Shown here piece by piece: positions 1-34,990 of a stretch of DNA of 34,990 nucleotides. The number at the start of each line of letters is the position of its first letter. Position 1 is the stretch's first letter. The stretch is from Occultella glacieicola. GTDB taxonomy: Bacteria > Actinomycetota > Actinomycetes > Actinomycetales > Beutenbergiaceae. The notes under the pieces were generated by a model. It was not told where the DNA came from. It searched no databases and worked only from the letters and a program-made list of their open reading frames with translations. The position numbers and the translations under genes are program-made. The stretch covers positions 186,001 to 220,990 of the forward strand of contig NZ_SMNA01000008.1 in NCBI RefSeq assembly GCF_004353825.1, given 5' to 3'.

Positions 1-1
1 C

Positions 2-2473
2 GCCCAGCTGGCCGCGGACCTGGTCCGGGTCGGCCTGGAGGAGGAGGCGGTGCACGCCGCGGGGGTGACCGGCCCGCTCGTGGTCGGCCGGGTGCTCGAG
101 GTGAACCCCGAGCCGCAGAAGAACGGCAAGACCATCAACTGGTGCCGGGTGGACGTCGGCGCCCACAACAACGCCGACGGCTCCGGCCGTGGGATCGTCT
201 GCGGCGCCCACAACTTCGCTGCGGGTGACTCCGTGGTGGTCGCCCTGCCCGGCGCCGTGCTGCCCGGCGACTTCGCGATCGCGGCCCGCAAGACGTACGG
301 CCACGTCTCCGACGGGATGATCTGCTCCGAGAGCGAGCTCGGCCTCGGCGAGGGACACGAGGGCATCATCGTGCTCGAGGACGCGCCCGCGCCGGGCACC
401 GACGCCATCGCGTTGCTCGGCCTCGGCGAGGAGGTCCTCGAGATCAATGTGACCCCGGACCGCGGCTACTGCTTCAGCGTGCGTGGGGTGGCCCGCGAGT
501 ACGGCCACTCCACCGGCGCCGCATTCACCGACCACGGGCTGCCGGGCCCGGACCTGCCGTCCGGCAACGACGCGGGCTTCGCCGTCGAACTCGCCGACGA
601 CGCCCCGATCCACGGGGTGCCCGGCGCGGACCGGTTCGTCGCCCGGATCGTCCGCGGCGTCGACACCACCGCGCCGACCCCGGACTGGATGGCCACCCGG
701 CTGCGCCAGGCCGGGATGCGCCCGATCTCCCTGGCGGTGGACATCACGAACTACGTGATGCTCGACCTCGGTCAGCCGCTGCACGCCTACGACCTGGCCA
801 CGCTGGCCGCCCCGATCGTGGTGCGCCGGGCCCGGGCGGGGGAGCGGCTCACCACCCTGGACGACGTCACCCGCACCCTGGACGCCGAGGATCTGTTGAT
901 CACCGACTCCCCGGACGCACCCGGGTCGCGCATCCTCGGCATCGCCGGAGTGATGGGCGGTGCCGACACAGAGGTGACGGACGCGACCACGGACGTGCTC
1001 ATCGAGGCGGCCCACTTCGACCAGATCTCGGTGGCCCGCAGCGCCCGACGGCACAAGCTGCCCAGCGAGGCCGCCAAGCGGTTCGAACGGGGCGTGGACA
1101 CCGCGCTGCAGGCGGTCGCCGCGCAGCGCGTCGTCGACCTGCTCGTGCAGTTCGCCGGCGGCTCACCCGATGCCGGGGTCACCGACCTCGACCGCACGAC
1201 GGCGCCCGAACCGATCGCGATCGACGTCACCCTGCCGGGTCGGCTGGTCGGGGTCGAGTACTCGGCCGAGACGGTGATCGCCACCCTCGAGTCGCTGGGC
1301 GCTCTGGTGGTCACCGGCGGCGCCGAGCTGCTGGTCACCCCGCCGACCTGGCGGGCCGACCTGACCGAGCCGGCCGACCTCGTCGAGGAGGTCGTGCGCC
1401 TGCAGGGCTACGACCGGGTGCCCTCGGTGCTTCCGGCCGCACCGCCGGGTGGTCGCGGGCTCAGCCTCACGCAGCGCCGCCGGCGCCGGGTGGCGAGCCT
1501 GCTCGCCGACTCCGGTCTCACCCAGGTGCTCACCTACCCGTTCATGGCCTCCTCACGGCACGACGACCTGGCGCTGCCCGAGGGTGATCCACGGCGCCGC
1601 GCCGTGCGGCTGGCGAACCCGCTGTCGGAGGCGATGCCGTACCTGCGGACCTCGCTGCTGCACACGCTGGTCGATGCCGCGGTGCGCAACGTCGGCCGTG
1701 GACTGACCGACGTCGCGATCTACGAGATCGGCATGGTCACCCGACCGGACGGCGCCGGCCACCCGTCGCCGCTTCCGCCCACCGGGGTCCGCCCGAGCGA
1801 TGCGGACCTGGACGCGATCCGGGCCGCCGTGCCCGCGCAGCCGCTGCGGGTGGCCGGCGTCCTGGCCGGCAGCCTGGTCCCGCCCGGCGTGTACACGCAG
1901 GCCCGGCGGGCCGATCACGCCGACGCCATCGCGCTCGTGCACCGGATCGCGCAGGCGACCGGCGTCACGCCCGTCGTCGAGGCGGACACCGAGTCCCTGC
2001 CCTGGCACCCGGGCCGGTGCGCGCGGTTCACCACGCCCGACGGCGTCCTGCTGGGCCACGCGGGCGAACTCGCCCCGAAGGTCACGGCGGCGCTGGGCCT
2101 GCCGGCCCGCACGGTGGCGTTCGAGGTGGACCTGGACGCCCTGTTCGACGCCGCGCCGAGCGAGCCGAAGCAGATCCCGCCGCTGTCGACGTTCCCGGCC
2201 GCGAAGGAGGACATCGCGCTGGTCGTCGACGCCGGCACGCCGGTCGCGGACGTGCTCGCCGCCGTGCGGGAGGGCGCCGGCGACCTGGCCGAGGACGTGC
2301 ACCTCTTCGACATCTACACGGGCGAGTCCGTGGGTGAGGGCAAGGCCTCGATGGCGTTCTCGCTGCGCCTGCGGGCCGCCGACCGCACGCTCACCGCCGC
2401 CGACACGGCGCAGGTGCGGGACGCCGTCGTGGCCCTCGCGGGCGAGCGGCTCGGCGCGCGGTTGCGCGCCTGA
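2..2473 (+). CDS. pheT: Phenylalanine--tRNA ligase beta subunit, 5' truncated by window edge
   Basis: Frame is open from position 2 (AQLAADLVRVGLEEE...). Motifs IVCGAHNF, SDGMICSESELG, EINVTPDRG, TNYVMLDLGQPLHAYD, AAKRFERGVD, DLVEEVVRLQGYD and a C-terminal FDX-ACB region (FDIYTG...SMAFSL). Confidence 0.98.
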   Translation, partial: AQLAADLVRVGLEEEAVHAAGVTGPLVVGRVLEVNPEPQKNGKTINWCRVDVGAHNNADGSGRGIVCGAHNFAAGDSVVVALPGAVLPGDFAIAARKTYGHVSDGMICSESELGLGEGHEGIIVLEDAPAPGTDAIALLGLGEEVLEINVTPDRGYCFSVRGVAREYGHSTGAAFTDHGLPGPDLPSGNDAGFAVELADDAPIHGVPGADRFVARIVRGVDTTAPTPDWMATRLRQAGMRPISLAVDITNYVMLDLGQPLHAYDLATLAAPIVVRRARAGERLTTLDDVTRTLDAEDLLITDSPDAPGSRILGIAGVMGGADTEVTDATTDVLIEAAHFDQISVARSARRHKLPSEAAKRFERGVDTALQAVAAQRVVDLLVQFAGGSPDAGVTDLDRTTAPEPIAIDVTLPGRLVGVEYSAETVIATLESLGALVVTGGAELLVTPPTWRADLTEPADLVEEVVRLQGYDRVPSVLPAAPPGGRGLSLTQRRRRRVASLLADSGLTQVLTYPFMASSRHDDLALPEGDPRRRAVRLANPLSEAMPYLRTSLLHTLVDAAVRNVGRGLTDVAIYEIGMVTRPDGAGHPSPLPPTGVRPSDADLDAIRAAVPAQPLRVAGVLAGSLVPPGVYTQARRADHADAIALVHRIAQATGVTPVVEADTESLPWHPGRCARFTTPDGVLLGHAGELAPKVTAALGLPARTVAFEVDLDALFDAAPSEPKQIPPLSTFPAAKEDIALVVDAGTPVADVLAAVREGAGDLAEDVHLFDIYTGESVGEGKASMAFSLRLRAADRTLTAADTAQVRDAVVALAGERLGARLRA

Positions 2474-2505
2474 CCCGACCGGAATCGGGCCGGGGCGCAC
2501 GATCT

Positions 2506-2538
2506 GGCCCGGGGGTGGTGAGCGCCACGCCCCGGGCC
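2506..2538 (+). terminator. GC-rich stem-loop downstream of pheT, possible terminator
   Basis: GGCCCGGGGGTGG...CCACGCCCCGGGCC inverted repeat with one bulge; no U-tract. Confidence 0.5.
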
Positions 2539-2609
2539 GCGACCGCCGCCGGGCCCGCCGGGGACCTTGGTCCCTCGATCCGCCGGATGCGCTGCGGCAC
2601 CCTGGATAC

Positions 2610-3137
2610 ATGAGAGTCCTGGTAGCGATCGCATCCACCTACGGCGCCACCGCCGAGATCGGCGAGGCCGTCGCGGCCGAGTTGCGCCAGGGCGGCCACG
2701 ACGTGGACGTCCGACGGGTCGACTCGGTGGAGTCGCTGCAGGGGTACGACGGCGTCGTGCTCGGCTCCGCGGTGTACATCGGCCGGGTCCTGACGTCGGC
2801 CCGGCAGTTCGCCGCCCGGCTCGCCGAGGAGTTCGCCCCGCGCCCGGTGTGGGTGTTCGCCTCCGGGATGAAGAGCGTCACCGCGTACCCGCTCGGTGCC
2901 GCGTTCACCTCGCCCGTGCCGCCGCCCTACTTCGGTGCTCGGTACGCGATCTTCGGTGGCGTGGTGGACCGCAGCAAGCTGGGATCCGCGGAGCGCTCAC
3001 TGATCGGGTTCGTGGGCGCCACCCACTCCGACGAGCGCGACTTCGACCTGATCGCGGCCTGGTCCGGTGAGGTCTCGGTGCGGATGAACCAGTTCGACGC
3101 GCTCGACCGGGCCAGATCGGCGCAAGGCACTCGATGA
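2610..3137 (+). CDS. Flavodoxin-domain protein (HemG/Flavodoxin_5-like), 175 aa
   Basis: MRVLVAIASTYGATAEIGEAVA (FMN loop), YDGVVLGSAVYIG, PVWVFASG, IFGG, DERDFDLIAAW. Start re-called at ATG 2610 inside the 1800..3137 ORF. Confidence 0.85.
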   Translation: MRVLVAIASTYGATAEIGEAVAAELRQGGHDVDVRRVDSVESLQGYDGVVLGSAVYIGRVLTSARQFAARLAEEFAPRPVWVFASGMKSVTAYPLGAAFTSPVPPPYFGARYAIFGGVVDRSKLGSAERSLIGFVGATHSDERDFDLIAAWSGEVSVRMNQFDALDRARSAQGTR

Positions 3138-3142
3138 GCACG

Positions 3143-4318
3143 TCAGCCGGTCGGGTCCAGCCGGAAGTGCAGCTCGGGTGACAGGTCCGGTCCGCCTCCG
3201 GCCGTCCCGGGCCCCGACCAGAATCGGATCGCGAGCGCACGACTTCGTGGCCGGTACGAGGCCGACCAGAGGGTTCCGCCGAGCACGTCGCCGGACCGTG
3301 GGCACCGGGTACTGACCGCGACCCGATCGGCGATGTGGGCAAGCTGGTCGGCGGTGACCAGGCGATCGGGGTCGGCTCCGAGGCTCGCGTCGATCACCTC
3401 GAGACGTTCGAGGGATCCGCGGACCTCCGGGTCGTTCTCCCACGCGTCGGGGAGTCGTCGAAGCAGGCTGTGGTTGGTGGATCTCATCGATCCGTCGCGC
3501 TTGACCACCGTGTGCATCGTGTTGTCGTCCCCGGGCTCCGCCATCATCACGACGCCCTCGGCATCGGCGACGAGGTAGTGGCGGGGCATCCAGGACCGAT
3601 ACCACTGCTGCTCGGTGAAGACACGCTGGGCGTCCTCGACGGTGCGACAGCGGTCCAGGATGAACCGCAGCACCTCCAGTTCGTTCAACCCCGGCTCGAT
3701 GCCCGGAGGGCCGAGGGTCGGTGCCGTGCGATCGACGAGCTGCATCATCGAGACGACCAGCCCCGCCTCGTTCATGCCGTCGATCACTCCGTTGCAGAGG
3801 TCGAAGGCACACATGAACAACGTGCTCAGCCCTCCGTCGGTGGGGTGGACCTCCATCAGATACGGCTCGCTCAGCAAGGCGGGCGCCTCGGGACGGGCAC
3901 CGCGGCCGAGCACCACGTCCGGCAACGAGAGGAATCCGAAGTCGAAGTTTCGCTGGACCACGATGCCGGCATCCATGGTCGGCGCGGTGAGCACCGAGCA
4001 GCCGACCACCTGGGGCGGCGCCGGCAACGACATGTGGTGGCCGACGCCGAGCGCGTCCACGCTCGGGTCCGAGGTGTCCAGACCGAACGCGCGCGCGATT
4101 CCGGCACCACGCGCGGCCAGCTCCGGATAGTGGCGAACTGCCCACGCACGCCGGGCCTGCACGACCCGATCCGGTAGCAGGAGATCGGGTGCGGCTACCC
4201 GATGCCGGGACCTGGCGATGTGCCCGAGGGACTCCCCGATCGCATCGTTGCCTCCCCGCAGGCGCACGTGCCGAACCACGAGGCGTTCGTCCGGCGATCG
4301 GTACACGATCTCGTCCAT
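3143..4318 (-). CDS. C45-family autoproteolytic Ntn hydrolase / acyltransferase
   Basis: Propeptide followed by G|CS nucleophile site, RNFDF, DGMNEAGL, LRFILDRCRTVEDA, HYLVADAEG, STNH, TLWS. Confidence 0.8.
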   Translation of the reverse strand: MDEIVYRSPDERLVVRHVRLRGGNDAIGESLGHIARSRHRVAAPDLLLPDRVVQARRAWAVRHYPELAARGAGIARAFGLDTSDPSVDALGVGHHMSLPAPPQVVGCSVLTAPTMDAGIVVQRNFDFGFLSLPDVVLGRGARPEAPALLSEPYLMEVHPTDGGLSTLFMCAFDLCNGVIDGMNEAGLVVSMMQLVDRTAPTLGPPGIEPGLNELEVLRFILDRCRTVEDAQRVFTEQQWYRSWMPRHYLVADAEGVVMMAEPGDDNTMHTVVKRDGSMRSTNHSLLRRLPDAWENDPEVRGSLERLEVIDASLGADPDRLVTADQLAHIADRVAVSTRCPRSGDVLGGTLWSASYRPRSRALAIRFWSGPGTAGGGPDLSPELHFRLDPTG

Positions 4319-4328
4319 CGGGCCGCCC

Positions 4329-5114
4329 CTACTCGACTCGACGGGCTCCGGCGGGCATCAGCTGCCGGTTCACCGCCCCGCAGGTGAGCCAGTCCCGCAG
4401 CACCTCGTTGAAGAGAGCCGGGTCCTCGGCGTTCCAGGCGTGATGCATGCGCGGCACCAGTCGGGTGGTGATCGCCGCCACGTCCGGATAGGCGCGCAGG
4501 GCCTCGCGCACGGGGCGCATGTCCCGCTGTCCGGCCAGGCCCAGCACCGGGACCTCCGAGCGACCCAGTGCGGCCAGATCGGCCGCGGGCAGGCCCTCGT
4601 AGACCTCGGCCACGACGGCCCGCATGTTCTCGACGCGCATCGCCAGACCGTCGCTGACGAACTGCTCGACGGCGTCCGGAGGCAGTCCGAACATTCGTGC
4701 CTGGGCGGCCCAGTACCAGCGGCGGTCCCACAATCGCAACTGCATCGTATTGAGCCGCCGGGCCAGTCCACCGACCCCCTCCAGCAGTGCTCCGGTCAGC
4801 AGCGCGGAATGCACCACCTCGGGGTGTCGGGCGGTCAGCACGGTGCCGACCACGGCGCCCATGGACATACCCACCACGTGGGCCCGGCCGCCGTCGGCCC
4901 GGTCGGCGACGATCGCGGCGGCCCGGTCGGCGACGTCGGCCAGGGACGTCCAGTCCAGCGCGGCGGACGCGCCGAAGCCCGGCAGGTCGGGCACCAGGCA
5001 GTGGTGGTCCGGCAGCGCCTCCACCTGGTCGTGCCACATCCATCCGGGGATGTTGCCGCCGTGCAGGAACAACACACTCGGCCCGGCCCCTTCGTGGGCA
5101 CTGGTGACGTACAT
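4329..5114 (-). CDS. Alpha/beta fold hydrolase
   Basis: VLFLHGG, PDLPGFGAS, nucleophile elbow GMSMG, C-terminal HAWN. Start overlaps the PadR stop by 1 nt (TGATG). Confidence 0.9.
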   Translation of the reverse strand: MYVTSAHEGAGPSVLFLHGGNIPGWMWHDQVEALPDHHCLVPDLPGFGASAALDWTSLADVADRAAAIVADRADGGRAHVVGMSMGAVVGTVLTARHPEVVHSALLTGALLEGVGGLARRLNTMQLRLWDRRWYWAAQARMFGLPPDAVEQFVSDGLAMRVENMRAVVAEVYEGLPAADLAALGRSEVPVLGLAGQRDMRPVREALRAYPDVAAITTRLVPRMHHAWNAEDPALFNEVLRDWLTCGAVNRQLMPAGARRVE

Positions 5115-5635
5115 CAGGCGAACTCCCGGTCCAGCTCGTCCAGCCAGTCCAGCTCGGCCCGCGCGTGCGCCAGTCCGTTGCGCAGGGTGGCCAGCCGGAG
5201 CCGTTCCGCCCTGCTCCGGCCCGGGCCCTCGGCCTGCTCGAGCGCGGTCAGCGTCTGCCAGGCGCCCATGACCGCGGCGCGACGGCGGCCCAGCAGTTCA
5301 CGGACGCCGTCGTCGTCGAGGGCGGGTGCGAAGAACACCCGGGCGAGGAAATCGTTGCGAGCCGGCGCCGGATCCGGCTCGGCGCGGAGCCAGCGCTCGA
5401 GTTCCTCGCGGCCGGCGGCGGTGATCCGGTGCACCCTGCGGCTCGGACGCCCGTCCTGGGGCACCACCTCGACCTCGGCCAGACCGGTATCGACCAGTGC
5501 GGTCAGGGTCCGGTAGATCTGTGCCTGGTCGCCGGACCAGAAGTGGTTGACGGACTCGTCGAACGCCTTCTTGAGGTCGTAGCCGGTCAGTGGGGACAGA
5601 TCGAGGAGCCCCAGGACCGCATGCTTCATACTCAT
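5114..5635 (-). CDS. PadR-family transcriptional regulator (long, AphA-like C-terminus)
   Basis: MKHAVLGLL...TGYDLKKAF...QIYRTL...ITAAGREELERWL. Start at ATG 5635 or 5629. Confidence 0.93.
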   Translation of the reverse strand: MSMKHAVLGLLDLSPLTGYDLKKAFDESVNHFWSGDQAQIYRTLTALVDTGLAEVEVVPQDGRPSRRVHRITAAGREELERWLRAEPDPAPARNDFLARVFFAPALDDDGVRELLGRRRAAVMGAWQTLTALEQAEGPGRSRAERLRLATLRNGLAHARAELDWLDELDREFA

Positions 5636-5640
5636 GACCG

Positions 5641-5660
5641 ATATAAGACCATGCATATAT
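5641..5660. promoter_or_regulatory. AT-rich inverted repeat ATATA-N10-TATAT, candidate PadR autoregulatory operator / promoter
   Basis: ATATAAGACCATGCATATAT lies a few nt upstream of the padR start and is unusually AT-rich for this sequence. Confidence 0.5.
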
Positions 5661-5699
5661 AGGACGACGCAAGCATTCGGCGCCGGTCCACTCCGGCGC

Positions 5700-5738
5700 G
5701 CTGCGTCACTGACCCGCGGGACGGGTCAGTGACGCAGC
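5700..5738 (-). terminator. Perfect 17-bp inverted repeat downstream of the quinone oxidoreductase gene
   Basis: GCTGCGTCACTGACCCG-cggga-CGGGTCAGTGACGCAGC, 8 nt after the stop at 5747. Confidence 0.7.
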
Positions 5739-5746
5739 CGGGTGCT

Positions 5747-6733
5747 TCAGGGCAGCAGCAGCACCTTGCCGGTGGTCCCGCGGCTCTCGAGGGCGCGGTG
5801 CGCGTCGGCAGCCTCCGCCAGCGGGAACGTGGCGCCCACGCGCACGTCCAGGTCACCACTCGCGAGCGCGCCGAAGACGGCGCCGGAGCGGTAGGCGAGC
5901 TCGTCCGGGTCCGCGGTGTAGTGCCCGAGCGTCGGCCGGGTGACGAACAAGGAGCCCGAGCTGTTCAGCCGCTGCAGGTCGAACGGGGGCACCTGCCCGC
6001 TGGCGCCGCCGAACAGCACGAGCATGCCCCGGCGCCGCACGCTCGCCAGGGTCGCGTCGAACGTGGTGGCGCCGACGCCGTCGTAGGCCACATGCACGCC
6101 GGCGCCGCCGGTGAGGTCCCGCACGATCTGGGGGAGTTCGGTCGTCAGGTCGTCGAGCTCGGTGTAGCGGACCACGTCGCTCGCACCGGCGGCCCGGGAC
6201 AGGGCCTCCTTCTCCGCGGTGGACACTGTGGTGATCACCCTGGCCCCCCGCGCGACGGCGAGCTGGGTGAGCAGCAGCCCGACACCGCCCGCGCCGGCCG
6301 TGAGCAGCACGTCCTGGCCGGGCCGGACGTCGAACACCCCGTCGACGAGCATGTGCGCCGTCATCCCCTGCAGCGGCAGCGCCGCGGCCACGTGCGCGTC
6401 GACGCCGTCGGGCACGACGATCGCGGCGTCCGCCTCGAGCAGGACCTCCTCGGCGTAGGAGCCGCTCAGCGACCCCGACCACGCGACGAGCCGGCCCGGC
6501 GAGAGGTGGGTGACACCGTCGCCGACCGCGACCACCTCGCCGGCGCCCTCGCTCCCGGGCACGAACGGGAACTGGCGGGGGTACACGCCGGAGCGCACAT
6601 AGGTGTCGTAGAAGTTCACCCCGATCGCGCTCGTGCGGACCAGCACCTGCCCGGCCCTGGGAGCGGGCGACGGACGGTCGGTCGGGGTGAGGACATCGGG
6701 ACCGCCGGCGGTCCGGGCTTCGATGGCGCGCAT
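5747..6733 (-). CDS. qor: NADPH:quinone oxidoreductase (zeta-crystallin/MDR family)
   Basis: AIGVNFYD..RSGVY, PGSEGAGEV, LQGMTAH, AGAGGVG, YDGVG, FGGASG, GSLFVTRP, TTGKVLL. ATG at 6733 is preceded by a TAGGTT -10 element 7 nt upstream. Confidence 0.93.
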   Translation of the reverse strand: MRAIEARTAGGPDVLTPTDRPSPAPRAGQVLVRTSAIGVNFYDTYVRSGVYPRQFPFVPGSEGAGEVVAVGDGVTHLSPGRLVAWSGSLSGSYAEEVLLEADAAIVVPDGVDAHVAAALPLQGMTAHMLVDGVFDVRPGQDVLLTAGAGGVGLLLTQLAVARGARVITTVSTAEKEALSRAAGASDVVRYTELDDLTTELPQIVRDLTGGAGVHVAYDGVGATTFDATLASVRRRGMLVLFGGASGQVPPFDLQRLNSSGSLFVTRPTLGHYTADPDELAYRSGAVFGALASGDLDVRVGATFPLAEAADAHRALESRGTTGKVLLLP

Positions 6734-6843
6734 GGGTGTCAACCTACAGCGGCGCCCCCCGGCCAGAGGTAGGGAGAACCCCCGGGTCCAGATGCCGGTG
6801 GGCACCAGTGATCGGGCGGCCCCGGGCGAGAAGGCTGTTCACC

Positions 6844-8235
6844 ATGACCGCAACCCTCGATCCACCCGTACTCGCCCCCGCCGCGAGTCCGCCGCCCGCA
6901 CGCGACCTGTTCGTGGATGTCCTGCGGCTGTTCGCGATCGTGCTCGTGGTGGCCCAGCACTGGCTGATGCCGGTGTTCGACTACTCGGGCGGGACCCTCG
7001 TCACCGGCAACGCGCTCACCGTCCCCGGTGGGTGGGCGATCACCTGGATCAGCCAGGTGATGCCACTGATCTTCTTCACCGGTGGGGCCGCGACCGCGAT
7101 CAGCCTGCGCCGTCGCGGCACCGGCCCGGACCGGGCCTGGGTGGCCGAGCGGATCTTGCGCCTGGCGATCCCGGTGCTCGCCCTGGCGGCGCTCTGGCTG
7201 CCGCTGCCGCACCTGCTCCTGGCCCTCGGGCTGCCCGCCGAGCCGGTCTCGGTCGGTGCCCGCCTGGTGGGTGCGCTGCTGTGGTTCCTCGCCGCGTACG
7301 TGATGATCACGTTGCTCAGCCCGGCGCTGGTGCGTCTGGCCCAGGTGTTGCGTGGCCGCGAACTCGTCGGCTTCGCCGCCGTCGCGATCGCGGTCGACGT
7401 GGCCCGGTTCTCCTTCGACGCCCCGGACCTGCTCGGCTACCTGAACGTGCTGGCCGTCTGGGGCGCCGTGCACCAGGCCGGCATCCACTACGGGAACGGG
7501 CGGCTCCGGGGCATCCGGGGCGTGCGCGCGCTCGCGCTCGGTGTCGCCGGGTTCGCCGTGGCGGCCCTCGCCGTCGCCTTCGGGCCCTACCCGCCGAGCA
7601 TGATCGGTCTGCCGGGTGACCCGATGTCCAACATGAACCCCCCGACGGCGGTGCTGCTCGCACTCGCGGTCGGCCAGCTCGGCCTGGCGCTCGCCATCCG
7701 CGAGAAGATCGCGGCCTGGGCCGCACGGCCCCGGGTCGCCGCGGTGGTGGGGCGGCTGTCGGGGTCCTCGATGACCGTGTACCTGTGGCACACCCCCGCC
7801 CTGGTGCTGGTCGCCGGCGTCGCGGTGTTCGCGCTCGACCGCGGCACGCCCGACCCGTTGTCGGCCGAATGGTTCGACGGCGTGACGGCCTGGGTCGCGA
7901 TGCTCACCGTCGTGCTCGTCGTGGCCGTGCGGGTGTTCTCCCGCCTGGAGCGGGTGCGACTGCCGCGCCCGGTCGCAGCGGACCTGAGTGCCGGGCGGCT
8001 CGGCGCCGGTGGGCTGCTCGTGGGTCTGGGCGTGCTCGCCCTGACCGTCGGCGGGTTCCGTCCCGAGACGTTCTGGGCTCCCACCGGACCGCTGGTGGCC
8101 GTGGCGTCGATCACGGTCGGGGTACTGCTGCTCTCCGGTGGGAGAGTCAGGAACGCGTTCGCCGGCGGCAGTGGCGGCAGAGACGGGCAACCGCGCTGGT
8201 CTTCGGCGGCGCGAACCGGCAGGGTGGCGTCATGA
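6844..8235 (+). CDS. Membrane acyltransferase (Acyl_transf_3 family)
   Basis: RDLFVDVLR...VVAQHW, TWISQVMPLIFFTGG, LWFLAAY, HQAGIHY, YPPSMIG...SNMNPPT, SMTVYLWH; many hydrophobic helices. Confidence 0.88.
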   Translation: MTATLDPPVLAPAASPPPARDLFVDVLRLFAIVLVVAQHWLMPVFDYSGGTLVTGNALTVPGGWAITWISQVMPLIFFTGGAATAISLRRRGTGPDRAWVAERILRLAIPVLALAALWLPLPHLLLALGLPAEPVSVGARLVGALLWFLAAYVMITLLSPALVRLAQVLRGRELVGFAAVAIAVDVARFSFDAPDLLGYLNVLAVWGAVHQAGIHYGNGRLRGIRGVRALALGVAGFAVAALAVAFGPYPPSMIGLPGDPMSNMNPPTAVLLALAVGQLGLALAIREKIAAWAARPRVAAVVGRLSGSSMTVYLWHTPALVLVAGVAVFALDRGTPDPLSAEWFDGVTAWVAMLTVVLVVAVRVFSRLERVRLPRPVAADLSAGRLGAGGLLVGLGVLALTVGGFRPETFWAPTGPLVAVASITVGVLLLSGGRVRNAFAGGSGGRDGQPRWSSAARTGRVAS

Positions 8236-9524
8236 CCGCGCTCGAGACCCCCGTCGGCCCCGAGCCGCAGGCCGCGGAGCGGGTCTCGGTGCTGCGCCGG
8301 GCCGCACGCGAGAGCGGATACCTGCTCCTCTGCCTGCCGATCGCCATCGCCGGGCTGGTGGTGTTCGTGGTCGGTGTTTCCCTCGGCACCGCGCTCCTGA
8401 TCACCGTGGTCGGCCTGCCGATCCTGGCGGGAACCCTCGCTGCCGCCCAGGGCCTCGGGAACCTCGAGCGCGAGCGACTGGCCGCGATCGGACACCCGGT
8501 GCCGGCCACGCGGCCGTTCCACACCGACCGGAGGGGCCTGCGCCGGTTCCTGGCCAGGCTCGGCCACGGGCAGAGCTGGCTCGACCTGCTCCACACGCTG
8601 CTGTTCTTCCCGCTCTCGCTCACGACCTTCATCGTCACGGTGGTCTGGTGGGTGGTCGGCGCCGGGGGAGTGCTGTACTTCGTCTGGGAGCGGTACCTGC
8701 CGGACGGGGGCCGGACCGGTCTCGCGGACCTGCTCGGCTACCCCGGCCGGGTGGCGGACATCGCCCTGACCACCGTGATCGGCGCGATCCTGCTGATCAC
8801 CGCACCGTGGGTCGTGCGGGCCATGGTCGCGGTGCACCGCGGACTCGCGCGGGTCACCCTCGGTGGTACCTCCTCCTCGGCCCTGCGCGCCCAGGTCGCC
8901 GAGCTCACCCGCAGCCGGGCCGCGGTGGTCGGCGCCGAGGCGGACACGCTGCGCCGGATCGAGCGGGACATCCATGACGGTCCCCAGCAACGCCTGGTCC
9001 GGATGAGCATGGACCTGCAGTCCGCGCAGCGGCGCCTCGCCGCCGAGGACCCGAAGGCTGCCGAGCGGCTGATCGCCGAGGCCATCGGGCACGCCCAGGC
9101 GAGCCTCGACGAACTCCGCACCCTGTCCCGCGGTATCGCCCCGCCGGTGCTCAGTGACCGCGGTCTTCGGGCGGCGATCGCCTCGGCCGCGGGCCAGTCA
9201 CCGATCCCGGTCGAGCTGGACATCGCCCTCGAACCGGGGCAGCGGTTCACCGCGGCTCGGGAGTCGGCGGCGTACTTCGTGGTCACCGAGTCGCTCGTGA
9301 ACGCGGCCAAGCACTCCCGCGCGTCGGTGGTACGGGTGGTCGTGACGGAACTGGACGACGCCGCCCTGAGGGTCGAGATCGCGGACGACGGTATCGGTGG
9401 CGCACACCCGGGCAAGGGGCATGGCCTGACGGGTCTCGCGGACCGCCTCGCCGGCGTGGACGGCGTCCTCGACGTCGACAGCACCGACGGCGCCGGTACC
9501 CGGGTGGTGGCCACGATCCCCTGA
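8232..9524 (+). CDS. Sensor histidine kinase (membrane sensor region + HisKA_3 + HATPase)
   Basis: ATGA overlap with the acyltransferase stop. H-box RIERDIHDGPQQRL, PPVLSDRGL, ESLVNAAKH, DDGIGG, GHGLTGLADR, GAGT. Confidence 0.93.
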   Translation: MTALETPVGPEPQAAERVSVLRRAARESGYLLLCLPIAIAGLVVFVVGVSLGTALLITVVGLPILAGTLAAAQGLGNLERERLAAIGHPVPATRPFHTDRRGLRRFLARLGHGQSWLDLLHTLLFFPLSLTTFIVTVVWWVVGAGGVLYFVWERYLPDGGRTGLADLLGYPGRVADIALTTVIGAILLITAPWVVRAMVAVHRGLARVTLGGTSSSALRAQVAELTRSRAAVVGAEADTLRRIERDIHDGPQQRLVRMSMDLQSAQRRLAAEDPKAAERLIAEAIGHAQASLDELRTLSRGIAPPVLSDRGLRAAIASAAGQSPIPVELDIALEPGQRFTAARESAAYFVVTESLVNAAKHSRASVVRVVVTELDDAALRVEIADDGIGGAHPGKGHGLTGLADRLAGVDGVLDVDSTDGAGTRVVATIP

Positions 9525-9596
9525 CGGACGCCGCGCGCGGGTCCGTCGCCGAGCAGTCCCGGCGGCCGGGCCCGCGCTCGGCTAGGGTCGGGAACC

Positions 9597-10253
9597 ATGC
9601 GCGTCGCCCTCGCCGAGGATTCGGTCCTGCTCCGTGAGGGGCTGATCCGGCTTCTCGAGGAGGCCGACTGTGAGGTGGTGGCCGCGGTCGGGGACGGTGA
9701 CGCCCTGGTCGCCGCGGTGTCCGAGACCCGCCCCGACGTGGCCGTCGTCGACGTGCGGATGCCGCCGTCGTTCACCGACGAGGGCCTGCGTGCCGCGCTG
9801 ACGATCCGGGAACGGGTGCCGAGCACCGCCGTGCTGGTGCTCTCGCAGTACGTGGAGGAGTCCTACGCGGGGGATCTGCTCGCCACCGGAGCCGGCGTCG
9901 GGTACCTGCTGAAGGATCGGGTCGCCGACCTCGACGAGCTCTCCGACGCCCTCGCGCGAGTGGCCGCCGGCGGGACGGTGCTCGATCCCACGGTGGTGTC
10001 CCAGTTGTTCGCGGGCCGCCGGGCCCGACCGGTGCAGCGGCTCACCGCCCGCGAGCGTGAGGTCCTCACGCTGATGGCGCAGGGGCGCACGAACACCGCC
10101 ATCGGACGCGCCATGGTGATCACGCCGAAGGCGGTCGAGAAGCACGTGTCGTCGATCTTCGACAAGCTCGACCTGCCGCCGTCGGGCGACGACCACCGGC
10201 GGGTCCTCGCCGTCCTCACCTGGCTGCGGGAGGGGACCGCGTCGGTGTCCTGA
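9597..10253 (+). CDS. NarL/LuxR-family response regulator
   Basis: LAEDSVLLREG, DVRMPP, LSQY, GYLLKDRV, LTAREREVLTLMAQG, VEKHVSSIFDKL. Confidence 0.96.
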   Translation: MRVALAEDSVLLREGLIRLLEEADCEVVAAVGDGDALVAAVSETRPDVAVVDVRMPPSFTDEGLRAALTIRERVPSTAVLVLSQYVEESYAGDLLATGAGVGYLLKDRVADLDELSDALARVAAGGTVLDPTVVSQLFAGRRARPVQRLTAREREVLTLMAQGRTNTAIGRAMVITPKAVEKHVSSIFDKLDLPPSGDDHRRVLAVLTWLREGTASVS

Positions 10254-10395
10254 GCTGGACGTGGGCGTCGATCCGGACCCGGCGGCGGGCGTCCGACCCG
10301 ACCCCGACCCTGAGGGGCTCGGGGTGGGATCCCGGGGGCGAATGGGGGGCATACCCCATGGCCGCGCCGCTGCCCGGGACGGTTGGCTGGGAGCC

Positions 10396-11049
10396 ATGGA
10401 AAGCCTCCTCGCCGGACTCGCCGACCACTTCGGACCACTCCTGCTCGCACTCGGCGCGCTGTTCGCATTCGCCGAGTCCGCGCTCGGTCTCGGCTTCGTG
10501 TTCCCCGGCGAGACCGTGGTGCTCGGCATCGGCGCGGCGACGAGCACCGGTGACCAGGTCGCCCTGGCGATCGGGGTCGTCGCACTCGGTGCCACGGCCG
10601 GGGACCACCTCGGCTACCTGATCGGGAAGAGGGCCGGACCCACGCTCCGGGAGACGCGGGTGGTGAGCCGGGTCGGTACCCGGCACTGGGACCGCGGCGC
10701 GCGGATGCTGCGTCGTTACGGGGTCCTGGCGATCATCGTCTCCCGGCTGCTCCCGGCCGTGCGCACGCTGGTGCCACCGGCCGCGGGAGCGAGCCGGGTG
10801 GGCTACGGGACGTTCGTGGTCGGGTCGATCGTCGGAGCGTTGCTGTGGTCCGGGCTCTGGGTCGGCGTCGGCGCCGCGGCCCGGACGGCGTTGCCCCAGG
10901 CCGCCGCCAGGCTCGGCACGGCCAGTTGGCTGGTGCTCGCGGGCGTGGTGGTGGCCGCGGTCGTGTCGGTGCTCGCGGTGCGCCTCGCCCGTCGCCGCTC
11001 CCGGGCAGCGGGCCGGGTCGCCGCGGATGACGTCACCGAGTGCGCCTGA
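10396..11049 (+). CDS. DedA-family membrane protein
   Basis: FAESALGLGFVFPGE, GDHLGYLIG, SRLLPAVRTLVP.AAG; start at ATG 10396. Confidence 0.92.
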   Translation: MESLLAGLADHFGPLLLALGALFAFAESALGLGFVFPGETVVLGIGAATSTGDQVALAIGVVALGATAGDHLGYLIGKRAGPTLRETRVVSRVGTRHWDRGARMLRRYGVLAIIVSRLLPAVRTLVPPAAGASRVGYGTFVVGSIVGALLWSGLWVGVGAAARTALPQAAARLGTASWLVLAGVVVAAVVSVLAVRLARRRSRAAGRVAADDVTECA

Positions 11050-11128
11050 GGGCGCTCGACCATGCCGCATGGGCGGGAGCACCGGCGCACGCCGAGTACG
11101 CCCGGGTGCACCGGCCCCGGAGGCCGCG

Positions 11129-11914
11129 TCAGGCGCGGGGCGGGTGCACCCCGCCGCGCGCGAGCCAGTTGATCCACGCATCGCGCCAGTCGGTGACCGG
11201 CGCGCCGACCTCGTCGCCGAGGCCGACGCCGTGCCGCCCGGTGGGGTAGACGTGCAGTTCGAACGGCACGGCCGCATCCCGCAGCGCTGCGGCCATCAGG
11301 AGCGAGTTCTCCACCGGGACCGCGGCGTCGTCCGCGGTGTGCCACAGGAACGCCGGCGGAGTGTTCGAGTCGACCCGGCGTTCCACGCTCAGGGAGGCCG
11401 CACGGGCCTCGGTGTCGGTCTCGCCGAGCAGGTTCCGGCGCGAGTCGACGTGGGCCCGATTCACGAGCGAGATCACCGCATAACTGAGTGTGACCAGATC
11501 CGGCCGACCCAGGGTGTGCACGTCGGCGCCGTCGCGTGCGGCCAGGTCGGCCCGCTCGGCCTCGGTGACCGTGGCGACCGAGCCGGCGAGGTGGCCGCCG
11601 GCGGAGAAGCCGACCACCGCCACCGGCCCGGAGAAGGCCCCGTGCACCCCGGCTCGGAGGTCGGCCAGCGCGAGCAGGACCTGGTCCAGGGCATCCGGAT
11701 GGATGGCCGGTGCCACCGGGTACTCCAGGTGCCCTGACGCGATGCCGCGCTCGGCGAGAAACGCCGTGACGCCCGGTCCCTCGTGCTCGGACCGCCCGGC
11801 GTAACCACCGCCCGGCAGCACGAGCACGAACCCGGAGGCACCGCCGTCGGCCAGTTCCTCGGCGCTGGGATGCAGAACGAGCGGGACGCGCGGAACTCGA
11901 CCGGTTGCCGACAT
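11129..11914 (-). CDS. Alpha/beta hydrolase (BD-FAE/xylan esterase-like)
   Basis: LPGGGY, GFSAGGHLA, TPPAFLWHTADD..VP, ELHVYPTGRHG. ATG 11914 is preceded by TACAGT 7 nt upstream. Confidence 0.9.
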   Translation of the reverse strand: MSATGRVPRVPLVLHPSAEELADGGASGFVLVLPGGGYAGRSEHEGPGVTAFLAERGIASGHLEYPVAPAIHPDALDQVLLALADLRAGVHGAFSGPVAVVGFSAGGHLAGSVATVTEAERADLAARDGADVHTLGRPDLVTLSYAVISLVNRAHVDSRRNLLGETDTEARAASLSVERRVDSNTPPAFLWHTADDAAVPVENSLLMAAALRDAAVPFELHVYPTGRHGVGLGDEVGAPVTDWRDAWINWLARGGVHPPRA

Positions 11915-11966
11915 GCGCAGCACTGTAGGGCACCCGACGGGCGGTCGGCGCCGCCGTCGCGACGGG

Positions 11967-12611
11967 TCAGTGCACGGGGTAGGTGGCCGGGGCCTTCTCG
12001 AACGCCCGGGAGATGCGCTCGCGGCGTTCGAGCACCTCGTCGCGCATGTCCTCCATGTCCCGCAGCACCCGCTTGCGGACCCGCTTGCTGAGGAGATCGA
12101 CGTAGAGCTGGCCGTGCAGGTGGCCGACCTCGTGCTGGAAGCAACGGGCCAGGTAGTCCCTGCCCTCGAGTTCGACGGGCTCGCCGTGCTGATCGACCCC
12201 GCGCACACGCACGTGCACGGGGCGGAACAGGTCCGCGCCGGGGCCGGGCACGCTCAGGCAGCCCTCCTCGCCCTCCTCGGTCTCGCCGTCCAGCACCGTG
12301 AGCACAGGGTTCACCACGTGCCCGACGTGACGAACGTCGTCGGAGTCGGTCAGGTCGTAGACGAACAGCCGGACGTCCTCGCCGACCTGGTTCGCCGCCA
12401 GGCCGACGCCCTCGGCGACGAGCATGGTCGCGAACATGTCGTCCACGAGCCGGGCCAGTTCCGGTGACCCGAAGTTCTCGACATCCCGGCACGGGTGGTG
12501 CAGGACGTCCTCGCCGACCTCGGTGATCCGCAGCGCCTGACCGCGGGTCGCCTCGGGCGGGACCTCGGGATAGTTCGCCACGGGAACGCCTTGGAGGAGG
12601 GTGGTGCTCAT
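11967..12611 (-). CDS. def: Peptide deformylase
   Basis: All three PDF motifs are present: GVGLAANQVG, EGCLS, QHEVGHLHG. Confidence 0.95.
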   Translation of the reverse strand: MSTTLLQGVPVANYPEVPPEATRGQALRITEVGEDVLHHPCRDVENFGSPELARLVDDMFATMLVAEGVGLAANQVGEDVRLFVYDLTDSDDVRHVGHVVNPVLTVLDGETEEGEEGCLSVPGPGADLFRPVHVRVRGVDQHGEPVELEGRDYLARCFQHEVGHLHGQLYVDLLSKRVRKRVLRDMEDMRDEVLERRERISRAFEKAPATYPVH

Positions 12612-12704
12612 GTCGACCATTGTTCCGCAAGCGCGGGGGTGCCCGGTGTTCCCCGACCGTCGGTCGGCGACGCTGGGCCGGCGACGCCCGGCGGCCGTCG
12701 TCAC

Positions 12705-14438
12705 TCAGTGGCCCCTGAACGCCTCGGCCAGCCACCAGGACGGCTCGGAGTCGGCCACCTTCGCGTCGATCAGGAGCGGCGTGTCGCGGGGACCGCGCAG
12801 CCAGTCGATCACCGGCGCCAGGTCCTCGGGGCGTCGCACCGTGACCCCGGTGAAGCCGTACCCGCGCGCGATGGCGGCGAGGTCGGTGTCGCCGAACTCG
12901 ACGAACCCGTGATCGGTCCCGCTGCGACCGAAGTGGTGCAGTTCGGCGCCGTAACCGCCGTCGTTGTAGACGATCACCACGAGCGGCAGGCCCAGCCGGA
13001 CGACGGTCTCGAGTTCGGATGCGGCCATCAGGATGCCACCGTCGCCGGTGCCCAGGACGGGCAGCCGCCCCGGGTGCGCGAGGGCGGTGCCGATAGCGGA
13101 GCCGAGGCCGAGCCCGACGCACTGGAACGCCTGGCTGAAGCACAGCGACCGTTCGTCGGCGACCTCGAGGAACATCGACGGATAGCCGAGGAAGTTTCCC
13201 GAGTCCACGGCGACCACCCGGTCGGCGTCGAGGATCTCGTCGAGCCCGACGGTGAGCGTACGAGGGTCGATCCGCTCAGCGGTCGACAGATCGTCGTACA
13301 GCACGTCCCGCCAGCGCCCCTCGTCCGCGATGCGGCCGCGGACGGACTCGGTCCGGTAGCCGACGGCTGTGTGCCCGCGTCCGGCCAGCCGCGCGGTGGT
13401 GTGCTCGGCGGTCCGGGCGCTGTCGCCGATCACCGCCAGGTCCACCGGCCGGTGCCGGCCCGGCGCCATCGGATCGACGTCCACCTGGACCACCCGCGCG
13501 CTCGGCCCGATCAGGGTCCCGTGACGCGTCGTCCACATGTTCAACGCGCACCCGAACGAGACGATCAGGTCCGCGCCCGCGATCAGTTCGGCGGCCAAGG
13601 GCGTGGCGAACCCGCCGGAGACGTCCAGGTCCCACGCATCCCCCCGGAAGAGACCACGGACGACGGCGGAGGTCGCCAACAAGGCGCCCGTCGCCTCGCC
13701 TAGGGCGCGCAGGGCGGGACCCGCGTCGCGGGCGCCGCGGCCCGCCACGATCACCGGACGCCGGGCCGTCGCGAACGCGTCCACGAGCGCCGTGACGGCA
13801 TCCGGGTCGGGGGCGGGGGAACCCGCGAATGTGGTCTCGGGCGGGCCGGTCCTCGGCACGTCGGGGCCCGGCGGGTCGGTGCCGGGCCGGCCGACGGCCG
13901 CAGTGCGTGACTGCTCGCCGACCGGCGTCGGTGCGTCCGCCGTCACGCCGTCGACCTCCGTGCCCTGCACGTCCAAGGGCAGGTTCAACAGCACCGGGAT
14001 GCGTTCGGTCACGGCGAGCCGGTGGGCGAGCGCGGCGTCGCGGGCAGCGCTACCGGCCGAGACCCGTAGGCTGCGCCCACCGACCGACTCGATCAGCCGG
14101 TCCTGGGCGATCCGGAAGTTCGAGTGCAGGGCCGACCCCGCGGTCTCGGCAGCCAGGATGACCATCGGCGTGCCACTCTTCGCGGCCTCGGTGATGCCGG
14201 TGACCGCGTTCGTGAGACCGCAGCCCTGATGCACGCTGAGCGCGCTCACGCCGCCGCCCATCCGCGAGTAGGCATCCGCCATCGCGGCCGCGCCACCCTC
14301 GTGCCGGGCCGCGACGTAGGTGGCACCGGCGTCGATCATGGACCGAGTGACGGCGTAGTTGCCGCTGCCGATCACGCCGAACACCTGCGTCACCCCGAGG
14401 CCGACCAGGGTCCGGGCGACGACCTCCTGGACCTGCAC
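12705..14438 (-). CDS. Thiamine-diphosphate-dependent enzyme (decarboxylase / acetolactate synthase-like family)
   Basis: FGVIGSGN, ARHEGGAAAMADAY, HQGCGLTNA, ThDP motif GDGG...YNDGGYG. GTG start 1 nt after the cyclase stop. Confidence 0.9.
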   Translation of the reverse strand: MQVQEVVARTLVGLGVTQVFGVIGSGNYAVTRSMIDAGATYVAARHEGGAAAMADAYSRMGGGVSALSVHQGCGLTNAVTGITEAAKSGTPMVILAAETAGSALHSNFRIAQDRLIESVGGRSLRVSAGSAARDAALAHRLAVTERIPVLLNLPLDVQGTEVDGVTADAPTPVGEQSRTAAVGRPGTDPPGPDVPRTGPPETTFAGSPAPDPDAVTALVDAFATARRPVIVAGRGARDAGPALRALGEATGALLATSAVVRGLFRGDAWDLDVSGGFATPLAAELIAGADLIVSFGCALNMWTTRHGTLIGPSARVVQVDVDPMAPGRHRPVDLAVIGDSARTAEHTTARLAGRGHTAVGYRTESVRGRIADEGRWRDVLYDDLSTAERIDPRTLTVGLDEILDADRVVAVDSGNFLGYPSMFLEVADERSLCFSQAFQCVGLGLGSAIGTALAHPGRLPVLGTGDGGILMAASELETVVRLGLPLVVIVYNDGGYGAELHHFGRSGTDHGFVEFGDTDLAAIARGYGFTGVTVRRPEDLAPVIDWLRGPRDTPLLIDAKVADSEPSWWLAEAFRGH

Positions 14439-14439
14439 G

Positions 14440-15207
14440 TCAGGCGCCCGTCGGCACCAGGGCGAGCACACGGGCCGGGCTGGCGGTGCCACCGACGATC
14501 GGGAGCGGGGCCGCGATCAACACGGCACCGCGGGTCGGCAGCGACTCCAGGTTCCGCAACTGCGTCAGGCCGTACTTGCCGGCGCCGAGAAGGAGGTTGT
14601 GGCCGGGGTAGGGCGGGTCGAACGACCCGGCCTGACCGGCGTCCGTGCCCACCGTCTCCACGGCCATCCCGATGATGTGCGGGTGCTCGGCCACGAAGCG
14701 CGCCGCCTCCGTGGACGGACCGGGCGTGTGCGGACCGTCCTCGGCGTTGTTCAGGAACGCCACGGCGTCGTCGGCCCGCGCGGCCCAGCCGGTGCGCAGC
14801 ACGAGCCAGCTGGGCTCGGTGATGGCGCCGTGCTCGACCTCCCAGGCCCGCAGGTGCGCCGGCTCGAGCAGGAAGTCCGGGTTCAGGGCGACCTCATCGC
14901 TCACGTCCACCACGACTGCGGGAGCGACCAGCTTCTCCGGCGGGATCTGCGAGACGTCCTCGCCGTCCTTGCCCGTGATCCAGTGCTTCGGGGCGTCCAG
15001 GTGGGTGCCGGTGTGTTCACCCGTGGTGAAGACGTTGCAGTGCCAGGCCGGTCCCCGTTCGTCGAAGTGGGCCACCTCGGTCAACTCGAACGGAACCGTG
15101 TTCACCCACGGCTCGGGCAGTTCGAGGATCGGGGTCTGTGCGGTCAGCGGGGCAGTCAGATCGATGACCCGGACGGCTCCGGAGGTCAGGGCGGCGGTGA
15201 GGTCCAT
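14440..15207 (-). CDS. Cyclase-family metal amidohydrolase, isatin-hydrolase-like
   Basis: HxGTHxDxPxH motif (EHTGTHLDAPKH), HWITGKD, PDFLL, GPHTPGP, GTDAGQAG, HNLL; SD GAAGGAG upstream. Confidence 0.9.
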   Translation of the reverse strand: MDLTAALTSGAVRVIDLTAPLTAQTPILELPEPWVNTVPFELTEVAHFDERGPAWHCNVFTTGEHTGTHLDAPKHWITGKDGEDVSQIPPEKLVAPAVVVDVSDEVALNPDFLLEPAHLRAWEVEHGAITEPSWLVLRTGWAARADDAVAFLNNAEDGPHTPGPSTEAARFVAEHPHIIGMAVETVGTDAGQAGSFDPPYPGHNLLLGAGKYGLTQLRNLESLPTRGAVLIAAPLPIVGGTASPARVLALVPTGA

Positions 15208-15309
15208 GGGGCTCCTTCGGCGGGGTGACGGCTTCGTCCTCGCGGATCGTATCGACTGCCGCCCGCTCCTGGTGCCGGTCGTCCACACCCGGGGAGAGGA
15301 GCGCAAAGT

Positions 15310-15348
15310 GGTGTGCTTCCGACGTACCGGGTACGTCGGACTCACACC
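15310..15348 (-). terminator. Long stem-loop downstream of the membrane protein gene
   Basis: GGTGTG-ct-TCCGACGTAC-cgg-GTACGTCGGA-ct-CACACC. Confidence 0.6.
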
Positions 15349-15377
15349 GCAACAGACAGACCGGAGTCCGGCGAGCG

Positions 15378-16808
15378 TCAGTCCCAGCGCACCTCGGGGA
15401 CGTCGGCGCCGAAGTCGACGGCGGGCGCACCGAGGTGCCCGGCGCTGCCGGCGATCAGTTCGCAGCGGCCGGCCTGACCGTCCTCGGAGCAGTCGAACTC
15501 GACGTGGACCGTGCCGATGGGCTCGCCGCTCACGATCCTCGGGTCGTAGGCGTCGATGTCGGCCTCGAGGGAGTCGAGGGTCGCCTGGGCCTCGGCCGAC
15601 AACGTCCTGGAGATGGTGCCCTCGGTCACCGTGGTGCCCTGGATCGTGCCGGGCAGGTCGATGCCGCAGCCGGCGGCGAGCGTCGTCGAGGCGATGCATG
15701 TGCCGACCGCCTCGCCGACCAGGGTGCGGAAGGTTGCGAGGCCCGCGTCGCTCAGCACGACGTCAGCGTCGAAGTCCGCCGCGTCGTAGTCCTGTGAGAC
15801 GGTCGTCACCGTGGTGCCGCCGAGCGTGAACATCGGGTCGGACACGCTCAACTCGTAGGCGCCCAGGAACACCTCCACCTCCATGTCCGTGACCGGGACA
15901 CCATTGACCAGCGCGCCTGCGGCGACCAGCGGATCGCCGATGTAGAGGCTGCCGTAGCCGCCGACGATCTCCCACTCGGCGGTGTCCTCGGCGGACGCAG
16001 GGCCGACGACCCTCAGGGTGATCTCGACCTGCTCGTCGCCCAACAGGTACGACGCCCGGACGTCGACCGTTCCGAGCGCGGCCTCCGGAACGACGGGAGC
16101 CACCTCGATCTCGGTGATCGGCGCGACCGCGTTCGATGCCGCCAGCACTTCATCGGTCATCAGCACCGACGGCCCGGCGGTGAGCGTGAGGAACGAGAGT
16201 GCCGTCTCGGCGTCGCCGTCCGCCAGTGCGTGCAGGTAGCCCTGGACGGGAGCGATCGCGGCGTCAGCTCGTGCCTGCGCGGCGGCCTCGGCGGCCAGCG
16301 CCGAGGCGGTCGCCTCCTCCGCCGCCCGCTGCTCCGCGCGCCGGGCACTCGTGACCGAGAGCACCACGACGAGTGCGATCACGAGCACGAGGGAGCCGAT
16401 GATGGCGAGGAGCACACCCCTGCGCATCGGCCTGCGCGGTGGCGTGGCCGCGGGCTGGAGCAGTCCTGGCGGGGGGCCGTGCCACGGTTCGTGCGGATCC
16501 GGCATGGAGCGTTGCTGCGAGGAGCCTGGCGGCCAGGGCTGCTGCGCCGAGTCCTGCGGCCAGGGTTGCTGCGCCGCCTGCGGTGGGACCTGCTGCCAGG
16601 GTTGGCCGCCGTTGCTCAGCGGCCAGGGCCGGTCCACACCGGGTGCCTGCCAGGCCGGCCGTGCCGACTGTCCGCCCGGTGATGACCACGGCGACCGGGC
16701 CTCGGGCGGCCTGACGTATGAGGGCGGGCCCGGGTCCGAGTGCGGCCCCGGAGACCGGTCCGGCCGAGCCCCGGTGTGCTCCCCGGGCTGCTGTGAGTCC
16801 TGCCCCAT
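15378..16808 (-). CDS. Hypothetical single-pass membrane protein (Pro/Gln-rich N-terminus, acidic extracytoplasmic domain)
   Basis: SD GAGGAG before ATG 16808; QQPWP repeats; TM segment GVLLAIIGSLVLVIALVVVLSV; VQGYLHALADGDAETAL; four Cys near the C-terminus. Confidence 0.8.
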   Translation of the reverse strand: MGQDSQQPGEHTGARPDRSPGPHSDPGPPSYVRPPEARSPWSSPGGQSARPAWQAPGVDRPWPLSNGGQPWQQVPPQAAQQPWPQDSAQQPWPPGSSQQRSMPDPHEPWHGPPPGLLQPAATPPRRPMRRGVLLAIIGSLVLVIALVVVLSVTSARRAEQRAAEEATASALAAEAAAQARADAAIAPVQGYLHALADGDAETALSFLTLTAGPSVLMTDEVLAASNAVAPITEIEVAPVVPEAALGTVDVRASYLLGDEQVEITLRVVGPASAEDTAEWEIVGGYGSLYIGDPLVAAGALVNGVPVTDMEVEVFLGAYELSVSDPMFTLGGTTVTTVSQDYDAADFDADVVLSDAGLATFRTLVGEAVGTCIASTTLAAGCGIDLPGTIQGTTVTEGTISRTLSAEAQATLDSLEADIDAYDPRIVSGEPIGTVHVEFDCSEDGQAGRCELIAGSAGHLGAPAVDFGADVPEVRWD

Positions 16809-16943
16809 GGTCACTCCTCGCCCCTGCGTCCGGCCCTCGAGGCCCGTGGCTCACGGGCGTGCACGGCTGCGTTTGGCGCGAATCGTACCGGCATCGTCGC
16901 TCGCCGGCGGGCGATACCCCCCACGGCACCCGAGCGCGGGCGG

Positions 16944-17651
16944 TCAGCCGGGCTCGGCAGTGGCGTCCCTGGCGGTGGCACCCTCGGCAGGTGCGTCGTC
17001 CTCCGAGAAGTTGGCACCGTCCGGCCAGGCGCAGAGGCACACCTTGTTGCCGGCGCGATCGGCGAGGATCCAGTGTCCCGGTGCCGCGTCGTGCACCACG
17101 GTCCCGCCCGCCGCCACGGCCGCCTCGAACCGGCCCCGGGCGTGCTCGCGCGCCACCGACACGTCGATGTGCATCGCGTGCCGAAGCGGCTTCGCCTCGT
17201 CGAGCCCCTGCATCCAGACCGTGGAGCCATGGCCGAGCGGGTCGATGCCGTTGTCATCGTCCATCGGGTCGTAGCCGAGGGCGGCCCGCCAGAAGGCGAT
17301 GTCGAGGTCGTCGGGTCTCGCCGCGATCGCGAGTTGCACCTCCTGGACCTGACTGCGGTCGGCGCGCGCGCCCTGCGCAGCGGCTACCGCCGAGACCGCC
17401 CGGGCCAGGTCAACGTGCCCGACCTCGAGTGCCCACAGGTCCCGGGTCAGCCGAACGGTGAGCCGGTCCCGGGCGATCGTGAGGATCCCGCCTGCGTCCT
17501 CGAACCCCGCGACCCCCGCGATCGCCCCGGCGAGCCGCACGGCCTCGACGAGCGAGCCGGTCGGGAACACCGCCGTCGCGCCACCGTGAAGGACGACCCA
17601 GTCGTCGAGGCCGGTGGCCCCGAGGAAGTGGCGCCAACCCTGTTCGCTCAT
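16944..17651 (-). CDS. VOC/glyoxalase-family protein with pterin-carbinolamine-dehydratase-like N-terminal half
   Basis: DWVVLHGGA.A.F, LTVRL...DLARAVS, AFWRAALGY, VWMQ...HIDV, WILADRAGNKVC; SD GGAGG. Confidence 0.82.
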   Translation of the reverse strand: MSEQGWRHFLGATGLDDWVVLHGGATAVFPTGSLVEAVRLAGAIAGVAGFEDAGGILTIARDRLTVRLTRDLWALEVGHVDLARAVSAVAAAQGARADRSQVQEVQLAIAARPDDLDIAFWRAALGYDPMDDDNGIDPLGHGSTVWMQGLDEAKPLRHAMHIDVSVAREHARGRFEAAVAAGGTVVHDAAPGHWILADRAGNKVCLCAWPDGANFSEDDAPAEGATARDATAEPG

Positions 17652-17733
17652 GTCCGGCCTCCGATTCTGGGGGTGGGTCCACCCTGGCCGAACCTACCGG
17701 CCGTCCGGGCGTGGCGGGCCACACCGGCCGACC

Positions 17734-17771
17734 GAAAACACGTTGACATCCCGCCGACGCCCCTGAAGGCT
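17734..17771 (+). promoter_or_regulatory. SigA-type promoter with WhiB7/WblC-type upstream box
   Basis: GAAAAC (17734-39), 3 nt, TTGACA (17743-48), 17 nt, AAGGCT (17766-71). Confidence 0.6.
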
Positions 17772-17824
17772 CTCTGACCTATCCGACCCATCGGCTCCCA
17801 GCCCGACGAGAGAACGGAACGACC

Positions 17825-17908
17825 ATGCGCGAGTTCGTGTGCACCGCAATCGCCCACCTGCACACGGAGAGCCATGGAACGTCCACGACCCAGCAGACCC
17901 ACACCTGA
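17825..17908 (+). CDS. Putative 27-aa leader peptide ([27 protein letters not shown]) overlapping the GTPase start
   Basis: ATG 17825 to TGA 17908; spans the hairpin 17834-17868 that covers the GTPase SD. Confidence 0.4.
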   Translation: MREFVCTAIAHLHTESHGTSTTQQTHT

Positions 17909-19811
17909 CGCACCCGCGCGCCCCGGCACCCGCCGCCTCAACCTCGGCGTCCTGGCCCATGTCGATGCCGGCAAGACCAGCCTGACCGAGGCCCTGTTGC
18001 ACGCCGGCGGCGCGATCGACCGGATCGGCGGGGTGGACGCCGGCACGACCCAGACCGACACCCTCGCCCTGGAGCGGCAGCGAGGTATCACGATCCGCTC
18101 CGCGGTGGCGTCGTTCCGGGTCGGCGACATCGGCGTCAACCTGGTGGACACGCCCGGTCACCCGGACTTCATCGCCGAGGTCGACAGGTCGCTGGCGGTC
18201 CTGGACGGTGCCGTCCTGGTCCTGTCCGCCGTCGAGGGGGTGCAGGCCCAGACCGTGGTGCTGTACCGGGCGCTGCGGCGCCTCGAGGTTCCACTCGTGC
18301 TGTTCGTGAACAAGATCGACCGGTCCGGGGCAGCGCCGGAGCGGGTGCTCGACGAGATCCGGTACCGGCTGAACCCGGCGGCGGTCCCGCTCAACCGCGC
18401 GCTCGGTGCCGGCGCTCCCGTGGCGCGTGCCCAACCGCTGGCCTGGAGCGAGCCGGCCGTGGCCGAGGACCTGACGGCGCAACTCGCCTCCCACGACGAC
18501 GGACTGCTCGCCGAGTGGCTCGCCGGACCGGTCCGGGCGCGGCGACTGCGCTCCAGTCTGGAGCGGTCGACCCGGGCCGGCGCCGTCCACCCGGTCCTGT
18601 TCGGCTCGGCCCGAACCGGTGCCGGCCTCACCCAGCTGATCGACACGGTGACCCGCCTGCTCACGCCACCCGCCGGCGACGAGACCGCCGCCGTGTCCGC
18701 GCAGGTCTTCAAGGTCGAACGCCCCACCTCCGGCGGACGGCACGCCACGCTCCGGATGCGTTCCGGCGTGCTGCGCCTACGGGACCGGGTGCCGCTGGGC
18801 GGTGGCCGGACCGCGACCGTCACCGGCCTCGAGGTCTTCGAGCCGGGCGGCCCCGTGCGGCGTGCCCGGGCCGCGCCCGGGCAGATCGCCAGGGTTCGCG
18901 GACTGGACACGGTGCAGATCGGTGACTGGCTCGGCTCCGAACCCGCGTCGTGCGCGGCAGCCGACCTGCCGAGGCCGGGCTTCGAGACGCGGGTGGTGGC
19001 CCGTGATCCCGCCGAACAGGAGGGCCTGCGCCGGGCGCTGACGGAACTGGCCGACATCGACCCGTTGATCGCGATCCGGCCGGATCGGGGCGCCGTGCGG
19101 ATCAGCACCTACGGCGAGGTGCAGCAGCAGGTCCTGGCCCAGACCCTGGCCGCCGAGTTCGGCATCGACGCAGACTTCCGGGGGACCACGGTGGCCTGCG
19201 TCGAGCGACCGTCGCGCACCGGTGCCGCCGTGCGGCGGATGGGTGATCCCGGCCACCTGCTGAACTACACGCTCGCGGTCCGCATCGAGCCGGCACCACC
19301 GGGCAGCGGCATCGACCTGGCCGTCGAGGCGCCACGCACCGGCGTGCCCCTGCACGTCTACTCCACCCTCGAGGGTTACCGGTCGGCGATGCTCGGCTAC
19401 CTCACCGATCCGCTCGCCTCCGGGCCGCACGGCTGGCCGGTGACGGACGTCAGGGTGATCGTGACCGAGAGCAACTACCCGCCGGCCGGCCCGCGTGCCT
19501 CCGAGGTGCGGCACACGACCGGGGAGGTGGTGCGCGAAGCCGTACAGCGGGCGGGCACGACGGTCTGCGAACCGGTCGACCACTTCACGGTCGAAGCACC
19601 GGCGCAGACGCTTGCCGCGGTCCTCGGCCTGCTCGCCCGCCACGGCGCCACCATGGACGGCATGGACGCCACGGACGAGAGGAACCGGTTGGCGGTGGTG
19701 TCCGGGACGATCCGGACGGCCGCGGTCGGGGCGGTGCGGGCCGGTCTGAATGCCGCCACGAACGGGCAGGGCGTCCTGGAATGCGACCCGGACCACTTCG
19801 CGCCCCGGTAG
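17874..19811 (+). CDS. TetM/TetO/OtrA-like ribosome-protection-family translational GTPase
   Basis: [78 protein letters not shown]; 645 aa; SD GGAG. Confidence 0.88.
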
Positions 19812-19820
19812 GTCGCGGGC

Positions 19821-19854
19821 TGGACACCCATCCCACCGACTGTATAGTTATGCA
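19821..19854 (+). promoter_or_regulatory. arg operon promoter with ARG box (ArgR operator)
   Basis: -35 TGGACA (19821-26) and -10 TATAGT (19843-48). The near-palindrome TGTATAGTTATGCA (19841-54) matches the actinobacterial TGCATA-N2-TATGCA ARG box. Confidence 0.82.
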
Positions 19855-19855
19855 C

Positions 19856-20914
19856 ATGCCTGTATCAGTCGCGATCGCCGGCGCCAGCGGCTACGCCGGG
19901 GGTGAGGTCCTACGCCTGCTGCTGGGGCACCCCGAGGTGACCGTCGGCGCGCTCACCGCCCACCGGAGCGCCGGTGACCTCGTCGGCACCCACCACCCGC
20001 ATCTGCGTGCCCTGGCCGACCGGCGGTTCGTCGAGACCACCGCCGAGAACCTGCTCGGCCACGACGTCGTGGTCCTGGCCCTGCCGCACGGTGCCTCCGG
20101 CGAGATCGCGGCCGCACTCGCGGCGGCGGGCTCCGACGCGCTCGTGCTGGACTGCGGCGCCGACCACCGACTCGTGGACGCGGAGGACTGGCAGGCGTTC
20201 TACGGTTCGCCCCACGCCGGGACCTGGCCGTACGGTCTGCCCGAGCTGGTGCTCGCCGACGCCGGCACCCGCCAGCGTGAGGTACTGCGCTCGGCCCGGC
20301 GGATCGCCGTGCCCGGCTGCAACGTCACCGCCGTCACCCTGGGCATCCAGCCAGGTATCGCGACCGGGGTGGTGGAGGCGACCGACCTGGTCGCGGTCCT
20401 CGCGAACGGATACTCCGGCGCCGGCAAGGCGGCCAAGACCCACCTGATCGCCTCGGAGGCGCTCGGCTCCGCGGTGCCCTACGCCGTCGGCGGCACGCAC
20501 CGGCACATCCCCGAGATCGAGCAGAACCTGCGGGCGGCCGGTGCGGAGTACGTCCGGCTCTCCTTCACGCCCACGCTCGTGCCGATGGCCCGGGGCATCC
20601 TCGCCACCACGACGGCGCGCCTCACCGACGGCATCGACCCCGCCACGGTCAGGGCGGCCTGGGAGACCTACTACGCGGACGAGCCGTTCGTGCACCTGCT
20701 GCCCGAGGGCCAGTGGCCCACCACGGCCGCGACCCTGGGCGCGAACACCGCCCTGGTCCAGGTCGCGGTGGACGCCCGGGCCGGCCGGGTGGTGTCCGTC
20801 TGTGCGATCGACAACCTGGTCAAGGGCACCGCCGGCGGCGCCGTCCAGTCGATGAACCTGGCCCTCGGGCTGCCCGAGACCACCGGCCTGCCGACGAACG
20901 GAGTCGCCCCGTGA
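19856..20914 (+). CDS. argC: N-acetyl-gamma-glutamyl-phosphate reductase
   Basis: [55 protein letters not shown]. Confidence 0.98.
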
Positions 20915-22074
20915 GCATCACCGCACCCGCCGGGTTCCGCGCCGCCGGCGTCACCGCCGGCCTCAAGGCCTCCGGCAAGCCGGACCTCGCGCTGGTCGTC
21001 AACGACGGCCCGCAGCACGTCGGCGCCGCCGTGTTCACGTCCAACCGGGTGGTCGGGGCACCGGTCACCTGGTCGCGTCAGGTGGTCGCCGACGGCGTCG
21101 TGAACGCCGTCGTGCTGAACTCCGGCGGTGCGAACGTGGCCACCGGCCCCGAGGGGTTCGGCCACGCGCACGCCACGGCCGAGCGGGCGGCCGACCTGCT
21201 CGGCATCTCCGCCGCGGACGTCGTGGTGTGCTCGACCGGCCTGATCGGCGTGCCGCTCGCCGCGGACCGGCTGCTCGCCGGACTCGACGTGGCCGCCGCC
21301 GCGCTCGGCACCGACGGCGGGGAGGCCGCCGCCACCGCGATCATGACCACCGACACCGTCGCCAAGACCACCCACGTCCCCGGCGCCGGCTGGAGCGTCG
21401 GCGGGATGGCCAAGGGCGCGGGCATGCTCGCGCCGGCGCTCGCGACGATGCTCGTGGTGCTCACCACCGATGCCGTCGTCGACGCGGCCACCGCCGACGC
21501 CGCGCTGCGGGACGCGGTCGGCACCACCTTCGACCGGATCGACTCGGACGGCTGCATGTCCACCTCGGACACGGTCGTGCTGATGTCCTCCGGGGCCAGC
21601 GGCATCACCCCGACCCCCGAGGACTTCGCCGAGGCCGTCCGGTCGGCCTGCGCGACGCTGGCGCGTGCCCTGATCGCCGATGCCGAGGGCTCCACCCATG
21701 ACATCGCGGTCGAGGTGGTCGGGGCCACCGACACCGGCGCCGCGGTGGCCGTGGCCCGCGCGGTCACCCGGTCCAACCTCTTCAAGGCCGCCATGTTCGG
21801 CAACGACCCGAACTGGGGACGCATCATCGCCCAGGTCGGGACGGTGCCGGAGGACGTCGCCCCGTTCGATCCGGCCCGGCTGGACGTGAGCATCAACGGG
21901 CTGCTCATCTGCCGGGCCGGCGGAGCGCACGAGGACCCGGCGCAGCTCGACCTGGCCGCCGACCGCGAGGTCCACGTCCGGATCGACCTGCACGCGGGTG
22001 ACGCGGCGGCGACCGTCTGGACCAACGACCTCTCCCACGCCTACGTCCACGAGAACAGCGCCTACTCCACATGA
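20911..22074 (+). CDS. argJ: Bifunctional ornithine acetyltransferase / N-acetylglutamate synthase
   Basis: GTGA overlap; [51 protein letters not shown]. Confidence 0.98.
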
Positions 22075-23111
22075 GCGAGCCCATCCCCGAGCCGGCCCTG
22101 CCCGAACCGGCCCCGCCCGAGGCGACGCCCCCTCCCGAGGCGCCCCCCGCCGTCGACCCCTCGTTCGTCTTCAACACCGAGACGGACCTGTTCCCCCACC
22201 AGAAGGCGGAGGTGCTCGTCCAGGCTCTGCCGTGGCTGGAGGAGTTCGCCGGGGCGATCGTGGTCATCAAGTTCGGCGGCAACGCCATGGTCGACGCGAC
22301 CCTCGAGCGCGCCTTCGCCGACGACATCCGGTTCTTCCGCTACGCCGGGCTCAAGCCCGTCGTGGTGCACGGCGGCGGCCCCCAGATCTCGCGCATGCTC
22401 GCCCGGCTCGGGATCACCTCCGAGTTCCGCGGCGGCCTGCGGGTGACCACACCGGAGACCATGGACGTGGTGCGGATGGTGCTCACCGGCCAGGTCCAGC
22501 GCGACCTGGTCAGCCGGCTCAACGAGCGCGAGCCGCTCGCCGTCGGCCTGTCCGGCGAGGACGGCGGCCTGTTCCGCGCCGTGAAGCGGCCCGCGATGAT
22601 CGACGGCGAGCCCGTCGACGTCGGCCTGGTCGGGGATGTCGTCGAGGTGCGCCCGAAGGCCGTGCAGGACCTGCTCGACGCCGGCCGGATCCCGGTGGTC
22701 TCCACGATCGCGCCCGACGGCGAGCACCCCGGCGATGTCCTGAACGTGAACGCGGACACCGCCGCCGCCGCGCTCGCCACCGCGCTCGGGGCGCAGAAGC
22801 TCGTGGTGCTCACCGACGTGGAGGGGCTCTACGCCGCGTGGCCGGACCGGTCCTCGCTGATCCGCTCGATCGGCGCGGACGACCTCGAGGAGCTGCTGCC
22901 CGGCCTGGAGTCCGGGATGGTCCCGAAGATGGAGGCATGCCTGCGCGCGGTCCGCGGCGGTGTGCGCCAGGCCCACGTGATCGACGGCCGCCAGCCGCAC
23001 TCGCTGCTGCTGGAGATCTTCACGAACGAGGGGGTGGGCACGATGGTGCTGCCCGTCGCCGAGCGAAGCGAGAACGACGAGAACGACGAGGACGACGAGG
23101 ACACAGCATGA
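22071..23111 (+). CDS. argB: Acetylglutamate kinase
   Basis: [55 protein letters not shown]. Confidence 0.98.
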
Positions 23112-24367
23112 GTGAAGTGATCGAGGCCGCCACCGGTTCGCTGACCCAGGACGACTGGCGGCGCCGGTACGCGGGCGCGGTGATGAACACGTTCGGCCCG
23201 CCGCAGCGGGTGCTCGTGCGTGGTGAGGGTTGCTACGTGTGGGACGCGGACGGCAACCGCTTCCTCGACCTGCTCGCCGGCATCGCGGTGAACGCGCTCG
23301 GGCACGCCCACCCCACGCTCACCGGCGCGATCAGCGCGCAGCTCGGCACGCTCGGGCACATCTCGAACTTCTTCGCCTCGCCCACCCAGATCACGCTCGC
23401 CGAGCGCCTGCTCGGCCTCGTGGTCGACGGCGGCGCACCGGCGGGTGCGCGCGTGTTCTTCACGAACTCCGGCACCGAGGCGATGGAGGCGGCGTTCAAG
23501 CTCGCCCGCCGTCACGGCGGCCCCGGCCGGGACCGCATCCTCGCCCTCGACGGCGCGTTCCACGGCCGGTCCATGGGCGCGCTCGCGCTCACCGCGAAGC
23601 CCGCCTACCGGGAGCCGTTCGAGCCGCTGCCGGGCGGCGTGGAGCACCTGCCGTTCGGTGACCTCGCGGCCCTGGAGGCCGCATTCGCCGACGGCGGAGG
23701 GCGGGTCGCGGCGCTGATCGTCGAGCCGGTCCAGGGGGAGGCCGGGGTACGGCCGCTGCCCCCGGGGTACCTGGCCGCGGCGCGCGAGCTGACCTCCGCC
23801 AACGGAGCCCTGCTGATCCTCGACGAGGTGCAGTCCGGCATGGGCCGCACCGGCACCTGGATGGGCCACCACCTGCCGCACGTCGGCGGAGGGGTGGTCC
23901 CAGACGCGATCGCCCTGGCCAAGGGCCTCGGCGGCGGGTTCCCGATGGGCGCGCTCGTGGCCGTCTCCGAGGAGGCGGCCACCCTGCTCGCCCCCGGCCA
24001 GCACGGCACCACGTTCGGCGGGAACCCGGTGGCCGCCGCCGCCGCCCTGGCCACCATCCACGTGATCGAGCGCGACGGGCTGCTCGCGAACGCGACGACC
24101 GTGGGGCAGCACCTGCGCACCGAGATCGCGGCCCTCGACCACCCGCTCGTGACCGGGTGCCGCGGCGAGGGCCTGCTGATCGCGATCGAGCTCGCCGCAC
24201 CGGTGGCCCCGGCGGCCGCGACCGCCGCGCTCGCACACGGCTACATCGTCAACGCGGTGGCCCCGGACGCGATCCGGCTGGCCCCGCCGCTGATCCTGAC
24301 CACGACGCAGGCCGACGCCTTCGTGGCGGACCTGCCGACGATCCTCACGGAGGCGAACCCCGCATGA
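23108..24367 (+). CDS. argD: Acetylornithine aminotransferase
   Basis: ATGA overlap; [61 protein letters not shown]. Confidence 0.98.
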
Positions 24368-25319
24368 ACCAGCCCAGCACGCCCCGCCACTTCCTCGCCG
24401 ACGACGACCTGACCAGCGCCGAGCAGCGCGAGGTGCTGCAGCTCGCGCTCGCCACGAAGGCGGCCCGGCACGCGTTCCGGCCGCTGGCCGGGCCGCAGGC
24501 GGTCGCGATCATCTTCGACAAGCCGACCCTGCGCACCCAGGCGTCGTTCACCGCGGGCGTCGCCGAGCTCGGCGGCTACCCGATGCTCGTGGACGGCAAC
24601 CTCGCCCAGGTCGGCGTGCGGGAGTCCGTGCCGGACGTGGCCCGGGTGCTCGGCCGGATGACGTCGGCGATCGTGTGGCGCACGTTCGGCCAGGACCGGA
24701 TCGAGGCGATGGCCGCCCACGCCGGGGTGCCGGTCGTGAACGCGCTCACCGACGACTACCACCCGTGCCAGATCCTCGCCGACCTGCTCACCATCGCCGA
24801 GCACACCGGCGGCCTGTCCGCCTCCGGGCCGGCCCTGGCCGGGCGGACGTTCGCCTACGTCGGCGACGGCGCGAACAACATGGCCAACTCCTACCTGCTC
24901 GGCGGCGCGCTCGCCGGGCTGGACGTGCGTATCGGTGCCCCGGCCGATTACCACCCGCGCGCCGACATCGTGGCCCGGGCGCAGGCGATCGCGAGCGAGA
25001 CCGGCGGTGCCGTGACGATTAGTACGGACGCGGCCGAGGTGGTGCAGGGCGCGGACGCCGTCGCCACCGACACCTGGGTGTCGATGGGCCAGGAGGACGA
25101 GTCCGCGGCGCGCGAGGCCCCCTTCCGCCCCTACCAGCTGAACGACGACCTGCTCGGCCAGGCTGCGCCGTCGGCGATTGCGATGCACTGCCTGCCCGCC
25201 TACCGCGGCAAGGAGATCACCGACGAGGTGATGGAGGGTCCGCGGTCGGTCGTCTGGGACGAGGCCGAGAACCGGCTGCACGCGCAGAAGGCGATCCTGG
25301 CGTGGCTGGTGCAGCAGGG

Positions 25320-25323
<4 letters not shown>
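24364..25323 (+). CDS. argF: Ornithine carbamoyltransferase
   Basis: [46 protein letters not shown]. Confidence 0.97.
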
Positions 25324-29294
<3,971 letters not shown>

Positions 29295-29301
29295 GCCGAC
29301 C

Positions 29302-29928
29302 ATGAGCGACACCGCCCTCGACCTGACCCGGCGCAGTACTGCGCTCGCGACCGAGCTGCTCGGGGCCAGGATCACCTCCCGGGTCGGCGGGCAGGAGGTG
29401 ACCGTCCGGCTCGTCGAGGTCGAGGCCTACGAGGGCACCGACGACCCCGGATCGCACGCCTTCCGTGGCCCGACCCCGCGCAACGAGGTCATGTTCGGGC
29501 CGCCCGGTCGCCTCTACGTCTACCGACATCTCGGGCTGCACCACTGCGCCAATCTCGTCTGCGGTCCGGACGGCGTCGCCTCCGCGGTCCTGTTGCGTGC
29601 CGGTGAGGTGGTCGCCGGGACCGACGAGGCCCGACGGCGTCGGCTCGCCGCCGGCGTCTGCCGCACCGACCGGGATCTCGCCCGGGGCCCGGCGCGCCTG
29701 GCCGTCGCGCTCGGACTCACCCGTGAACACAACGCAGCCGTGGTCGCTCAGGCGCCGGACGCCGTCGGGCTCCTGAGCCTCGAACCCGGCCCACGGCCCG
29801 CCGCCGTGGCCAGCGGCGGCCGGGTCGGGGTCAGCGGCGCCGGCGGCGACGCCGCGCGGTTCGGCTGGCGGTACTGGATCGAGGGCGACCCGCACGTGTC
29901 CGCGTACCGGGCCGCCGGACGCCGTTAG
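29302..29928 (+). CDS. mpg: DNA-3-methyladenine glycosylase (MPG/AAG family)
   Basis: LVEVEAYEG.DDP.SHA, MFGPPGRLYVY, HHCAN.V, AVLLRAGE, LARGPARL, RVGVS. Confidence 0.95.
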   Translation: MSDTALDLTRRSTALATELLGARITSRVGGQEVTVRLVEVEAYEGTDDPGSHAFRGPTPRNEVMFGPPGRLYVYRHLGLHHCANLVCGPDGVASAVLLRAGEVVAGTDEARRRRLAAGVCRTDRDLARGPARLAVALGLTREHNAAVVAQAPDAVGLLSLEPGPRPAAVASGGRVGVSGAGGDAARFGWRYWIEGDPHVSAYRAAGRR

Positions 29929-29994
29929 GCTCGCTCTGGCCGGCAGGCCGCCGGCCCCGCATGCACCACCACCCCGAGAGGCAGAGAAGTAGAC

Positions 29995-31254
29995 GTGAAC
30001 GACATCCTCGACGAGCTGCGCTGGCGCGGTCTGATCGCCCAGTCCACCGATGAGTCGGCCCTGGCCGACGCGCTCGCGGCGGGGCCGGTCACCTACTACT
30101 GCGGTTTCGACCCGACGGCGCCGAGCCTGCACCACGGACACCTGGTCCAGTTGGTGCTGCTGCGGCACCTGCAACTGGCCGGCCACCGCGCCCTCGCGCT
30201 GGTCGGCGGCGCCACCGGGATGATCGGCGACCCGCGGATGTCCGGCGAACGGACCCTGAACGCCAAGGAGGTGGTGGCGGAGTGGACCGAACGACTGCGC
30301 AGCCAGATCTCCAGGTTCCTGGACTTCGAGGGCGACAACCCGGCGACCCTGGTGAACAACCTGGACTGGACCGCACCGCTGAGCGCGATCGACTTCCTCC
30401 GCGAGATCGGTAAGCACTACCGGCTCGGCACCATGCTCGCCAAGGACACCGTGGCCAGGCGGCTGAACAGCGACGAGGGCATCAGCTTCACGGAGTTCAG
30501 CTACCAGATCCTGCAGGGCATGGACTTCCTGGAGTTGCACCGCCGCTACGGTTGCACCCTGCAGACCGGCGGCAACGACCAGTGGGGCAACCTGCTCTCG
30601 GGAGTCGAGCTGATCCGCAAGTCCGACGGTGCCGCCGTGCACGTGCTCACCACCCCGCTGATCACGAAGGCCGACGGCACCAAGTTCGGCAAGAGCGAGG
30701 GCGGCGCGGTCTGGCTCGCGCCGGACATGATGAGCCCGTACGCGTTCTTCCAGTTCTGGCTGAACACCGACGACGCGGACGTGGTGGGCTACCTGAAGAT
30801 CTTCACGTTCGCCGACCGCGACCGCATCGGTGAGCTGGAGCGCGCGGTCGCCGAGGCGCCCCGGGCGCGCGAGGCCCAGCGGGTGCTCGCCCGCGAGGTG
30901 ACGACGCTGGTGCACGGCGCGGACGCCATGGCCCGGGTCGAGGCAGCCTCGGCGGCGCTGTTCGGCGGCGGCGACCTGTCGGGCCTCGACGCCGGTACCC
31001 TCGCCGACGCGGTGGCCGAGGTGCCCCGGGGGACCGTGGTGCCGGGGGAGTCCACGATCGTGGATGCCCTGGTGGCGACCGGGCTCGAGAAGGGCCGCAA
31101 CGCCGCCCGGCGCGTGGTCGGTGAGGGCGGTGCGTACCTGAACAACGTCAAGGTGGCCGACCCGGAGCAGGTGATCACCGAGGCCGACCTCCTCGCCGGC
31201 GGCGTGGCCCTGGTGCGCCGTGGCCGGCGCAACCTGGCGGTCGTCACCGCCTGA
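29995..31254 (+). CDS. tyrS: Tyrosine--tRNA ligase
   Basis: YCGFDPTAPSLHHGH, GGATGMIGDP, EFSYQILQG.D, GGNDQWGN, KFGKS, C-terminal S4 domain. Confidence 0.98.
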   Translation: MNDILDELRWRGLIAQSTDESALADALAAGPVTYYCGFDPTAPSLHHGHLVQLVLLRHLQLAGHRALALVGGATGMIGDPRMSGERTLNAKEVVAEWTERLRSQISRFLDFEGDNPATLVNNLDWTAPLSAIDFLREIGKHYRLGTMLAKDTVARRLNSDEGISFTEFSYQILQGMDFLELHRRYGCTLQTGGNDQWGNLLSGVELIRKSDGAAVHVLTTPLITKADGTKFGKSEGGAVWLAPDMMSPYAFFQFWLNTDDADVVGYLKIFTFADRDRIGELERAVAEAPRAREAQRVLAREVTTLVHGADAMARVEAASAALFGGGDLSGLDAGTLADAVAEVPRGTVVPGESTIVDALVATGLEKGRNAARRVVGEGGAYLNNVKVADPEQVITEADLLAGGVALVRRGRRNLAVVTA

Positions 31255-31379
31255 GCGGTTCGCGGCCGGTGGGCCCATCCCGGTGGCACCAGCTGCCGCG
31301 ATCGGAAGTCTGCCCGAACGGCCCTGGTGGGCCGACGGCGCGGCGCCCATAATGCTCGGGTGATCGAGAGGGCGCACCC

Positions 31380-34300
31380 GTGCGTGCGGTCCGGGAGCCC
31401 GACCTAGCCGGGATCAGAGGTCGGCGATCCGGCGCTACCACGCCGGCGTCTCGGCAGCGCCCGGCCGGCGTTGCCGACGCGCTCCTCGGCCTGCAGGCCA
31501 CCGCCGGGAACCGGGCCGTGGTCACCCTCCTGGACCCGTCAGTGCAGCGGCAGCCGCCGAAGCCGGCCCGCACGAGTGCGGGCTGGGCGAATGCCGACAC
31601 CGCCGCCGGCGGTGGGCCCGGCTGGAACGCCGCGGCCCGGAGCAGGGTGGGCGGCACCGGGATCCGGAGGATCCCGGTGGACGACCTGTCGGCGGGCAAC
31701 CAGTTGGAGTGGAGCCCGAACCGCGGCGAGCGCTCGAACGCCGCACACGAGCAGGCCGACACCAAGGAGACCGCCGCCGGGCGTGCGATCGTGCTCCTGC
31801 CCGAAGGTCTCGACGTCGACCGTCCCATCGACGTGCTGCTGCACCTGCACGGCTACACCGACCGGGCGGGGGACCCCGCGGCCGGCTGGCGGCAGGCGAG
31901 GACGCCGGTCACGAAGGATCAGAGAGCCTACAAGCCCGTTCGCGACGTCGACCAGGACCGGATCCTCGCGCAGGTGCACACGGTGACGAAGTCGAACCCG
32001 CAGACCCTGGGCATCCTGCCGCAGGGGGTCGGCCACTCCCACTTCGGCAAGAACTTCGTGCCCGGCGGCTATGTCAACGAGGTGATCCGTCGGCTGGAGG
32101 AGATCAAGGAACTGCCCGCCCCGAAGTCCGGCTCGCTCGCGGTCAACCTGATCCTGTCCGCGCACAGCGGCGGCGGGCACACGGTTCGCAAGGCGCTGGC
32201 CGCGGAGCTCGCCCAGGCGAAGGCCGACACCAGGGCGGCCGCGAAGGCGAAGAGGGCGGGACGCGAGCCGCCGGCCCCGACGGCGCAACCCGGGGCCGCC
32301 GGGGGCACGGGTGGCCGAGTCGCCCCCGTGCTGAACCCGGTCCAGGTCGTGCTGTTCGAGGCGATCAACAACGCCCGTGAACTGACCACGGTCCGGGACT
32401 GGGTGTACCTGCACCTCAACCGGACCAGGGCCGCACTCGATGCCGAGACCAACCCGATCCTCAAGGCCTGGATCATCATCGGCTGCCCGACGCTGCGTGC
32501 CTACCGCTCGGCCACGAACGGGATGTACGCCACCCTGTACCGCGACCTCACGATCGCGATCGACAGGTGGTTCACCGACCCCTCGTTGGGCGGACAGCTG
32601 GAGCCGGGCGCGAAGCAGTTGCTCCGCGACCGGTTCCGGGTGGAGGTGCTGCACGGCGTGGTCAGCCAACCGGGCGGCCTGTCCGGGCACGAGCAGGTCG
32701 TGGCCGGCCTCGGGACGCCCGAGCAGGGGCCCCTCGCCGACGCGCTGGCCGCGCGCTCGGATCCGTCCGCCTCGAACCTGCTCAAGGGGCCTCCCCGCGG
32801 GTCCCAGGCCGCCCCGGGAAACCCCAAGGCGCCGGGACCGAAGAAGGCCCCGAAGCAGAAGAAGGCCCCGAAACAGAAGAAGGCCGCCGCCGCTGGATCC
32901 GCACGAGCAGACCAGCCTCCGACCGGGTCGGGCGCGGCGGCTTCCACCGGCGCCGCCGCCGCGGTGGGGGCACCGGCGATCACCTTCGGCCGCCGTGCCC
33001 GCCGGGACACCGTGGCCGCCTCCACCCTGACGGTGCTCGCCCAGATCCTGACGACGGCCGGCATCGGAAGCGCGACTATCAGCAGCACCGCCCGCACCCC
33101 GCCCGACCAGGCGCGTGCGATGTACGCCAACCTCGTCGGGACCGGGGCGAACCAGGGCGTGGCGAAGCAGCGTGCCCTGTACGGCTCGGCGGGGGACAAG
33201 ATCATCGACGAGTTCGAGAGACTGCGCGACGAGGGCGGCGCCCCGGCCGAGATCCAGGCCGGCATGGTGGCTCGGATCGAGTCGATCGGGCCCGGCAAGG
33301 TCTCCAAGCACTTGGCCGATCCGGCGACGCTGAACGTCCTCGACATCGCACCCACCTCGCTCGGCGGGAGCACGGCGATCGCTCGGTTCGAGGCAGCGGC
33401 CGAGGCCCTGGTGGGCACGCAGGTCTCGCGGCTGCTGACCCCCGGCGGTGGTGACCCCGCCGAGCACCTGGAGATCAAACCGGCAGGCGACGGCGTCGTG
33501 GGCGCGACGGATGCGCCCGCCGGTCAGGGCGGCTCGGCCGGGAGGAAGCCGGCGAAACGCCCCGTCGCGGAGAAGGCGCCTGAGAAGCGACTCGTGGGAG
33601 CGAGGGCCAAGAATCCGGCCGGCGAGAAGATCACGGCGCTCGCGCCCGAGAAGGTCAGGACGCCCACCCCCGACGCCGGCGCTCAGGCCTCGACTACGGC
33701 CACCACGGCCGAGGCCGGATCGGGCACCGGCTCAGCGGAGACGAAGGCGTGGATCCTCGACGTCACCCGGACCACCCTCGAGCGCCTGCCGAAGAAGGAG
33801 CGGGAGCGGTACGAGCAGATCCCATGGAACGACCTCGACTACCCGGGAGCCTCGTTCAGGATCGAGGACACCTCCGCGGAGAACCTGCTCGCGTGGCGCT
33901 CGAAACCGGGGTACGAGGTCTTCGACGTGACGAAGAAGACGAAGAAGGGCGAGGTCGTCACCTGGTACGTGCGCGGTACCCACCAGAAGGACGCCGCGGC
34001 CCTCCTGCGGGCCCTGTCCGCGCGCCGCCCCGGCGGTGGCGAGCGGCGGGTCAACACCGGGCCGAACGCCATCCTGACCAAGGCTCAGTTCCGCGCGGAC
34101 CCGGACGCGTTCGACGACTACATCATCAGCCAGCTCGTCGACCCTCCCGGCGAGAAGAAGGCCGGCACCCGCAAGATGATCAACAAGCACGCCTCGCCCC
34201 AGTTCGTGGCGATGCGTGAGGCGGCGGCCAAGGACGGCGTCTCGTTGAGCATCGGCAACGCGTTCCGGGAACGCAAGCGGGCCGAGACGGCGGCGAAGAA

Positions 34301-34580
34301 GAAGGGGAACCGCTTCTCCACGGCCAGCTACTCCCCACACTCCCTCGGCCTGGCCCTCGACCTCAACCTGCGCACCAAGAGCCTCAAGGACGTGGACGAG
34401 GTGACCACCCGCATGACGAACACGATGAAGCTCCTCGGTGCCCCGGCGTACAAGTGGATGTTCGAGCACGGTGCGGACTTCGGCTTCTTCCAGTACCGCA
34501 ACGAACCCTGGCACTGGGAGTACAACCCGTCCGGGTTCGGCGCGACGTTCTGGGCCGACCAACCCGGCCTGGCTCCCTGA
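31380..34580 (+). CDS. 1066-aa multidomain protein: LQxxAGNRAV/VQR leader, alpha/beta-hydrolase-like domain, M15-like domain, C-terminal VanY/M15B D,D-carboxypeptidase-like domain
   Basis: CATAAT (31348-53) and SD GAGAGGG precede the GTG. Motifs: LLHLHGY and LSAHSGGG; SSTARTPPDQ...SKH...D...HLEI; AFR...SPHSLGLALD...EPWHWEY. Confidence 0.8.
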   Translation: MRAVREPDLAGIRGRRSGATTPASRQRPAGVADALLGLQATAGNRAVVTLLDPSVQRQPPKPARTSAGWANADTAAGGGPGWNAAARSRVGGTGIRRIPVDDLSAGNQLEWSPNRGERSNAAHEQADTKETAAGRAIVLLPEGLDVDRPIDVLLHLHGYTDRAGDPAAGWRQARTPVTKDQRAYKPVRDVDQDRILAQVHTVTKSNPQTLGILPQGVGHSHFGKNFVPGGYVNEVIRRLEEIKELPAPKSGSLAVNLILSAHSGGGHTVRKALAAELAQAKADTRAAAKAKRAGREPPAPTAQPGAAGGTGGRVAPVLNPVQVVLFEAINNARELTTVRDWVYLHLNRTRAALDAETNPILKAWIIIGCPTLRAYRSATNGMYATLYRDLTIAIDRWFTDPSLGGQLEPGAKQLLRDRFRVEVLHGVVSQPGGLSGHEQVVAGLGTPEQGPLADALAARSDPSASNLLKGPPRGSQAAPGNPKAPGPKKAPKQKKAPKQKKAAAAGSARADQPPTGSGAAASTGAAAAVGAPAITFGRRARRDTVAASTLTVLAQILTTAGIGSATISSTARTPPDQARAMYANLVGTGANQGVAKQRALYGSAGDKIIDEFERLRDEGGAPAEIQAGMVARIESIGPGKVSKHLADPATLNVLDIAPTSLGGSTAIARFEAAAEALVGTQVSRLLTPGGGDPAEHLEIKPAGDGVVGATDAPAGQGGSAGRKPAKRPVAEKAPEKRLVGARAKNPAGEKITALAPEKVRTPTPDAGAQASTTATTAEAGSGTGSAETKAWILDVTRTTLERLPKKERERYEQIPWNDLDYPGASFRIEDTSAENLLAWRSKPGYEVFDVTKKTKKGEVVTWYVRGTHQKDAAALLRALSARRPGGGERRVNTGPNAILTKAQFRADPDAFDDYIISQLVDPPGEKKAGTRKMINKHASPQFVAMREAAAKDGVSLSIGNAFRERKRAETAAKKKGNRFSTASYSPHSLGLALDLNLRTKSLKDVDEVTTRMTNTMKLLGAPAYKWMFEHGADFGFFQYRNEPWHWEYNPSGFGATFWADQPGLAP
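32840..32885 (+). repeat. 18-bp tandem repeat (about 2.5 copies) encoding the KKAPKQ linker
   Basis: GAAGAAGGCCCCGAAGCA / GAAGAAGGCCCCGAAACA / GAAGAAGGCC. Confidence 0.85.
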
Positions 34581-34627
34581 CCCCACGGCGACCATGGGGG
34601 GCGTGACCGGGGTCACGCGCCAGGGAT

Positions 34628-34656
34628 TTGACCCTGCGGAACCTGACCCGTAGTGT
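34628..34656 (+). promoter_or_regulatory. rRNA operon promoter (upstream)
   Basis: TTGACC-17 nt-TAGTGT, followed by GTTGCCCC (34665-72). Confidence 0.8.
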
Positions 34657-34841
34657 TTCACCTCGTTGCCCCGACAGGGAGGAACGGACACCGCGAGGTG
34701 GACGGTCCCGGACAGAGGGCACGAACCCCCGGCAGTCACCCGATGCGATGCATCGAGGAGCGACACGACGGGCCTTGGACCACGGTCCATCGGAACACGT
34801 CCCACGCCTTCCCGGCAGCACTTCACGCCGGGGCACGGGAT

Positions 34842-34870
34842 TTGACGATGGGGATGCGGGAGGCTAAGGT
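34842..34870 (+). promoter_or_regulatory. rRNA operon promoter (downstream)
   Basis: TTGACG-17 nt-TAAGGT, followed by GTTGCCCC (34877-84). Confidence 0.82.
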
Positions 34871-34922
34871 TGAGAGGTTGCCCCAGCGAGGATCTTGGTT
34901 GGTCTGGTGTTGGTGCGCGTCC

Positions 34923-34990
34923 GCTCCTTGAGAACTCAACAGTGTGTCATATGATCGATGCCGAATAGTTTGTTTATTTGGTTTGACCAG
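34923..34990 (+). promoter_or_regulatory. rrn leader with boxA-like conserved sequence; 16S rRNA expected just beyond the window
   Basis: GCTCCTTGAGAACTCAACAG resembles the actinobacterial rrn leader/boxA; sharp drop in GC; tyrS-rrn synteny. Confidence 0.82.

Follow-up and report, generated by a model that had tools for sequence, protein, structure and literature searches.

Between tyrS and the ribosomal RNA promoters of Occultella glacieicola lies a gene for a protein of 1066 residues that has the look of a multi-domain hydrolase and carries no recognizable export signal. What would such a protein act upon, and how would it get there? The gene is part of a 34,990-nucleotide stretch of contig NZ_SMNA01000008.1 (the window), and its product is called P0001 here. 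The single long open reading frame described in the first-pass annotation is real. Its GTG, at 31380, is the sole ATG, GTG or TTG codon from the upstream in-frame stop down to the leader motif. The gene had also been credited with its own -10 element and Shine-Dalgarno sequence. Candidates for both are present as CATAAT and GAGAGGG, but a scan for consensus -35/-10 hexamer pairs found no pair in the CATAAT region 5' of P0001.

The placement between tyrS and the rrn promoters, which had been read from the sequence, was borne out on both sides. The tyrS product matches TIGR00234 at 364.8 bits (cut-off 113.8), and the last segment of the window (34640-34990) is near-identical to the pre-16S rRNA stretch of a complete genome of the same genus. 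In that genome tyrS is followed directly by rrn, with nothing between, and P0001 is absent from all 35 other genomes of the family. The gene is an insertion of about 3.3 kb separating tyrS from the rrn leader. Flanking direct or inverted repeats of the insert were sought and none was convincing, and no conserved immunity-like neighbour of P0001 was seen. The contig breaks off inside the rrn leader, some 135 nt short of the 16S rRNA, so that the window has no rRNA; an Rfam scan of 29000-34990 gave no match, 16S rRNA was not found anywhere in the assembly, and a second contig terminates in a 40-mer identical to that at the rrn-leader contig end.

Table 1. Features of the P0001 locus (positions in the window; residues refer to P0001)
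Feature	Position	Strand	Basis
tyrS (tyrosine--tRNA ligase), upstream neighbour	29995..31254	+	TIGR00234 equivalog
-10-like hexamer CATAAT	31348..31353	+	read from sequence
Shine-Dalgarno-like GAGAGGG, 7 nt 5' of GTG	31366..31372	+	read from sequence
P0001 reading frame, 1066 aa, GTG start, stop codon counted in end	31380..34580	+	
Leader, aa 1-58: disordered aa 1-26, helices aa 31-50	31380..31553	+	pLDDT, DSSP
Leader motif LLGLQATAGNRAVVTLL, aa 35-51	31482-31532	+	
Module 1, aa 65-462, alpha/beta-hydrolase serine esterase	31572..32765	+	fold
Linker 1, Pro/Ala/Lys-rich	32766..32954	+	composition; pLDDT falls toward first model's end
Module 2, aa 526-703, conserved ~165-aa domain outside any Pfam family	32955..33488	+	
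Linker 2, Pro/Ala/Lys/Thr-rich, disordered	33489..33731	+	pLDDT <50, model residues 189-262; composition
Module 3, aa 785-1066: N-terminal extension and VanY/LdcB (M15B) core aa 890-1053	33732..34577	+	
rrn leader/promoter region; promoter-like site 34928-34955	34640..34990	+	promoter scan (site)

The structure models (pLDDT 87.6 for residues 1-500 and 84.9 for residues 517-1066) divide P0001 into three folded modules and two linkers. Pro, Ala, Gly, Lys, Ser and Thr make up 77% of the linker residues 481-545 and 68% of the linker residues 706-795. The first linker holds an in-frame 18-nt tandem repeat (32826-32885), and the second has pLDDT values below 50 at residues ~705-778. The first-pass annotation had seen three catalytic-looking modules here, one resembling a serine hydrolase and two resembling zinc peptidases. 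The serine hydrolase and the C-terminal M15 peptidase are now modelled as hydrolase folds with their catalytic residues intact; the middle module is real and conserved, and a zinc peptidase is one possible identity for it.

Module 1 has an alpha/beta-hydrolase fold of the CE1, esterase D and antigen 85 type, as found by matching the model to known folds, and residues 1-930 of P0001 match no Pfam or NCBIfam family. Its motifs are HLHG (155-158) and AHSGG (261-265, with Ser263), together with Glu327 and His437. In the model, the nucleophile elbow A-H-S263-G-G comes immediately after the strand 255-262. His262 and Gly264 are invariant in 51 sequences, Ser263 and His437 are at least 90% conserved, and the position of Glu327 is occupied by Glu or Asp in all 12 module-1 sequences of a further alignment. 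Ser263, His437 and Glu327 appear to form the putative catalytic set.

Module 3 matches PF02557 (VanY / Peptidase M15B) over residues 933-1050 with 39.8 bits, against a gathering cut-off of 25, and its model shows the LAS fold of the VanY/LdcB zinc carboxypeptidase type. The zinc ligands H-x6-D ... H, the catalytic Glu and the substrate Arg are retained; R963, S985, H987, D994, E1042 and H1045 are invariant in an alignment of 11 sequences.

The middle module has the invariant residues S569, R572, Q577, Y582, S642, H644, D655, P693 and H696 and the near-invariant residues D647, D692 and E698. Compared with the His/Asp/His metal ligands of LAS peptidases, R572, Q577, Y582, S642-x-H644, D655, H696 and E698 follow one another in this order with a spacing that differs from SxHxxGxAxD. 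None of 18 aligned module-2 sequences matched a peptidase or LAS family of Pfam at E<=1, and a profile search of the PDB returned nothing relevant, the only match being a designed helical repeat (E 1.6). We take module 2 for a conserved domain of the toxin type that may be a divergent LAS peptidase. A paralogous relationship to module 3 was rejected, since hhalign gave a probability of 0.13%, or 0.25% once larger cut alignments (50 and 82 sequences) were used.

Hydropathy reveals neither a Sec or Tat signal nor a transmembrane helix in P0001. The highest 19-residue Kyte-Doolittle mean (1.48, at residue 545) is inside module 2, and the 12-residue maximum over residues 1-70 is 1.25, inside the helix of a leader that is only amphipathic. 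The earlier statement that P0001 has no signal peptide or transmembrane helix also held when an alternative upstream start was looked for and none found. As far as can be read from its sequence, P0001 would thus be synthesized in the cytoplasm and would not leave it by the Sec or Tat route.

The first 26 residues of the leader have pLDDT values below 50. The DUF4157 protein (P0027) encoded in a contractile injection system (CIS) locus of the same genome bears LLRLQRTVGNAGV at residues 51-63, before its eCIS_core domain. The motif, written as a regular expression (LQxxAGNxAV), has six matches in the 10.68 million six-frame residues of the genome, all of them 32-53 residues downstream of a plausible start, and the reversed motif has none. 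A hidden Markov model trained on the leaders of 63 relatives, none taken from the O. glacieicola genome, matches P0001 with an E value of 4.9e-6 and finds nine open reading frames in this genome at E<0.01, the DUF4157 protein of the CIS locus included. About eight other genes, scattered over the genome, start with such a leader; Pfam gave weak matches only for seven of the other leader-bearing frames (SH3_3, E 2e-4; DUF4329, E 0.02). Outside this genome, the strict motif lies within residues 3-70 of 67 of 170 relatives, and of these 48 have VanY or Peptidase_M15_4, two GH46 as well, and two eCIS_core. One relative (P0144) combines leader, eCIS_core and VanY. The eCIS-type leader named in the first-pass annotation is thereby upheld. 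Residues 18-62 of the leader, compared with a database of 5.8 billion proteins, gave 94 word-sharing candidates and none at E<=10, the leader being too short to reach significance alone in a database of that size. A literature search on spelling variants of the motif found no publication. Prediction of a complex between leader residues 1-62 and residues 86-834 of the AAA+ ATPase (P0173) scored 0.00 twice; run without controls, this carries no weight.

The CIS genes that the first-pass annotation proposed to look for are present. A complete locus on contig C11 (P0001 is on C22) comprises Pvc16_N, the AAA+ ATPase, the eCIS_core/DUF4157 protein, the sheath and two tube proteins, as well as CIS_tube/gpU, a VgrG-like spike and gp25; the operon is headed by a LuxR-type gene. 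P0001 is not within about ten genes of this operon and has no DUF4157 neighbour, which speaks against its being cargo; according to the available text of PMC11297309, 88% of known eCIS toxins are encoded within ten genes of the operon. P0001 itself lacks PF13699 (DUF4157/eCIS_core), the genome's sole match to which is on C11.

The occurrence of the leader nevertheless follows that of CIS across genomes, a CIS-positive genome being defined by the marker Pvc16_N. The search used a codon-specific DNA pattern that catches three of the six motif matches in O. glacieicola. Within the family (36 genomes) the pattern occurs in 7 of 14 positive and in none of 22 negative genomes. Among the 301 genomes of the order it occurs in 11 of 45 positive against 1 of 256 negative genomes (Fisher p = 2.8e-9), and CIS is found in 8 of the 9 pattern-positive genera, the share among all genera being 27 of 101 (p = 8e-5). 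Because the genomes are related, both p-values make the association look stronger than it is. The reversed pattern is absent from all 301. The single negative genome with the pattern (G161) counts against the cargo reading, and so does the low share of positive genomes (11 of 45) in which the pattern is seen. Several matches lie 2-6 kb from Pvc16_N, in three genomes (G034, G076 and G124). The homologues of module 1, searched for with a 12-sequence alignment, show a similar association: eight of the ten other genomes that have one encode Pvc16_N, and of the remaining two, one is a metagenome-assembled genome (MAG) and one a strain whose conspecific strain has Pvc16_N. In an Acidobacteriaceae MAG the homologue is fused to eCIS_core and directly follows CIS tape-measure and AAA genes. 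All three other genomes of the genus have CIS and none has P0001, which places the protein outside the core of the system.

The absence of an export signal, together with a leader common to proteins of the CIS machine, makes a stray CIS payload the most likely identity of P0001. We consider it probable, with considerable room for doubt, that P0001 is an unlinked ("orphan"), DUF4157-less cargo or effector of the C11 system that would be loaded into its particles and attack the cell envelope. The free exchange of the modules among relatives, a trait of polymorphic toxins, counts in favour of this reading too. The suggestion of a CIS cargo had been made in the first-pass annotation; it has gained support on genomic and structural grounds, and three attempts to refute it left it standing.

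Alternatively, P0001 might be a wall hydrolase that leaves by lysis, in membrane vesicles or along an unrecognized non-classical pathway, its motif being a pro-region, or a segment for regulation or wall targeting, whose only tie to the N-termini of DUF4157 proteins is common descent. The lack of a Sec or Tat signal fits such a route; the gene lies apart from the CIS locus, lacks DUF4157 and has promoter-like and Shine-Dalgarno-like elements of its own, and release upon lysis had already been raised when only the sequence was considered. It would leave unexplained why the leader pattern tracks CIS through the order, why the DUF4157 protein of the CIS locus carries the motif, and why one module-1 homologue is inside a CIS locus. 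We regard this explanation as rather unlikely.

Export as a type VII (ESX/WXG100-dependent) substrate, as for many Gram-positive polymorphic toxins, is suggested by the company that module 2 keeps. In other proteins the ~165-residue domain is joined to WXG100/LXG and also to PG-binding domains, and one relative (P0155) carries WXG100 (E 3.7e-6) with a weak LXG match (E 0.14). Among 1684 relatives the modules of P0001 recombine freely. Such recombination, together with WXG100/LXG on a module-2 relative, is the pattern of polymorphic toxins. However, Pfam finds no WXG100 or LXG in P0001, and its N-terminus is the CIS-linked leader, making type VII export very improbable.

It is just as improbable that P0001 remains in the cytoplasm and serves housekeeping or resistance by working on peptidoglycan precursors, trimming UDP-MurNAc-pentapeptide in the manner of VanY. 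VanY-type enzymes of the VanX/VanY families are able to act on precursors, and no export signal was found. P0001, however, is an accessory gene product absent from the rest of the family, a fusion of three modules with long disordered linkers whose parts are swapped between proteins, and its score with the VanY resistance model of NCBIfam is 16.9 bits, where the cut-off is 425. Least credible of all is a remnant prophage lysin in which LysA/LysB-like peptidase and esterase have fused: although the pairing of an esterase with an M15 peptidase recalls actinophage lysis cassettes and the M15 endolysins 2vo9, 6akv and 8q2g are among the fold matches, a tblastn search of 50,697 phage records gave one marginal match (E 7e-4, 11% of the query), and on either side of P0001 stand tyrS and the rrn leader instead of phage genes, with no flanking repeats seen.

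If P0001 is a CIS cargo, its action may be pictured by analogy with PVC and AlgoCIS, where AAA+-ATPase-dependent loading needs disordered N-terminal sequences in the cargo. The leader would direct P0001 into or onto the particle, and contraction of the sheath would then expel it. The three modules, spaced by flexible basic linkers of 60-80 residues, would attack the cell envelope: module 1 is predicted to cleave an ester-linked substituent of the envelope and module 3 to trim the stem peptide of peptidoglycan. The target could be the wall of a competitor or, from within, that of the producer. In the available text of bioRxiv 10.64898/2026.05.27.728243, AlgoCIS loading requires the N-terminal domain of the cargo while DUF4157 is dispensable. 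The accessible portion of PMC10066040 describes Streptomyces CIS effectors with a similar N terminus in common and proposes envelope-targeting effectors.

A bolder proposal, which we hold to be distinctly speculative, is that LQxxAGNxAV is a portable, DUF4157-independent packaging tag used across phyla, that some eight scattered orphan cargo genes bear it in this genome, and that P0001 is a wall-demolition payload for breaching peptidoglycan. In published work most known CIS and eCIS effectors adjoin the machine genes, and little is known of the effectors of Gram-positive systems. If a short tag marks cargo wherever it is encoded, tracks CIS across genomes and occurs on proteins without DUF4157, the payload of a genome could be listed and tested directly; here, enzymes that cleave peptidoglycan and esters would belong to it. 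On the bolder proposal, a Gram-positive CIS, possibly a cytoplasmic one, would use P0001 against the peptidoglycan wall, perhaps the producer's own from inside, in which case the CIS-dependent cell death described in actinobacteria would gain a concrete executioner in P0001. The leader might also serve as a loading tag when actinobacterial CIS are engineered, and P0001 offers two uncharacterised enzyme domains for biochemistry, the divergent esterase and the conserved module-2 domain.

The fold of module 1 is that of the CE1 feruloyl and acetyl-xylan esterases, esterase D / S-formylglutathione hydrolase and the antigen 85 mycolyltransferases. Sequence identity to these is just 8-17%, and module 1 matches no Pfam or NCBIfam family. 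It differs from them in the A-H-S-G-G elbow and in an acid that is apparently a Glu or Asp after strand 6, and it contains a long insertion of helices as well as a loop (residues 301-320) that is disordered. Module 3 shares its fold and catalytic residues with VanY and LdcB (MEROPS M15B, LAS superfamily; D,D- or L,D-carboxypeptidases). Unlike these, it has a ~105-residue N-terminal extension (residues 785-889) and ends a 1066-residue multidomain protein without membrane anchor or signal.

The contractile or specialised delivery of wall-degrading enzymes proposed for P0001 is familiar from the Tae, Tge and L,D-carboxypeptidase effectors of type VI secretion and from the LXG toxins of type VII, and the exchange of toxin domains, with one module-2 relative bearing WXG100/LXG, is another common trait. 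The delivery machine and the leader are different, however, and no adjacent immunity gene was seen by P0001. The closest likeness is to eCIS-associated toxins and CIS cargo such as PVC Pdp1/Pnf, AlgoCIS Cgo1/Cgo2, Streptomyces Sco4256-4258, Tme and Sle1/Sle2. Unlike these, P0001, a candidate cargo, is encoded outside the CIS locus and its vicinity, has no DUF4157 in itself or a neighbour, and has three enzymatic modules in place of one effector domain. Its size is not exceptional, as cargo proteins exceeding 1000 residues are on record in the available parts of PMC11297309, PMC10066040 and bioRxiv 10.64898/2026.05.27.728243. As far as these sources describe them, P0001 shares with the PVC, AlgoCIS and Streptomyces cargo a disordered N-terminal leader, the lack of a Sec signal and a variable C-terminal effector part, and, as in those systems, the genome has a CIS with an AAA+ ATPase and the leader is common to several candidate cargo proteins.

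P0001, the 1066-residue protein encoded between tyrS and the rrn leader, is probably an orphan cargo of a contractile injection system (CIS), devoid of DUF4157 and carrying cell-envelope hydrolase modules. The first-pass annotation had proposed it as a possible CIS cargo or effector; several independent genomic tests support that interpretation, and the underlying observation was confirmed. From the preceding in-frame stop to the N-terminal motif, the GTG at 31380 is the sole ATG, GTG or TTG codon, and the start is therefore well constrained. The -10-like CATAAT (31348-31353) and the Shine-Dalgarno-like GAGAGGG (31366-31372, 7 nt 5' of the start) described earlier are both present, and a two-hexamer promoter scan reported nothing at the CATAAT site. 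As had been claimed, the hydropathy profile contains no signal peptide or transmembrane segment. Its peak (1.48, 19-residue mean) falls within module 2; residues 1-70 show an amphipathic leader and nothing else resembling a signal.

Features of P0001, its surroundings and the leader-bearing genes of the genome
Feature	Location	Strand	Description
ORF P0001	window 31380-34580	+	1066 codons, GTG start
Leader	aa 1-58		aa 1-26 disordered, helices at aa 31-50 bearing LLGLQATAGNRAVVTLL (model)
Module 1	aa 65-462		alpha/beta hydrolase (fold of predicted model)
Linkers	about aa 463-525 and 704-784		Pro/Ala/Lys-rich, unstructured
Repeat in linker 1	window 32826-32885		in-frame tandem repeat of three 18-nt units (79-83% alike) that encodes KAPGPKKAPKQKKAPKQKK
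Module 2	aa 526-703		well-folded (model), strongly conserved domain
Module 3	aa 785-1066		VanY/LdcB zinc peptidase behind an extension of about 105 residues
tyrS	directly upstream of P0001		TIGR00234, 364.8 bits
Glycosylase	window 29134-29928, upstream of tyrS		DNA-3-methyladenine glycosylase
PRK06547-like ORF	window 28413-29294, upstream of tyrS		uridine-kinase-related, score under family cut-off
CIS locus, first half	contig C11		LuxR-type regulator, 1127-aa PD40/DUF11 protein, Pvc16_N terminator, WHD+AAA ATPase, eCIS_core (DUF4157) protein
CIS locus, second half	contig C11		sheath, tube, two ORFs, second tube, CIS_tube/gpU, VgrG-like spike, gp25
Other leader-bearing ORFs	C3 51.7, 54.9 kb; C17 423.6, 2.8 kb; C18 125.2, 400.5, 451.8 kb; C23 153.9 kb		unrelated bodies

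The O. glacieicola genome has one complete CIS locus, at about 166-186 kb of contig C11, with eCIS_core, sheath and tube genes of the kind that the earlier annotation had proposed to look for. The two ORFs between its tube genes (151 and 1129 aa) belong to no Pfam family. In the DUF4157 protein of this locus, LLRLQRTVGNAGV (aa 51-63) precedes the eCIS_core domain, and a FVQREGEEEELQGA repeat lies at the C terminus. The leader motif, LQxxAGNxAV, occurs six times in the six-frame translation of the genome (10.68 million residues), compared with no occurrence of the reversed motif, and all six sites lie in long ORFs, 32-53 residues past a plausible start codon. A profile built solely from the leaders of 63 relatives found nine ORFs at E<0.01, including P0001 (E 4.9e-6) and the DUF4157 protein of the CIS locus (E 0.003). 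The earlier description of the leader as eCIS-type is supported. Almost none of the other leader-bearing ORFs has a Pfam family. The two on C3 are 3 kb apart; one ORF contains AHEFGH (an HExxH motif), another matches SH3_3 weakly, one of 846 aa ends in EEDPRDRRR repeats, and that on C23 has an NCWE...GHVA pattern, read as papain-like.

The association between leader and CIS extends to other genomes. A 30-nt degenerate DNA pattern for the motif was used, whose reversed control gave no match throughout; it is codon-specific and catches just three of the six motif sites in O. glacieicola. Within the family it is present in 7 of 36 genomes, namely 7/14 with the CIS marker Pvc16_N versus 0/22 without. 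In an evenly drawn sample of 301 genomes of the order it was found in 12, comprising 11 of 45 Pvc16_N-positive and 1 of 256 negative genomes (Fisher p = 2.8e-9), and at the genus level a CIS is present in eight of nine pattern-positive genera versus 27 of 101 overall (p = 8e-5), both p-values overstating the association because related genomes are not independent. Some sites are 2-6 kb from Pvc16_N (G034, G076 and G124) and others are distant. Against the cargo interpretation, only a quarter of the CIS-positive genomes contain the pattern, and P0001 is missing from the three other genomes of the genus, though all carry a CIS. Its N-terminal 500 residues have no match among the 35 other genomes of the family, these three included.

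A scan that took a single genome for each species found homologues of module 1 at ten loci: two Nakamurella MAGs (63-65% identity), four Chloroflexota, two Georgenia satyanarayanai strains, a Kineosporiaceae MAG and an Acidobacteriaceae MAG. Pvc16_N is present in eight of these ten genomes, in line with the expectation that homologues accompany CIS genes; it was not found in a Chloroflexia MAG and in one of the two Georgenia strains, which counts against the cargo interpretation. In the Acidobacteriaceae MAG (L027, 9446-13754) the homologue is immediately past the genes for the CIS tape measure and AAA protein, and its sequence is divided between two overlapping frames, by either a frameshift or a MAG assembly error; the second part runs into eCIS_core and about 850 further residues, and another eCIS_core gene is situated downstream. 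Those of Nakamurella and Georgenia are orphan genes whose surroundings are unrelated (a PASTA kinase gene with a GNAT gene; an ABC transporter), and no conserved small neighbour that might encode immunity was seen among their loci.

In the complete G016 genome, which is from the same genus, about 240 nt separate tyrS from sequence that is nearly identical to window 34640-34990. As G016 lacks P0001 there, the gene represents an insertion of about 3.3 kb between tyrS and the rrn leader; no repeats flank it. The contigs of the two draft genomes of the genus stop 587 and 716 nt past tyrS, leaving no room for P0001. The stop codon of P0001 is 410 nt from the contig end, and in G016 the 16S rRNA starts about 135 nt past the corresponding point. 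Contig C8 (60132-60481) and this contig (window 34581-34990) terminate in one and the same 40-mer, upstream of which they are 76% alike across 376 nt. Since the assembly also contains no 16S rRNA, at least two rrn operons were collapsed out of it. Upstream of tyrS, the longest-ORF calls for the glycosylase and PRK06547-like genes overlap by about 160 nt, and their starts are therefore probably further downstream.

Two AlphaFold2 models, both confident, were built on alignments of relatives, for aa 1-500 (pLDDT 87.6, pTM 0.83) and aa 517-1066 (pLDDT 84.9). In a Foldseek search, module 1 matched 79 PDB chains at E<=1e-3. Among the matches listed are serine hydrolases or related proteins of the alpha/beta-hydrolase fold and no others, in agreement with the serine-hydrolase-like module annotated earlier. 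Module 1 matches no Pfam or NCBIfam family. In the model, A-H-Ser263-G-G directly follows strand 255-262; HLHG is at aa 155-158, His437 is conserved at >=90%, and position 327 is Glu or Asp in 12/12 sequences. Two zinc-peptidase-like modules had also been annotated. Module 3 stands as one, its catalytic residues being invariant among relatives (R963, H987, D994, E1042 and H1045). The peptidase nature of module 2 is unproven: its profile did not match that of module 3 (probability 0.13-0.25%), neither Pfam nor a PDB profile search returned anything relevant, and a language-model search placed VanY clusters at 0.87-0.88, under its reliability mark. Nine residues are invariant (S569, R572, Q577, Y582, S642, H644, D655, P693 and H696) and three nearly so (D647, D692 and E698), in an order reminiscent of LAS peptidases. 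Module 2 is here taken as a conserved enzyme-like toxin domain, possibly a LAS-like one.

An exhaustive HMMER search yielded 1684 representative relatives of P0001 at E<=1e-3, 825 at 1e-10 and 102 at 1e-30, the three modules being matched independently across proteins of many lengths. Some close relatives combine the leader with modules 1 and 3, one combines it with modules 2 and 3, one has an extra M15-like domain and one joins DUF4157 to module 1. Polymorphic toxin domains behave in this way. The strict motif is found at residues 3-70 (median 38) in 67 of 170 relatives; 48 of these have VanY or Peptidase_M15_4, two additionally a GH46 chitosanase domain, 18 no Pfam family and two eCIS_core, one as leader, eCIS_core and VanY. 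In P0026, a relative of 1309 aa, the motif at aa 62 is accompanied by an internal copy at aa 574, which looks like the outcome of a fusion between two cargo genes. One relative (P0105) has module 2 joined to PG_binding_1, and another (P0155) has it joined to WXG100 (E 3.7e-6) and matches LXG weakly (E 0.14); because of these fusions, the domain may serve both type VII secretion and secreted wall enzymes.

The lack of an export signal, the CIS-linked leader, the flexible linkers and two modules of hydrolase fold whose catalytic residues are intact suggest how P0001 might function. Made in the cytoplasm, P0001 would be directed to the CIS by its leader and released on firing, and the modules could then act on the envelope. 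This proposal draws on published systems. In AlgoCIS a disordered N-terminal domain is needed for tube loading, which is mediated by an AAA+ protein, DUF4157 being dispensable (bioRxiv 10.64898/2026.05.27.728243). The Streptomyces coelicolor effectors Sco4256-4258 have N termini similar to one another, and "cell envelope-targeting effectors" were proposed for CIS-dependent lysis (PMC10066040). DUF4157-linked Streptomyces effectors have been described, and the available text of these papers mentions neither the leader motif nor VanY-type cargo (PMC11126660, PMC13277306, PMC10020575). A search of article texts found no paper with any of six spellings of LQxxAGNxAV, and the titles and abstract openings of five matching papers describe no DUF4157-linked contractile-injection carboxypeptidase. 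Cargo of more than 1100 residues can be packaged by eCIS, many of whose toxins are marked by DUF4157, with 88% of the known ones within ten genes of the operon (PMC11297309). P0001 lacks both of these genomic hallmarks, which tells against the cargo interpretation: it is not near a CIS operon, and it has DUF4157 neither as a domain nor as a neighbour.
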